Origin: an uncultured Clostridium sp.
GTDB lineage: Bacteria > Bacillota > Clostridia > TANB77 > CAG-508
DNA: 64,000 nucleotides
Reading direction: 5' to 3'
Assembly (NCBI GenBank): GCA_964370905.1
Contig: CAYJKK010000005.1
Location: 666 to 64,665, forward strand
This document shows, in pieces, positions 1 through 64,000 of this stretch. Position 1 is the stretch's first letter. Every line of letters starts with the position of its first letter. The position numbers and the translations under genes are program-made. Under the pieces are notes generated by a model. It ran no database searches, was not told where the DNA came from, and saw only the letters and a list, made by a program, of their open reading frames with translations.

Positions 1-454
1 GTGGTAATTCAAAACTAGTAATACTTAGTTTTCCAATATTAAAACTATATTTTGTAATTTTGATTTCTTTATTCTTTAGTAACTCAAAATGTTTTAAGAA
101 ATTAAGAACATTATCATATGCACTTTTAGGAATCATTACTGTTATGTTAAGCTTTGAGTTACTGATTTTTGTAGCATTCTGTTCTTCACCAAAAAAAGTT
201 TGATATTTCAAATTAAATCTAAGAGGATCGACATTACTTACTCCTAGTATATACATTATATAACAATTAGAGCTATTCCCCATTATATAACTTGGTATAT
301 CGTTTTGCTTTAAAACGTTTATAAGTTCATAAACAGCAATTATTTCTTCTTCAAGATGGTGATACTTTACAAGTTTTACTTCTTCATTTATCCTTTCTAG
401 CAATAATGGGTCTTTTATTTTTAAAATTTTTTCTTCTAATATTTTTTTCATCAT
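1..454 (-). CDS. Partial CDS (5' part; continues beyond window start): degenerate DnaE/PolC PHP-region-like protein
   Basis: Not in the ORF track because there is no stop inside the window. My own translation of the - strand starts at ATG 454 (second ATG at 451), with AGGAG at 464-468: MMKKILEEKILKIKDPLLLERINEEVKLVKYHHLEEEIIAVYELINVLKQNDIPSYIMGNSSNCYIMYILGVSNVDPLRFNLKYQTFFGEE... This parallels the DnaE segment ..NGIPVGPGRGSAAGSLVAYxLxITxxDPLxxxLLFERFLNPER.. However, GRGS is GNSS, the following acidic metal-binding stretch is not conserved, and the N-terminal PHP His motifs are missing. Confidence 0.45.
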   Translation of the reverse strand, partial: MMKKILEEKILKIKDPLLLERINEEVKLVKYHHLEEEIIAVYELINVLKQNDIPSYIMGNSSNCYIMYILGVSNVDPLRFNLKYQTFFGEEQNATKISNSKLNITVMIPKSAYDNVLNFLKHFELLKNKEIKITKYSFNIGKLSITSFELP

Positions 455-650
455 AAAACTAACTCCTACTTATATTTTAAATTTATTGATTTTGAATGTG
501 TAATCAACATCGTCTTAATTTATATTATAACATAAATTATTTTAAAATTTCATCAAAGAATCATTTTATAAGTAATATACTTTTGCATCATTAAATATTA
601 ATACTTTCACTACTCTACATCATATTCCCAAAACTCACCTTTTTTACAAA

Positions 651-1913
651 TTACCATTCAACATATTTAGTTAGATAATCCTCTATTTCTGATGTTTCTG
701 GATTCTTTTTCATTTCTACAAGATATATTTTTAAATCTACTTTTCCCTTTAGTTGTTTTTTATAATAATCTATTGTTTTAGTTTCTTTTGGTAATTTATG
801 AGCTTTTATTAATTGTTCTATTTCTTTTTCATTATTTAAATTTTCTAACATTCTTTTTATTTCTTCTTTTTTTTCAAAGTCATATCCTATTACTATATGA
901 TATTCTAAATTAGTAAAGTCTAAATTAGTAGGTAATTTAGTATTGAATAATTGATTTCTAATTTCAATATTTTGAGTCAAATTTTTCAACACTATTTCTT
1001 TATATTTTTCAGAATTAACAAATTTTATAATATCATCCAAGTGCTTACATATGCCATTAGTCCCCATGATGACTGATTCATTGTATTTTACTTCAACAAA
1101 AATAAATTTATCTTTTTTCAAAAAAACATTATCTACTCTTCCTGTATTAACTTTATTTTCACAATTTGTTGGTGACTTTATTCCTACTTCCATTTCCAAC
1201 TTAAAAGAATCATTATATAGTTTATCTCTCGGATTATTTTCAATCATTAAATACTGCTGAAACATTTTTTCATCTTCTCCACCTACTATTGAACAGTATT
1301 CATTAATAAATATTTCCATCACTTCATTTATATTATTTATATTATCTTTAATATTTCCTCTTGGTTTCATTCTTATGTTTAAATTACTTTTTTTCATTTT
1401 TTGTTCTATTGTAACTTTAGCTAAATCATTTTGAAATTTTATTATTTCATTCCATGAATATTTATCTTTAGATAAATATATTGGATACTCATAGCTATTT
1501 TCATCTTTTTTATTAAACATAAATTCTTCTCTACTTGGAAATTTGTTTTTGTTTATTAGTTTATCCTCTTTTAAAAAATTATATAACTCATCAAGAATAG
1601 TATTTAAATTTTTTTGGTGTTTTAAAATATTATTAGGATTATATTTTAAGATAATTCTTTTTTCTTTTTTAGTACCTATTAAAAAAACAAAATATTTTTC
1701 TATAATGTCTATCCAGTTCTTCATATCACTTTTAAATTTGTCTATATTCTTTCTTTGTTTTTCATTAATTAATAAAACATTAGCATAATATTCTACTTTA
1801 TCACCTTGTATTTTAGCTAGTTTTACTCCATTATAGTAAACATCATCAACTATTTTATTATTTTTATCATATCTATAACGATGTACATATTTTTTATTAT
1901 TGAATTCTTCCAT
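651..1913 (-). CDS. Hypothetical protein with a PD-(D/E)xK (restriction-endonuclease-fold) nuclease-like core in its C-terminal half
   Basis: 420-aa ORF in the track. Its ATG at 1913 lies 5 nt after the stop of the upstream MBL gene, indicating an operon. The motif ...TGRVD261NVFLKKDKFIFVE274VK276YNES... fits the D-x(n)-E-x-K core. The N-terminal ~230 aa are Lys/Asn-rich with no motif I recognise. Confidence 0.6.
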   Translation of the reverse strand: MEEFNNKKYVHRYRYDKNNKIVDDVYYNGVKLAKIQGDKVEYYANVLLINEKQRKNIDKFKSDMKNWIDIIEKYFVFLIGTKKEKRIILKYNPNNILKHQKNLNTILDELYNFLKEDKLINKNKFPSREEFMFNKKDENSYEYPIYLSKDKYSWNEIIKFQNDLAKVTIEQKMKKSNLNIRMKPRGNIKDNINNINEVMEIFINEYCSIVGGEDEKMFQQYLMIENNPRDKLYNDSFKLEMEVGIKSPTNCENKVNTGRVDNVFLKKDKFIFVEVKYNESVIMGTNGICKHLDDIIKFVNSEKYKEIVLKNLTQNIEIRNQLFNTKLPTNLDFTNLEYHIVIGYDFEKKEEIKRMLENLNNEKEIEQLIKAHKLPKETKTIDYYKKQLKGKVDLKIYLVEMKKNPETSEIEDYLTKYVEW

Positions 1914-1918
1914 TACAC

Positions 1919-3163
1919 TTACACTTCCATTTCTTTATTATCATTTATCTCAATATAGTTTTTAAATAACTTTTTAGCCTTTTCTTGTTTGTTTGTATGA
2001 ATAACTATAACTTTAGGATAGTTTAATATCTTATCTAACATCATTAATGTTTCATTATCAGCATGACCTGATGTATGCCTAATTACAAAATCCATAGGTA
2101 ATTTTATTATTTCATTTATAAAATTACTCATAAATTCTTGCCTATCAATGTATCCTGGCCACATAGAATATACAAATAAACATTTCTTATTTTTATCATA
2201 TATTTTCTTTATATCTTCAATCATTGAAGATTTAACTAACATTACAAAATCTCTTTTAGAGTTAAAATTAAATTGCCTATTTGAAAATTTTTCATTAAAG
2301 ATTTCTTCCTTTTCTTTTACATATTTAATTGGTTTATATGAAAACAAATTAGTATATTTTTTTTCGCCAAAACTAGGTATTGTTCCACTAATATTGCTTG
2401 TTATATCACATGTGGCTGCATCCATTATAAATGCTTTATTCCCTTTTGCTTTATAAAAACCAACAATTCTATCAATATTAGTTGATGCTTGCAGAATATA
2501 TATTTGATTATATTTAGTAAATAAACTTTTGACATTAGAACTCAGTTCTTGTTCTGTAACTAATTCCTTTTTTTCTCTACCTAAAGAGGTTCCTTCAGTA
2601 ATTAAATAATCAACTTTCACAATTTTTCTAATAGCATTTAATAAAGAATTTTGTTTTCTACCATGTGTTCTAAAATCTCCCGTATGTAACACTCTTTTAC
2701 CATCACATTCTACTAAAAACATTGCTGAATTATATGACGAATGATCTATTATATATGGTGTTATTTTAATATCTCCAATATTAATAACATCATTAAAATT
2801 AAATTTAAAGTAATTACTACTATCTAGCTTGAAATTTTTTTTAAACGGGTACGTTGTATATTGAATAGTTTTTTCATATATATAAAAACTTTTTTCTTCA
2901 ATATATATAGGAATAGATTTTAACACCTTATTAATTGAAGAAATATGATCTCCATGACTATGTGTTATGAATACTGCATCATATTTTTTTTTGCCTTTTG
3001 TTAATCCATTTAACTCAAATTTAATTTTAGGTTTTTCTTCGTCTGGTAAATCTTCACCAAAATCAATTATAATTTTACTTCCACTCTTAGAGCTTATTTC
3101 AGTAATACATCCTCCTATCTGATTAATACCTTTATGAATTTTAATTTTAATTTTTTTCACCAT
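1919..3163 (-). CDS. MBL-fold beta-CASP (RNase J-like) metallo-nuclease, short and diverged form
   Basis: 414-aa ORF with the full motif set: IIIDFGED (motif 1), ITH68SH70GD72H73 (HxHxDH), IIDHSSY (motif 3), LHTGDFR (motif 4), LITEGTS (beta-CASP motif A) and VIRHTSGHAD (motifs B/C, like the RNase J HxSGHA). It lacks the C-terminal domain of housekeeping RNase J. Confidence 0.8.
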   Translation of the reverse strand: MVKKIKIKIHKGINQIGGCITEISSKSGSKIIIDFGEDLPDEEKPKIKFELNGLTKGKKKYDAVFITHSHGDHISSINKVLKSIPIYIEEKSFYIYEKTIQYTTYPFKKNFKLDSSNYFKFNFNDVINIGDIKITPYIIDHSSYNSAMFLVECDGKRVLHTGDFRTHGRKQNSLLNAIRKIVKVDYLITEGTSLGREKKELVTEQELSSNVKSLFTKYNQIYILQASTNIDRIVGFYKAKGNKAFIMDAATCDITSNISGTIPSFGEKKYTNLFSYKPIKYVKEKEEIFNEKFSNRQFNFNSKRDFVMLVKSSMIEDIKKIYDKNKKCLFVYSMWPGYIDRQEFMSNFINEIIKLPMDFVIRHTSGHADNETLMMLDKILNYPKVIVIHTNKQEKAKKLFKNYIEINDNKEMEV

Positions 3164-3224
3164 CCTATTATTTTATTTTTACTATGCATTTTGGGTTATT
3201 TCTATATTATATCATAATACATTT

Positions 3225-3567
3225 TATAAATAATCTTTATAACAATATAATACCACTTATAAAAATAATTTCAACTATTTTTATAAGATTTTTCATTTAC
3301 AACTCTCTTTTGAAAAATCATTTAAAAATTGCAACCTTTTTTCTCCCATTAATATGTACTTATTTTCCAAAGCCTGTACTTCTAATAGTTTCAGGGCGAC
3401 TACTTTCAAATATTTTTTTAACGGTTAGGGAAGTCGGTGTACAACTTAAAGACGGATATAACGGTGATATATCTGCAAGAGACGCTGGTAAAATAGGTGG
3501 ACAAATGGTTAAAAAAATGATCGAATCTTATGAACAAAACATGAAATAGTTATCATTTAATTTTTAT
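3225..3567. repeat. Direct repeat copy R1 (~343 bp), carrying a decayed SASP gene
   Basis: Aligns by eye with 5645-5987 at an offset of 2420 bp. The first ~130 bp and last ~110 bp are near-identical (e.g. ataaataatctttat...aataatttcaactatttttata...caactctctttt.aaaaatcatttaaaaattgcaacctttttt and aataggtggacaaatggttaaaaaaatga...cttatgaacaaaacatgaaatagttatcatttaatttttat). The middle is more diverged and has indels. Confidence 0.9.
3354..3549 (+). pseudogene. Alpha/beta-type small acid-soluble spore protein (SASP) remnant, frameshifted
   Basis: The C-terminal reading frame REVGVQLKDGYNGDISARDAGKIGGQMVKKMIESYEQNMK* matches clostridial alpha/beta SASP C-termini (cf. ..ELGVPFSDYNGDLSSRQCGSVGGEMVKRMVEAYESQIK, from memory). 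The only plausible ATG (3354, MYLFSKACTSNSFRATTFKYFFNG*) is in another frame and needs a 1-nt change in the T7 run at ~3412-3418 to join. There is no SD upstream, and the conserved N-terminal half is degenerate. Confidence 0.6.
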
Positions 3568-3579
3568 TATGAATACATA

Positions 3580-3614
3580 AAGGCAGGACTTGATTTCCTG
3601 CCTTTTAATTTTTT
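3580..3614 (+). terminator. Rho-independent terminator after the SASP remnant (may also serve the convergent darG-like gene)
   Basis: Perfect 8-bp stem AGGCAGGA (3581-3588) / TCCTGCCT (3596-3603) with a 7-nt loop, followed by tttaatttttt. Confidence 0.7.
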
Positions 3615-3664
3615 ATTTAACTAACTAAGTATTATGCTCATTTTGTTTAGTTAAAACTATTTTC

Positions 3665-4348
3665 TTATATATCAAAAAAAGAAATTTGTTTTAAATTATT
3701 ACTACAATTATAAAAATATTCAAACAATTTTTCATAGGACTTAATTCCTAATCCTTCAATTTCTTGAATTTTATAAAATCTATTCAATGGTCTACTATTT
3801 AAAATACTTTCTTCTTGTTTTGCAGTTACTCTAATAATATTTTTCAAGTTATCTATAGTCATTTCATTAAACAAATCTAACATTTCTTTTTCTTTGCCTT
3901 TTGCAAATGTATATCTATCCATACATATATATATGTCTATTTCTATATTCTGTAAATATTTTTCCATAAGCACTTTAACTTTTGTCCATTCTAATCCACC
4001 ATTTCCACATCCCAATTTAGGGAATGCAACAGATTTAATGTTTTTTCCTTTATATGTTTTCACGAAGTCTTCAAGTCCTTCTTCTATCCATTTAATATTA
4101 GACGGGAACTTAAAACTTTTTTTAGTTGGAAAATTTATTATATTATTACTTCCAATATTATAATACTCAATTTTCCCCACATTTATCTTTTTTTCTATAC
4201 ATCTTTTTTTATAATCTTCATACATACTAGGGTATCTTAACATAAATTCCAATGCAATTCCCTTTCCCATAAAACCATCACAATTGACCGTATTCACATA
4301 GGATTCTGCTGGTGAATTAAATACTGTATCTTCTATATATTTTATCAT
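3665..4348 (-). CDS. darG: DarG-like macrodomain protein (putative DNA ADP-ribosyl glycohydrolase antitoxin) with a short HhH-like C-terminal tail
   Basis: 227 aa. Matching motifs are VNTVNCDGFMGKGIALEF, IINFPTKKSFKFPSNIKWIEEGL and AFPKLGCGNGGLEW. These correspond to DarG macrodomain motifs recalled from memory (VNTVNxxGVMGKGIAL, IINFPTKxHWRxPSxLEWIExGL, IPPLGCGNGGLDW). The C-terminal ~85 aa contain a helix-hairpin-helix-like segment, IQEIEGLGIKSYEKLFEYF, instead of the long canonical DarG C-domain. Confidence 0.8.
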   Translation of the reverse strand: MIKYIEDTVFNSPAESYVNTVNCDGFMGKGIALEFMLRYPSMYEDYKKRCIEKKINVGKIEYYNIGSNNIINFPTKKSFKFPSNIKWIEEGLEDFVKTYKGKNIKSVAFPKLGCGNGGLEWTKVKVLMEKYLQNIEIDIYICMDRYTFAKGKEKEMLDLFNEMTIDNLKNIIRVTAKQEESILNSRPLNRFYKIQEIEGLGIKSYEKLFEYFYNCSNNLKQISFFDI

Positions 4349-4363
4349 TTTATTCTAATAACA

Positions 4364-5629
4364 TTAAACTGTTATATCCTCCATTCCTTTATAATATATA
4401 ATTTTATATCCATTAAAATTATATATTAAATTAAATTTTATACTATATTTTAATTTAAATATCACCTCATAAGTTGTATCTTTAATTTTACTAGGTTCTA
4501 TTATGATTTTTTCAATCTCTCCATTCTCATAACTTATTTCTATCGTATTAGTTATAGTTTTTTCTATCTCTCTTATAAAAAACATTTTCACTTTAATTTC
4601 ACTATCTCGTTGCTCTATTATATAATCTTCTAAGCAATTTATATTAATTAAGTTTTTATAATTAAATTTTGAATTATCTACGAAAAAATTTTCTTTTTTA
4701 CCAAATAAACTAATGGCATTTTTAAAATCAGCACTTGTTCTAAAAATAATTTTATTAGCATATAATATATCTACTTCATTAAAATGTAAATACTCTGCAT
4801 TTCTACATGAGATTATGTGTTTTTTTATTTCATCACAATCTGGAATTGGGTTTCTATCGAAAATAAATTTCCAATCCCACTCTCTTGATTTTAATATATT
4901 TTCAAAGTTATTAAAGACTTGCTTATACTTGCTCCCTGCATTTTTATTTGTAAAATATTTTTTTCCTACTTTAGATATTTTTTTATCAAAGATAAATAAT
5001 ACTGGAGATGGCATATGTGATTCATCTTCTTTTTCATACAACTTTATTCCTTCTGATTTATATAATGTTGGTGTTTTTGAGGAAAAATAAAATCTAACAT
5101 AATTAAGTACATTATTCTCTGTCTTTATTATAACTTCTTTATCTGCCGCATCACACTGTAACTTTCCATTTTCCATAATCTTTTTTCGTGAATATAATTT
5201 CTGCTCTTTCATTATATTTATAAAATTAGTGAAGTCTGTATAATGGTGAAAACCTTCAAATTTAAATTTTTTTTCTAAATATTCAAAAAATTCATTATAA
5301 TAGTATTCTTCTTTTTTCTCTTTCTCCTTCTGCATTTTTGTTATTGAAGTTAGTAATTTAGAAATATTTTCTTTCTTCAAATTTTCTTCTAATTCACATA
5401 TTATTTTTTTTTGATAAATTCTTTTAGCTTCTTCAAAACATTTCTGATTTTCTTCATATATTTTTTTATTTATAACATCTTTTGGCGAAAAAAATAATGT
5501 TTTTCCTAAAAAGTCCTCACTAATTTTTTTCACTCCATTATTATTAAATTCTATAATATAACTTCCTACTTCTTCTCTTATATATTTACCATAACCAAAT
5601 TTAATATGCCACAACATTTGCTCTTTCAT
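4364..5629 (-). CDS. darT: DarT-like (DUF4433) ADP-ribosyltransferase with extra N- and C-terminal regions
   Basis: 421 aa. The central region carries FHHYTDFTNFINIMKEQKLYSR (cf. DarT YHxTHxxNLxSIL), VLNYVRFYFSSKTPTLY (cf. YVPFYFxxRSPMLY), KYFTNKNAG (cf. FTDxHA) and CRNAEYLHFNEV (cf. KQAEFLV with the catalytic Glu). It lies 15 nt upstream of the macrodomain gene, which is the canonical darT-darG order. About 120 aa N-terminal (coiled-coil-like, K/E-rich) and ~110 aa C-terminal (beta-rich) are unassigned. Confidence 0.7.
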   Translation of the reverse strand: MKEQMLWHIKFGYGKYIREEVGSYIIEFNNNGVKKISEDFLGKTLFFSPKDVINKKIYEENQKCFEEAKRIYQKKIICELEENLKKENISKLLTSITKMQKEKEKKEEYYYNEFFEYLEKKFKFEGFHHYTDFTNFINIMKEQKLYSRKKIMENGKLQCDAADKEVIIKTENNVLNYVRFYFSSKTPTLYKSEGIKLYEKEDESHMPSPVLFIFDKKISKVGKKYFTNKNAGSKYKQVFNNFENILKSREWDWKFIFDRNPIPDCDEIKKHIISCRNAEYLHFNEVDILYANKIIFRTSADFKNAISLFGKKENFFVDNSKFNYKNLININCLEDYIIEQRDSEIKVKMFFIREIEKTITNTIEISYENGEIEKIIIEPSKIKDTTYEVIFKLKYSIKFNLIYNFNGYKIIYYKGMEDITV

Positions 5630-5644
5630 AAATACCTCACATCA

Positions 5645-5987
5645 TATAAATAATCTTTATAGTAATATAATATCACTTTTTAAAATAATTTCAACTATTT
5701 TTATAATATTTTTTCATTTACAACTCTCTTTTAAAAAATCATTTAAAAATTGCAACCTTTTTTCTTCCCTTAATATGTACTCATTTTTCAAATCTAGTAA
5801 TACCAATAGTTTCATGGCGATTATTTTCAAATATTTTTTAACAGCTAGTGAAATTTGTGTACAACTTAAATCCAAATATAACGGTGATATATCTCAATGG
5901 CGCTTGGAAAAATAGGTGGACAAATGGTTAAAAAAATGACCCAAATCTTATGAACAAAACATGAAATAGTTATCATTTAATTTTTAT
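5645..5987. repeat. Direct repeat copy R2 (~343 bp), carrying a more decayed SASP remnant
   Basis: See R1 (3225-3567). It starts 16 bp upstream of the darT-like start codon (- strand). Confidence 0.9.
5774..5969 (+). pseudogene. Second alpha/beta-type SASP remnant, with multiple frameshifts
   Basis: Homologous to 3354-3549, but the C-terminal coding part is broken: ..aacggtgatatatctcaatggcgcttggaaaaataggtggacaaatggttaaaaaaatgacccaaatcttatgaacaaaacatgaaatag. Indels relative to R1 destroy the GDISARDAGKIGGQMVKKMIESYEQNMK frame. Confidence 0.55.
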
Positions 5988-6093
5988 CAATTAAATATTT
6001 CATATATTTAATTAAAGTTTGGTAGGAGATTGATTTTTGTTTTTATATTTTTATTATAATTATATTTTATTTTTAAGATATTTTTATATTTAC

Positions 6094-6936
6094 TTAATTC
6101 ATATTATTAATCAATTGTTCTAGTTCTTCTAATACTTCTATGTCCTGACTTGAATAATCTGCATTTTCAAATTTTTCTCGTTCTTCTTTTATTTGAGTTT
6201 CTAAATGTTCTTTACCTGTAATACCTTCTTCATTAACTATATTACTATCTACTCCATTTTCTATAAATAATTTCAATTTATTAACATCAGTATTACTTGG
6301 AATTACTAACCACATTTTATGCAATATCGTTCCTTGTTCATGCTTTAAATCATTTACATTTGCTCCATGTTTTAATAATATTTCTACAGCTTCATATTTT
6401 CCAGTTGTAGTTGCATAGGTTAAAAGTGTACTTTCTTCTAATCCATCTAATGTTGAGTTTTCATCATATCCATATTCAAGTAACAAGTCTAATATTTTTA
6501 ATTTTTCTTCATCTATTCTATTACATTCTTCAACATCATCATAATATGCACTATATTCCCCTACCATCAAATTTTCAATCAATTCATCTTGATTTTCGTC
6601 TATCATCCAGCCATCTTCTAAATATTTTTCTAAAGAATCTATATCACGATACTCAATTGCTGCTATTTCTTTTCCATTAACTATACTAGATAAACCTTGT
6701 CCATAAAAATCTGGATATAGTGCTAAACTCCATAATATAGCTAATATTATTGCTGATATTATAAATAATATACTAACTACTACTTGTGCATTACTTTTTT
6801 TCTTTGTCTTTATTCTTTTAATAAGTAGTACTAATGATATAATACCTATTACAGCAACAAATATATTAAATATGATAAATGCAACAAATATTACTAGTAT
6901 CGTTGGTATTATTGCCATTCCTGCTAATATTCTCAT
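6094..6936 (-). CDS. Membrane protein with C-terminal ankyrin repeats
   Basis: 280 aa with N-terminal hydrophobic helices (ILAGMAIIPTILVIFVAFIIFNIFVAVIGIISLVLLI, VVVSILFIISAIILAILWSLAL). These are followed by ANK-like units: KILDLLLEYGYDEN, STLLTYATTTGKYEAVEILLKHGANVND and KLKLFIENGVDSNIVNEEGITG. Confidence 0.7.
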   Translation of the reverse strand: MRILAGMAIIPTILVIFVAFIIFNIFVAVIGIISLVLLIKRIKTKKKSNAQVVVSILFIISAIILAILWSLALYPDFYGQGLSSIVNGKEIAAIEYRDIDSLEKYLEDGWMIDENQDELIENLMVGEYSAYYDDVEECNRIDEEKLKILDLLLEYGYDENSTLDGLEESTLLTYATTTGKYEAVEILLKHGANVNDLKHEQGTILHKMWLVIPSNTDVNKLKLFIENGVDSNIVNEEGITGKEHLETQIKEEREKFENADYSSQDIEVLEELEQLINNMN

Positions 6937-7004
6937 TTATTATTTTCCTTTCTTATTACTACATTTTTTCTCTTTTAACTATATATATACATTACCTACT
7001 ATTT

Positions 7005-8312
7005 CTATATACAAAAAACTGCATATATTGGAATAGATTTTATATTGTTTTCAAAACCAAAATTTTTCGTTGAAAAGCGAATAGAATATTGTGGTTTCTT
7101 TTCTCTAATATATGTATTTAAGCTTGTAGATTTTACATTTGTCCCTGACTTAACTTCTATTGGTATTATTCCATCATTGTTATATATCAAAAAATCTATT
7201 TCTAAATTTCTTCCTTGTGTCCAATAGTATAGATTATTTGTTTTAGTTACTAATTCCTGTGCTATATAGTTTTCTGTAATAGCTCCTTTAAATTCAAAAT
7301 TTTTATCTAATATTATATCAGTATAATTTATTCCAGAGACTGCAACTAAAATCCCTACATCACTTAAATATAATTTAAAAAATTCTTCTTCAACATATAA
7401 CTTAAGTGGTATTTCTACTTTTTTTACTTTTTTTGATATATATATCATTCCTGCTGAGATTAACCACTCTATTGGATTTTCAAATTTTCTTTTTCTTCCA
7501 TTTTCTTCTATTTCAGCATACATAAACCTTCTTTTATCTTTTGCAAGCTGAATTGGAATGCTGTTATATACTTTTTCTATTTTTACTGTTTCTATATTTC
7601 CTTTAACATACTTTTTCATATCATAATTATACATTTGAACTATATTTAAAATTAAACTTGAATTATATTTCAATATATCTTTACCATTTTCAATAAAATT
7701 TTTAACTGCCTCTGGCATTCCGCCTACACATATATATTCTCTATATAGTTCTATACATCTTTCATGTGCGAAAACTGGCATTGGCTCCATTTTCGTATAG
7801 GATTCACGTATTTTTTCTAATAACATCTCATTTTCTGTCGCCATCATAAATTCTTCGAAATTCATAGGATACATATTTTCAATTATGACTTTTCCAACTG
7901 GAAACGAACTTGTAAATCTATTTACTTTAACGCCTAATAAGCTTCCTGCACAAATGATTTTATATGGTTTTTCAGATTCACAAAAGTATTTGAGTGAAAC
8001 AATAAAATTTTCAGATACTTGTACTTCATCAAAAAACATAATGGTATTTTCTATATCTATCTTTTTTCCTAAATATAGTTCTATTTGTTTAATTATCTCT
8101 TCCTCATTTATTGTTTTTTCAAATATTTCTCTTATACTCTCTTCTTTTTCTAAATTAATATATATATAATCTTTAAAATTTTCTTTAGCATATTTTAATA
8201 TAGTAAATGTCTTACCAATTTGTCTTACACCTATTACCATTAGTGGTTTATTTATATGATTTTCCTTCCAATTTCTTAGTTTTTCTTCAAATAATCTATA
8301 CATTATCATCAA
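7005..8312 (-). CDS. AAA+ ATPase with a C-terminal DUF4143-type (PD-(D/E)xK-like) domain (COG1373 family)
   Basis: 435 aa with Walker A VIGVRQIGKTF, Walker B MFFDEVQ, and a C-terminal ..LEIDFLIYNNDGIIPIEVKSGTN.. nuclease-fold-like motif. The architecture is typical of AAA_14+DUF4143 proteins. Confidence 0.8.
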   Translation of the reverse strand: MMIMYRLFEEKLRNWKENHINKPLMVIGVRQIGKTFTILKYAKENFKDYIYINLEKEESIREIFEKTINEEEIIKQIELYLGKKIDIENTIMFFDEVQVSENFIVSLKYFCESEKPYKIICAGSLLGVKVNRFTSSFPVGKVIIENMYPMNFEEFMMATENEMLLEKIRESYTKMEPMPVFAHERCIELYREYICVGGMPEAVKNFIENGKDILKYNSSLILNIVQMYNYDMKKYVKGNIETVKIEKVYNSIPIQLAKDKRRFMYAEIEENGRKRKFENPIEWLISAGMIYISKKVKKVEIPLKLYVEEEFFKLYLSDVGILVAVSGINYTDIILDKNFEFKGAITENYIAQELVTKTNNLYYWTQGRNLEIDFLIYNNDGIIPIEVKSGTNVKSTSLNTYIREKKPQYSIRFSTKNFGFENNIKSIPIYAVFCI

Positions 8313-8354
8313 CTCCTCAATTACATAGTATCATATTATAAAATATTTTTCAAG

Positions 8355-8450
8355 TTTTTTGCCACTTTTTGCAAGTTTTCTTTTGACGTTTTTACCACTT
8401 TTTGCAGGTTTTTCTTTGGTATTTTTGCCACTTTTTGCATTTTTTCTTTA
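8355..8450. repeat. Three tandem ~33-bp repeats upstream of the DUF4143 ATPase gene
   Basis: TTTTTTGCCACTTTTTGCAAGTTTTCTTTTGACG / TTTTTACCACTTTTTGCAGGTTTTTCTTTGGTA / TTTTTGCCACTTTTTGCATTTTTTCTTTA. On the - strand the core is TGCAAAAAGTGG(C/T)AAAAA. Confidence 0.85.
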
Positions 8451-8480
8451 TTTTCCTCTGTTTATCAGTATTTATTTAAA

Positions 8481-8729
8481 CTAATACAGCTCATTTGCTT
8501 GCTCTTGTGTTAATATATTTTCATTAACTGTATGATCTATAGCTTCTCTTCTTGATTGATCATCTTCAATACTTTTCAAATGGGTAATTAATTCTTGCTC
8601 TGGATTATGAATAGTACCATCACTATTAAATAAATGTGATGTATACACTGTATATACTCCTAAAATAATTGCTATTAAAACTACTATTATGATAATTATT
8701 ATATTTACTACTATTTTTTTATTTTTCAT
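8481..8729 (-). CDS. Small single-pass membrane protein
   Basis: 82 aa with an N-terminal TM segment, IVVNIIIIIIVVLIAIILGVYTVY. It overlaps the upstream ORF by 11 nt, indicating an operon with the LytTR gene. Confidence 0.6.
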   Translation of the reverse strand: MKNKKIVVNIIIIIIVVLIAIILGVYTVYTSHLFNSDGTIHNPEQELITHLKSIEDDQSRREAIDHTVNENILTQEQANELY

Positions 8730-9006
8730 TAAAATCTCCTCCTTTCAAAACTTCATTTAACTTTGTATTTAGTGTTTTTACAATATATCTATTATATAAA
8801 CTATATATCGTAAATATTGCAATATACAATATTAGGTAAAGTAAACTATTATTTTTTAATGCTTCTGCATATGTTTCTATAAAATTAATATTTCCGCCTA
8901 ACATATTTACAAGTATCATTTGTAATATAGTATTAATTAAATTAAATATTACATATATAAATACAAATTGTAATACTATTTTTATATATTTTTTAATATG
9001 CTTCAT
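8719..9006 (-). CDS. Small multi-pass membrane protein (candidate membrane partner of the LytTR regulator)
   Basis: 95 aa with 2-3 hydrophobic helices. Its start is 4 nt after the stop of the LytTR gene. Confidence 0.6.
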   Translation of the reverse strand: MKHIKKYIKIVLQFVFIYVIFNLINTILQMILVNMLGGNINFIETYAEALKNNSLLYLILYIAIFTIYSLYNRYIVKTLNTKLNEVLKGGDFNEK

Positions 9007-9009
9007 TTG

Positions 9010-9474
9010 TTAAATTCTCCTTTCATCTAGATATGACATTATATCTTTAATTCTTCTTGCTATATATTCTTCTGTTCCATCTATCATTCTAACAATTATC
9101 TTATTACTTTCTTTTAAATCAAATGCTTCTACTTTTTCTAAATTTATAATACAGCTTTTGGAAATTCTAATATAATTTATGTTACTTTTTTCAATTTCAT
9201 ATAATTTATTTTTAATTTTATACTCTTTTTCTTTTGTTTTACAATAGTTATTCTTTTTATCACTATAAAACATAATTATATCGTTAGAATCTAAGTTAAT
9301 TAATAGATTTTCATCTCCTACAATTACTTTACTCTTATAATTTTCATATTCTTTTATGTAAGAAACAAACTCACTTATTTGAGCTACATTATATTTTAGT
9401 ACAACTTTTATATCCTCATCCTTTATATCAATTGTTTTTTCTAATTTTATAGCTACTTTCATAATTTCCTCCAT
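9010..9474 (-). CDS. LytTR-domain DNA-binding protein (stand-alone, no receiver domain)
   Basis: 154 aa. The C-terminal NYIRISKSCIINLEKVEAFDLKESNKIIVRMIDGTEEYIARR is a typical LytTR signature. Confidence 0.75.
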   Translation of the reverse strand: MEEIMKVAIKLEKTIDIKDEDIKVVLKYNVAQISEFVSYIKEYENYKSKVIVGDENLLINLDSNDIIMFYSDKKNNYCKTKEKEYKIKNKLYEIEKSNINYIRISKSCIINLEKVEAFDLKESNKIIVRMIDGTEEYIARRIKDIMSYLDERRI

Positions 9475-9583
9475 AAATTAATTATATACCTAAACATTAT
9501 CACTTTCAATTATTTAGCTATATACGGTCTTATAAAAAGATAAGTGGCTATTTTTATATTTATATATATCTTTTTTATATGCA

Positions 9584-9613
9584 TAAAAAAAGACAGAAAT
9601 TATTTTCTGCCTT
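9584..9613 (-). terminator. Rho-independent terminator of hpf
   Basis: - strand GGCAGAAA-ataa-TTTCTGTC followed by T7 (+ strand aaaaaaagacagaaattattttctgcc). Confidence 0.7.
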
Positions 9614-9629
9614 TAATTTATTTACTTAT

Positions 9630-10157
9630 TTATGCTCCTGGTTCTATAATACCAAAATTATGACCATCTTTTAATCTATATAATACATTTACTTTTCCAG
9701 TTTCAATATTTACAAAAGTTATAAATGTATTTACTGGTTTTTCTTGTAATTTTAAAACTGCATCTTCTGGAGATAATGGTTTTAAATCATAATATGTAGT
9801 TTTAACTATTTCATCTTTGATTTCTTGAATCTTCATATCAACTATTTCCATTGATTTAATTGAAGAATCTTTCATCATTTTATCTTTTTTAGTTTTCATT
9901 TTTCTAATTTGACCTTCTAATATATCAATATCTTTGTCTATTGATGCATATAAATCTTTGTCTTCTGTTACTGCTCTGAATTTTTCTCCATGTGCTATTA
10001 CACAGATTTCAGCTATTTGAGCGTGATGTTCTGTTTTTAATGTAACATCTGCTTCTGCTTCATCGAAGTATTTATCAATCCTTTGTAATTTTGTTTCAAC
10101 GTAATCATGTAACGCTTCTGTAATCTCTAGTTCTTTTCCTATTATTTTTATTTTCAT
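9630..10157 (-). CDS. hpf: Ribosome hibernation promoting factor, long form
   Basis: 175 aa. The N-terminus MKIKIIGKELEITEALHDYVETKLQRIDKYF is the S30AE/HPF signature, and a C-terminal dimerisation domain is present. Confidence 0.9.
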   Translation of the reverse strand: MKIKIIGKELEITEALHDYVETKLQRIDKYFDEAEADVTLKTEHHAQIAEICVIAHGEKFRAVTEDKDLYASIDKDIDILEGQIRKMKTKKDKMMKDSSIKSMEIVDMKIQEIKDEIVKTTYYDLKPLSPEDAVLKLQEKPVNTFITFVNIETGKVNVLYRLKDGHNFGIIEPGA

Positions 10158-10257
10158 AAAAATCGCTCCCTTTCTTCTTTAAAGTTATTTTTTTATTGAT
10201 ATACTTATAATTATATACCTATTTTTTATTTTTTTCAAGCAATTTCCTTATATTTAA

Positions 10258-10974
10258 TTAATCATCAATATTTAATTCTAGTTTTTCTCTAAAAAATAAT
10301 TTAACAATAAGCTTAAATTCTTCTAAAGAATCCCCTTTTATATCAAAGTTAAATAATTTTTTAGGTGGTGCTGTAACTGTATATTTTATTGCATTTTTTG
10401 TACTTTCAGACATAAAAATTGCAGATTTATCTACTTTTGAGCAAGCTTCACATTTCATTCCATTATCTCTTATGCTAAAATAACTCATATTTTCTTGTTC
10501 TTCACAATTCTTACACTTCCCTACTTCTGGTTTAAATCCTAATATTACTAGAATTCTTAATTTAAAAATATTATATATTAATTCTAAATTTTTATCACTT
10601 TCTGAGATTATATATAATGTATTTAATAATAATTGTAATATATAAAAAGAGTTTTGGTTTTCTTGTACTACTTCATTTACAATCTTATTTATTTTAACAG
10701 CATAATTTAATTTATCTAGATCTATTCGCAGATTATAAAATACTTCTATAACATCTACTGAATTAATATTATATGCATTTCCACCTTTAAAAACCAAATA
10801 TTCTGCAAATGCAAACATTTGAGTTCCTGCTAAAAGTGTGCTTCTAGGACGCCTTGCACCTTTTGCTACACATGAAATTTTACCATGATTAGGTGTTAAT
10901 ATTGTTAACATTTTATCATAATCACCAAAATTTGTTTCAGTTAATACTATCCCATTTATTTTTGTATTCGCCAT
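10258..10974 (-). CDS. recO: DNA repair protein RecO
   Basis: 238 aa with an OB-fold N-terminus (GIVLTETNFGDYDKMLTILT), the Zn-finger CKNCEEQ...CEAC, and era-yqzL-recO synteny. Confidence 0.9.
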   Translation of the reverse strand: MANTKINGIVLTETNFGDYDKMLTILTPNHGKISCVAKGARRPRSTLLAGTQMFAFAEYLVFKGGNAYNINSVDVIEVFYNLRIDLDKLNYAVKINKIVNEVVQENQNSFYILQLLLNTLYIISESDKNLELIYNIFKLRILVILGFKPEVGKCKNCEEQENMSYFSIRDNGMKCEACSKVDKSAIFMSESTKNAIKYTVTAPPKKLFNFDIKGDSLEEFKLIVKLFFREKLELNIDD

Positions 10975-11125
10975 TTAAATCACTCTCATCTATTTCCATA
11001 CTTGCTATTTTTTTTAATATATTTTCGTCTAACTCATTTTCCAAATGTTCTATTTGTTTCATTTCAAGATATGCGTATATTTTTCCTGTTCCCTTAAAAT
11101 TTTCCCATGCTTTTTTCTTATCCAT
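10937..11125 (-). CDS. YqzL-family small protein
   Basis: 62 aa. WENFKGTGKIYAYLEMKQIE resembles B. subtilis YqzL (W..F..TG.I..YL..K..E, from memory). It sits between era and recO as in Bacillus and overlaps the recO start by 38 nt. Confidence 0.6.
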   Translation of the reverse strand: MDKKKAWENFKGTGKIYAYLEMKQIEHLENELDENILKKIASMEIDESDLNGEYKNKWDSIN

Positions 11126-11202
11126 ATAATCGTCTCCTTTTAAAGTTATACTTTAATCTTATCTTTTGTATATTTTATTATTTTATTCATAAAATATATT
11201 TA

Positions 11203-12105
11203 TTATTTTAATTTAAATTTATTTACTATATTGTCATTTTCCTGCCAGTCGCTTTTAACTTTAACCCAAGTTTTTAAATTTATTTTTATCCCAAAATTTT
11301 TTTCCATATCTAGTCTTGCCATTTTTCCAATTCGTTTTAACATTTCGCCATTTTTTCCTATTATTATCCCTTTATGTGAATCTCTTAAGCAATATATATT
11401 AGCATCAACATCATATATATTCTCACCTGTTTTATTAGTTCTAAATTCCATTTTATCTACTTCTATATATATTCCATGAGGTACTTCATCTTTTAATACT
11501 CTTAATGCTTTTTCTCTTATAATCTCTTCTGCTAATTGTCTTAGTGTTTGATCTGTATATTCTTCTTTATCATAATATGCTGGACCATATTGTAAGTTTT
11601 TTTCTATTTCATCTAGTATTACATCTTTAAACTTTTTATTTGTAGCTTCTATTGGTACTACTGCTGCAAAATCATATTCAGCACTATACATTTCTATTAG
11701 TTTTAATAAGCTTTCTCTTTTAACTAAATCTATTTTATTAATAACTAATATTGTTTTTCTTTTTAATTCTTTTATTTTTTCTAATATTATTTTATCACCT
11801 TTACCAATTTCTATACTTGTTGCTTCAATTAAAAATAGGGCTATATCTGAATCAGCAACACTTGTAAAAGATGTTTCTACCATTGTTTCATTTAATTTAG
11901 TTTTAGGTTTATGAATTCCTGGTGTATCTACAAATATAATTTGCGAATTTTCTCTATTTACAATTCCTTTTATAGCTGTTCTAGTTGTTTGTACTTTATC
12001 TGCAATTGCTGCTACCTTTTCTCCTACTAATAAATTTAATAATGTTGATTTTCCTACATTTGTTCTTCCAATTAATGTTACAAATCCTGATTTATGTTCT
12101 TCCAT
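11203..12105 (-). CDS. era: GTPase Era
   Basis: 300 aa with G1 GRTNVGKST, G3 DTPG, G4 NKID and a C-terminal KH domain. Confidence 0.95.
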   Translation of the reverse strand: MEEHKSGFVTLIGRTNVGKSTLLNLLVGEKVAAIADKVQTTRTAIKGIVNRENSQIIFVDTPGIHKPKTKLNETMVETSFTSVADSDIALFLIEATSIEIGKGDKIILEKIKELKRKTILVINKIDLVKRESLLKLIEMYSAEYDFAAVVPIEATNKKFKDVILDEIEKNLQYGPAYYDKEEYTDQTLRQLAEEIIREKALRVLKDEVPHGIYIEVDKMEFRTNKTGENIYDVDANIYCLRDSHKGIIIGKNGEMLKRIGKMARLDMEKNFGIKINLKTWVKVKSDWQENDNIVNKFKLK

Positions 12106-12299
12106 TTATTTTCCTTCTTTCATTTTTCTTACTCATCTATTATACACTATTTTTATGCTAAATTTGTAGAATTTTTAAAATTTCCAAAAAATATTTAAAA
12201 TATATATAGTTAAAAAATAAGAAAAGAAGGAGCAGGAAGTTTTTTCAAACTTTCCACCCCAACTGTTGACATAGAGCCAATATTTTTTAACTGTATTTT

Positions 12300-13592
12300 T
12301 TAAGCATATGCTTGTCTTTTTTTGAAACTAAGTAATTTACTAATTTCATTTTCTGTATTTTTAGCTTTTTTAGTTTTTCTTGCTCTTTCTTGTTCAATTT
12401 CTCTTTTTTGTTTTTCTGCCATTGACTGACAAATTGCTTTTTGATATGTAAAATGTGTATCTTGTGCTATTGTACTCCAGTTATATTCATTTCTAACCTT
12501 GTTTTTAGCTTTTTTAACAATATCACTACATAATTTTTGATCATATAATAGTTCTAATATTGAATCTGCAAATGCATTCGGATTTCCACAATATGCTTTC
12601 ATTCCATTTTCTCTATGTGTTACAATTTCATTTAATCCACCAATATCTGAAACTACTATTGGATTTTCTGCAAGCATTGCTTCTAATGCTACTATTCCAA
12701 ATGGTTCATATGTACTTGGGAAAACTGCTATATCTGCTGCTTTATACATTTTTTGTACGTCTTTTCCTGACATATATCCAGCAAAGTATACTTTTTCAGA
12801 TATTCCCATAGCACTTACTTGTGCTTTTAATTCTTCTATCATTCCACCCTTACCACAAATAACTAATTTAGCATCATTGTATCCTGCTAATATTTTAGGC
12901 ATAGCTGTAATTAAATGTTGTATTCCTTTTTCATATACTAATCTTCCCATAAATAAAATTATTTTTTCATTATCCATAGCATATTTACGTCTAAATACAT
13001 AATCTCTTTCTATATTATTAAATAATGTCATATTAACACCATTGGGCACTACATTTATTTTATCGTATGGAAGCCCAAATAGACGCCCCAATTCATTTTT
13101 CATATAATTGCTATTTACAATTACTTCTGAAGATTCATATGTAAGCATCCATTCTGTATCATTTATATATCTTTGTTGTTCATCATAAATTCCGCTATTT
13201 CTTCCTGCTTCTGTTGCGTGTATTGTTGATACAATTGGAATATTGTATGAATTTTTAATTGTTTTTGCAGCATAAGCAACTAACCAATCATGTGCATGTA
13301 TTACATCAAATTTACCTTCTTTTGCAATAATTTCATTTGCTTTTGCTACCATATTAAAGTTCATTTGCATAATCCAATCTATAAAGTTATTTGGATTTAT
13401 CATATAGTTATCAATTCTATGTACTAATACTCCTTTATCATTTTCAAAATATGGTGCATCTCCATCTTTATATGTAACTACAGTTACATCGTGCCCATCT
13501 TTTAATAGTGTTTTTGATAAATCATGTACTACTCTTGATATTCCCCCTACTATTCTTGGTGGATATTCCCATGTTAGCATTAATATTCTCAT
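12300..13592 (-). CDS. Glycosyltransferase family 4 (GT-B), with a Lys-rich C-terminal tail
   Basis: The ORF track extends to 13649, but MRILMLTWEYPPRIVGGISRVV (ATG 13592) is the typical GT4 start. The E-x7-E region is YEPFGIVALEAMLAENPIV. The C-terminal ~45 aa are K/E-rich. Confidence 0.8.
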   Translation of the reverse strand: MRILMLTWEYPPRIVGGISRVVHDLSKTLLKDGHDVTVVTYKDGDAPYFENDKGVLVHRIDNYMINPNNFIDWIMQMNFNMVAKANEIIAKEGKFDVIHAHDWLVAYAAKTIKNSYNIPIVSTIHATEAGRNSGIYDEQQRYINDTEWMLTYESSEVIVNSNYMKNELGRLFGLPYDKINVVPNGVNMTLFNNIERDYVFRRKYAMDNEKIILFMGRLVYEKGIQHLITAMPKILAGYNDAKLVICGKGGMIEELKAQVSAMGISEKVYFAGYMSGKDVQKMYKAADIAVFPSTYEPFGIVALEAMLAENPIVVSDIGGLNEIVTHRENGMKAYCGNPNAFADSILELLYDQKLCSDIVKKAKNKVRNEYNWSTIAQDTHFTYQKAICQSMAEKQKREIEQERARKTKKAKNTENEISKLLSFKKRQAYA

Positions 13593-13741
13593 TGATCTAT
13601 CTTCCTTTCTTTTCATTTTCTTTTGTTTTCGACATTTTTTTCTATTCATATTTTACATATATTTTTAATAAAAGTAAATATGTTTTTGCATATTTTTTAT
13701 TTTTCTTTCACATTTTTTCTTTCAACCTATTAGCACAATAA

Positions 13742-13783
13742 AAAGTTAAAGTATTAATTTTTAGGATTAATACTTTAACTTTT
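13742..13783 (-). terminator. Terminator hairpin downstream of accC (bidirectional shape)
   Basis: 17-bp perfect inverted repeat AAAGTTAAAGTATTAAT-ttttagg-ATTAATACTTTAACTTT, flanked by A and T runs. Confidence 0.65.
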
Positions 13784-13808
13784 TATATTTAATTATATTA
13801 TTAAAATC

Positions 13809-15152
13809 TTATTTTTGCATTTCTTTTGCTATAAAAGATGTATCATATTTATTGTTTTTAAAATTCTCATTATCAAGTATTTTTAAAATAAAGTCTGCAT
13901 TTGTTGTTACACCTTCTACTACTAATTCAGAAATTACACTTTTCATTTTAGCAAGTGATTCGTTTCTGTCTTTACCATGTACAATAACTTTTGCAATCAT
14001 TGAATCATATGTTGGTGGAATTGAATACCCTGCATAAATTGCAGTATCAATTCTTATACCGTTTCCTCCTGGTAAATGAAGTCCTGTAACGGTCCCAGCA
14101 CATGGCATAAAGTTCTTGTCTGGATTTTCAGCATTTATTCTTGCTTCCAAACTATGACCTTTAAAAGTTATATCTTCTTGCTTATATGTTAACTCTAATC
14201 CTGAAGCTACTTTAATTTGCTCTTTAATTAAATCTATACCTGTTACCATTTCTGTTACTGGATGCTCTACTTGTATTCTTGTATTCATTTCCATAAAATA
14301 GAAGTCATTATTTTTATCTACTAAATATTCAATAGTTCCTGCATTTGCATATCCAATTTCTTTTACTGCTTTTACTGATGCTTCTCCCATTTTTTTTCTA
14401 GTTTCTTCTTTTAATATTGCTGATGGTGTTTCTTCTAATACTTTTTGGTTTCTTCTTTGTACAGAACAATCTCTTTCACCTAAATGTATTGCATTTCCAT
14501 GTTCATCACCTAATATTTGAATTTCAACATGTCTTGGATTTTCTATAAATTTTTCTAAATATAGGCTATCATCATTAAAAGATATTTTAGCTTCTTGTTT
14601 AACTATGTCATATTCTTTATCTAATTCTTCTTTAGAATATGCAACACGAATACCTCTACCTCCACCACCTGCTGATGCTTTTAGTATTACTGGATATTTC
14701 ATTTCTTCAGCTAATTTTATAGCTTCTTCTTTAGAATTAATTAATCCATCTGATCCTGGTACTACTGGCACTCCTGCTTTTTTCATAGTATCTTTAGCAA
14801 CTGATTTATTTCCTAACAAATCTATTAATCTATAGTCTGGTCCAATAAATTTTATTCCCATTTGTTCACAAAGTTTTGCAAATTTAGCATTTTCAGATAA
14901 GAACCCAAATCCTGGATGAATACTATCTGCACCTGTTAAACATGCTGTTTCTAATATAGTTTTCATATTTAAATAACTTTTTGCTGATGGTGCTGGACCT
15001 ATACAAACAGCTTCATCTGCTAATTTTACATGTAAGGCATTTTTATCGACTTCTGAATATACTGCAACTGTTCTAATTCCCATTTCTCTACATGCTCTTA
15101 TTATTCTTACTGCAATTTCCCCTCTATTTGCAATTAATACTTTTTTTAACAT
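13809..15152 (-). CDS. accC: Acetyl-CoA carboxylase biotin carboxylase subunit
   Basis: 447 aa with MLKKVLIANRGEIAVRIIRAC, the ATP-grasp motif GGGGRGIR, and EMNTRIQVEHPVTE. Confidence 0.95.
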   Translation of the reverse strand: MLKKVLIANRGEIAVRIIRACREMGIRTVAVYSEVDKNALHVKLADEAVCIGPAPSAKSYLNMKTILETACLTGADSIHPGFGFLSENAKFAKLCEQMGIKFIGPDYRLIDLLGNKSVAKDTMKKAGVPVVPGSDGLINSKEEAIKLAEEMKYPVILKASAGGGGRGIRVAYSKEELDKEYDIVKQEAKISFNDDSLYLEKFIENPRHVEIQILGDEHGNAIHLGERDCSVQRRNQKVLEETPSAILKEETRKKMGEASVKAVKEIGYANAGTIEYLVDKNNDFYFMEMNTRIQVEHPVTEMVTGIDLIKEQIKVASGLELTYKQEDITFKGHSLEARINAENPDKNFMPCAGTVTGLHLPGGNGIRIDTAIYAGYSIPPTYDSMIAKVIVHGKDRNESLAKMKSVISELVVEGVTTNADFILKILDNENFKNNKYDTSFIAKEMQK

Positions 15153-15184
15153 TTTATCAAAATCCTTTCTAAATGAGTTAAATT

Positions 15185-15607
15185 CTATACAACTGCAAAA
15201 GTAAGTTCACCTTTTGCCGCTACCTTTCCATCTACGGTAGCTATAGCTTCTCCAATTCCTATTGGTCCTTTTTTCTTAATTATTTTAACTTCTAATTTTA
15301 AAACATCACCTGGCACTACCATTTTTTTAAATTTCATATTGTTTATTCCACCAAATAAAGCATTTTTACCTTTATTTTCTTCCATTGAAAGAATAGCTAC
15401 TGCTCCTGTTTGAGCTAATGCTTCTGTAATTAAAACTCCTGGCATAATTGGCTCTCCTGGAAAATGCCCTTGAAAGTACCATTCATTTATACATACATTT
15501 TTATATGCTATTGCTGACTCTCCTGGTGTATATTCTTCAACTCTATCTATCATTAAAAATGGTGCTCTTTGTGGTATTATTTTTTCTATTTCTTTTACAT
15601 CTAACAT
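15185..15607 (-). CDS. fabZ: 3-hydroxyacyl-ACP dehydratase FabZ
   Basis: 140 aa with FQGHFPGEPIMPGVLITEALAQ, the hot-dog dehydratase signature. Confidence 0.95.
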   Translation of the reverse strand: MLDVKEIEKIIPQRAPFLMIDRVEEYTPGESAIAYKNVCINEWYFQGHFPGEPIMPGVLITEALAQTGAVAILSMEENKGKNALFGGINNMKFKKMVVPGDVLKLEVKIIKKKGPIGIGEAIATVDGKVAAKGELTFAVV

Positions 15608-15623
15608 ACTCTTTTTTCCTTTA

Positions 15624-16094
15624 CTATTTTATCTTAAATAATGGTGTTCCAAATTCTACCATATCTTCATTTTTCACACATACTTCTACTATTTCACCAT
15701 CAAATTCTGATTCTATTTCATTCATTAATTTCATAGCTTCTACGATACATAATGTTTGACCTTTAGACACTTTATCTCCAACTTTTACTAAAGCTGGCTT
15801 TTCTGGAGATGAGCTTGCATAAAATGTTCCTACCATAGGGCTTTTTACAACTTTAGAATCATCTACATTTGTAAGGCTCATTTCTTGAACTGGTACAACA
15901 GCCGGAGCTGTCATTGGAGCACTAGCTTCTATAACTGGTGCTTGCATTGGCATTTGAACAGAGTTTACCACAGTTCCTAAATTTTTATTTTTTTCCATAC
16001 TTATTTTTATTCCATCTGGAAATTCTATTTCTAAAGAGTCTATTTTAGAGTTCCCCATATCATCCATTAATTTTTTAATTTCTTTATATTCCAT
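15624..16094 (-). CDS. accB: Biotin carboxyl carrier protein AccB
   Basis: Biotinylation motif EAMKLMNEIE. ATG at 16094 is preferred because the GTG at 16103 lies inside the SD AAAGGTGA. Confidence 0.9.
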   Translation of the reverse strand: MEYKEIKKLMDDMGNSKIDSLEIEFPDGIKISMEKNKNLGTVVNSVQMPMQAPVIEASAPMTAPAVVPVQEMSLTNVDDSKVVKSPMVGTFYASSSPEKPALVKVGDKVSKGQTLCIVEAMKLMNEIESEFDGEIVEVCVKNEDMVEFGTPLFKIK

Positions 16095-16153
16095 TTTAAT
16101 CACCTTTCTAAAACATAATTAATTTTCCAATTTTTATATTTCTTCAATCTTTT

Positions 16154-17392
16154 TTAGTTCTCGTATTTTTTTATTACTATACTACAATTATGTCCACCAA
16201 AACCTAATGAGTTTGATATAGCATAGTTTACTTCTATATCTCTTCCTTTATTTGGTACTATATCTAAATCACAAGCTTCATCTGGATTTTTGTAATTTAT
16301 TGTTGGCGGTACAAATTTATCTTCTATTGCTTTAGCACACATTATAGCTTCAACTGCTCCTGCTGCTCCTAATAAATGCCCTGTATTTGATTTTGTAGAA
16401 CTTACCATTACATTTTTAGCACTATCTCCTAAAGCTGTTTTTATTGCCATAGTTTCACATGCGTCATTAAGTGGTGTTGATGTACCATGTGCATTTATAT
16501 ATGTAATTTCTTCTGGTTTTACTTTAGCATCTTGCATTGCTTTTATCATAGCTCTTGCTCCACCATTTCCATCTGGAAGTGGTGATGTTATATGATATGC
16601 ATCTGATGTTGCTCCATATCCTACTAATTCTGCATATATTTTCGCTCCTCTTGCTTTAGCATGTTCTAATTCTTCTAAAATTAAAATTCCTGCTCCTTCT
16701 CCCATTACAAATCCACATCTATCTGCATCAAATGGCATACTAGCACGTTCTTTATCTTCTGATTTACATAGAGCTCTAGCGTTTGCAAATCCTGCTATTG
16801 CACTAGGAGTTATACTTGCTTCTGTTCCTCCTGATACAACTATATCTTGGTATCCGTGTTTTATTATTCTATAACTTTCTCCAATACTATGAGTTCCACT
16901 AGCACATGCCGTAACTATTGCTATTGATTCTCCTTTTGTACCTAAATCTATTGCAACATTTCCTGCTGCCATATTTACTATTCCCATTGGAATATACATT
17001 GGTGATACTCTATCTGGACCTTTTTCAAATATTTTCAAGTTTTCTTGTTCTATAGTTTCTATTCCACCAATACCTGCACTTACTATACAACCAATTCTTT
17101 CCATATCTTCTTTTTCAGCATCTAATCCACTGTCTTTCCATGCTTCTCTAGCTGCAACTATTGCGTATTGAGAAAATTTATCTAATCTTTTTGCTTCTCT
17201 TTTATCTATATATTCTTCTACATTAAAATCTTTTAATTCTGCTGCTAATTTTACTTTGAAATCTGTTGTATCAAATCTTGTGATATTATCTATACCACAT
17301 TTACCATCTTTGATACCTTTCCACATTTCTTCTACATTATTTCCTATTGGAGTTAATGCTCCCATACCAGTTATAACGACTCTTCTTTCCAT
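16154..17392 (-). CDS. fabF: 3-oxoacyl-ACP synthase II
   Basis: MERRVVITGMG start (ATG 17392, SD GAGAGGAAA upstream; the track ORF extends to 17458). Active-site region ACASGTHSIG, and HGTSTP...GHLLGAAG. Confidence 0.95.
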   Translation of the reverse strand: MERRVVITGMGALTPIGNNVEEMWKGIKDGKCGIDNITRFDTTDFKVKLAAELKDFNVEEYIDKREAKRLDKFSQYAIVAAREAWKDSGLDAEKEDMERIGCIVSAGIGGIETIEQENLKIFEKGPDRVSPMYIPMGIVNMAAGNVAIDLGTKGESIAIVTACASGTHSIGESYRIIKHGYQDIVVSGGTEASITPSAIAGFANARALCKSEDKERASMPFDADRCGFVMGEGAGILILEELEHAKARGAKIYAELVGYGATSDAYHITSPLPDGNGGARAMIKAMQDAKVKPEEITYINAHGTSTPLNDACETMAIKTALGDSAKNVMVSSTKSNTGHLLGAAGAVEAIMCAKAIEDKFVPPTINYKNPDEACDLDIVPNKGRDIEVNYAISNSLGFGGHNCSIVIKKYEN

Positions 17393-17459
17393 TTCAACTT
17401 TCCTCTCTTTTATAAATTCTAATCTATCTATTATACCATATTTTTGGAATTTTTTCAAA

Positions 17460-18200
17460 TTACATTACCATTCCACCATCTACGTTTATTACTTGACCTG
17501 TTATATATTCACTTAAACTACTTCCTAAAAAGTATGTCAATTCCGCAACTTCTCTTGCAGTTCCCATTCTTTTAAGTGGTATTTGACTATTTACTGATTC
17601 TTTAACTGCATCTGATAATACTTCAGTCATATCTGTTGCAATAAACCCAGGAGCTACTGCATTTACTCTTATATTTCTAGATGATAACTCTCTTGCTAAA
17701 CTTTTTGTAAACCCTATTATTCCTGCTTTTGATGCTGAATAATTACATTGCCCTGCATTTCCAGTTACACCTACAACTGATGACATATTTATTATACTTC
17801 CGCTTCTTTTTTTCATCATATATTTTGTTACTATTTTAGAAACTATATATGTTCCTTTTAAATTTATATTTATTACACTATCAAATTCTTCTTCACTCAT
17901 TCTCATAAGTAAATTGTCTTTTGTAATACCAGCATTATTTACTAATACATCTATTTGTCCAAATTCTTCTATTGCTTTATTTACAACTTGTTCTACTTCT
18001 TCTGTTACAACTACATTTGCTTTTAATATTAAGGCTTTAATACCTTTTGCTTCAAATTCTTTTTTTAATCCTTCTACATCTGTTTTATCTGATACATAAT
18101 TTACAACTACATTATATCCATTTTCTGCAAATTTTAATGCTACTTCTTTCCCTATTCCTCTTGATCCACCTGTTACAAATACAACTTTATTTTCACTCAT
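17460..18200 (-). CDS. fabG: 3-oxoacyl-ACP reductase
   Basis: 246 aa SDR with TGGSRGIG, NNAG and YSASKAG. Confidence 0.95.
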   Translation of the reverse strand: MSENKVVFVTGGSRGIGKEVALKFAENGYNVVVNYVSDKTDVEGLKKEFEAKGIKALILKANVVVTEEVEQVVNKAIEEFGQIDVLVNNAGITKDNLLMRMSEEEFDSVININLKGTYIVSKIVTKYMMKKRSGSIINMSSVVGVTGNAGQCNYSASKAGIIGFTKSLARELSSRNIRVNAVAPGFIATDMTEVLSDAVKESVNSQIPLKRMGTAREVAELTYFLGSSLSEYITGQVINVDGGMVM

Positions 18201-18212
18201 TTATTTTCCTCC

Positions 18213-19139
18213 TTATTTATTTAAATAGTTTTCTAAAGTTTCTACATTATTTATATTAAATGTTACTGCTTCTCTATTATCTTTTTTTACAAAACCTGTT
18301 AATACTTTTCCAGGTCCTATTTCTATATATTCTTCTATATTTTCATTTATCATTAATTCTATTGCTTTATCTAATCTTACTGGACTTACTATATGTTTTC
18401 CTAATATTTCTTTTACATTATCAGAACTACTATATATTGTTCCATCCATATTTTTTATAACTTTTATGTCTGAATTATTAAAAGTTACTTTTTCTAATTC
18501 TTTTTCAAAAGCATTTTTAGCATCTACTAATTTTGCAGTATGAAATGGTCCACTTGTATTTAATTTAATTACTTTTCTTACTCCTGCTTCTTTTAATTTT
18601 TCTATTGCTAAATCTACTGCTTCTTCTTCTCCTGATATTACTGTTTGTGTACTACAGTTATAGTTTGCAGGTACTACAAATTTTCCTGTATCTGATACTT
18701 CTTTACATATTTCTTCTATTTTACTATTATCAAAACCTATTACTGCTCCCATTGCATATTTTCCTTCTGGTAATAGATTTCCCATAAAATATCCTCTTTG
18801 TTTAATTAATTTAATTCCATCTTCAAAACTAACTATTCCTGAATATATCAATGCTGTATATTCTCCTAAACTTAATCCTACTGCATATTCTGCATTTATT
18901 CCCTTTTCTTTTAATACTTCTAATATTGCTAAACTTGTTGTAAGTATTGCAATTTGTGTATTTTCTGTTTTTAGAAGTTCTTCTTCTGGTCCTTCAAAAC
19001 ATATTTTTTTTACGTCTATTCCTGATATTCTTGATGCTTCATCATATATTTTTCTTGCCACTTCATATTTTTCATAAATGTCTTTTCCCATTCCTACAAT
19101 TTGAGCTCCTTGCCCTGGGAATAAAAATGCTTTTTTCAT
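18213..19139 (-). CDS. fabD: Malonyl-CoA:ACP transacylase
   Basis: 308 aa with FPGQGAQ and the GLSLGEY active-site serine motif. Confidence 0.95.
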   Translation of the reverse strand: MKKAFLFPGQGAQIVGMGKDIYEKYEVARKIYDEASRISGIDVKKICFEGPEEELLKTENTQIAILTTSLAILEVLKEKGINAEYAVGLSLGEYTALIYSGIVSFEDGIKLIKQRGYFMGNLLPEGKYAMGAVIGFDNSKIEEICKEVSDTGKFVVPANYNCSTQTVISGEEEAVDLAIEKLKEAGVRKVIKLNTSGPFHTAKLVDAKNAFEKELEKVTFNNSDIKVIKNMDGTIYSSSDNVKEILGKHIVSPVRLDKAIELMINENIEEYIEIGPGKVLTGFVKKDNREAVTFNINNVETLENYLNK

Positions 19140-19280
19140 TTCTAATCTCTCCTTTTAAATCTAGTATTAATCTTAATTTCTAATTCAATATTTTTGCATA
19201 TTTTCACACTATATATTTATACACTATTTTTAAGTTTTTTTCTAGTAGACTAGGTGGTCAAAAATGATAAAAAAGTATAA

Positions 19281-19309
19281 AAAAAGTAAGAATATATTCT
19301 TACTTTTTT
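19281..19309 (-). terminator. Terminator after the WG-repeat gene (bidirectional shape)
   Basis: Perfect palindrome AAGTAAGAATA|TATTCTTACTT, flanked by A5 and T6. Confidence 0.7.
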
Positions 19310-19312
19310 ATA

Positions 19313-20851
19313 TTAATTCGTATTTGATTGATTATTTGTCTCTTCAGTATTTTCTACTGTAGTTTCATTTCCTTGAGTATTTTCTGTATTTTCATTGTTA
19401 TTTGTGTTTTCTGTATTATCATTATTATTTGTATTATTTGTATTATTTGTGTTCTCTGTATTATTTGTGTTTGAATCTTCAGCTTCTTCGTTTTGTTCTA
19501 CTTCATCATCATCTTCTTGAACATTTTGAACACCTAAACTATCTAAATATTCTTCCGCATCTATAACTTGATTATTAACTCCAATATAATAATGTTTTTC
19601 TCCATCTGTTATATTCATATATATATCATCTGCAACAACATTAAACAATTCTTTACCTGAAGTATTAATTAATGCATACTTTTCATTTTTTTCAATTACC
19701 ATAACATTATATCCTGGTATAATAAGTAAATTCATAGCTTGTTTGTTACTAGATGCTGTGTATCCAAATGAATCATACACGAAACCTGTTAAATTTTTAC
19801 CGTTTTTATCAAAAACTGCCCAAAAATCCCCATTATATACTGGTATTAATGAATTTAAAATAACAAACTCATTTTTCAATTCTGATTGTTCATATCTGTC
19901 TATATTAATACCTATTTCATCATATTCTATATGAATTTTAGTTAAACCTTGGAAATCTATAACACCATATTTATTATTATTTTCTACTAAATATAACGAT
20001 GATGCTTGATCTAATATCTCTATAGAGTCATATTGTGCTTTTATTCTAAAATCTCCACTATCTGTTAGTATTCCAACTTTATCATTAGTTTCAATTTGAT
20101 AATCTTTTGTTGCTGTTAAATATCTTATATCATCATATTTTGCTTCAATTATTGTATCACCTTCTAAACTAATAACACCAAAGTTATTGTCGCTATTTTC
20201 TTTTTCAACTATTAACCTTGAATCCAATATCGCTTTTTGATTAACAAATTCTTCACTTAATCCCGCATAACCATAATCTAGTACTACTGTTTCATATGCA
20301 GTAACTAAAAATGGCAATGTGTATATTTCAATTTTATTATTATCTACATCATATTCAAAAACAATATTAAATGCTTTTTCAATCATATCTGATGATGCAT
20401 AAAGCACTCCATTAATTGATTTAACTGGTTTAACTAATTCTGTATATTCATAATTATTATTACCAGATGTTAAATCAAGCTTTTCAATAGTACTTGAACC
20501 TAATGTAAAATTTACTACTTCATTCTCAAATCTTACATATGCTTTATTAGCTGCCTCTTCTCTAGCTTCATAATGTCCATTATATGCTTCTATGCTACCA
20601 AAGTATGGTGCTGAAGATTTTATTGGTACATATATAGTATCTTGTTCAAATACAAGACTACTTTTAAAATTTTCATTTACTTTATTATCAATTGTTAATC
20701 TTAAGACTTGTCCTTCCATATAGCTTACATATGCAAGTAATCCTACTATTGTTAATATTATAATTATAATCATAGCTATAATTATTTTTAATATAGGACT
20801 CTTTTTCTTTTGTTCATTTGTTGTTTTAAAACTTTCTTCTACAATATTCAT
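19313..20851 (-). CDS. Membrane-anchored WG/KWG-like beta-repeat protein with an Asn/Thr/Glu-rich tail
   Basis: 512 aa with the N-terminal TM segment ILKIIIAMIIIIILTIVGLLAYV. Repeated units are FGVISLEGDTIIEAKYDDI, VGILTDSGDFRIKAQYDSI, YGVIDFQGLTKIHIEYDEI, WAVFDKNGKNLTGFVYDS and YALINTSGKELFNVVADDI. The tail is NTENTNNTNNTNNNDNTENTNNNENTENT. Confidence 0.7.
   Translation of the reverse strand: MNIVEESFKTTNEQKKKSPILKIIIAMIIIIILTIVGLLAYVSYMEGQVLRLTIDNKVNENFKSSLVFEQDTIYVPIKSSAPYFGSIEAYNGHYEAREEAANKAYVRFENEVVNFTLGSSTIEKLDLTSGNNNYEYTELVKPVKSINGVLYASSDMIEKAFNIVFEYDVDNNKIEIYTLPFLVTAYETVVLDYGYAGLSEEFVNQKAILDSRLIVEKENSDNNFGVISLEGDTIIEAKYDDIRYLTATKDYQIETNDKVGILTDSGDFRIKAQYDSIEILDQASSLYLVENNNKYGVIDFQGLTKIHIEYDEIGINIDRYEQSELKNEFVILNSLIPVYNGDFWAVFDKNGKNLTGFVYDSFGYTASSNKQAMNLLIIPGYNVMVIEKNEKYALINTSGKELFNVVADDIYMNITDGEKHYYIGVNNQVIDAEEYLDSLGVQNVQEDDDEVEQNEEAEDSNTNNTENTNNTNNTNNNDNTENTNNNENTENTQGNETTVENTEETNNQSNTN
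19316..19480. repeat. Coding short tandem repeats (approx. 9-bp TATTATTTG-like units) encoding the N/T/E-rich tail
   Basis: + strand ...tgtattatcattattatttgtattatttgtattatttgtgttctctgtattatttgtgtttg... Confidence 0.7.
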
Positions 20852-20862
20852 TTGTATCCCCC

Positions 20863-21990
<1,128 letters not shown>

Positions 21991-23043
21991 TTAATTTTCC
22001 TCTTTTCTATTTATTATTTTTGTTTTTATATACATTGCATCTCCAAAGCTAAAAAACCTATATTTTTCCTTAACCGCTTCTTCATATGCATTCATTATGT
22101 TTTCTTTTCCTGAAAATGCTGATACAAGCATTAATAATGTTGATTCTGGTAGATGAAAGTTTGTAATTAATCCATCTAAAATTTTAAACTTATATCCTGG
22201 ATATATAAATATATCTGTATTTCCTTCTGTTTCTTTAACATATCCATTTTCATCTGCTACTGTTTCTAGTACTCTACATGATGTTGTTCCTACTGAAATT
22301 ACTCTTTTGCCATTCTTTTTTGCGTTATTAATTTTGTCTGCATTTTCCTTAGTTATGTAAAAATGTTCGGAGTGCATTTGATGTGTTTTTACATCATCTA
22401 CCTTTACTGGTCTAAATGTTCCAATCCCAACATGAAGTGTTACATTTGCAACAACAATTCCTTTTTCTTCTATTTTTTGTAATATTTCATTTGTAAAATG
22501 AAGTCCTGCTGTTGGTGCTGCTGCGGATCCATCATGTTTTGCATATACTGTTTGGTATCTTGCTTTTTCTTCTAATTTTTCTGTTATGTATGGTGGAAGT
22601 GGCATAAGCCCTATTTCATCTAATATTTCATTAAATATTCCTTCATATTTAAATTCTACCTTCCTTGTTCCCCCTGGCATAATCTCTAAAATTTCAGCTT
22701 CTAGTATACCTTCTCCAAATGTAACTTTTGTTCCAACTTTTAATTTACTTCCAGGTTTTACTATCGCTTCCCATATATCTTCTTTTATATTGTTTAATAG
22801 TAAAAACTCAACTTTTGCTCCTGTTTCTTTTTGTCCATATAATCTTGCTGGAATTACCTTTGTATTATTTCTAACTAGTACATCTCCTGGTTCTAAATAC
22901 TCAATTATATCTTTAAATATCTTATGTGAAATTTTGTTACCATCAACTACCATTAATCTAGATTCATCTCTTTTTAGAATCGGAATTTGAGCTATTAACT
23001 CTTTTGGTAGTTCATAGTTAAATTCTGATAATTTCAATTTCAT
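21991..23043 (-). CDS. queA: S-adenosylmethionine:tRNA ribosyltransferase-isomerase
   Basis: 350 aa with [25 protein letters not shown] and VGTTSCR. Confidence 0.95.
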
Positions 23044-23067
23044 TCTCCTTTATTTTTAATTACTTAC

Positions 23068-24363
23068 CTAAAACATTTCATCAATTATTTCAAATATTCC
23101 TTCTGGGCCATCTAAAAGACCCTCAAGCTCATAAGCATATGTAAAATTACTATTATTAGGTGGTTTTAATTCAAACACCTCTTCTGGTAGTCCTATTTTG
23201 CCACTACTTGTATCTATTTCTTTATTTAAATAATCTGCATACCATAATTTTTGTCCATATAAAACTTCATTTCTATATCCATACATTATATAATCATGTA
23301 ATGCTGGTATTTCATATTCATATTCTATTGCAGTTCTTTCTAATGAATGTAAAAATTCATGTATTAAAACTTCTTCTGGAAATTGATTTATACTTGGGTT
23401 AAATTTATATATATAACTTTGTGAATCATTTGGTAACCTTATATTTGAATATCCAATACCATAATAACTCATATATCCAAGTCCTATCCAATCATTTATT
23501 TGAATATCATCTGAATATTCTTCATTTCCAAGTCTTATTATCACAAAAATATGATCATAATCATTTGTAAGCACATATTCATTTATTTGTTTTTCTACAT
23601 CTTCTGGTGCAACAAAATTTCCAAATTCTTCATCATATGAAAGACTATTTAATGGCGTTTCTATTACATATGTATCCATATTAGCATCTATCTTATTATC
23701 TGACAATAACTGTATTGAATTTTCAAATCTATCTATAACATCATATATGTCATCTAAATCAGTTTGCGTCATTTGTATATTTATGTTTTTATCATCTACT
23801 TTTACTTGTGTGTCTTGAAATATAAAGCTTGCAAAATTCCACTTATTATCTTTTTCTACTGTTCCTTCTTCTATTTTAAAATCTGAAAACCATGCTGTAC
23901 CTTTTGCATTTCCTAAATATCCACCTAGTCTAAATCCTAACACAATTTCTTCTTTGGCTTGTGTGTTAAAAATCAATTCTATCTCTTGCCACTTAGAATC
24001 TCCTGATACTGCAATTGATCTTTTTGTTGTTCCTTCTATCGAAATATGAGCGCCTATTCCGGAGTTTGTTTTTGAGGCTTCTACTCCTTCAGTTTTCACC
24101 ATACATGTTATTTTATATGACTGTCCTGGTTCTAATGTTAATGTTTTATAAAACATGGCATCATTAAATTCACTAGAAGTTATCCTATAACTATCTTCTT
24201 CACTATATTTAACTTCATTATCTCTTTTGAATTCTGAAGCTCCTTGTACTTGTTCTGCCTTTACATAGCCCAAAAAATTATTTTCACTATATATTTTAAC
24301 TATCAATATTATTACTGCAATTATTACTATTACAAATACTATATTTGAAATGATTTTTTTCAC
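23068..24363 (-). CDS. Membrane-anchored protein with a CBM-like beta-sandwich and a C-terminal HExxH metallopeptidase-like motif
   Basis: 431 aa with an N-terminal TM segment. The segment GQSYKITCMVKTEGV...SKWQEIELIFNT...GTAWFSDFKIEEG is typical of CBM4/9-like modules. HEFLHSLE lies near the C-terminus. Confidence 0.55.
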   Translation of the reverse strand: MKKIISNIVFVIVIIAVIILIVKIYSENNFLGYVKAEQVQGASEFKRDNEVKYSEEDSYRITSSEFNDAMFYKTLTLEPGQSYKITCMVKTEGVEASKTNSGIGAHISIEGTTKRSIAVSGDSKWQEIELIFNTQAKEEIVLGFRLGGYLGNAKGTAWFSDFKIEEGTVEKDNKWNFASFIFQDTQVKVDDKNINIQMTQTDLDDIYDVIDRFENSIQLLSDNKIDANMDTYVIETPLNSLSYDEEFGNFVAPEDVEKQINEYVLTNDYDHIFVIIRLGNEEYSDDIQINDWIGLGYMSYYGIGYSNIRLPNDSQSYIYKFNPSINQFPEEVLIHEFLHSLERTAIEYEYEIPALHDYIMYGYRNEVLYGQKLWYADYLNKEIDTSSGKIGLPEEVFELKPPNNSNFTYAYELEGLLDGPEGIFEIIDEMF

Positions 24364-24507
24364 GTTTCCACCTCATATTTCTTCTTTCGCTAATATTATA
24401 TCTTATTTATTTATTTATATCAATCAAATTCAAAAGATTATTTACTTTTATTTTTATGTTTTATTTTTATGTTTTATTTTTTTCTTTTTTCTTTTTTTCT
24501 TTTCACT

Positions 24508-24540
24508 ATTAAAAAGAAACTAGAATTATACTAGTTTCTT
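24508..24540 (-). terminator. Rho-independent terminator of pnp
   Basis: AGAAACTAG-aattata-CTAGTTTCT. On the - strand it is followed by TTTTTAAT. Confidence 0.75.
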
Positions 24541-24555
24541 AATCATTTATATTTA

Positions 24556-26679
24556 TTAATCTTCTTGTGAAAATCCATCATTTAAGTCTCTCATTGTTAA
24601 GTTAATTCTTCCTTGATCATCAATTTCTGTTACTTTAACTGTTACTTTATCTCCTACTTTTAAAACATCTTCTACTTTGTTTACTCTTTCTTTAGATATT
24701 TTAGAAACATGTACCATTCCTTCTTTACCTGCAACACCTAAGTCTACAAATGCTCCAAAGTTCATTATTTTAGTAACTTCCCCAAAATATATAGCTCCAA
24801 TTTCAACTTCTTTCACAATATTTTCAACTATTTCTAATGCTCTATTTGCACTATCTATATCTGCTGAATATATAAATACTGTTCCATCTTCTTCTATATC
24901 TATTTTAACACCTGTTTCTTCAATTATTTTATTTATAACTTTTCCACCTGTACCAATTACATCTTTAATTTTTTCAACTTTTATTTTAGTACTTACAATT
25001 CTTGGTGCATATTTAGATATTTCTTCTCTTGGAGCGCTCATAACTGGATTCATTACATTATCTAATATATGTGCTCTTGCTTTTTTAGTTTTTTCAAATG
25101 CTTCACTTATTATTTCATAAGTTAATCCATCACATTTTATATCAACTTGTATAGCTGTAATTCCTTTTTCAGTTCCTCCAACTTTAAAGTCCATATCTCC
25201 AAAGAAATCTTCTAATCCTTGAATATCAACTAACATTACGTATTCATCTTCATTATCTGGGTTTGTAACTAAACCTGTCGAAATACCTGCAACTGGTCTT
25301 AAAATTGGAACACCTGCATCCATTAAAGAAAGCGTACTTCCACAAATACTTGCTTGTGAAGTTGATCCATTTGATGATAATATTTCTGATACAACTCTTA
25401 TTGCATAAGGGAACTCTTCTCTACTTGGTAATACTGGCACAATTGCTTTTTCTGCTAATGCTCCATGTCCTACTTCTCTTCTTCCAGGTCCTCTTGATGG
25501 TCTTGCTTCACCTACTGAATAACTTGGGAAGTTATAGTGATGCATATATCTTTTTGATTCTTCTGTATCTATACCATCTAATATTTGCTCTTCACTAATC
25601 ATTCCTAAAGTTGCAATTGACATTACTTGAGTTTGTCCTCTTGTAAATAACGCACTACCGTGTGTACGTGGAAGTAATGATACTTCACACGATAATTCTC
25701 TTAAATCATCTAATTTTCTTCCATCTACTCTTTTATGTTCTTTATATATCATTTCTCTTACACATTTCTTTTCTAATGTGTATATTGCTTCTGACATTTT
25801 AGATTTATTTTCCGCAAAAATTTCTTCTCCAAATTTTCCAATATATAGTTTTTCAATTTTTTCTGATAATTCATCTAAATTTCTATCTCTTTGATCTTTA
25901 TCTACTTCTTGTACTTTTTCTTTCATTTCTGATTTAAAGTTTTCTTCTAAGAAAGTATAAATTTCTTTATCAACATCAAAAGAAACATATTCAAATTTTG
26001 TTTTACCTATTTCTTTTTGCATTCCATCTATGAAAGTACATAACTTTTTAATTTCTTCATGACCTACTTTAATTGCTTCTAACATAACTTCATCTGAAAC
26101 TTCATTTGCTCCAGCTTCAATCATTGTTATTTTATCCATTGTTCCAGCTACTGTTAATGTTAAATCACTTTTTTCTCTTTGACTTTCATTTGGGTTTATT
26201 ACAATTTTCCCATCTACTAAACCTACATTTACTCCTGCTGTTGGCCCATTAAATGGTATATCAGATATCGCAAGTGCTGCTGCTGCTCCTATCATAGCTG
26301 CTACTTCTGGTACATTATCTTGTTCTACACATAATACTGTTGCAACAACTACTACATCATTTCTAAAATCTTTTGGAAATAACGGTCTTAGTGGTCTATC
26401 TATTGCTCTTGATGTAAGTATTGCTTTATCACTTGGTTTTCCTTCTCTTTTTAAGAATCCTCCTGGGATTTTTCCTACTGAATATAGTTTTTCTTCGAAA
26501 TCTACTGACAATGGAAAAAAGTCTATTCCTTCTCTTGGTTTTTTAGATGCTGTTACATTTACCATAACAACTGTTTCTCCATATTTTACCATTACACTTC
26601 CATTTGCTAGTCCTGCCATTTTACCTGTTTCAATTACTAGCTTTCTTCCTGCTAATTCTGTTTCATAACTTTTAAACAT
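24556..26679 (-). CDS. pnp: Polyribonucleotide nucleotidyltransferase (PNPase)
   Basis: Two RNase PH domains plus KH (GTGGKVINKI) and S1 (GAFVDL..GKEGMVHVSKIS). The track start is 26688, but ATG 26679 (MFKSYE) has better spacing to the SD AAGGAGA (26690-26696). Confidence 0.95.
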   Translation of the reverse strand: MFKSYETELAGRKLVIETGKMAGLANGSVMVKYGETVVMVNVTASKKPREGIDFFPLSVDFEEKLYSVGKIPGGFLKREGKPSDKAILTSRAIDRPLRPLFPKDFRNDVVVVATVLCVEQDNVPEVAAMIGAAAALAISDIPFNGPTAGVNVGLVDGKIVINPNESQREKSDLTLTVAGTMDKITMIEAGANEVSDEVMLEAIKVGHEEIKKLCTFIDGMQKEIGKTKFEYVSFDVDKEIYTFLEENFKSEMKEKVQEVDKDQRDRNLDELSEKIEKLYIGKFGEEIFAENKSKMSEAIYTLEKKCVREMIYKEHKRVDGRKLDDLRELSCEVSLLPRTHGSALFTRGQTQVMSIATLGMISEEQILDGIDTEESKRYMHHYNFPSYSVGEARPSRGPGRREVGHGALAEKAIVPVLPSREEFPYAIRVVSEILSSNGSTSQASICGSTLSLMDAGVPILRPVAGISTGLVTNPDNEDEYVMLVDIQGLEDFFGDMDFKVGGTEKGITAIQVDIKCDGLTYEIISEAFEKTKKARAHILDNVMNPVMSAPREEISKYAPRIVSTKIKVEKIKDVIGTGGKVINKIIEETGVKIDIEEDGTVFIYSADIDSANRALEIVENIVKEVEIGAIYFGEVTKIMNFGAFVDLGVAGKEGMVHVSKISKERVNKVEDVLKVGDKVTVKVTEIDDQGRINLTMRDLNDGFSQED

Positions 26680-26746
26680 ATTTTTCATTCTCCTTCTATA
26701 TATATTATTGTTTTTTTATTTTAAAATATTCTATAACTGTAACCTC

Positions 26747-26780
26747 TATAATATATTATCTTCAAAAATAATATATTATA
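26747..26780 (-). promoter_or_regulatory. Stem-loop in the pnp 5' leader
   Basis: 13-bp perfect inverted repeat TATAATATATTAT-cttcaaaa-ATAATATATTATA between the rpsO terminator and the pnp start. It is AT-only, so stability is modest. Confidence 0.4.
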
Positions 26781-26823
26781 CAAGCTACTTAATTATATAT
26801 ATACTTTAAAATATACTTTTTAA

Positions 26824-26852
26824 AAGCCCATGTTTAACAAACATTGGGCTTT
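26824..26852 (-). terminator. rpsO terminator / pnp attenuator hairpin
   Basis: - strand AGCCCAATGTTT-gtt-AAACATGGGCT (one bulge) followed by TTTT. Confidence 0.6.
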
Positions 26853-26857
26853 TAATA

Positions 26858-27121
26858 TTATTTTCTTAATCCTAATTTTTCAACAATTTCTCTATATTTG
26901 TTTAAATCTTTTTTAGATAAATAGTTTAATAAACTTCTTCTTTTACCAACCATTTTTAAAAGACCTCTTCTAGAGTGATTATCTTTTTTATGAACTTTTA
27001 AGTGTTCAGTTAATTCATTAATTCTTTCTGTTAAAAGAGCGATTTGAACTTCTGAAGATCCAGTATCATTTGCTTCTCTTTTAAAAGTATTAATTACTTC
27101 TGATTTTCTTTCTTTAGTCAT
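26858..27121 (-). CDS. rpsO: 30S ribosomal protein S15
   Basis: 87 aa with [42 protein letters not shown]. Confidence 0.97.
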
Positions 27122-27180
27122 AAATTACACCTCCTATTTTTCTTTTTTCCTATAACCGAGTTTAAAATTTAGGTGTAAAT
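27122..27180 (-). promoter_or_regulatory. rpsO leader with an anti-SD pairing (candidate S15 autoregulatory structure)
   Basis: - strand TTACACCT (27178-27171) can pair with AGGTGTAA (27132-27125), which overlaps the SD GGAGGTG just upstream of the rpsO ATG. Confidence 0.4.
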
Positions 27181-27191
27181 TAAAAACTAAG

Positions 27192-27223
27192 AAATAGGTA
27201 TTGTTTTTCAACATACCTATTTT
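27192..27223 (-). terminator. Terminator hairpin after folA
   Basis: AAATAGGTAT-tgtttttcaac-ATACCTATTT, a 10-bp perfect stem with a weak T tract on the - strand. Confidence 0.5.
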
Positions 27224-27279
27224 ACTATATTTTCCTTTAAATATCAAGTGTTTTTGAAAGATTTATGGAATTTATACTT

Positions 27280-27771
27280 TTAACTATTTCTTATATATTC
27301 AACATAATCATAATCCAAATCATTTTTCTCATCTTTTGTTCCTTTTGTTCTAGATGTTTCTTTCCAGATATTTTCATCTATTTTTGTAAAGAATGTATCA
27401 CCTTCAAAGTCTTGATTAATTTCTGTTATATACATTTTATTAGTGTATGGTAGTAACAGATTATATATCATTGCACCACCTATTACAAAAGATTCTTCAG
27501 CTGATTCAATATATTCTTGTAATTCTAATACTGAACTAATTATTTTAACATTTTCATCATCTACTTTATATTCTTTATTTTGGCTTAATATTATATGTTT
27601 TCTATTAGGAAGCACTCGTCCTAATGATTCAAATGTTTTTCTTCCCATTATTATTGTATGATTTGTTGTTAATTCTTTAAATCTCTTTAAATCTGCTGGT
27701 AAGTGCCAAATAAGTTTATTATCTTTCCCTATTATATTATTTTTTGCTTTTGCTACAATTATACTTAACAT
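27280..27771 (-). CDS. folA: Dihydrofolate reductase
   Basis: 163 aa with IIVAKAKNNIIGKDNKLIWHLPADLKRFKELT, MGRKTFESL and VIGGAMIY. Confidence 0.95.
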   Translation of the reverse strand: MLSIIVAKAKNNIIGKDNKLIWHLPADLKRFKELTTNHTIIMGRKTFESLGRVLPNRKHIILSQNKEYKVDDENVKIISSVLELQEYIESAEESFVIGGAMIYNLLLPYTNKMYITEINQDFEGDTFFTKIDENIWKETSRTKGTKDEKNDLDYDYVEYIRNS

Positions 27772-27778
27772 ATTTCTC

Positions 27779-28636
27779 CTATTCTGCTACTGGTATTTTT
27801 CCTAATTTAATTTCTTCATTATAGCTATATCCTTCAATTTCAAAATCTTCTACTTTAAAATCATAAAAATCTTTAGTTTGGTTTTTTATAACTAGTTTAG
27901 GAGTTACATCCATAGATTTTGCTTCTAATAGTTTTTCTACTAATGGTATATGTCTATCATAAATATGACAATCACCTATATTATGTGTCAGTGTTCCAAC
28001 ACCTAAACCTGCAACTTGTGCAAACATACATAATAGTGCTGCATATTGCATCGTATTCCATCCATTTGCAGCTAACATATCTTGTGATCTTTGATTTAAT
28101 ATTAAATGTAATTTATTATTTTTAACTAGCCATTGTGTACCATATACACATGGTTCTAATGCCATATCTTTTAATTCTTCATGATTAAATATATTTGTCA
28201 TTATTCTTCTACTTGCTGGATCATTATTTAATAAATATAAAACAAAATCTACTTGATCCATTTCTTTTAATCCTTCTTTTGTTTTAAATTGATATTTTTT
28301 ACCCATTTGGTATCCATATGCTTTACCTATTGTCCCATCTTCTCTTGCCCATTGATCCCAAATTTTAGAATTCAAATCTTTTATATTATTTGATTTTTTT
28401 TGCCAAATCCATAAAACTTCATCTATTGCTCTTTTAACAGTTGCAGAATTATTTCTTAGTGTTATCATTGGAAATTCTTTTTCTACATCATATACATTTG
28501 TTACCCCAATTACAGAAATGTAGTTTGCTTCTGCTCCATCTTCCCATCTTGTTCTAACTCCAGTACCTTCTGAAGAATACCCTTCTTCTATTATTTTTTT
28601 ACATGTTTCTATAAAATTTTTGTCTGCCTGCGTCAT
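27779..28636 (-). CDS. thyA: Thymidylate synthase (ThyA)
   Basis: 285 aa with the active-site region LEPCVYGTQW, plus NQRSQD and CHIYDRH. Confidence 0.93.
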   Translation of the reverse strand: MTQADKNFIETCKKIIEEGYSSEGTGVRTRWEDGAEANYISVIGVTNVYDVEKEFPMITLRNNSATVKRAIDEVLWIWQKKSNNIKDLNSKIWDQWAREDGTIGKAYGYQMGKKYQFKTKEGLKEMDQVDFVLYLLNNDPASRRIMTNIFNHEELKDMALEPCVYGTQWLVKNNKLHLILNQRSQDMLAANGWNTMQYAALLCMFAQVAGLGVGTLTHNIGDCHIYDRHIPLVEKLLEAKSMDVTPKLVIKNQTKDFYDFKVEDFEIEGYSYNEEIKLGKIPVAE

Positions 28637-28698
28637 TTTAATTCCTCCATTTTAAATTTTTCTTTACTTTTTTTGTAATGTGAGTATATCATACCTAT

Positions 28699-29373
28699 TT
28701 ATATTTTTCTACATTTTTCTATATAAATTTCACCATTTATTTCTTTTAAGTATATTTCTTTTTTAGTAAATTTTTCTTCTTCTGATTTAATCATTTCTTT
28801 AATGCTAGCTTGATTTTCTATTATAGTTGTTCCAATTATATTTCCTTGAGTATCTTTTAATATAATTGTTTGTTCTTCATCTGTTAAATACTGTTCAATA
28901 TATTCCACAATTTGTACTATATATCCACCATCTACTTTTTCTATTTTGTCTAATATGAATTCTGAATTTTCATTATTAAACGTAGTATTTGTTGGGACAT
29001 AGTATCCTAACTCTGACATATATTCAAAAGTTGTAATTCCATCTTTTGGAAACACCAAATTAAAACTTGGTCCAAATATTTCTTTACTTTGTTCTTCAAA
29101 ATCACCGTATTGTAATTCATAGTTGTCCCCTATATTTTGTTTTAAAACTTCCCAAATCCATATATTATCAAAACCGCTTATTGTTTCAAACTCTGGAATA
29201 GCTTCTAAATTACCATCTTTTCGTGTATAAATCTTACTTATATACGTTTCTATTTTTTGAACTTCTTGTACAGAAATATTTTCAATTTCATTTCCTAACA
29301 CTAAGTTTTTATTAATTACGAGACATATTAATATTACTAATAATATAAAAATTATAACTATAAATCTTTTCAT
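28699..29373 (-). CDS. Hypothetical secreted/membrane-anchored protein
   Basis: 224 aa with the N-terminal hydrophobic segment RFIVIIFILLVILICLVI. I recognised no other motif. Confidence 0.6.
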   Translation of the reverse strand: MKRFIVIIFILLVILICLVINKNLVLGNEIENISVQEVQKIETYISKIYTRKDGNLEAIPEFETISGFDNIWIWEVLKQNIGDNYELQYGDFEEQSKEIFGPSFNLVFPKDGITTFEYMSELGYYVPTNTTFNNENSEFILDKIEKVDGGYIVQIVEYIEQYLTDEEQTIILKDTQGNIIGTTIIENQASIKEMIKSEEEKFTKKEIYLKEINGEIYIEKCRKI

Positions 29374-29534
29374 TTGAATCTCTTTTCTTTTTTATCTTTT
29401 ATTAGACAAATTTTATCATAAGATATTTTTCTTTTCAATAAAAAGCTAAAATAAATAGGTTAAATAATAAATAAATTTAGAGATAAATAAAAAAATATAT
29501 AAACCATTTCTGATCTATATATTTTAAAGTTTTA

Positions 29535-30869
29535 TTATGCTGTTTCTTTACCTTTTTTATTAGGTGTTTCTCTTTTATTTTTTTTGTTATCTTTAGTTTC
29601 TTTTTCTTTATTTTTTTCTTTTGGTTCACCTTTAATAAGTTCAGGATCTTTTTTGTCTATTACAGTTTCTCTATTTATTATACATTTTTCTATATCTGTA
29701 CTAGATGGTATTTCAAACATTATATCTCTCATAATTTCTTCAATTATAGATCTAAGTCCTCTTGCTCCTGTTTTTCTTTCTAGTGCTTTTTCTACTATTG
29801 CCTCTAAAGCTTGTTTTTCAAATACAAGTTCTACATCATCTAGTTCAAATAATTTTTTATATTGTTTTACTAATGAATTTTTTGGTTCTTCTAATATTTT
29901 AACTAATGCATCTTTATCCAAATCTTCTAATGTTGCAACTATTGGTAATCTTCCAATAAATTCTGGGATTAATCCAAATTTAAGTAAATCTTGAGGTAAT
30001 AGTTCTTTAAATACTTCAAATTGTTTTATTTCATTTTTACTTTTAATTTGTGTTCCAAAACCAATTGCTTTTTCACCTGTTCTATCTTTTATAATGTTTT
30101 CTAATCCTTCAAAAGCTCCACCACATATTATTAATATATTTTCAGTATTAATATGTAGCATTTCTTGATTTGGATGTTTTCTTCCTCCTTGTGGTGGTAC
30201 TGCTGCTGTTGTTCCTTCTATTATTTTTAATAAAGCTTGTTGCACACCTTCTCCACTAACATCTCTTGTTATTGATGGATTTTCTGATTTTCTAGTTATT
30301 TTATCAACCTCATCAATATATATTATCCCTTTTTCTGCTTTTCTTATATCTCCATCTGCTGCTTGAATGAGTTTTAATAATATATTCTCAACATCTTCTC
30401 CTACATATCCAGCTTCTGTAAGTGTTGTAGCATCAGATATTGCAAAAGGTACATCTAATATTTTTGCTAATGTTCTTGCTAAGAGTGTTTTTCCACATCC
30501 AGTAGGTCCTAATAACAAAATATTACTTTTTTGAATTTCTACTTCATTATCTTCACTTTCACCATGAGCTATTCTTTTATAATGATTGTATACTGCAACA
30601 GCTAAAGTTCTTTTAGCTTCTTCTTGACCTATTACATAGTCATCTAATATCTTTTTGATTTCTTTTGGACTTGGTACATTATTTAATTCATTTAATGTAT
30701 ATCCTGCTTTTTCATCTTCATATATTTCTGTTTGTACTATACTAGAACATAACTCTACACATTCATCACATATATATACACCTGGTCCTGCAACTATTTT
30801 TTTAACCGCATCTTGTTCTTTTCCACAAAATGAACATCTTACATTTTTAGGAACATCATTTTTGGCCAT
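29535..30869 (-). CDS. clpX: ATP-dependent Clp protease ATP-binding subunit ClpX
   Basis: 444 aa with the Zn-finger CSFCGK...CDEC, Walker A GPTGCGKT, and IYIDEVDK. It has an extra K/E-rich ~35-aa C-terminal tail. Confidence 0.97.
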
Positions 30870-30898
30870 ATCTTTCTCCTCTTTCTTTATCTCTATCT

Positions 30899-31504
30899 TT
30901 ATTTTCTTTTGTCCATTATTCCATCTATTAATCCATATGCTAGAGCTTGTTCTGCTGTCATATAGTTATCTCTTTCTGTATCTTTGGCAATTTGTTCTAC
31001 AGTTTGACCTGTTCTATCACTTAAGAATTTGTTTAATTTATCTCTTGTTTTAACTAAGTGTTCTGCATGAATTTTAATTTCAGTTGTTTGTCCTGATAGA
31101 CCTCCACCACCAATTAATGGTTGATGTATCATAACTTCAGCATTAGGTGTTGCAAATCTTCTTCCTTTTTCTCCAGCTGCAAGTAACGCTGCTCCCATAG
31201 ATGCCGCCATACCTATACAAATTGTGGAAACTGGGCATTTAATATAATTCATTGTGTCAATTATTCCCATTCCATCTGTTATTGATCCACCTGGTGAATT
31301 AATATATAAATATATTTCTTTATCTGGATCTTCTGATTCTAAAAATAGTAATTGTGCGATTATTAAACTTGATGTTGTTGGATTTACATCTTCTCCTAAA
31401 AATATTATTCTATCTTTTAATAGTCTAGAAAAAATATCGTAAGATCTTTCTCCTTTACTAGTTTGTTCTACTACATATGGTACTAAACTATTTCTTTCTA
31501 ACAT
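30899..31504 (-). CDS. clpP: ATP-dependent Clp protease proteolytic subunit
   Basis: 201 aa with GMAASMGA (catalytic Ser) and IHQPL. The SD is AAGGAGGAA. Confidence 0.97.
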
Positions 31505-31652
31505 AATTTCCTCCTTGAATTTTCTTATTTTTGATTTCTCTACTAGTTTATATCATTTTTTCATAATATAAACAAGTTTTTTTAATATTTTTTATTGATT
31601 TTATTTGTTTTTCTACTATATATATATTCCTTTTATTTTCATTTATGAAAAT

Positions 31653-31686
31653 AAAAAAACAAGTAAAGATTATCTCCATACCTGTT
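31653..31686 (-). terminator. Terminator of tig
   Basis: - strand AACAGGTA-13 nt-TACTTGTT (one G-U pair) followed by T7. Confidence 0.55.
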
Positions 31687-31703
31687 TTCCTAAAATTTAT
31701 ATC

Positions 31704-32990
31704 TTATTTCATTTTTGCATTATTTACTAAAAAGTCCATAGCTTTTTCTGATTCTAATCCTTGTTTAATATATTTTCTTGCATTTTCATTTTTAATGAAT
31801 TCTTCATCATTTTCTTTACCATAGTTTTTAGCCATTTCTTGCATTTTTTCTGTTATTTCATCTTCTGAAACTTCTATTTTTTCAGCTTCAATAATTGCTT
31901 CTATTGCTAATCTAGATTTTATACCTTCTATTGCTTGTGGTTCATATTCTTTTTTAGTTTCTTCCATTGTTTTACCCATCATTTGAAGATATTGATCTAA
32001 TTGTAGTCCTTGATATGATAATTTTTGTTCAATGTCTTTTAACATGTTTTCAGTTTCCATTTCAATCATTCCATTTGGAATTTCAACTGTCATTTTTTCT
32101 GTTACTGCTTTTACTACTGCACTTTGAGTTTCATATTTAGCTTTTTCGTTATTAGCTTTTTCTTGTTTTTCTTTAATGTCTTTTTTTAATGCTTCTAATG
32201 TATCAAATTCACTAACATCTTTTGCAAATTCGTCATCTAATACTGGTAATTCTTTTGCTTTTATACTATGTACTTTGATTTTAAATACTGCATCTTTTCC
32301 AGCTAATTCTTCTGAAAAATATTGTTCTGGGAATTTTACATTTAAATCTTTTTCTTCTCCGATTTTAACACCAATTACTTGATCTTCAAATCCTGGAATA
32401 AATGTGTTACTTCCTATTTCTAATTCATGACCTTCAGCTTTTCCACCTTCAAAAGCAACTCCATCAACAGAACCATCAAAGTCTAATGTTACTACATCAC
32501 CTTTTTCTACTGCTCTATCTTCTACTGGAACTATTCTTGCATTTCTTTTTTGCATAGTTTCAATTTCTTTATTTATATCTTCATCAGTTACTTTGTATTC
32601 AACTTTAGATATTTCTACACCTTTATATTTTCCTAATTTAACTTCTGGTTTAATTTCCATAACTGCTGTAAATACTAAATCTTGTCCTTTACCTATTTCT
32701 AATACATCTATATTGGGTCTACTTACAACTTCTAAATTATTTTCTTTTATTGCTTCTTCTAACGCGTTTTGAGCAACTTCATTAAAAGCATCTTCATAAA
32801 AGATTTCTTTTCCATAATATTTTTCTACTATTTTAATTGGTGCTTTACCTTTTCTAAATCCTGGTATATTAAAGTATTTAGCACTTTTTACATATACACT
32901 TTGTATAGCCTCATCAAATTTCTTAGCTTCTACTTTTATTTCTAATTTTACTTCATTTGCATTTTCTGTTTTTTCAACTTTACAATTCAT
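31704..32990 (-). CDS. tig: Trigger factor
   Basis: Contains GFRKGKAP (the ribosome-binding signature) and an FKBP PPIase domain. ATG 32990 (MNCKVEK) is preferred over the TTG at 32999 given the SD AAAGGA position. Confidence 0.95.
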   Translation of the reverse strand: MNCKVEKTENANEVKLEIKVEAKKFDEAIQSVYVKSAKYFNIPGFRKGKAPIKIVEKYYGKEIFYEDAFNEVAQNALEEAIKENNLEVVSRPNIDVLEIGKGQDLVFTAVMEIKPEVKLGKYKGVEISKVEYKVTDEDINKEIETMQKRNARIVPVEDRAVEKGDVVTLDFDGSVDGVAFEGGKAEGHELEIGSNTFIPGFEDQVIGVKIGEEKDLNVKFPEQYFSEELAGKDAVFKIKVHSIKAKELPVLDDEFAKDVSEFDTLEALKKDIKEKQEKANNEKAKYETQSAVVKAVTEKMTVEIPNGMIEMETENMLKDIEQKLSYQGLQLDQYLQMMGKTMEETKKEYEPQAIEGIKSRLAIEAIIEAEKIEVSEDEITEKMQEMAKNYGKENDEEFIKNENARKYIKQGLESEKAMDFLVNNAKMK

Positions 32991-33154
32991 TATTTTCAAA
33001 TCCTTTCATTTTTTATAGCTTGTACATTATACCACATTTACAGCATTTTGCAAGGATTTTTTAATATTTTTAGAAAAATACTTGTTTTTTTCTTTATTTT
33101 GTGTTAAACTCTAAAATAGTCAATTTAATTTAAAAATTAGGAGGTGCTATTAAG

Positions 33155-33352
33155 ATGGCAGTATGTTGTGTTTGTGATAAATCAGTAAGTCACGGTAATA
33201 AACTTAGTATTACTCGTTCTCATATAAGTAAAAGATCTACTCGTACATGGAAACCTAACTTAAGAACAGTTAAAGTTGAAATGAACGGTGAAAATAGAAG
33301 AGTACATGTTTGTGCTAAATGTTTAAAAGACGGTAAAGTAAAAAGAGCATAA
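33155..33352 (+). CDS. rpmB: 50S ribosomal protein L28
   Basis: 65 aa with GNKLSITRSHISKRSTRTWKPNL. The SD AGGAGG lies ~10 nt upstream. Confidence 0.95.
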   Translation: MAVCCVCDKSVSHGNKLSITRSHISKRSTRTWKPNLRTVKVEMNGENRRVHVCAKCLKDGKVKRA

Positions 33353-33363
33353 GCTCTTTTTTT
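33342..33363 (+). terminator. rpmB terminator (overlaps the stop codon)
   Basis: AAAGAGC-ataa-GCTCTTT followed by a T run. Confidence 0.7.
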
Positions 33364-33477
33364 GTGTCTTTATATATTTATTTTTCTTTTATTCCAAATA
33401 TGAGCTTTACAAAACCTCTTAAAAACTTAGGTACTTTTTTTACTACTATCGTCATATGTATCAACCCCTTTCAAAAT

Positions 33478-33627
33478 TTAGCATATAAGCCATACTAAAC
33501 CAACAATTATTATTATTGTTCCGATTAAAAATAACCATCCTGTTATTGGAAGAAGTAGTACTAATAATACTCCTAATCCAAAACCAATCAAACAAACTGC
33601 TAATGTTTTTTTCAATATATTACACAT
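33478..33627 (-). CDS. Candidate small (49-aa) two-helix membrane protein
   Basis: Below the track cutoff. My own translation is MCNILKKTLAVCLIGFGLGVLLVLLLPITGWLFLIGTIIIIVGLVWLIC*, with a strong SD GGAGGATGG directly upstream. A further 25-codon ORF (MTIVVKKVPKFLRGFVKLIFGIKEK*, ~33380-33457) follows. Confidence 0.45.
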   Translation of the reverse strand: MCNILKKTLAVCLIGFGLGVLLVLLLPITGWLFLIGTIIIIVGLVWLIC

Positions 33628-33800
33628 ACCATCCTCCATTTTATATCTTTTATATATTATATTATCTAATTTAATTATTTGTTCCTATTTATGTATATCT
33701 ATAACTCTTAAACTACAATTCATTATTTAAAAATATTCTTAAACTGTTCTTTAATTTGACTTATTCTATTTTTTTATATAATATATATTTAGGTGATAAA

Positions 33801-34451
33801 ATGAAAAAAAATGAAGTAGATGAATTTATACAAATATTAAACAAAACATATCCAGATGCAACTTGCAGTTTAGATTTTAAACAGCCTTTTGAATTAGTAG
33901 TTGCTGTTGTACTATCTGCACAATGTACTGATGAAAGAGTAAACAAAATAACTCCTGCACTTTTTGATAGGTGTAAAACAATATCTGATTTCGCAACTAT
34001 TCCAGTTAGTGAACTAGAAGATTTTATACATTCTTGCGGATTTTATAAGAATAAAGCAAAAAACATTAAATTATGTGCTAATCAAATAATAGAAAAATAT
34101 AATTCGGAAGTACCAAATAATATGGATGATTTACTAACTTTAGCTGGAGTTGGTAGAAAATCTGCAAATGTTATACTATTAGAAGTATTTAATACCCCTA
34201 TTGGTATTGCTGTAGATACTCATGTTAAAAGAATATCTGGCTTAATTGGTCTTTCTAAAAATACAGACCCAGAAAAAATAGAACAAGATTTACTAAAGAT
34301 ATTTCCTAAAAAATATTTAAAAGATATTAATCATCTTTTAGTATTTCATGGTAGAAGAACATGTATTGCTAGAAATCCAAATTGTGCTAATTGTACTATC
34401 AGCCACATGTGTAAACATTATTCTAAGTTACCAAAAACAGCTACTAACTAA
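33801..34451 (+). CDS. nth: Endonuclease III
   Basis: Contains the HhH-GPD motif LTLAGVGRKSANVIL and the 4Fe-4S cluster CIARNPNCANCTISHMC. ATG 33801 follows the SD AGGTGA; the track ORF starts at 33756. Confidence 0.95.
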   Translation: MKKNEVDEFIQILNKTYPDATCSLDFKQPFELVVAVVLSAQCTDERVNKITPALFDRCKTISDFATIPVSELEDFIHSCGFYKNKAKNIKLCANQIIEKYNSEVPNNMDDLLTLAGVGRKSANVILLEVFNTPIGIAVDTHVKRISGLIGLSKNTDPEKIEQDLLKIFPKKYLKDINHLLVFHGRRTCIARNPNCANCTISHMCKHYSKLPKTATN

Positions 34452-34475
34452 ATTTAAATTATTACTGAATTTATA

Positions 34476-34498
34476 AAGTCAATTTATTGACTTTTTTT
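34476..34498 (+). terminator. nth terminator
   Basis: AAGTCAA-ttta-TTGACTT followed by T6. Confidence 0.7.
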
Positions 34499-34538
34499 AA
34501 TTATAAGTATATATTTAGATTTATAAAATACATTATTA

Positions 34539-35711
34539 ATGGAGGAAAAAATGAAAAATCAAATCAAATCAAATTTAATTAAAACAATTTCAAAAAACAA
34601 ATTTTTAACAATATTTTTAATATTTATATCTATATTAGTGTTAATTACACCTATAGCTAGTGCTAATGACGATATAATGTTAATTAATGAGGATGTTCCT
34701 ACAAATGAAGTTACATCAATTGCTACGCCTGAAGTTCCAACTCTAACTGAAGATGATGTATATCTTGTTGGTAATGAATTTAATGTTGATTATATTATAG
34801 ATGGTAATTTATTTATTTATGCAAATAATGTTACTATTTCATCTCAAATAGGAGGAGATGTTTTTGTATTTTCAGATAATATAACAATTACTGAGTCTGC
34901 ATCAATTTCTGGAAACTTATTTACATATTGCAGTCAAGTTTTAACTATTGATGGTGTTGTATATGATGTATATGCACATACTGGAAAAACAATAATTAAT
35001 GGATATATCTATCGTGATGTAAGAATAAATTCACAAATAGTTGAAATTTCTGGTATTATTGGAAGAAATGCTTATTTAGATACTGATGACATATTATTTA
35101 ATACTACCGAAACTTCTACACCTGCAATAAATGGAAAATTAGACTATTATACTGAACTTGAATTATTAATACCAGATACTTATATAACTGGTGAAGTAAC
35201 AAAGTATACTCCTTCTAATTTTACAACTTCAACAACTATTGTTTCACTATTTTACGCTATTGTTGTTCTTACTGTTATTTTATGGGTTATCTTAAAAAAA
35301 GTAGCTCCTAAATTTCACTTAAATAGTTCACTTATAAGCATAAAATCTATATTATTAAGTTTTGTTATAGGTGTTGTTACAGTAGCAATTTTATCTATCT
35401 TAACAATATTTACTATACTTCCTGTTGTTACAGTTCCTATTTCAATTTTATGTTTAACTATTTTAGTACTTTTAATTTTAGTTTCTATACCTTGCTTATT
35501 AATTAGTGTATCAAATAGCATTGTTTCTAAAATTAAAAATGAAAAAATAAGAACACAAAAAGGATTAACTCTTACACTTTCAGCATTATTATCACTTATT
35601 GTTTTTGTTTTAAGTATTATTCCTACTTTTGGAAATATATTCTTAAGTGTACTTGTTGTTCTTGGTATAGGTCTTATTATCAAATATACTTTTAAAAAAA
35701 ATAGAGATTAG
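34539..35711 (+). CDS. Membrane protein with beta-helix (bactofilin/polymer-forming-like) repeats and a multi-pass C-terminus
   Basis: 390 aa with an N-terminal signal/TM. It has repetitive GNLFIYANNVTISSQIGGDVFVFSDNITITESASISGNLF-type units and 4-5 C-terminal hydrophobic helices. Confidence 0.6.
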   Translation: MEEKMKNQIKSNLIKTISKNKFLTIFLIFISILVLITPIASANDDIMLINEDVPTNEVTSIATPEVPTLTEDDVYLVGNEFNVDYIIDGNLFIYANNVTISSQIGGDVFVFSDNITITESASISGNLFTYCSQVLTIDGVVYDVYAHTGKTIINGYIYRDVRINSQIVEISGIIGRNAYLDTDDILFNTTETSTPAINGKLDYYTELELLIPDTYITGEVTKYTPSNFTTSTTIVSLFYAIVVLTVILWVILKKVAPKFHLNSSLISIKSILLSFVIGVVTVAILSILTIFTILPVVTVPISILCLTILVLLILVSIPCLLISVSNSIVSKIKNEKIRTQKGLTLTLSALLSLIVFVLSIIPTFGNIFLSVLVVLGIGLIIKYTFKKNRD

Positions 35712-35740
35712 TTTTTAACTATTGTATAAATAATCAAAAA

Positions 35741-35780
35741 AGAAAATGAGATTAATTTGAAATTTAATTCTCATTTTCTT
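35741..35780. terminator. Bidirectional terminator between convergent genes
   Basis: GAAAATGAGATTAA-tttgaaat-TTAATTCTCATTTTC (one bulge), flanked by A6 and T7. Confidence 0.7.
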
Positions 35781-35813
35781 TTTTTCTTTACTTTTATCTT
35801 ATTTTATTCTTAT

Positions 35814-36473
35814 TTACTTTTTTAATTCTTCTATTATAACCTTATAATCTTTTGCAACAAGTATCGCAGTTCCAGCTACTAATACATTTGCTCCAGCTTC
35901 TTTTACAATTGGTGCTGTTACTAAATTTATTCCACCATCTACTTCTATATCTAAATCCATATTATTTTCTTCTACATACCTTTTTAAAGCTTTTATTTTA
36001 TTTGTTATATCACCAATATATGTTTGCCCACCTTTACCAGGTTCAACGCTCATTATTAAGCACATATTAATATATGGTAATATATCATATATTTCTGCTA
36101 TATCTGTATTTGGTTTTATAGATATTCCTACTTTACAATTGTTTTCTCTTATATATTTAATATGTTTTAATACTTCTTCTTTATTTTTGCAAGCTTCATA
36201 ATGAAATGTAATTATATTTGGATCTAATGCTAAGAAGTCATCTATCCCCTCTTTTATATTTTCTACCATTAAATGAACATCTAACGGTAAATTTGATATT
36301 CTTTTAATATATCCACAGTAATTTAACATTTGATCATATGTATTTTTTTCTACAAATTTTCCATCCATAACATCTATGTGGAAATAGTCTAATTTAGATG
36401 CTTCTAAATTTAAAAAAACTTCACTTGCCTCTTCTTCATTTACCGTTAAAATTGATCCTGATATTTCTACCAT
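35814..36473 (-). CDS. rpe: Ribulose-phosphate 3-epimerase
   Basis: 219 aa with HIDVMDGKFV, DVHLMV and MSVEPGKGGQ. Confidence 0.93.
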   Translation of the reverse strand: MVEISGSILTVNEEEASEVFLNLEASKLDYFHIDVMDGKFVEKNTYDQMLNYCGYIKRISNLPLDVHLMVENIKEGIDDFLALDPNIITFHYEACKNKEEVLKHIKYIRENNCKVGISIKPNTDIAEIYDILPYINMCLIMSVEPGKGGQTYIGDITNKIKALKRYVEENNMDLDIEVDGGINLVTAPIVKEAGANVLVAGTAILVAKDYKVIIEELKK

Positions 36474-37363
36474 TTTTTATTTTCCTCCTTATTTTTTAAT
36501 TCCTCATATATTTTAACAAATCTTTCATATCTTAGTTTATCTATTATATCATTTTCTACTACTTTTTTTATACCACAATCTGCTTCTTTTATATGATTAC
36601 AACCTGTATATTTACACTCTTTACTAAATTCAATCATTTCTCTAAAATACTTTACAAGTTCTCTATATGGTATTTCTTCTACTGAAAATGTAGAAAAACC
36701 TGGAGTATCTGCTATATATGAATCTTCCATTATTTTGTATAGTTTTATTGCTGTTGTTGTATTTTTTCCTCTTTTATTTCTTAAACTAATTTCTCCTTCT
36801 TCAGTTAAATCTAGGTTAAATATTTTATTAATTAATGTTGATTTTCCCACACCAGAATTTCCTGAAAAAGCACTAACTTCTCCTTTCAATTCCATATTTA
36901 ATTCGTTTATACCACTTACATCTTCATTACCATTTAATATAACTTTATACCCTATTTTTTCATATACACATTTTATCTCTTCAATTTCTATCACACTTAC
37001 TAAATCAATTTTATTTAATAATATAACTGGTTTTACTCCCATAAATTCAGCAAATGCTAGTTGCTTATCTAATAACAATAAATCTGGTTTTGGATTTTTC
37101 ATTGAAACTACTAAAATTAGTTTTGTTATATTTGCAATTTTAGGTCTTTTTATATATACACTTCTATCATCAATTGATATTATAACTGCTTTTAAAGTAG
37201 TTTCATCAATTACTTCAATTTCTACAAAATCTCCTACTACTGGTGTTTTTTCTTCTTTTCTAAAAACTCCTCTTGGAACTGCTTCATATATTTTTTCATT
37301 TACTTCTACTTTATATATATTTGAAATTATTTCTATAATTCTTCCAGATATTTTTTTATTCAT
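36467..37363 (-). CDS. rsgA: Ribosome small-subunit biogenesis GTPase RsgA
   Basis: 298 aa with NKIDL, GNSGVGKSTLIN, DTPGF, and the Zn motif CKYTGCNHIKEADC. Confidence 0.93.
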   Translation of the reverse strand: MNKKISGRIIEIISNIYKVEVNEKIYEAVPRGVFRKEEKTPVVGDFVEIEVIDETTLKAVIISIDDRSVYIKRPKIANITKLILVVSMKNPKPDLLLLDKQLAFAEFMGVKPVILLNKIDLVSVIEIEEIKCVYEKIGYKVILNGNEDVSGINELNMELKGEVSAFSGNSGVGKSTLINKIFNLDLTEEGEISLRNKRGKNTTTAIKLYKIMEDSYIADTPGFSTFSVEEIPYRELVKYFREMIEFSKECKYTGCNHIKEADCGIKKVVENDIIDKLRYERFVKIYEELKNKEENKKW

Positions 37364-37436
37364 ATATTTATTTTTTCTCCTTATTTTAAGAACTTTAATA
37401 CTCTCATTATATTATTATATTATTAATTAGTCAATC

Positions 37437-37477
37437 AAAAAAGTATAAAAGATACCTCTAGATACCTTTTATACTTT
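37437..37477 (-). terminator. Hairpin between prkC and rsgA (possible attenuator/terminator)
   Basis: AAAGTATAAAAG-atacctctagatacc-CTTTTATACTTT, a 12-bp perfect stem. Confidence 0.4.
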
Positions 37478-37522
37478 ATTCTTTTAACTTTTTAATTTTT
37501 CATTGCTTATATTTTCTATTTT

Positions 37523-39520
37523 TTATTCAAAAGTAACTGATGTAGCTGAGTTTAGATTTAATTGTTTAGTTCCTTTTAAAACATCATCTACATATAACTT
37601 AATTGTTACATTACCTTTTCCACTAAATGTTGCAGAAATATTAGTAGTATCTTTATCATTCTTTTGGTTATATATAGTTTCTTCACCAGCAACTATTCTA
37701 ACTTGTACTTGTTCTACTGTAGTTTGATTGCTACTTCCAGATTCAGTATTTTCTTCTTCAGTACTACTTTCTGGAGCTGTATAATTTAATACTGATTTTA
37801 AATTAACTTTAACTGTTCCTTCTATCAATTCTTGAATTTTGTTTACTGTTATAACAATTGTTGTTCCTTCTTCAGCAATTTGACCTACATCAATACTTTG
37901 TTTTAATATTTCTCCATTATTTTTATCATTATTTTCTTCATATACAACTTCTACTCTTAAAAGTGCATCTTCTAATGTTGTTCTTCCTTCTTCCTCAGTT
38001 TTTCCAACTACACTAGGTACTGGTATTTCTTTAAGACCTGTTCCTATACTAACTTGTAATTTTACTGTTTCTCCTGCAAATATTTCTTCATTTTCTTTTA
38101 TACTTTGACTTATTACTACATTTTTTTCAACTGTTTCACTAACAATTTCTTCTATTTCTACTAAAAGATTTGCTTCTTCTAACAATCTTGTAGCTTCTTC
38201 TTTTTGTTCACCTATAACTTTTGGAACTACTGTTTTTTCTTGACCTTTGCTTATTAATATTTTAACAACTGACTCTTCTTTTATATTAAAGTTTTCTCTA
38301 AATATTGGATCTTGTGAAATAACTTTTCCTTCTTCAACATCTTTATTATATACTTCTTCTAAAAATTCAATTTCTAGATTTAGTTCTTCTGCTTTTGCTT
38401 CGACTTCTGCTTTTGTCATTCCTGCAAAATTTGGTAATTGTAACTCTTCTGGGTTATTTGCCCCAAGTAGTCCTATTGTTGCTCCTAAACTTATACCAAA
38501 TAATATTATTAAACCTAAAAAAGTTGATAATATTTTATGTTTTTTTATAAACCCTATAAATTTATTTCCACTTTTATTTTCTCTTTTGTTTCTATCTCTC
38601 ATTTTATATTCTTCCTCATCTTCATCTAAATTTCCAATAACTTGAGTTCTTGCTGTTGGATCATAACTCATTTCCCCCACAATTGTTTCATTTGGATTTT
38701 TTAAAACTCTTTTTAAGTCACTTAATATTTCTGCAGCTGACTGATATCTTAGATTAACATCTTTTTGTAATGCTTTTAATATTAATTTATTTATTGGTTC
38801 TGATATTGCTGGATTTACTTCTATTGGAGGTACCGGTTCTTCTTGCATATGTTTTAAAGCAACTGATACAGGAGTATCTGCATCAAATGGTACTTTTCCT
38901 GTTAACATTTCATACATTACAACACCAAGTGAATATATATCTGATTTTGCATCTGTATAACCTCCACGTGCATGTTCTGGTGAGAAATAGTGTACTGATC
39001 CAATTGTTGTTCCAAATGCTGTAATTGTTGAATTTGAAACTGCTTTAGCGATACCAAAATCTGTTACTTTAGCTATTCCATCTTCAGTTATTATTATATT
39101 ATGTGGTTTTATATCTCTATGAACTATATTATTTTTATGTGCCATTTCTAATGCTGATGCAATTTGTATTGCAACATTAATTGACCATTTCCATGGAAGT
39201 GGTCCTCTTTCTTGAATTATTAACTCTTTTAATGTATTTCCTTTTACAAGTTCCATAACAATATAGTGTAAATTATCATCTACACCAACATCAAATATTG
39301 AAACTATATTATGATGTGATAATTTGGCTGCTGATTGTGCTTCACATTCAAATCGCTTTACAAATTCTTCATCTGTTATATATTCATCTCTTAATATTTT
39401 AACAGCTACATATCTTTTTAAAACTTTATCCATAGCTCTATATACTGTAGCCATTCCACCATTACCAATTTTTTCTAGGATTTCATATCTACTTCCTATT
39501 ACTCTTCCTTCTATACTCAT
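37523..39520 (-). CDS. prkC: Ser/Thr protein kinase with PASTA repeats (PrkC/PknB type)
   Basis: 665 aa with GNGGMATVY, HRDIKPHN, DFGIA, a central TM segment, and three PASTA-like units (VPNFAGMTKAE.., VPKVIGEQKEE.., VPSVVGKTEEE..). Confidence 0.93.
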   Translation of the reverse strand: MSIEGRVIGSRYEILEKIGNGGMATVYRAMDKVLKRYVAVKILRDEYITDEEFVKRFECEAQSAAKLSHHNIVSIFDVGVDDNLHYIVMELVKGNTLKELIIQERGPLPWKWSINVAIQIASALEMAHKNNIVHRDIKPHNIIITEDGIAKVTDFGIAKAVSNSTITAFGTTIGSVHYFSPEHARGGYTDAKSDIYSLGVVMYEMLTGKVPFDADTPVSVALKHMQEEPVPPIEVNPAISEPINKLILKALQKDVNLRYQSAAEILSDLKRVLKNPNETIVGEMSYDPTARTQVIGNLDEDEEEYKMRDRNKRENKSGNKFIGFIKKHKILSTFLGLIILFGISLGATIGLLGANNPEELQLPNFAGMTKAEVEAKAEELNLEIEFLEEVYNKDVEEGKVISQDPIFRENFNIKEESVVKILISKGQEKTVVPKVIGEQKEEATRLLEEANLLVEIEEIVSETVEKNVVISQSIKENEEIFAGETVKLQVSIGTGLKEIPVPSVVGKTEEEGRTTLEDALLRVEVVYEENNDKNNGEILKQSIDVGQIAEEGTTIVITVNKIQELIEGTVKVNLKSVLNYTAPESSTEEENTESGSSNQTTVEQVQVRIVAGEETIYNQKNDKDTTNISATFSGKGNVTIKLYVDDVLKGTKQLNLNSATSVTFE

Positions 39521-39541
39521 ATATACCTCTCCTCATAAGTA

Positions 39542-40276
39542 TTATATATTTTTAATTACTATTATTGTTATATTATCATATCCACCATTATTATTGGCTT
39601 CATCTACTAAATCTTTTGTTGCTTGCTCAATATTTTTTTTAGCACTTTGACTTATTTGATTTGCTAAAACATAATTTGTAAGACCATCTGTTGCCATTAC
39701 AATTATATCATCTTTTATAAATCCTTTTACCATTACATCTGGCTCTACATAAGCATTACAACCCAATGCCTTCATTAACATATTTTTTTGTGGATGATTA
39801 TCCGCTTCTTCTAAAGTTATTGTTCCATCTTTTACTAATTTTTGTACATAACTATGATCTTGCGTTAATTTTCTCATAAAATCTTTTCTTATTCTATATA
39901 TTCTGCTATCTCCAATATGACCTATATATGCCTTATTATTATATATTAAGCAAACATCAAAAGTAGTCCCCATTCCTTCTAATTCTTTTTCTTCTTTTGA
40001 TTTTTCATATACAATCATATTTGCATATTCCATACTACTTGCAACTAGTTGAATAATACTATCTTTATCTTTTTCTATTTCGCTAAAATTTGTTTCTATA
40101 TAACTCTTGGCTGCTTGTATAGCAAGTGAGCTTGCTATTTCACCACCATTACATCCTCCCATACCGTCAGCTATTATATATAGCTGTATTCTATCTAGAG
40201 AATCCGAAATATAGTAAGAGTCTTGATTTACTTCTCTCATCTTCCCTATATCTGTTTTTGCATAGGCTTTTATCAT
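39542..40276 (-). CDS. stp: PP2C-family Ser/Thr phosphatase (Stp/PrpC)
   Basis: 244 aa with TDIGKMREVNQDS, ADGMGG and ATDGLTN. Confidence 0.93.
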   Translation of the reverse strand: MIKAYAKTDIGKMREVNQDSYYISDSLDRIQLYIIADGMGGCNGGEIASSLAIQAAKSYIETNFSEIEKDKDSIIQLVASSMEYANMIVYEKSKEEKELEGMGTTFDVCLIYNNKAYIGHIGDSRIYRIRKDFMRKLTQDHSYVQKLVKDGTITLEEADNHPQKNMLMKALGCNAYVEPDVMVKGFIKDDIIVMATDGLTNYVLANQISQSAKKNIEQATKDLVDEANNNGGYDNITIIVIKNI

Positions 40277-40361
40277 CGTTTCACCTCATTTATTTAGTTT
40301 AAATTTATGGTTATTACCTTCAATTTATATCATAGTTTCAAATATTTTGCAATTATTTTGT

Positions 40362-40400
40362 AAAAAAACTACCAACTTAATCAAATTGGTAGTTAGTTTT
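40362..40400. terminator. Terminator hairpin after the 40403-41526 gene (bidirectional shape)
   Basis: ACTACCAA-cttaatcaaa-TTGGTAGT, flanked by A7 and T8. Confidence 0.6.
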
Positions 40401-40402
40401 TT

Positions 40403-41526
40403 TTAGTTTTTTTCTAAATATTTAGCAACTTTTAGTTCTATTTCATTTACTATTTTGTATATATTAAAATCTTTTAGCTCTTCTTTTGTAACTTTAAATT
40501 TAAAGCTATATTTTGGTATACCTCTATGATATTTTGCATCTCTTTTTTCTTTTTCTATAAAGTTTGTCATTTCTCTCCAATTAGATTTAGCAACATATTT
40601 AAAATAGTTTTGATATAACTTAAATCTACTTGTATTTACCTCAGCATCAAGCATTGATAGCTCATATAAATTTTCAGATTCTTCATTTTTCAGAAAGTTT
40701 ATTGTATATAGCTTTGAGTTAGTATATACCCAAGTTTTTGAAATCATATCAATACTAAGTACATTTTCAATTTCTGTAATTTTCACAATATGTTTTACAA
40801 CTTCACCAAACCTATATTCGAGCTCTAATTCTGGATTTGTTATCCTGATTTTAGGAATGATTTCCTTTTGCTCTGATAAGTCGTACATTTCTAATAATTT
40901 CTTGTAGACATTTTCATATGAGATACCTATTGCTCCAAAAATAAAGTTTTCAAACTCTAGATTTACAATACTTATTTTCCGTATAATTTCTCGTATTCCC
41001 TCATGATGAATAACTATTTTTAGCAATATTTCGTCTTTTTTTAATACTCCTATTGTTACTCCTTCTTCTAAGAAACTTGTATGCACTCCATATTTAGGTG
41101 ACTTCACTTTGTATTCTTCGACTTCTTTAATTTGCCTACTTATTAAAACATAATCTTTTTCATACTTCTCAGTAATTTCAAAATTATCTTTTTGATAAGA
41201 TATTGATATATCTCCACTTGAGCAGTTTAATGTGAATTTTTTTGAGAATCATCTACTAATTCCAATTTAAAATTAGATACATGTATTACATTTAGTACTG
41301 TTTTTACTGGAAAGACTACATCTTTTTGTTTTAAAAAGTCTACTAAATCATTATACCGAAGTCCACTTCCTTGATAATTAAGTGCTTCTTTTAGTTCCTC
41401 TAAACCTTTTTCTTCTGTAAATATGAATTCACCTTCTTCTCCAAGTTGTCCTATAGTTTTTACAACAGTTTCTTGTTTTTCTTCCTTAGTTCTTTTTCCT
41501 ATTAAAAAACCTTTAAATTCTTTCAT
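40403..41526 (-). pseudogene. Hypothetical gene split by a -1 frameshift in an A7 run (track ORFs 41227-41526 and 40403-41107)
   Basis: The downstream frame is open from 41248 (..FSKKFTLNCSSGDISISYQKDNFEITEKYEKDYVLISRQIKEVEEYKV-KSPKYG..) with no ATG before the GTG at 41107. The upstream ORF ends ..DDSQKNSH*. Adding one A to the A7 run (+ strand T7 at 41237-41243) fuses them into a single ORF of ~370 aa. I recognised no family. Confidence 0.55.
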
Positions 41527-41631
41527 TTGTAATAGCCTCCTTATGACTAAGTTTAGTCTTAATTAGTTGTTTGTATATATAATTTAACAAAGTATATCAT
41601 AATTACTTAAAAAAAACAAATAAGTATTTTC

Positions 41632-41671
41632 ACTATACACTTTTCCAACATTTTACTATACACTTTTCCAA
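41632..41671. repeat. Two tandem 23-bp-spaced copies of ACTATACACTTTTCCAA in the divergent intergenic region
   Basis: ACTATACACTTTTCCAA at 41632-41648 and 41655-41671. The second copy ends ~15 bp upstream of the mutS2 -35. Confidence 0.85.
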
Positions 41672-41685
41672 AACCTTTATATTTA

Positions 41686-41714
41686 TTGACTTTTATAATA
41701 TATCCCTATATAAT
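41686..41714 (+). promoter_or_regulatory. Sigma-A-type promoter of mutS2
   Basis: TTGACT (41686-41691), 17 nt, then TATAAT (41709-41714). The SD CAGGAG lies at ~41732 and the ATG at 41745. Confidence 0.55.
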
Positions 41715-41744
41715 TTATATATATTAAAAATCAGGAGACTAACT

Positions 41745-44105
41745 ATGAATGTTAATTATTTAGAAAAATTAGAATATATAAAAATAAAAGAAAAACTAAG
41801 TACTTTTTGTATTACCAATTATGGTAAAGAACTTTGTGTTTCTCTTTTACCATGTTTTGAAAAGGAAAATGTAAAATTAAAATTACAAGAAACTAATGAG
41901 GCAACAAACTTAATTAGTAGAGCTAAAACACCTTCTTTTTATATTATAGATGATATTAATAAAGATATAAGCTTAATTAAAAACGGTTCATTTTTAACAC
42001 TTAAAAGTTTGTTAAATCTTAATAAACTTCTTAAATGTGCTGAAAACTTAAAATCATATTTTAATGTAGATTACTTAGAAACTAATGAATTCCCAATACT
42101 CTCAAATTTATTTGATTCACTTTATACTAATAAAGGAATAATAGATACAATATCTTCTAGTATAATTGATGAAGAAAATCTAGATGACAATGCTTCAAGC
42201 CAGTTAGCAAGTTTGAGAAGACAAAAAAGAAACTTAGAACAAAGTATTCGTACAAAATTAAATACAATTTTACATACTTCTTCTAAATATATCCAAGAGC
42301 CTATTATTACTATTAGAAATGATAGATTCGTTATACCTGTTAAAGATGAATATAGGGCTAATGTTAAGGGATTTATTCATGATGTTTCTAATGGTGGTTC
42401 TACTGTTTTTATAGAGCCTACTGCAATTTTTGAAATTAATAATGAATTAACAAAAATTAAAAGTTTAGAAGAACTTGAAATAGAAAAAATACTATATACT
42501 TTAACTTCTCTTTTTGAGCCATATATTAATGAACTTTCAGAAAACTATGCCTTAATTGGCAAATTAGACTTTATTTTTGGAAAAGCAAAATATTCTAACT
42601 TTCTAAATGCTACTTCTCCAGTTATTTCTGATAAAAAAGAGATTAATTTAATTAACGCTAAACACCCATTAATTCCTAGTGCTAATGTTGTTCCTATTTC
42701 TCTAAATTTAGGAAATACTTTTTCAACATTACTAATTACAGGTCCTAATACTGGTGGTAAAACTGTAACTCTAAAAACTGTTGGTCTTCTATGTTTAATG
42801 GCATATAGTGGATTAAATATTCCAACTAGCCAAAAGTCTAGTATTTACGTTTTTGATAATGTTTTTGCAGATATAGGAGATGACCAAAGCATTGCTAATT
42901 CACTTAGTACTTTTTCATCACATATGTTAAACATTATTGATATCTTAGAACATATTTCTAAAGATTCTTTAGTACTAGTTGATGAACTTGGTTCAGGTAC
43001 AGATCCTTTAGAAGGAGCTAATCTTGCTATTAGTATTTTAGAGCATATAAAAAGTATTGGAGCACTTACCATTGCTACAACACATTATCAAGAATTAAAA
43101 AAATATGCTTTAGCTAATTCAGATTTTGAAAATGCTTCTGTTGAATTTGATGTTAATACATTATCACCTACATATAGATTATTAATTGGTATCCCAGGAA
43201 AAAGTAATGCTTTTGCTATTAGTAAAAAACTTGGATTAGATGATAATATAATAACTAGAGCTAAATCTCTTTTATCTAATGATGAATTACATTTTGAAGA
43301 GGTTTTAAAAAATATTTATGATGATAAAGTTACTATTCAAAATGAAAAAATAGAAATTGAAAAAGAATTAAATCAAATTTCTAATTTAAGAAAAAAATTA
43401 CAAACTGATTTTACAAGTTTAGAAAGTAAAAAATTAGATATTATAAATAAAGCGAGAACTGAAGCTCGTAATATACTTTTAGATGCTAAAAATGAAGCTT
43501 CTGATATAATAAAAGAATTAAATACTGTATCTGATAAAAGTGCAGGTGAAAGATTAAGAAACAGGTTAAATGATAATATAAAAGATCTTTCTACTCAATC
43601 AACAACTAATACCGAATCAAGTTCTCAAAATGTCCAAGAAGATGATTTAACAATAAATACAGAAGTATATATAACTACTTTAAATAAAAATGGAATAATT
43701 ATTTCAAAAGTTTCAAGAAATAAAGAAGTTCAAGTTCAAATTGGAATCATGAAGATGAATATACCTATTAAGAATTTACAGTTACTAAATGCAAATAATA
43801 ATAATAATAACAAGAAAACTATTTTAACATCTAATAAAAAACACTCATTTGAAGCTAAGTCTATTTCTAATGAGTTAAATGTTATAGGATATAATTCTGA
43901 AGATGCTAATTATGCCGTTAATAAATTTATTGATACAAGTATTTTATCTCATTTAGGTACAGTTAGAATTGTTCATGGTAAAGGTACTGGTATTCTTAAA
44001 AACAGTATTCATTCTTTACTAAAAACTCATCCTAATGTTAAATCATATAGGCTTGGCCTATATGGTGAAGGAGAATCTGGTGTTACTGTTGTAGAACTAA
44101 AATAG
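41745..44105 (+). CDS. mutS2: Endonuclease MutS2 (MutS-family ATPase with a C-terminal Smr domain)
   Basis: 786 aa with Walker A TGPNTGGKT, DELGSGTDP, and the C-terminal Smr segment LNVIGYNSEDA...VRIVHGKGTGILK. It has a poly-Asn run (NANNNNNNK) before Smr. Confidence 0.95.
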   Translation: MNVNYLEKLEYIKIKEKLSTFCITNYGKELCVSLLPCFEKENVKLKLQETNEATNLISRAKTPSFYIIDDINKDISLIKNGSFLTLKSLLNLNKLLKCAENLKSYFNVDYLETNEFPILSNLFDSLYTNKGIIDTISSSIIDEENLDDNASSQLASLRRQKRNLEQSIRTKLNTILHTSSKYIQEPIITIRNDRFVIPVKDEYRANVKGFIHDVSNGGSTVFIEPTAIFEINNELTKIKSLEELEIEKILYTLTSLFEPYINELSENYALIGKLDFIFGKAKYSNFLNATSPVISDKKEINLINAKHPLIPSANVVPISLNLGNTFSTLLITGPNTGGKTVTLKTVGLLCLMAYSGLNIPTSQKSSIYVFDNVFADIGDDQSIANSLSTFSSHMLNIIDILEHISKDSLVLVDELGSGTDPLEGANLAISILEHIKSIGALTIATTHYQELKKYALANSDFENASVEFDVNTLSPTYRLLIGIPGKSNAFAISKKLGLDDNIITRAKSLLSNDELHFEEVLKNIYDDKVTIQNEKIEIEKELNQISNLRKKLQTDFTSLESKKLDIINKARTEARNILLDAKNEASDIIKELNTVSDKSAGERLRNRLNDNIKDLSTQSTTNTESSSQNVQEDDLTINTEVYITTLNKNGIIISKVSRNKEVQVQIGIMKMNIPIKNLQLLNANNNNNNKKTILTSNKKHSFEAKSISNELNVIGYNSEDANYAVNKFIDTSILSHLGTVRIVHGKGTGILKNSIHSLLKTHPNVKSYRLGLYGEGESGVTVVELK

Positions 44106-44140
44106 ATTAAATCATTATCAAATATTCTTATACAAATATA

Positions 44141-44185
44141 AAAAACTGTATAAAATTGTAAAATAAACAACTTTATACAGTTTTT
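44141..44185. terminator. Bidirectional terminator between mutS2 and the convergent pilin-like gene
   Basis: AACTGTATAAA-17 nt-TTTATACAGTT, an 11-bp perfect stem flanked by A and T runs. Confidence 0.7.
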
Positions 44186-44221
44186 ATGATTTTTTCATAT
44201 GCATTATTTTAGTTTTCAATT

Positions 44222-45553
44222 CTATAGATATAGTAATGGACGAAAAGATATAAGTGGATAGCTCTCAAAAGACAATGTACTCTCTGCACGTTGTCTTCCA
44301 CTAGAAGGAATATACCATACACCCACACTACTCCCTCTGAACACGCATGGAGAATAATTAGATTTGTTTGTTTCTGTAGTCCATTCTGATACATTTGACG
44401 CCATATTATATATATTCAATCGTACATCAACTTCATCATACTTATGCATTTCCATTGAATAATCTATATCTCCGCTAAATGTTTGTATATATACAAGTGC
44501 TGTATCCCATGATAATGAGTTCATAAGGTCACTTGTGTATTTACTGCTTGTATACATTTCTTTAGCTGCTATTGCCGCATCATATTGCTGTACACCAGAC
44601 CATTCTTCTTGATTTGCTTTACTTTCTACTTTACCATTAATCCCTTGAGATGCTTCATATCTTGCAATATAGTATCCTCCAGAAGCTTCTGTTTTCAATA
44701 TAAATTCATTTAAATCTTTTGCTACTGTAGTTCCATAAGATGATATTTGTTCTTCTAAATATTCAGTTTCCTCATTTTCATAACTTACTTCACTATAACT
44801 ATTTATATCTTCTGTTAATCCTTTTTTTGTTGCTGTACCATCTTCTGCAAATTCATATCTTGATAACTCTATTGTTTTTGTTCCCCCAGAGTTATCTGTT
44901 TTAATTGTTCCAACCGGTACCCATACAAATTGATTTCCTATATTATCTTCTGCGACTATTCCTTCTGTTACATTTTTGCCAGAATCAGTTGATACTATAA
45001 ATCCAGCTGGAATTGTTACTGCATTTCCAAATTCATCTTCCACTACTGTGTTTTCTGTTTCTGATAATACTGTTTCAGCATCTTCTATAGAGGGTGTTCC
45101 TGTTGTTTCATTATCTCCAGTAGACGTTTTATCACCTGTTACTATTCCAGTTTTTGCTATTGTAAACTCATATCCATCTACTATTGTTTTTATTGGATAT
45201 TTACCATTTATATCCGTTGTATCTTTTTCTATTTTATTATCTTCACTATCTTTTAGACTTGTCATCCCTTGTGTTTCATATCTATACAATTCGTCTACTA
45301 TTAGTTCATCACTCAACTTACCTGTAATGTCATAACTTCCTAATACTGCTATTTTAACTTTTTCTTCCGCTGTTGCATACTTTGTTGCTTCTGACGCCTC
45401 ATTTGCTCTTGTTAATATTCCATTTTCACCTAATAACATTCCAATTGATATTGCTGCTAGAATTAATAACACAATTATTGTTATTACTAGACTTATTAAT
45501 GTTATTCCTTTGTTTTGTTGTAACTTGTTAATTTTTAATTTTTTATTTTTCAT
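44222..45553 (-). CDS. Protein with a prepilin-like N-terminal helix and a C-terminal FGE-sulfatase (SUMF1)-like domain
   Basis: 443 aa. The N-terminus is NKGITLISLVITIIVLLILAAISI (cf. the type IV pilin class G-F/I-T-L-I-E leader, but without the Glu). The C-terminus is YNMASNVSEWTTE...VFRGSS (cf. the GNVWEW...RGGS motifs of the FGE-sulfatase domain). Confidence 0.6.
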   Translation of the reverse strand: MKNKKLKINKLQQNKGITLISLVITIIVLLILAAISIGMLLGENGILTRANEASEATKYATAEEKVKIAVLGSYDITGKLSDELIVDELYRYETQGMTSLKDSEDNKIEKDTTDINGKYPIKTIVDGYEFTIAKTGIVTGDKTSTGDNETTGTPSIEDAETVLSETENTVVEDEFGNAVTIPAGFIVSTDSGKNVTEGIVAEDNIGNQFVWVPVGTIKTDNSGGTKTIELSRYEFAEDGTATKKGLTEDINSYSEVSYENEETEYLEEQISSYGTTVAKDLNEFILKTEASGGYYIARYEASQGINGKVESKANQEEWSGVQQYDAAIAAKEMYTSSKYTSDLMNSLSWDTALVYIQTFSGDIDYSMEMHKYDEVDVRLNIYNMASNVSEWTTETNKSNYSPCVFRGSSVGVWYIPSSGRQRAESTLSFESYPLISFRPLLYL

Positions 45554-45652
45554 CTTTCTTCCTTTCTTTTGTTTATTGTTTTTGCTCCTTTTGTACTATA
45601 TTTTTAAATTCTTCTTTGTACCCTAGAATAAGTATATTTTATCTCTAATCTT

Positions 45653-46231
45653 TTATTTTGTCAATTTTTTATACAATAAATTTATAAATTCTATTATTAA
45701 TTCATCATATACTTCTTTACTTTCATTAAAATATATTACGTCATTTCTTAACTTAGGTAATAAATTAAGTATACTATCCATTTCAAAGTTAGAGTCTAGA
45801 CACTCTTCCCATCTGTTTAAGCCAATCCATGCTAATTTATCTGCATCTCTTAGAATTTCACCTTCTATAGTCTCTGGTTTCATATTCCACTTATGATGAA
45901 CAATTGCTTTATAACAACTTTCTATAAATTCTTCATCATAATTATCTTTAATCATTTCTTTTTTTAACATTTCTGCACTAAGTTTTTCATGACCTTCTGC
46001 TTCAATACTTCTTCCCACATCATGCCACCATACACTTATATAACATACCTCTTTATTATATGCATACTTATTTCCCATTTTTTCTAGTATTCTATCTAAT
46101 AAATTTAGTACATCATATATATGGTTTAAACTATGTTCAGGATCTTTAAATCCCCCCATTATATCTTTAGCTCTATTTATTAATTTTTCATATTTTTGCA
46201 TATTAATTTCCTTTTTTATTTTTTTATACAA
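45653..46231 (-). CDS. HD-domain phosphohydrolase
   Basis: 192 aa with HSLNH, WWHDVGR, HHKW and DADKLA. It overlaps the upstream gene by 8 nt; an alternative start is M11. Confidence 0.7.
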   Translation of the reverse strand: MYKKIKKEINMQKYEKLINRAKDIMGGFKDPEHSLNHIYDVLNLLDRILEKMGNKYAYNKEVCYISVWWHDVGRSIEAEGHEKLSAEMLKKEMIKDNYDEEFIESCYKAIVHHKWNMKPETIEGEILRDADKLAWIGLNRWEECLDSNFEMDSILNLLPKLRNDVIYFNESKEVYDELIIEFINLLYKKLTK

Positions 46232-47036
46232 ATTTTTCGATTACTAAAACACTTCTTCCGCTTCTAGTAGTTCCTGATTCTTCCTTAATATTAAATCTAC
46301 CTTTACCTCTAATTGTAATACTATCTCCAATTTTAATATTTTTAGATTGTTTTGTCACACATTCACCATTTAAAAATACTCTTTCTGCTGATATTATTTC
46401 TACTGCTTTACTTCTAGAAGTTTTAGCTAAATCTGAAACTATATTATCTAATCTAAGTGATGGAACAATTATATTAATTGTTTCTACATTTATTTCAACT
46501 TTTGTTATTTCATCTATTTCATTTATTTCTATTTCTGCATTTTCAAATCTATTTAATGTTTTTAATTCTTGTTTTAATATTTCTGAAAAATCTTTAAATG
46601 TTACAATGTCTGCTCCATCAGAACTTACTAATATATCTCCTACTTTTTCTCTTTTTAATCCTAATTTTACAATTCCTTCTAAGTAGTTTCTATGTGTAAA
46701 CTTACCTTTGTCATAGTCATTTAATTCTATTCTAATTATATTAAATATATTTTTATAGTTTTTTTCTATCATATTTTTATTATATTTTTCTGGATAAATT
46801 ATTAATATTTTTCTTTCTGCATTTTCAAATCCACCATATATTATATGAGTATTATGTTTTATCTTTTTTAAAAAGCTCTCTACTAATGATATTTGATACA
46901 TATCTAAAAAATCTGTATATTCTATCTTTTGTCTTATTTCTGAAAACTCTATTTTATCTAAAACTTGTGATAAACATAATTTATCTTCTTGCTTTTTATA
47001 TTCTTTTAATAATTCTGTTTTATTCATCATTTTCAC
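46224..47036 (-). CDS. ylmH: YlmH-family RNA-binding protein (C-terminal S4 domain)
   Basis: 270 aa. The S4 motif RLDNIVSDLAKTSRSKAVEIISAERVFLNGECV is at the C-terminus, as in YlmH. It overlaps the dxs end by 17 nt. Confidence 0.65.
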   Translation of the reverse strand: MKMMNKTELLKEYKKQEDKLCLSQVLDKIEFSEIRQKIEYTDFLDMYQISLVESFLKKIKHNTHIIYGGFENAERKILIIYPEKYNKNMIEKNYKNIFNIIRIELNDYDKGKFTHRNYLEGIVKLGLKREKVGDILVSSDGADIVTFKDFSEILKQELKTLNRFENAEIEINEIDEITKVEINVETINIIVPSLRLDNIVSDLAKTSRSKAVEIISAERVFLNGECVTKQSKNIKIGDSITIRGKGRFNIKEESGTTRSGRSVLVIEKFV

Positions 47037-48843
47037 CTAACTCTAAACCATATTTTTTTTCTAACTCTGAAACACTTCCATGTTCTACATATTCATCTTT
47101 ATATGCCAAACATTTAATTTTCACATCTTTTATATTATTATCTATTATTAATTCTTTAACTGCTGTTGCTAAACCATTTATTATTGTACCATCTTCTATT
47201 GTTATAACGTTTTTAGTTTTTTCTATTGATTTTTTAATAGTCTCTACATCTAATGGTTTTAAAAATCTAACATTAATGACTTCTATATCTTCTTTATTTT
47301 CAGCATACTTCATTGCTCGTTCTACCATTTTTCCTATTGCAAGTATTGTTGTTTTATTTCCTTCTTTTAAAACTTCTGCTTTTCCAAGTTTTATTTCTTT
47401 TGATTTTTCAAAAGCATAACTTCCTTCTCCACCTCTTGGATATCTTATTACTACTGGTTTTTTTAACTCTAATGCAAATTCCATCATTTTATCTAATTCT
47501 TCAAAGTTTTTAGGAGCTAATATTATTAAATTCGGAACTAATCTAAAAAAAGCCATATCTAATAATCCTTGGTGAGTTTCTCCATCATTTCCAACTATTC
47601 CTGCTCTATCTACACACATTACAACTGGTAATTCTTGTATTGCTATATCATGAATTACTTGATCATATGCTCTTTGATAAAATGATGAATATACTGGTAC
47701 AAATGGTATTAATCCTTCTTTTGCCATTCCTGCTGCTAAACCAAAAGCGTGTTGTTCTGCTATTCCTATATCAAAAAATCTATCTGGATATTTTTCTGCG
47801 AATTCTTTTAATCCTGTTCCATCTTTCATTGATGCAGTTATAGCTACTATATTCTCATTTTTTTCTGCTAATTCTACTAATTTTTCACCAAAAGCTTTTG
47901 AATAATCTTTTTTCTTAGTTCCTGTTGGAAGTCCTGTTTCTATGTCAAAAGGACTTGTTGAATGGAACTTATCTGGTGTATTTTCTGCTATACTATATCC
48001 TTTTCCTTTTTTAGTAATTACATGTAGTAGGACTGGGCCTTCTAATTTTTTTGTAATTTCTAACATTCTTTCTAATTCTTTTGTATCATGTCCATCTACT
48101 GGACCTAAATATCTAAAACCGATATCTTCAAAAAACATTTTTGGTATTATTAGTTGCTTCATTCCTCTTTTTATTCTTCTTACAACTCTTATTATTACTT
48201 TACCAATGCCTGGAACTTTTAATACAATCCCTTTTACTATATGACTTGATTTATCATAAGTTTTTTTTGTTCTAAGTCTTGTAAGAAGCATATTCATTCC
48301 ACCTATATTTTTTGATATACTCATTTCATTATCATTTAATATAACTGTCATTTTTGTATTACTCCACCCAGCATCATTTAATGCTTCTAATGCCATACCA
48401 CCTGTTAATGCTCCATCTCCAATTACTGCTAAAACAGAATTTTCATCACCTCTTACATCTCTTGCTCTTGCCATACCAAGTGCTACTGATATTGATGTAC
48501 TACTGTGTCCTGTATTAAAACAATCTGTCTCAGATTCTTTTGTTTTTGGAAATCCTGCTATTCCTTTAAATTGTCTTAAAGTTTTTAATTCTTCTTTTCT
48601 TCCAGTTAATATTTTATGTACATATGTTTGATGTCCAACATCCCATATAACTTTATCAAGAGGCAAATCAAAAACACTATGAAGTGCTATTGTTAATTCT
48701 GTAACACCTAGATTAGATGCTAAATGCCCTCCATTTTTTGACACTATTTCTATTATATATTTTCTTATATCTTTTGCTAATTCTTTTTTTTCTTCATAAT
48801 TTAATTTTTTTAAATCTTCTACATTTTTTACTTTTTCTAACAT
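47020..48843 (-). CDS. dxs: 1-deoxy-D-xylulose-5-phosphate synthase
   Basis: 607 aa with GGHLASNLGVTELT, GHSSTS, the TPP motif GDGALTGGMALEALN, and AEQHA. Confidence 0.95.
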   Translation of the reverse strand: MLEKVKNVEDLKKLNYEEKKELAKDIRKYIIEIVSKNGGHLASNLGVTELTIALHSVFDLPLDKVIWDVGHQTYVHKILTGRKEELKTLRQFKGIAGFPKTKESETDCFNTGHSSTSISVALGMARARDVRGDENSVLAVIGDGALTGGMALEALNDAGWSNTKMTVILNDNEMSISKNIGGMNMLLTRLRTKKTYDKSSHIVKGIVLKVPGIGKVIIRVVRRIKRGMKQLIIPKMFFEDIGFRYLGPVDGHDTKELERMLEITKKLEGPVLLHVITKKGKGYSIAENTPDKFHSTSPFDIETGLPTGTKKKDYSKAFGEKLVELAEKNENIVAITASMKDGTGLKEFAEKYPDRFFDIGIAEQHAFGLAAGMAKEGLIPFVPVYSSFYQRAYDQVIHDIAIQELPVVMCVDRAGIVGNDGETHQGLLDMAFFRLVPNLIILAPKNFEELDKMMEFALELKKPVVIRYPRGGEGSYAFEKSKEIKLGKAEVLKEGNKTTILAIGKMVERAMKYAENKEDIEVINVRFLKPLDVETIKKSIEKTKNVITIEDGTIINGLATAVKELIIDNNIKDVKIKCLAYKDEYVEHGSVSELEKKYGLELGENDE

Positions 48844-48943
48844 TTCATCACCTTCAAATGCATTATATCACGTGTTTAACAATTAGTAAATATTTGCATA
48901 AAAAAGTTGTTTGTTCATATACTCTATTTTTAATATAAAAATA

Positions 48944-48968
48944 AAGTAGTATATTTTTTATTACTACT
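48944..48968 (-). terminator. Candidate clpC terminator
   Basis: - strand AGTAGTA-10 nt-TACTACT followed by TTTATTTTTAT. The stem is short and AT-rich. Confidence 0.4.
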
Positions 48969-48982
48969 CTATCTATTTTATT

Positions 48983-51436
48983 CTAAGATTTAATTACAAT
49001 ATCATCATCTTCAACAGTTATAACTGCTAAATTATTTACTAATATATTACCATCTAATATATTTTCTGCTAATTTATTTTCTACAATATTTTGTATTAGT
49101 CTTCTAATCGGTCTTGCTCCATAGGATTTATCTATTTCTTTTCTAATTATTAACCTCTTTACATCTTCTTCAATTTTTATTTTTATATCTTTTAACTCTA
49201 GTTTTTTTATTACATCTTCTAACATTTTATCAATTATATATTCAATTTCTTTTTTACTTAGTTTATTAAATATAATTATTTCATCTATTCTATTAATTAG
49301 TTCTGGTTTTAATTCTTTTTTTAATTCTTTTAATACATCTTTTTTTAATTCTTCATATTCTTTTAATTGCTTTTCCTCTTTTTCCTTTTCCTTTTCTATA
49401 TTTGCAAAACCTAACATTTTTTTATCCGTAATTAATCTAGCTCCTATATTTGATGTCATAATTATTATTGAATTTTTAAAATCTACTTTTCTTCCTTGTG
49501 AATCTGTTAATATTCCATCTTCTAAAATTTGAAGTAATAAATTCATTACATCTGCATGTGCTTTTTCTATTTCATCAAATAGTATTACTGAATATGGTTT
49601 CCTTCTTACTTTTTCTGTTAATTGTCCTCCATAATCAAAACCTACATAACCTGGTGGTGAACCTATTAACTTAGATACAGAGTGGCCTTCCATATATTCT
49701 GACATATCTATTTTTATTATTGCATCTTCATTTCCAAATAGATTTTCTGCTAGTGCTTTTGATAATTCTGTTTTTCCTACTCCTGTTGGTCCTAAAAAAA
49801 GAAATGATCCAATTGGCCTTTTAGGGTCTTTTAGTCCTACTCTACTTCTCCTTATTGCTTTAGCAACAGATTCTATTGCTTCTTCTTGCCCTATTACTCT
49901 TTCTTGTAACTTTTTTTCTAAATTTTTTAATTTTATATTTTCATCTTCTGTTATTTTATTTACTGGTATTTTCGTCCATAAAGATACTATTTTAGTGATA
50001 TTTTCTTCTTCAATTATATTTACTATTTTATTACTGTTATTTTTCCATTTTTCTTTTTCTATTTCATATATATTTTCTAAGTCTATTTCTTCTTTTCTAA
50101 GTATTGCAGCTTTTTCAAAGTTCTGCTCATCTGCTGCTTTTTGCTTTTCAAATATTATTTTCTTTAGCTTTTCTTCAATTTCTTTTAAGTTTTGTGGCTC
50201 TACATTTTTACTTAATTTAGCTTTAGATGAAGCTTCATCTATTAAATCTATTGCTTTATCTGGCAAGAATCTATCTGTTATATACCTACTAGATAACTCA
50301 ACTGCTGATTTTATTGCTTCATCTGTTATTATTACATTATGATGAGATTCATATTTATCTTTTATGCCTTTTAATATATTTATTGTATCTTCTTTAGATG
50401 ACTCTTCCACATTTACTTTACTAAATCTTCTTTCTAATGCTGCATCTTTTTCTATATATTTTGCATATTCATTTAATGTCGTCGCACCAATTAATTGGAT
50501 TTCTCCTCTTGCTAAAATAGGTTTTAATATATTTGCTGCATCTATTGCACCTTCTGCTGCTCCTGCTCCAACTATTGTATGAATTTCATCTATAAATATT
50601 ATTATGTTTTCTGCTTTTTTAACTTCCTCTATTGCTTTTTTTATTCTTTCTTCAAAATCTCCTCTATATTTAGCTCCTGCTACCATTCCTGAAATATCCA
50701 TAGAAAATATTATTTTATTTTTTAATATATCCGGCACCGCTTCCTCTGCAATTCGTTTTGCTAAACCTTCAACTATTGCTGTTTTACCTACACCTGGTTC
50801 ACCAATTAAACATGGATTATTTTTATTTCTTCTTGCTAAAATTTGTATTACTCTATCTATTTCTTCATCTCTACCTATAACATTATCTATTTTTCCATCA
50901 ATTACTTTTTGTGTTAAATCAGAACCAAATTGATTTAATGTCTGTATTTTAGGATATTTTTCTCCTCTTTTTTCTTCTTTATTAGATGTATCTATGTTTA
51001 ACTCTTCACCTTCTTTTATCATCTTAGTTAAATCATTATATACTTTTTGAATATTTATATCTAATTCTAATAGTATTCTAAAAGCAATACTATCGCCTTC
51101 TTTTAATATACCTAATAGTATATGCTCTGTTCCTATGTAATCATACCCTATTTTTTTAGCCTCTATATATGCGTTTTCTATTACATTTTTTGTTCGTGGT
51201 GTAAAACCATTTACTGTTCCTACTTCTTCTGTTCCTATTAACTCTATTATTTTACTTTCAATTTGCTCCTCATTTATCTCAATATTTTTTAATACTTTTG
51301 CTCCAACCCCATTTCCTTCTTTTGATAAACCATACAAAATATGCTCAGTTCCAACATAGCTATGTCCTAACTTAATTGCCAAATCACTTGCAATTTCTAT
51401 AGCTTTTTTAGCTCTTACTGTAAATTTATATATCAT
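48983..51436 (-). CDS. clpC: ATP-dependent Clp protease ATP-binding subunit ClpC
   Basis: 817 aa with two Clp_N repeats, two AAA modules ([16 protein letters not shown]), and a UVR-like linker ([21 protein letters not shown]). Confidence 0.95.
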
Positions 51437-51539
51437 ATTAAAATTCCTCCTAACAACTATAATATATTAATATTTTATTATATGCTTTTAATATTTTAAT
51501 TTCACTTTATATTCACTTATTCTCCTTTAAATTTTCTAG

Positions 51540-51680
51540 CTATTCTATTTTTTCTAACTTTTCTACAATTTCTTTTTGTTTTTCTATATCTACCCATTCA
51601 AAATATTGTGGTACAAATCCTGCTTTTTCTTCCTCTTTCTCATTTTTCTTTTTTACAATTTGTTCTCCTTTTTTATCCAT
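51540..51680 (-). CDS. Candidate small ORF (46 aa) upstream of clpC
   Basis: My own translation is MDKKGEQIVKKKNEKEEEKAGFVPQYFEWVDIEKQKEIVEKLEKIE*, with the SD AAGAGG ~9 nt upstream. I recognised no family, and it is below the track cutoff. Confidence 0.3.
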   Translation of the reverse strand: MDKKGEQIVKKKNEKEEEKAGFVPQYFEWVDIEKQKEIVEKLEKIE

Positions 51681-51820
51681 TTTCTCAACCTCTTTTCATT
51701 TTTCATACTTAAAATATTCACATATTTACTTATTTTATACATCTTTTATCTAAACTACTTTAATTTTACTTAAATATATGGTATAATCTTAGTATAGCTT
51801 ATATCAAAGGAGGTTTATTT

Positions 51821-52264
51821 ATGTGGCAAATTTGGTTAATAATAGCTGGTGTATTTTTAATATTTGAAATGATGACACATGGTTTTTTAGTATTTTGGTT
51901 TGCAATAGGTGCTATTTTTGCATTACTTACAAGTTTTGTAACAGATAATATTATTATTCAAACCACTGTATTTATTGTTTCATCTACAATTCTAATTTTT
52001 GCAACTAAACCATTAGTTAAGAAATTTTTACATATTGATGATGAAAAAACAAAAAATACTTTTTCAATTATTGGAAATACAGGAATAGTTACAGAAGATA
52101 TAGATTCTGTACACTCTACTGGTCTTATCAAATGTGGCGGAGAAATTTGGTCTGCTGCAAGTTTAGATATGACAAATATAAAAAAGGATACAGAAATAGA
52201 AGTAGTTGAAATTAGAGGAGTAAAAGCAATTGTTACCCCTACTAAAGTTCACTCAAAAGTTTAA
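51821..52264 (+). CDS. nfeD: NfeD-family membrane protein
   Basis: 147 aa with two or three N-terminal TM helices and a C-terminal OB-like segment (GLIKCGGEIWSAASLD...EIEVVEIRGVKAIV). It is upstream of an SPFH gene. The SD is AAAGGAGG. Confidence 0.85.
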   Translation: MWQIWLIIAGVFLIFEMMTHGFLVFWFAIGAIFALLTSFVTDNIIIQTTVFIVSSTILIFATKPLVKKFLHIDDEKTKNTFSIIGNTGIVTEDIDSVHSTGLIKCGGEIWSAASLDMTNIKKDTEIEVVEIRGVKAIVTPTKVHSKV

Positions 52265-52277
52265 AGGAGGTTTTATT

Positions 52278-53186
52278 ATGGTATTTTTAATTATTATGTT
52301 AGCTATAATTTTTGTAATAGCTATGATGTCAATAAAAATTGTTAAACAATCTGAGGTTTATATAATTGAGAGGTTAGGTAAATTTTATAAAATAGCTGAT
52401 GCTGGTCTTACAATTATAATTCCATTTTTCGATCATGTAAGAAGTGTTGTTAGTTTAAAACAACAAACAATGGATGTTCCACCTCAAGGTGTTATCACTA
52501 AAGATAATGTTACTATCACAATAGATACTGTTGTGTTCTATCAAATTACAGATCCTGCAAAAGCAGTTTATGAAATTCAAAACTTAAAAAAAGGTATTGA
52601 ATATTTAGCAATAACAACTATTCGTGATATTATTGGTAAAATGGATTTAGATGAAACATTTAGTTCTAGAGATGGTATTAATAACAGATTAAGAATTGTT
52701 TTAGATGAAGCTACTGATAAATGGGGATGTAAAATCGACAGAGTTGAAATTAAAGATATTACTCCACCTGCAGATATCAGAGATGCAATGGAAAAAGAAA
52801 TGAATGCTGAAAGAAATAAAAGGGCATTAATATTAGAATCTGAAGCTCAAAGACAAGCTGCTATTACAATTGCAGAAGGTAACAAACAAGCTGCAATATT
52901 AGAAGCTGAAGCTGATAGAGAATCTCAAATAAGACGTGCTGCCGGGGAAGCTCAAGCTATTAAAGAAGTAGCTGCTGCTAAAGCAAGAGAAATTCAAATG
53001 GTATATGAAGCAATGAAAAATGCTGCTCCAGATGATAAATTAGTTCAATTAAAATCTTTAGAAGCTTTAGAAGAAGTTGCAAAAGGTGAAGCTAATAAAA
53101 TATTTATCCCTTTTGAAGCAACATCTGCACTTAGTTCTTTAGGGGCAATTAAAGAAATAATGACTGATAAAAATGATAAAAAATAG
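52278..53186 (+). CDS. SPFH/band-7 (stomatin-like) protein
   Basis: The ATG at 52278 follows the SD AAAGGAGG; the track ORF starts at 52230. Contains VKQSEVYIIERLGKF, TKDNVTITIDTVVFYQI, and a coiled Ala/Glu-rich C-terminus. Confidence 0.9.
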   Translation: MVFLIIMLAIIFVIAMMSIKIVKQSEVYIIERLGKFYKIADAGLTIIIPFFDHVRSVVSLKQQTMDVPPQGVITKDNVTITIDTVVFYQITDPAKAVYEIQNLKKGIEYLAITTIRDIIGKMDLDETFSSRDGINNRLRIVLDEATDKWGCKIDRVEIKDITPPADIRDAMEKEMNAERNKRALILESEAQRQAAITIAEGNKQAAILEAEADRESQIRRAAGEAQAIKEVAAAKAREIQMVYEAMKNAAPDDKLVQLKSLEALEEVAKGEANKIFIPFEATSALSSLGAIKEIMTDKNDKK

Positions 53187-53206
53187 TTATTTAATATAAC
53201 TTATAC

Positions 53207-53240
53207 AAAAAAATAAGACTAGTTATAGTCTTATTTTTTT
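53207..53240. terminator. Bidirectional terminator
   Basis: AATAAGACTA-gtta-TAGTCTTATT, a perfect 10-bp stem flanked by A7 and T7. Confidence 0.75.
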
Positions 53241-53274
53241 ACATCTATATTTATTCAATTATTTTTCTTAATTT

Positions 53275-54589
53275 CTATTTAATATTTTCTACTATTTTTT
53301 GTATTTCCCCTATTAAATATAACGGAATATTTATTATTTGTTCCTGTCTTTCATATTTTGCAGCAGAAGTTCTAACATTTATTTTATTATCAAATTTGTT
53401 TATAAATGTTTTTAAACTTTTAGCCTGTAAATTTGTTTCTGCTTTTACTTCTATAGGTACATTACATCTTCCTATTTGGCATATAAAATCTATTTCTGAT
53501 ATTCCAACTTCTGGTGAATAATAAAAAGGTTCTAAATTAGTAGTACTTTTAATTTCACATAATACATATTGCTCTGCTAAGCTTCCTTTAAACTCTTTAA
53601 ATATTTCACTTCCTTCTAATAATATACCTATATCAATATTGGCTTTGGCAGTCAATAACCCTACATCTAAGATATATAATTTAAAACTATTAAAATCCTG
53701 ATAAGCAGATATTGGTGATTTATTATCATTTACTCTGTTTATTTGATAGATTAAACCTGAATCAATTAGCCATGATAAAGCGATTTCATATTCTCTAGCT
53801 CTTGCTCCTGTCTTAATTAGACCATATATAAATTTTTTATTTTCTTTTGCAAGCTGTGTAGGAATATTATTCCATAATGCTCGTATTCGTGGAACTATAT
53901 TAGTTGGTGCATATTTTGAAAAGTCTTGTTCGTATGCAATTAATAATTTATTTTGTATATCACGTACTAATTTCAAATCTTTATCCTTAATGTATGCTCC
54001 TACAACTTCTGGCATTCCACCAATATAATAATATAATTTTAAATATTCTATTATCTTTTCATGATATATGCCTATTAAATCTATATCTATATTTTCTATT
54101 ATATTAGATAATTCTTTTTTACCTATAGCTACTAAAAACTCTTTAAAACTTAGTGGTGTTAGATCTAAAAAATCCACTTTTCCTACTGGAAAAGATGTTC
54201 CTTGATGTATTGCAACACCTAATAAAGAACCTGCTGAGACAATGTGATAATCATTTTCATTTTCATTAAAATATTTTAGTGCCTTTAACGCTCCGTGAAT
54301 TTTCTTGAATTTCATCAAATATTATTAATGTTTCTCCCTTTTCTATATTAATTCCTGATTCTATTTTTAAAGCCTGCATTATTCTATCTATATCAAATTC
54401 AGAATCAAATATGTTCTTCAACCTATCATTATCATCAAAATTTATATATGCTACATTTTTATAATATAGTCTACCAAATTCTTTCATAAGCCAAGTTTTT
54501 CCTACTTGTCTTGCTCCCCTTATAATTAAAGGTTTTCTACTAGGGTTATTTTTCCATTCTAGAAGTTCTATTATTTTACATCTCTCCAT
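53275..54589 (-). pseudogene. Second AAA+/DUF4143 ATPase paralog, interrupted by a +1 frameshift
   Basis: Track ORFs 54266-54589 (Walker A RGARQVGKTW, ..IIFDEIQENSRSVKGTKIF*) and 53275-54318 (..KKIHGALKALKYFNE..) overlap. Removing one A from the A4 run (+ strand T4 at 54300-54303) gives FDEIQEIHGALKALKYF, colinear with FDEVQVSENFIVSLKYF of the intact paralog at 7005-8312. The C-terminal motif is EIDFICQIGRCNVPIEVKAETN. Confidence 0.8.
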
Positions 54590-54681
54590 ACTTCCACCTC
54601 TTAATTTTCATTTTTTACTTTCCTATACATTATATATTAACACTTTTTCGGTTAAAAGTAAAGTAATCTAATTGTTCTTTT

Positions 54682-54768
54682 CACATTTTTGTAACGACTT
54701 TATTTCCACTTCTACACATTTTTCAAACGACTTTCACAGATACCTTACACATTTTTAAAACCACTTTT
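54682..54768. repeat. Three 33-bp-spaced repeats upstream of the second DUF4143 paralog
   Basis: CACATTTTTGTAACGACTTT (54682), CACATTTTTCAAACGACTTT (54715) and CACATTTTTAAAACCACTTTT (54748). A weaker fourth copy, CACTTTTTCGGTTAAAAGTA, is at 54641. Confidence 0.8.
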
Positions 54769-54861
54769 TATGTTTTATTATTATTTTATATCGTAAATAT
54801 AGCTATTACCATATTTTAACTTTTTTCCATCATAATCCTTTATTTATTCATAAAACTGTGA

Positions 54862-56193
<1,332 letters not shown>

Positions 56194-56237
56194 TATATAA
56201 TTAATAATTATCACTATTTAAAGCTATTTTAAATAGA

Positions 56238-56275
56238 AATAAACAACACTATTAAATTAGTGTTGTTTATTTTTA
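56238..56275. terminator. Bidirectional terminator between eno and the convergent DUF600 gene
   Basis: AATAAACAACACT-attaaatt-AGTGTTGTTTATT, a 13-bp perfect stem followed by a T run. Confidence 0.8.
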
Positions 56276-56278
56276 TAT

Positions 56279-56881
56279 TTAATTTACTATAAAGTCATCT
56301 GCTCTATATCCAATTATATTTTTTTTATCTTCTAAATATATGCCTGCTTCATAATACTCTTTATTTTCTAAAGTTTTAGGTCCTATTAAATATGAGTTTA
56401 TAATCTTTTTTTCATCTTTTTTCATTTTTTCTGTTCCCATATCTAAATTTTCATATCTCCATACAACATGTCTTTCATAGCTATTTAGAATAGAATTTGA
56501 TAAATTTGTATAATCATATGTAACTTTAAATTTAGCATTTTTAATATTTATAGTTATATTACTCCATTTTTCTCCAGTTTGATTTATCAACTGTTCCCTT
56601 AATTCTTTTATTTTCTCATATAACTTTTTTACAATTTTAATATATTCTGATTCATCTAAATTAAATTTATTAGGTATCTCATATACATTTACTAACTTCT
56701 TCTTGATTATTCCCTTCGGATAATAGTAAAAAAATAACTCTCCACTACTTCCATCTTCTTGAAAATTATCTAATACTGATGCATATAAATGTAGTTCTTC
56801 CCATTTTTCTGGTATCATATAATATATTTTTTTTTGTATATCATTATATATTTCTTTTACTCTTTTTGTATGATTTAACAT
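56279..56881 (-). CDS. YezG/DUF600-family immunity-like protein
   Basis: 200 aa. IYNDIQKKIYYMIPEKWEELHLYASVLD....GELFFYYYPKG ... YEIPNKFNL ... LYEKIKELREQL...GEKWSNITINI...FKVTYDY matches the layout of the staphylococcal/Bacillus DUF600 (TIGR01741, YezG) family as I recall it. The start codon is 1 nt after the gpmI stop. Confidence 0.7.
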   Translation of the reverse strand: MLNHTKRVKEIYNDIQKKIYYMIPEKWEELHLYASVLDNFQEDGSSGELFFYYYPKGIIKKKLVNVYEIPNKFNLDESEYIKIVKKLYEKIKELREQLINQTGEKWSNITINIKNAKFKVTYDYTNLSNSILNSYERHVVWRYENLDMGTEKMKKDEKKIINSYLIGPKTLENKEYYEAGIYLEDKKNIIGYRADDFIVN

Positions 56882-56882
56882 T

Positions 56883-58430
56883 TTATTTATCCCTTACTAA
56901 TAAACTTTCACCATCCATTTGAGCTGGTTTTTCTAATTTCATAAGCTCTAACATTGTAGGCGCTAAATCTGCTAATTTACCATTTTCTTTTAATGTAAAT
57001 AATCTCTCTTTAGTTACTAATATTAATGGTACTTTATTTGAAGTATGTGCTGTATATGGTTCACCAGTTTTTGTATCTATCATTTGTTCTGCATTTCCAT
57101 GATCTGCTGTTATTAACATATTTCCTTCTACTTCTTTAACTGCTTCTACTACTTTTCCTACACATTCATCTACTACTTCTATAGCTTTTTTAGCTGCTTC
57201 TAAATTACCGGTATGTCCTACCATATCAGGATTTGCATAATTTAAGATAATACAATCATATTTTTTAGCTTTTATTTGCTCTACTACCTTTTCTGTTACT
57301 TCATAAGCACTCATCTCTGGTTTAAGATCATATGTTTCAACTTTAGGTGATGCTACTAATATTCTATCTTCCCCTTCATATTCTTGTTCTTTTCCACCAT
57401 TTAAGAAAAATGTTACATGTGCATATTTTTCTGTTTCTGCAATTCTAAGTTGTTTTAATCCTTTTTCACTAATATATTCTCCTAATGTATTTTCTAATGT
57501 TTCTTTACTAAATGCTACTTCTACATTTGGCATTGTTTCATCATAACTTGTAAAACAAATAAATTTTAAATTCAAATCTTTTTTTGTTTCAAATTCATTA
57601 AAATTAGGATCTACTAATGCTCTTGTTATTTCTCTTGCTCTATCTGGTCTAAAGTTAAAAAATATTACTGAGTCGTTTTGCTCTATTTTACCTGTAAAAT
57701 TTTCTGTTTGAGATATTATTGTTGGTTCTACAAATTCATCAAAAACTTCTTTTTGGTATGAATCTTCAATAGCTTTTGTACTGCTACTAAATCTTCTACC
57801 TTCTCCATTTACCAGTGTATCATAGCATTTTTTTACTCTTTCCCATCTTTTATCTCTATCCATAGCATAAAATCTTCCAGAAATAGTACCTATTTTTCCT
57901 ATCTTTTTATCTGCTATTTTTTCTTCTAAGTTTGACAAATGCATTTCAGCAGATGCTGGCGCTGTATCTCTTCCATCTAAAAAAGCATGTATATATACAT
58001 TTTCAAAATCTCTCCTTTTAGCAAGTTCTAATAAACCATATAAATGTCTTTCATGACTATGAACTCCTCCATTTGAAAGTAATCCTAATATATGTAATTT
58101 ACTATTATGTTTTTTACAATTTTCTATTGCTTCTAAAAACTTAGCATTTGAAAAAAAGTCTCCATCTTCTATAGATTTAGTTATTCTTGTTAATTCTTGA
58201 TATACAATTCTACCAGCTCCAATATTTGTATGTCCTACTTCTGAATTCCCCATTTGTCCTTCTGGAAGTCCTACAGAAAGTCCACTTGTGTTCATACTAA
58301 CTGTTGGGTATGTATTCATTAACTTATCTATATTTTTAGTATTTGATTGTTTAATTGCATTTCCAATAAGTTCATTACTATTTCCATATCCATCTAATAT
58401 CATTAACATTGTTAATTTTTTATCTATCAT
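56883..58430 (-). CDS. gpmI: 2,3-bisphosphoglycerate-independent phosphoglycerate mutase
   Basis: 515 aa with LMILDGYG, GNSEVGHTNIGAGR and ITADHGNAE. Confidence 0.97.
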   Translation of the reverse strand: MIDKKLTMLMILDGYGNSNELIGNAIKQSNTKNIDKLMNTYPTVSMNTSGLSVGLPEGQMGNSEVGHTNIGAGRIVYQELTRITKSIEDGDFFSNAKFLEAIENCKKHNSKLHILGLLSNGGVHSHERHLYGLLELAKRRDFENVYIHAFLDGRDTAPASAEMHLSNLEEKIADKKIGKIGTISGRFYAMDRDKRWERVKKCYDTLVNGEGRRFSSSTKAIEDSYQKEVFDEFVEPTIISQTENFTGKIEQNDSVIFFNFRPDRAREITRALVDPNFNEFETKKDLNLKFICFTSYDETMPNVEVAFSKETLENTLGEYISEKGLKQLRIAETEKYAHVTFFLNGGKEQEYEGEDRILVASPKVETYDLKPEMSAYEVTEKVVEQIKAKKYDCIILNYANPDMVGHTGNLEAAKKAIEVVDECVGKVVEAVKEVEGNMLITADHGNAEQMIDTKTGEPYTAHTSNKVPLILVTKERLFTLKENGKLADLAPTMLELMKLEKPAQMDGESLLVRDK

Positions 58431-58448
58431 ATTAATTTTTCCATCCTT

Positions 58449-59201
58449 CTATTTATTATAATTAACTATTTTTTCAAATTCTTCTACCTTCAAACTAGCT
58501 CCACCAACTAATCCTCCGTCAATATCACTCATTTCAAATAACTCTTTTGCATTATTTGATTTTACACTTCCCCCATAAAGAATAGATATATTTTCTGATA
58601 TTTGAGTTCCATATAATTCTGCAACTTTTTTTCTAATTGCTTTTATTGAATTATTTGCATCTTCACTTGTTGCTGTTTTTCCTGTTCCTATTGCCCATAT
58701 TGGTTCATATGCAATAACTACTTTGCTCATTTGTTCATTACTTATTCCTTCTAAAGCTAGTTTAGTTTGAGTAGTTATTATATCTTCTGTCTTTCCAGCT
58801 TCTTTTTCTTCTAACGTTTCTCCAACACATACTATTGGTAATAATTTAGATTCTAGTGCTGATTTCAACTTTTTGTTTACTATTTCATCTGTTTCTGCAA
58901 AATATTGTCTTCTTTCTGAATGACCAAGTATTACATAGTCTACATTTATTGATTTTAGCATATTTCCTGCTATTTCTCCTGTATATGCTCCTGATTTTTC
59001 ATAATGCATATTTTGAGCCCCAACTTTAATATTTGTTCCTTGCACTGTTAGTAAACTATAAAATAGATCTGTATATGGAACACATAATACTACTTCATTT
59101 TCTGTTTCTTTAACATATGGTGCTAATTCCTCTATAAATTTAATCGCTTCATTAGGAAGCATATTCATTTTCCAATTTCCTGCTATTATTTTTTTTCTCA
59201 T
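58449..59201 (-). CDS. tpiA: Triosephosphate isomerase
   Basis: MRKKIIAGNWKMN starts at ATG 59201 after the SD GGAAGGAGA; the track begins at the TTG at 59219. Contains LGHSERR, AYEPIWAIGTG and GGASL. Confidence 0.97.
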   Translation of the reverse strand: MRKKIIAGNWKMNMLPNEAIKFIEELAPYVKETENEVVLCVPYTDLFYSLLTVQGTNIKVGAQNMHYEKSGAYTGEIAGNMLKSINVDYVILGHSERRQYFAETDEIVNKKLKSALESKLLPIVCVGETLEEKEAGKTEDIITTQTKLALEGISNEQMSKVVIAYEPIWAIGTGKTATSEDANNSIKAIRKKVAELYGTQISENISILYGGSVKSNNAKELFEMSDIDGGLVGGASLKVEEFEKIVNYNK

Positions 59202-59261
59202 AATTGTTTCTCCTTCCAATTAATAAAATTAATATCTTAAATATCACACTTATTGTATACT

Positions 59262-59292
59262 AAAAAAGAATACTTTTCAAGGTATTCTCTTT
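59262..59292 (-). terminator. Intercistronic hairpin, family copy a (pgk-tpiA)
   Basis: AAAAAAGAATAC-ttttcaag-GTATTCTCTTT. It has the same core as the copies at 60569 and 61683. Confidence 0.5.
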
Positions 59293-59308
59293 AATTTTAC
59301 TATTAATT

Positions 59309-60493
59309 TTATTGACTTATTAAGCATTCTATTCCAGGTAATTTTTTTCCTTCTAAAAATTCAAGTGATGCTCCTCCACCTGTAGAAATGTGTGTCATTT
59401 TAGCATCTAACCCAGCTTTTTTAACTGCTGCTGCTGAATCTCCTCCACCAATAATTGTAACTGCTTCTACTTCTGCTAAGCATTTAGCAATTTCATTTGT
59501 ACCAATTGCAAATTGATCAAATTCAAACAATCCAACTGGTCCATTCCAAATTATTGTTTTTGATTTTTTAATTTCTTCTTTAAACATTTCTATTGTTCTT
59601 GGTCCAATATCAAATCCTTCCCAATCTTTAGGTATTTCATTGTATCCAACAACTTTACTTTCTGTGTTTGGATCAAATTCTTTTCCTACTTTTGTATCTA
59701 TTGGTAATAACAATTTAACACCTTTTTGTTTTGCTTTTTCCATTAATTCTTTTGCTAATTCTAACTTATCTACTTCACATATCGAATTTCCAACTTCAAA
59801 TCCTTGTGCTTTAAAGAATGTATATGCCATTCCTCCACCTATCATTAAAGTATCTACTTTTTCTAATAAACTATCAATAACCCCTATTTTATCTGAAACT
59901 TTTGCTCCACCTAATATTGCTGCAAATGGTCTTTCTGGATTTTCTAGTGTTCTACCTAAAAAGTTCAATTCTTTTTCAATTAATAATCCTGATACTGCTG
60001 GTAAATAATTTGCTATTCCGGCTGTTGAGCTGTGTGCTCTATGTGCTGCACCAAAAGCATCATTTACAAATATTTCTGCCATTGAAGCTATTTTTTTTGC
60101 AAACTCCACATCATTATCTGTTTCTTCTTTATGGAATCTTACATTTTCAATTAGCATTATTTCTCCTGATTGTAATTCTTTTGCTTTTAATGTTGCATCT
60201 TCACCAACAACATCTTTTGCCATTATAACTGGCATACTTAATAATTTACTTAATTCATCTGCAACTATCTTTAATGAGTATTCTAATTTAAATTCTCCTT
60301 TTGGTCTTCCCATATGTGATGCAAGTATTAATGCACAGTTATTTTCTAATAAGTATTTTATTGTAGGAATTGCTGCTACAATTCTTGTATTATCCGTTAT
60401 ATTCCCTTCATCATCAGTTGGAACATTAAAGTCACATCTTACAAATACTTTTTTTCCTTTTAAATCTATATCTTTAATTGTTTTCTTATTCAT
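59309..60493 (-). CDS. pgk: Phosphoglycerate kinase
   Basis: 394 aa with RCDFNVP, NVRFHKEE, GGAKVSDKIGVI and STGGGASLE. Confidence 0.97.
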   Translation of the reverse strand: MNKKTIKDIDLKGKKVFVRCDFNVPTDDEGNITDNTRIVAAIPTIKYLLENNCALILASHMGRPKGEFKLEYSLKIVADELSKLLSMPVIMAKDVVGEDATLKAKELQSGEIMLIENVRFHKEETDNDVEFAKKIASMAEIFVNDAFGAAHRAHSSTAGIANYLPAVSGLLIEKELNFLGRTLENPERPFAAILGGAKVSDKIGVIDSLLEKVDTLMIGGGMAYTFFKAQGFEVGNSICEVDKLELAKELMEKAKQKGVKLLLPIDTKVGKEFDPNTESKVVGYNEIPKDWEGFDIGPRTIEMFKEEIKKSKTIIWNGPVGLFEFDQFAIGTNEIAKCLAEVEAVTIIGGGDSAAAVKKAGLDAKMTHISTGGGASLEFLEGKKLPGIECLISQ

Positions 60494-60568
60494 TTTTCCC
60501 TCCGTTTAAATTATTTATTTAATTATTTAATTATTTAATTATTTATTTGATTAATAATTTAAATAACA

Positions 60569-60601
60569 TAAAAAAGAATACTGTTTAAGGTATTCTTTTT
60601 T
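60569..60601 (-). terminator. Intercistronic hairpin, family copy b (gap-pgk)
   Basis: AAAAAAGAATAC-tgtttaag-GTATTCTTTTTT. Confidence 0.5.
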
Positions 60602-60612
60602 ACTAATATTTA

Positions 60613-61635
<1,023 letters not shown>

Positions 61636-61682
61636 TTATCTCTTAAATTATTTTACCATTTTTAGGCATTTTTATTCTATAA

Positions 61683-61711
61683 CAAAAAAGAATACTTTTC
61701 AAGTATTCTTT
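61683..61711 (-). terminator. Hairpin family copy c (terminator of the GH15 gene, upstream of gap)
   Basis: AAAAAAGAATACTT-ttc-AAGTATTCTTT, with an 8-bp perfect stem. Confidence 0.55.
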
Positions 61712-61740
61712 AGTATCTTTTTTAATTCTTTTTAAATTAT

Positions 61741-63708
61741 TTATTTAACCTTTTTCCCATATAACTCTTCTAATACTATTATAAACATAGCATGAGACCA
61801 ACCTAAACCTATAACCCAATTAGGCTTCATAGTATCATTACTAACTTGCTCACCTAAAAAGTCATGTTTTCCCGATGAATTAATTACAAAATCAAAAGTT
61901 TCTTTTGCTTTTGGTATATCATTTTGCTTTAAATAGTATAAAGTCATCCACATATTAGCAATAGGCCATGGATTCCCATTCATATAGTGGTCATATTCAA
62001 ATCTTTTATACCCTCCTGTATATGTTCTTAAAGTTAAATTTATATTTTCAATAGTATTTCTAATTTCTTTTTCATTCGAGTCAAATACATTAAATGGTGT
62101 TACAGCACCTAATATACTTATATCCATTTTCCTATCTTCAATGTTTCTAAAATATACATTTTTACTTTTATCTAATAAATTTTCTTTAATATATTTTTTA
62201 ATTTCTTCACTTAAATATTTCAAATTTGTTTTAGTTTTATTTATTTTTTCTTCTTTTAATCTATTTGTTATTTCTGTATTTTTTTCTGATAATTTATCAT
62301 ATATATTAATCATATTTATAAATGCTGCATATATACTTGCTAACGAATATAGATGGATTCCTTCATTCATTTCCCATAAATCATAACTAATTGGAATTCT
62401 ATGTTCGTTATTTGGATTATACATTCTATCTAGTTCTTCTTTTACAATATCTTTTTTGCCTGGCAACTCTATTTTTAGCCAATCTTGGACATATTTAATT
62501 AAAAAATTTATAGCTTTTTCACACATTTGTAAATTTTCTTTTAAAAACTTTTCAGAATTTGTATATTTAAAATGCTCATATATACCATATATTACACTTG
62601 CAGTTTCATCTATTTGATACCCCCAACAAGGTGCTAGTTTTCCGTTTGTGTAAAATCTCTGTTCCCACATACCATTTTTACTTTGTGTTTTTTTACAAAA
62701 AGTTTTATAGAATTTTTCAGTTTCTTTTTCCATACCCAATATGTCCATTGCTTTTGCTATAAATACTGCATCACGTGGCCAGCAATATGCATATCTTCCA
62801 CATTTTGTAAAGTCTTCATCTATTTCTGGCGCTGCTATCATACCACCTGTTTCTTGATTTGATAACAGTGGAAATAATAATATACTTCTTTTATATATTT
62901 CATATATTTTTTCTTCATATTTACTTTTCTCTGGATCTATATTTAATGTATCATGTGTTTTTAAATATTTTCTCCAATATGCTTTTACACTATTATATTC
63001 TTTTAGCATATCAATTTTTGATATTCTATCTATTTCACCTTCTACATCTGATATATTTCCATTATCACCAATTATTACTAATAGCTCTAATACTCTTTTT
63101 TCATTTGGTTTGATATTTCCTATTTTATATGATATAGCTGAATCACTCGACATTCCTATATAGTCTTTATCAATTAATTCGCATCTTTTTATAGTTTCTT
63201 TTGCTCCATGAATTTTAGATTGTGATAAAATATATCCTTTTGCTATTGTTGATACTGTTTGGTCATGAGCATATTGAATCATTCCATTTTTTATCATTTT
63301 ACAACTAACAAAATTATTTGTATCAGTTAGTGTAGCTGAATGTACAAAAAACTCTAAATCCAAATCTATTTTACTATCATTTACAAATGTATACTTTCTT
63401 ACTAGAACATTTTCTTTATTCATTATATAGTCTGTTTGTAATATTTTTAAATTAAAATACGTATTAACAATTTCTGTATTTAAAATATTTGTATCTGTAT
63501 CATAATATTGTTTATATTCATTATTTACGTCATCGTGTAAATATATCAAGTCTGATTGATTTACTTTTACACCTGTATGAAAGTATTTTATATATTGCTT
63601 AATATCTTTACTTGGGAAATACATTCTTTGAATTTCCCCATTTGAAGTAAAAGTTGTAAGCATATTTTTATTTCCTATTATTGCTTCATTTAAATATTTT
63701 TCTTTCAT
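61741..63708 (-). CDS. Glycoside hydrolase family 15 (glucoamylase/glucodextranase-like)
   Basis: 655 aa with YCWPRDA, YDLWEMNEG, GGYKRFEYDHY and NPWPIANMW, which are (alpha/alpha)6-barrel GH15-type motifs. Confidence 0.8.
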   Translation of the reverse strand: MKEKYLNEAIIGNKNMLTTFTSNGEIQRMYFPSKDIKQYIKYFHTGVKVNQSDLIYLHDDVNNEYKQYYDTDTNILNTEIVNTYFNLKILQTDYIMNKENVLVRKYTFVNDSKIDLDLEFFVHSATLTDTNNFVSCKMIKNGMIQYAHDQTVSTIAKGYILSQSKIHGAKETIKRCELIDKDYIGMSSDSAISYKIGNIKPNEKRVLELLVIIGDNGNISDVEGEIDRISKIDMLKEYNSVKAYWRKYLKTHDTLNIDPEKSKYEEKIYEIYKRSILLFPLLSNQETGGMIAAPEIDEDFTKCGRYAYCWPRDAVFIAKAMDILGMEKETEKFYKTFCKKTQSKNGMWEQRFYTNGKLAPCWGYQIDETASVIYGIYEHFKYTNSEKFLKENLQMCEKAINFLIKYVQDWLKIELPGKKDIVKEELDRMYNPNNEHRIPISYDLWEMNEGIHLYSLASIYAAFINMINIYDKLSEKNTEITNRLKEEKINKTKTNLKYLSEEIKKYIKENLLDKSKNVYFRNIEDRKMDISILGAVTPFNVFDSNEKEIRNTIENINLTLRTYTGGYKRFEYDHYMNGNPWPIANMWMTLYYLKQNDIPKAKETFDFVINSSGKHDFLGEQVSNDTMKPNWVIGLGWSHAMFIIVLEELYGKKVK

Positions 63709-63723
63709 AGTTTTTCTCCTAAT

Positions 63724-64000
63724 TTATCCTTCAACAACATTTATAATTTGTTTTTCTAGTTCTTTTATTTTTTCATTTATCCTAAACATATCTTCATCTC
63801 TTAAATTTTTACTATCAACATCATCTTTAACATATGTTTCCATATCTTTCATTTCTTGTTTAATTCTTTCTAATCTAACTAATATTTCTGATTTAATTGT
63901 TTTTGGCTGTTTAAGTTTTATAGTATTTGTCAACTCTACTTCATTAGATAAATCATATGTTTGTCCATATTTAGGTATTATTGTATTTATTCCAATATCT
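63724..64000 (-). CDS. Partial CDS (3' end; the frame stays open to the window edge), coiled-coil C-terminus, function unknown
   Basis: The track lists 63724-63933 from a TTG. The same frame continues open upstream to position 64000 (..DIGINTIIPKYGQTYDLSNEVE-LTNTIKLKQPK..), so the real start is probably outside the window. Confidence 0.5.
   Translation of the reverse strand, partial: DIGINTIIPKYGQTYDLSNEVELTNTIKLKQPKTIKSEILVRLERIKQEMKDMETYVKDDVDSKNLRDEDMFRINEKIKELEKQIINVVEG

Follow-up and report, generated by a model that had tools for sequence, protein, structure and literature searches.

The first genes of the 64,000-nucleotide window (the whole stretch of DNA that was analysed) raise the question of what two predicted nucleases, encoded back to back on the minus strand, do together. 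The MBL/β-CASP nuclease gene (1919..3163, minus strand) encodes a 414-aa protein that corresponds to an RNase J-like catalytic core and lacks the C-terminal domain of RNase J. The partner gene (651..1913, minus strand) encodes a 420-aa protein with an N-terminal β-meander (R14, Y26), a variable helical middle and a C-terminal PD-(D/E)xK-like core. The open reading frames lie exactly as described in the initial annotation, with the MBL stop codon at 1921–1919 followed by a 5-nt spacer and the partner ATG at 1913. The junction reads ...GAA ATG GAA GTG TAA gtgta ATG..., and a GGAAG Shine-Dalgarno-like element is located inside the 3′-end of the MBL gene, ahead of the partner ATG. The two nuclease genes are transcribed together and form a genuine module.

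The MBL protein contains MBL motifs 1–4 and β-CASP motifs A, B and C, which define the MBL/β-CASP superfamily. Its H68-x-H70-x-D72-H73 metal-binding motif (codons at 2945..2962, minus strand), H160-T-G-D163-F, T189-E-G-T192 and H363-T-S-G-H367-A, all listed in the initial annotation, are invariant across 16 homologs (alignment A1), as are D34, H141, E190 and the β-CASP motif C histidine H389. Judged from its sequence, the protein has lost none of the catalytic or phosphate-pocket residues of RNase J-type enzymes. Its Pfam matches are Lactamase_B_2 (3e-10) and RMMBL (6e-4), and PF23023 is listed for many of its homologs. The top Foldseek match of its AF2 model (pLDDT 87.6) is EF2904 of Enterococcus faecalis (PDB 2AZ4; 1.9e-28, TM 0.76), which is the closest solved structure and also the closest in sequence (phmmer 1.8e-20; ~21–24% identity). 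EF2904 has 429 aa and likewise comprises an RNase J-like core only; a literature search found no functional data on it. The next matches are RNase J cores (~1e-24 to 1e-21, TM ~0.72, identity only 14–18%), followed by CPSF73/Ysh1 (~1e-20).

RNase J shares with the MBL protein the same MBL and β-CASP fold, all metal motifs, motifs A, B and C with a histidine at motif C, and the 5′-phosphate pocket H-x-S-G-H. The Foldseek alignment, however, spans only the catalytic core of the 540–555-aa RNase J chains (TMt ~0.55), and the C-terminal dimerisation domain of the ~555-aa RNase J is absent, in keeping with the earlier description of a very diverged protein ~140 aa shorter than the housekeeping enzyme. 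Against NCBIfam cut-offs of 400 and 820 (TIGR00649 / NF047419), the MBL protein scores 37–44 bits, and it groups apart from housekeeping RNase J and RNase Z. At least 1,585 relatives were recovered by protein search; they come from no fewer than five phyla, among them Bacteroidota and Firmicutes of the gut. Unlike housekeeping RNase J, which is broadly distributed and vertically inherited at a stable locus, this family is sporadic across phyla; it occurs on plasmids and, in the window, lies within a strain-variable island.

The predicted PD-(D/E)xK nuclease core of the partner comprises residues 195–358 (840..1331, minus strand). Its invariant or near-invariant columns in alignment A2 are E215, Q219, E242, R259, D261, E274, K276, G287 and H291, of which E215, E242, D261, E274, K276 and H291 are invariant across 34 family members, including the D261, E274 and K276 that the initial annotation had assigned to a restriction-endonuclease-fold core. 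In the AF2 model (pLDDT 82.3; 25-row MSA), from which the secondary structure is taken, the core has αβββαβ topology, and the catalytic residues map to helix 214–221 and strands 237–245, 258–266 and 269–277. This arrangement is that of the PD-(D/E)xK superfamily motif, E/D…D…(D/E)xK on a β-hairpin after a helix, and the partner is predicted to keep the complete catalytic set. Its weak top Foldseek matches are nearly all PD-(D/E)xK nucleases, although every one exceeds E = 1e-3 for the whole chain, and residues 254–283 weakly match YraN (0.036). No relatives of the partner family were found in Pfam, NCBIfam, PADLOC, PHROG or PDB. Word-seeded homology searches with the partner, both as single sequence and as profile, returned essentially nothing because they were swamped by low-complexity candidates; the family was instead recovered from MBL-anchored loci by a local iterative HMM and an exhaustive phmmer search. 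Profile drift was ruled out as its source, since the motif columns are invariant and the reverse-linkage test described below is independent.

Pairing of the two families recurs in both search directions, which bears out the prediction that they are conserved neighbours. A PD-(D/E)xK-type partner lies on the same strand at 57 or more of the 81 MBL-homolog loci, usually with a 4-nt overlap, and translation of the two genes is as a rule coupled. This count combines 45 distinct loci with a partner-family gene at E < 1e-3 (33 of them overlapping, abutting or fused), 7 further loci with an alternative D…ELK partner, and 5 more that emerge at full search sensitivity. The alternative “c8” partner, which hhalign relates to the partner family with a probability of 8.6%, is taken as analogous. 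Conversely, independently found partner homologs adjoin an MBL gene in all five informative cases, and the plasmid-borne partner occurs only beside an MBL gene. Fusions exist in both orders, with the partner preceding the MBL domain at L059 and following it in P0122, and L009 holds a further natural fusion; the MBL protein of L043 is 771 aa long, and its N-terminal ~340 aa are not partner-like. The pair is spread over Bacillota, Bacteroidota, Ignavibacteria, a CPR lineage and proteobacterial plasmids. Among 50,697 phage records, none contains a match to the partner, and only three genomes contain a distant MBL relative (~24% identical). The pairing is far beyond chance, and the cassette is missing from phages, present on plasmids and patchy across phyla.

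The two-gene count of the initial annotation is probably too low, although the pair itself stands. A third, Pol IIIα-like gene, cut by the left edge of the window, was overlooked, so the module probably comprises three genes. Its 5′ part (1..454, minus strand) matches PF07733 (1.9e-10) over profile positions 11–99 only, and a full copy encoding 308 aa is found on a sister contig (L089:5046–5972). This Pol IIIα/PolC-derived protein has neither the PHP domain nor the catalytic aspartates of C-family DNA polymerases. Its motif positions read GNSSNCY…SNSKLNIT, from which it is predicted to be catalytically dead, and it is a probable accessory subunit. Relatives recur beside, or fused to, MBL homologs, and a ~130-aa palm-N segment is retained everywhere. 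Most of these PolC-like partners have lost their catalytic residues or are ~130–300-aa fragments, whereas PolC-type motifs are kept in L018, L023 and L035. The DnaE of L069 is a canonical DnaE that lies nearby by coincidence and was rejected as a module member. BLAST cluster 0 joins Pol-like and partner genes via fusion proteins.

The neighbouring DarTG-like genes were correctly recognised (DarG, PADLOC 2.3e-54; DarT, Pfam 3.8e-17). DarTG shares the island, the strand and a duplicated upstream repeat with the nuclease cassette, but the sister contig keeps the nuclease trio (99% identical) without DarTG, the ankyrin protein and PDC-S01, and no homolog locus carries DarTG. DarTG is a separate unit from the nuclease cassette. 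The strain-variable island that holds the pair also contains the PDC-S01 ATPase. The initial annotation had noted a ~343-bp repeat ahead of both the pair and DarTG; the repeat is real (3219–3567 versus 5639–5987, segments 84–93% identical, spacing 2420), while its nature, a SASP-gene fragment plus a shared leader at cassette boundaries, had been missed. Copy A (3219..3641) combines a shared leader of ~190 bp with the 44 codons at the 3′ end of an α/β-type SASP gene and the terminator hairpin of that gene (3579–3605), and it forms the boundary between the nuclease and DarTG cassettes. Copy B (5639..6098) lies upstream of DarT and is context, not part of the module. Each cassette is bracketed by such SASP-gene-fragment repeats. 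A promoter-like site, TTGAAA-16-TG-TATTAT (3247..3274, minus strand), is located upstream of the MBL gene, and an identical site in copy B (5667–5694) faces DarT; both are consensus matches, and the region has no more such sites than expected from shuffled sequence. An Rfam scan of window positions 1–9000 returned nothing.

No named defence system matches the pair (PADLOC 2.0 and NCBIfam 2026 models), as had been suspected, and neither the partner nor homologs from other phyla match any named or candidate system model in PADLOC-DB 2.0 or NCBIfam. MBL-fold nucleases serve as immune effectors in type VII CRISPR (Cas14), Lamassu (MBL-type LmuA) and 6A-MBL. The MBL protein weakly and partially matches LmuA (1.3e-6 over 60 residues) and weakly matches 6A-MBL (4.7e-4), and the L059 homolog weakly matches Cas14 (4e-6), but these scores are 19–25 bits against cut-offs of 220–800. 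No Cas7/Cas5, SMC-like LmuB or signalling partner is found near the pair; in contrast to these defence-associated MBL systems, its partner belongs to a novel PD-(D/E)xK family. McrC, Shedu SduA, Can2/Card1 and Cdn1 have the same motif order as the partner, E…D…ExK, on what is in the partner a predicted αβββαβ core. Such PD-(D/E)xK immune nucleases are its top structural matches, but weak ones (best E 5.6e-3, TM < 0.2 at full length), and the partner lacks a CARF, McrB or DUF4263 signature. Specific to its family are the N-terminal R/Y β-domain and a G-x-[ST]-G-I-x-x-H segment after ExK. In the ligase-associated Lhr/MPE/β-CASP exonuclease/ligase cluster, as in the Bacteroidota modules, a β-CASP nuclease is accompanied by a small metallophosphoesterase, but the Lhr helicase and the ligase are absent here. 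Unlike restriction-modification systems, the cassette in the window has no cognate methyltransferase or specificity subunit, which agrees with the initial annotation, and none is consistently linked across the 81 loci. A literature search on β-CASP defence, 6A-MBL, PDC-S10 and MBL proteins with WYL found nothing.

In other genomes, the pair is found in varied company, part of which is of the defence type. Two DUF262 genes, a WYL gene and an exonuclease lie near it on a Prevotella plasmid, an Eco57I-type methylase and a GIY-YIG nuclease on a Rhizobium plasmid, and a Dcm methylase and a MutH-like gene at L005; at L018 a DUF4143/AAA_14 ATPase follows the MBL gene. dGTPase, PDC-S05 and PDC-S23 are also among the flanking genes. 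Defence genes make up roughly 7–12 of the 150 flanking genes, a modest enrichment given without a matched background. WYL-WCX regulators occur at 12 loci, and a metallophosphoesterase follows the MBL gene at 16. The metallophosphatase directly after the MBL gene corresponds to PADLOC candidate PDC-S10 (1e-75), and only this accessory equals a PADLOC model. The Bacteroidota module comprises just WYL, partner, MBL and phosphatase genes, while the Bacilli operon contains KOW/NusG-like and HTH proteins with a PolC-like polymerase. RNase_T/DEDD exonucleases are found in operons with the PolC-like genes, and the PolC-like, DEDD exonuclease, HTH and KOW proteins together look like a replication or repair operon.

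The locus is most likely a mobile three-gene cassette whose core nuclease pair would act as one complex. It is best read as a mobile conflict module of two nucleases that would “cut and chew”, for which a role in defence is plausible on contextual grounds, at about even chances. With its conserved N-terminal domain as a guide, the PD-(D/E)xK subunit would cut endonucleolytically and leave a 5′-phosphate end, from which the RNase J-like subunit, with its intact 5′-monophosphate pocket (H363-T-S-G-H367), could then degrade the strand 5′→3′. The motif C histidine suggests RNA or single-stranded nucleic acid as the substrate. The dead PolC-derived protein would serve as an adaptor or sensor and not as a polymerase, and in other lineages the module may be under WYL-WCX (BrxR/CapW-type) transcriptional control. 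Its role might be to restrict invading phage or plasmid nucleic acid, or to cause abortive infection. Counting against defence, the module lacks an NTPase, a methyltransferase and any obvious self/non-self discriminator, and the commonest Firmicutes neighbour is PolC-like and sometimes catalytically intact.

The main rival to defence is a DNA-repair or replication-linked role, which fits the recurrent partners almost as well. The nucleases would trim damaged or stalled DNA ends for the PolC-derived (pseudo-)polymerase and the DEDD exonuclease under ssDNA- or damage-sensing WYL control, as mobile damage-tolerance cargo analogous to the ligase-associated cluster; WYL regulators also control DNA-damage regulons. 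No family flanks the pair more often than the Pol IIIα/PolC-like proteins (11 of the 150 flanking genes, of which 8 have PHP; ~24 loci), some of them keeping RGSVASS…PDIDLNF, and the DEDD exonucleases and the metallophosphoesterase point the same way, as do the Y-family polymerase (IMS)/YolD cassette directly upstream of the pair in L001 and the dnaX-like and Pol-fragment genes near it on pCY186. However, the polymerase relics described above, that of the window included, are mostly non-catalytic or fragmentary, and the module occurs sporadically, on plasmids or in islands, and is not conserved. The motif C histidine and RMMBL signature are also of the RNA type and not of the SNM1/Artemis DNA type, no ligase, helicase or recombinase is linked, and the match to the ligase-associated exonuclease TIGR04122, which would favour this role, is insignificant (0.019). 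We consider a damage-processing or replication-fork module less likely than one for defence.

Service to a mobile element, in which the genes would provide replication, recombination or an addiction (toxin-antitoxin-like) function to an integrative cassette or plasmid instead of host immunity, is a still less probable explanation. The bracketing SASP 3′-fragment repeats are typical of integration into the 3′-end of a gene, the pair occurs on plasmids adjoining replication genes, and the Bacilli operon with its KOW/NusG-like, HTH and polymerase genes would suit such a role. Yet the pair has no consistent link to an integrase, relaxase or replication initiator, the polymerase in the cassette of the window is no more than a dead fragment, and the Bacteroidota module has only the four genes named above. 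The near absence from phage genomes also argues against it, and two intact nuclease sites under purifying conservation across phyla are atypical of a toxin-antitoxin pair. Most improbable is a role in ordinary RNA turnover, with the MBL protein a paralog of RNase J or RNase Z that happens to adjoin an unrelated gene. The characterised structures closest to the MBL protein are indeed RNase J catalytic cores, and it weakly matches the RNase J and aCPSF1 models of NCBIfam, but its 44 bits fall far below the family cut-offs, the C-terminal domain is missing, and the phyletic spread is patchy and includes plasmids. The obligate linkage to the partner, with fusions, effectively refutes this reading.

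Under the preferred reading of a conflict module, the pair might be, as a tentative possibility short of even chances, the first representative of an immune system without a name that spans several phyla, in which an RNase J-like β-CASP nuclease and a new PD-(D/E)xK family together make up a single effector and a PolC/Pol IIIα relic has been exapted as adaptor or sensor. One possible function of the relic is that of a decoy reporting phage interference with the host replisome; alternatively, it might tether the module to replicating foreign DNA. The module would be, to our knowledge, the first case in which a stand-alone RNase J-type enzyme is firmly tied to a nuclease of the restriction fold, and it would show the rare decay of a replicative polymerase to a non-catalytic accessory domain. 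Whatever its function, the partner family merits a Pfam/DUF entry, and the SASP-3′-end cassette array offers a tractable natural example of defence-type cassettes piling up at one site. If the module is defensive, a widespread compact system would join the known set, and the defence content of gut MAGs would be under-called because the module is missing from current annotation tools.

The MBL gene (1919-3163, - strand, 414 aa), which encodes an RNase J-like β-CASP protein, and the adjacent partner gene (651-1913, - strand, 420 aa) are ORFs with exactly the coordinates given in the initial annotation. Their junction reads TAA-gtgta-ATG, and a GGAAG Shine-Dalgarno-like element sits within the final MBL codons, ahead of the partner ATG. 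GC content across the window is very low (22-30%) and GC skew is strongly negative. A third ORF (1-454, - strand) starts at position 454, 195 nt downstream of the partner, and is cut short by the window edge. It is found whole, at 308 aa, in the sister contig L089, which is 99% identical to the window over 1-3553. There the next gene is an α/β SASP gene on the opposite strand. The contig also carries Flp-pilus genes, and these together with SASP indicate a genome of Clostridia type.

All MBL and β-CASP motifs had been recognised in the MBL protein from sequence. An alignment of 16 homologs shows no variation at HxHxDH, H141, D163, E190 (motif A), H363-T-S-G-H367 (motif B, which also forms the phosphate pocket) or H389 (motif C). 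Pfam matches are to Lactamase_B_2 (3e-10), Lactamase_B and, below threshold, RMMBL. The AF2 model (pLDDT 87.6) has a β-CASP fold, with 2az4 as the top Foldseek match (1.9e-28, TM 0.76), followed by RNase J catalytic cores and then CPSF73/Ysh1. The same entry, the uncharacterised EF2904, is the closest PDB sequence (1.8e-20; RNase J merely ~1e-6); literature searches found no description of its function. Based on motif conservation, profile scores and fold match, the MBL protein belongs among the true β-CASP nucleases, in the RNA-type clade (motif C His), with predicted activity. It is no ortholog of RNase J, nor does it group with housekeeping RNase J or RNase Z: the NCBIfam models for RNase J1, aCPSF1 and RNase J score just 37-44 bits against cut-offs of 400-820. 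It also lacks the C-terminal domain of RNase J. Together with the linkage and fusion data given below, these features all but rule out an ordinary RNase J paralog.

For the partner, Pfam, PADLOC, PHROGs and PDB gave no match, and its NCBIfam match to YraN (residues 254-283) is weak (0.036). A word-seeded homology search returned its own cluster only, while exhaustive phmmer against 1.84 billion representatives gave 23 hits (E<=1e-3), comprising that cluster and 22 distant relatives. A local iterative HMM, run on 80 genome loci chosen for their MBL homologs, yielded a coherent family, new to curated libraries, whose profile found nothing among PDB sequences. Its invariant residues are Y26, E215, E242, D261, E274, K276 and H291, with R14, Q219, R259 and G287 near-invariant; these include the D261, E274 and K276 of the restriction-endonuclease-fold core proposed earlier. 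In the AF2 model (pLDDT 82.3), the N-terminal region, previously unassigned, forms a four-stranded β-meander and a variable helical region, followed by a classical αβββαβ core (residues 195-358) bearing the core conserved residues. Foldseek returned no significant match, and the weak top hits are nearly all PD-(D/E)xK nucleases (Can2, McrC, SduA, Cdn1, Card1, RecB and viral PD-(D/E)xK proteins). Motif and topology together make the prediction of a PD-(D/E)xK nuclease well supported.

Conservation of the two families as neighbours was decisively upheld in both directions. Of the MBL-anchored loci, 45 distinct ones have a gene of the partner family on the same strand as MBL (E<1e-3), and in 33 of these it overlaps (typically by 4 nt), abuts or is fused to MBL. 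In relatives of the window it lies downstream of MBL; in Bacteroidota and in many Clostridia it lies upstream; at six further loci it lies 1.8-4.5 kb upstream in the same operon. Five additional partners were detected at full search sensitivity. Together with the seven loci that carry the alternative neighbour described below, a partner is present in at least 57 of the 81 loci, several of the remainder being truncated contigs. Conversely, around partner relatives found independently of MBL, an MBL gene is adjacent in every informative contig: L093, L097, L098 (4-nt overlap) and L095, in which the ORF after the partner relative begins MKITVHRGTDQIGGCVTEYE. Fusions occur in both orders, as partner then MBL (residues 325-711) at locus L059 and as MBL (17-430) then partner (433-763) in protein P0122. 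In annotated plasmids the partner occurs solely beside an MBL gene; 50,697 phage records yielded no match to the partner and almost none to the MBL family. Another family of ~300-aa proteins, which has a D…ELK motif, no Pfam match and unproven kinship to the partner family, takes the partner's place directly upstream of MBL at eight or more loci: seven (L078:5081-6004 and relatives) plus Butyrivibrio pCY186 (L091:5052-5885, WP_013283147). It may be a very remote partner branch or an analogous replacement. The 771-aa MBL protein at L043:126-2441 has a ~340-aa N-terminal extension unlike either family, perhaps a fused partner of yet another, third type.

The third gene is derived from Pol IIIα/PolC, matching only the first third of PF07733 (Pol IIIα core; 1.9e-10). 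Among 150 flanking genes from ~43 mostly Firmicute loci, the Pfam families met most often were DNA_pol3_alpha (11 genes) and, next, PHP (8), and a dedicated HMM found Pol-like genes in ~24 loci. These are 570-900-aa proteins with PHP, palm and fingers that lack the clamp-binding and OB domains at the C-terminus; 270-335-aa proteins of the window type; ~170-aa fragments immediately upstream of MBL in Bacteroidota; and N-terminal fusions to the MBL protein (L009, L024). All short forms retain the same ~130-aa palm-N segment. PolC-like catalytic signatures are intact in L018, L023 and L035 and gone in L012-14, L039, L030 and the window gene (GNSSNCY…SNSKLNIT). Near the WYL-partner-MBL cluster of Butyrivibrio pCY186 lie a third-gene homolog and a dnaX-like gene. 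The literature searches turned up no account of dead PolC-derived proteins associated with such a pair. The intact mini-PolC proteins (700-730 aa; L018:3783-5975, L023:3158-5344, L035:9127-11235) share an operon with the pair, combine PHP, palm and fingers with RGSVASS…PDIDLNF, lack clamp-binding/OB domains and, in L018 and L023, carry a Zn-finger insertion; each is possibly an active, undescribed small C-family polymerase.

Other neighbours recur. WYL-WCX regulators lie upstream at 12 loci from Bacteroidota, and pCY186 and pE2-28 have them too; a ~200-aa calcineurin-type phosphoesterase (PADLOC candidate PDC-S10, 1e-75) lies directly 3' of MBL at 16 loci. Bacilli operons contain DEDD/RNase_T exonucleases, HTH_11 proteins and KOW proteins; a 5-7-gene operon (HTH_11, KOW/NusG-like, mini-PolC-like, sometimes a Pol fragment, DEDD exonuclease, MBL, partner) is common to L012, L013, L014/L017, L020, L023 and L048 from uncultured Bacilli. 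At the closest homolog locus (L001:2035-3598, MBL 66% identical), the pair is immediately downstream of a Y-family polymerase (IMS) and YolD cassette on the same strand. PADLOC matches among the 150 flanking genes were PDC-S10 (4), PDC-S05 (2-3), PDC-S23 (2), dGTPase (2) and DEDDh (3), and single loci have two DUF262 genes, R-M methylases, a GIY-YIG nuclease, a Dcm methylase with a MutH-like gene, or a PDC-S01-like ATPase. As raw counts set against no matched background, these are suggestive of an association with defence genes.

Compared with L089, the window carries an insert of DarTG (3665-5629), an ankyrin/TM protein (6094-6936; weak PADLOC PDC-M72A match) and a PDC-S01 AAA_14/DUF4143 ATPase (7005-8312). 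The insert is absent from L089 and separates the nuclease cassette from a conserved LytTR operon. The region 3665-8312 is thus a defence hotspot that varies between strains, lying between the SASP gene and the LytTR operon. The DarTG is atypical: DarG (3665-4348) is 227 aa, a macro domain and short tail against a 338-position NCBIfam model, and DarT (4364-5629) is 421 aa, with its domain at 128-312 and extensions of ~125 aa N-terminal and ~110 aa C-terminal. The repeat reported before both the pair and DarTG is real (copy A, 3219-3567/3641; copy B, 5639-6098), and its composition can now be given. A ~190-bp shared leader has an identical extended -10 promoter-like site facing each cassette. 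It is joined to the 3'-terminal 44 codons of an α/β SASP gene, whose product is 86% identical in amino acids to that of the intact copy on the left of the trio, and to that gene's downstream flank, which is the stretch right after the stop codon in copy B and keeps the terminator hairpin (3579-3605) in copy A only. A SASP region also lies at L089:6040-6460. The layout is SASP, trio, SASP fragment, DarTG, SASP fragment and further cargo, so that the copies bracket the trio and DarTG. This suggests tandem accretion of cassettes by serial integration at the SASP gene 3' end; no integrase is in view around the array. The trio is thus a discrete mobile cassette in a position equivalent to that of a validated TA/defence system, and not part of DarTG, since L089 has it without DarTG.

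On sequence grounds, there is a solid case that MBL and partner are a conserved, horizontally mobile pair of predicted nucleases with intact active sites that would work together, probably as a complex, with lineage-specific accessory genes. The pair is firmly neither RNase J nor part of DarTG nor, as the initial annotation held, a classical R-M system. It is absent from current defence catalogues; PADLOC and NCBIfam scans assigned it to no named system, again as first proposed, and literature searches found no description of it. In established enzymology, the ends produced by PD-(D/E)xK nucleases bear a 5'-phosphate, and exonucleases of the RNase J type depend on a 5'-monophosphate. From these properties and the conserved 5'-phosphate pocket we infer a cut-and-chew scheme, in which the partner would cut and the MBL exonuclease would chew on from the resulting end, while the polymerase relic might serve as adaptor or sensor.

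An anti-MGE role has about an even chance of being correct. Its main rival, damage- or replication-linked processing, appears rather unlikely, and an MGE-selfish function is ranked below that, as improbable. Nuclease-based candidate defence systems are numerous, and both enzymes fall in known superfamilies and open no new category. The module is nevertheless a good experimental target, given linkage in both search directions, fusion proteins, a broad distribution, no entry in any of the catalogues and the polymerase relic.
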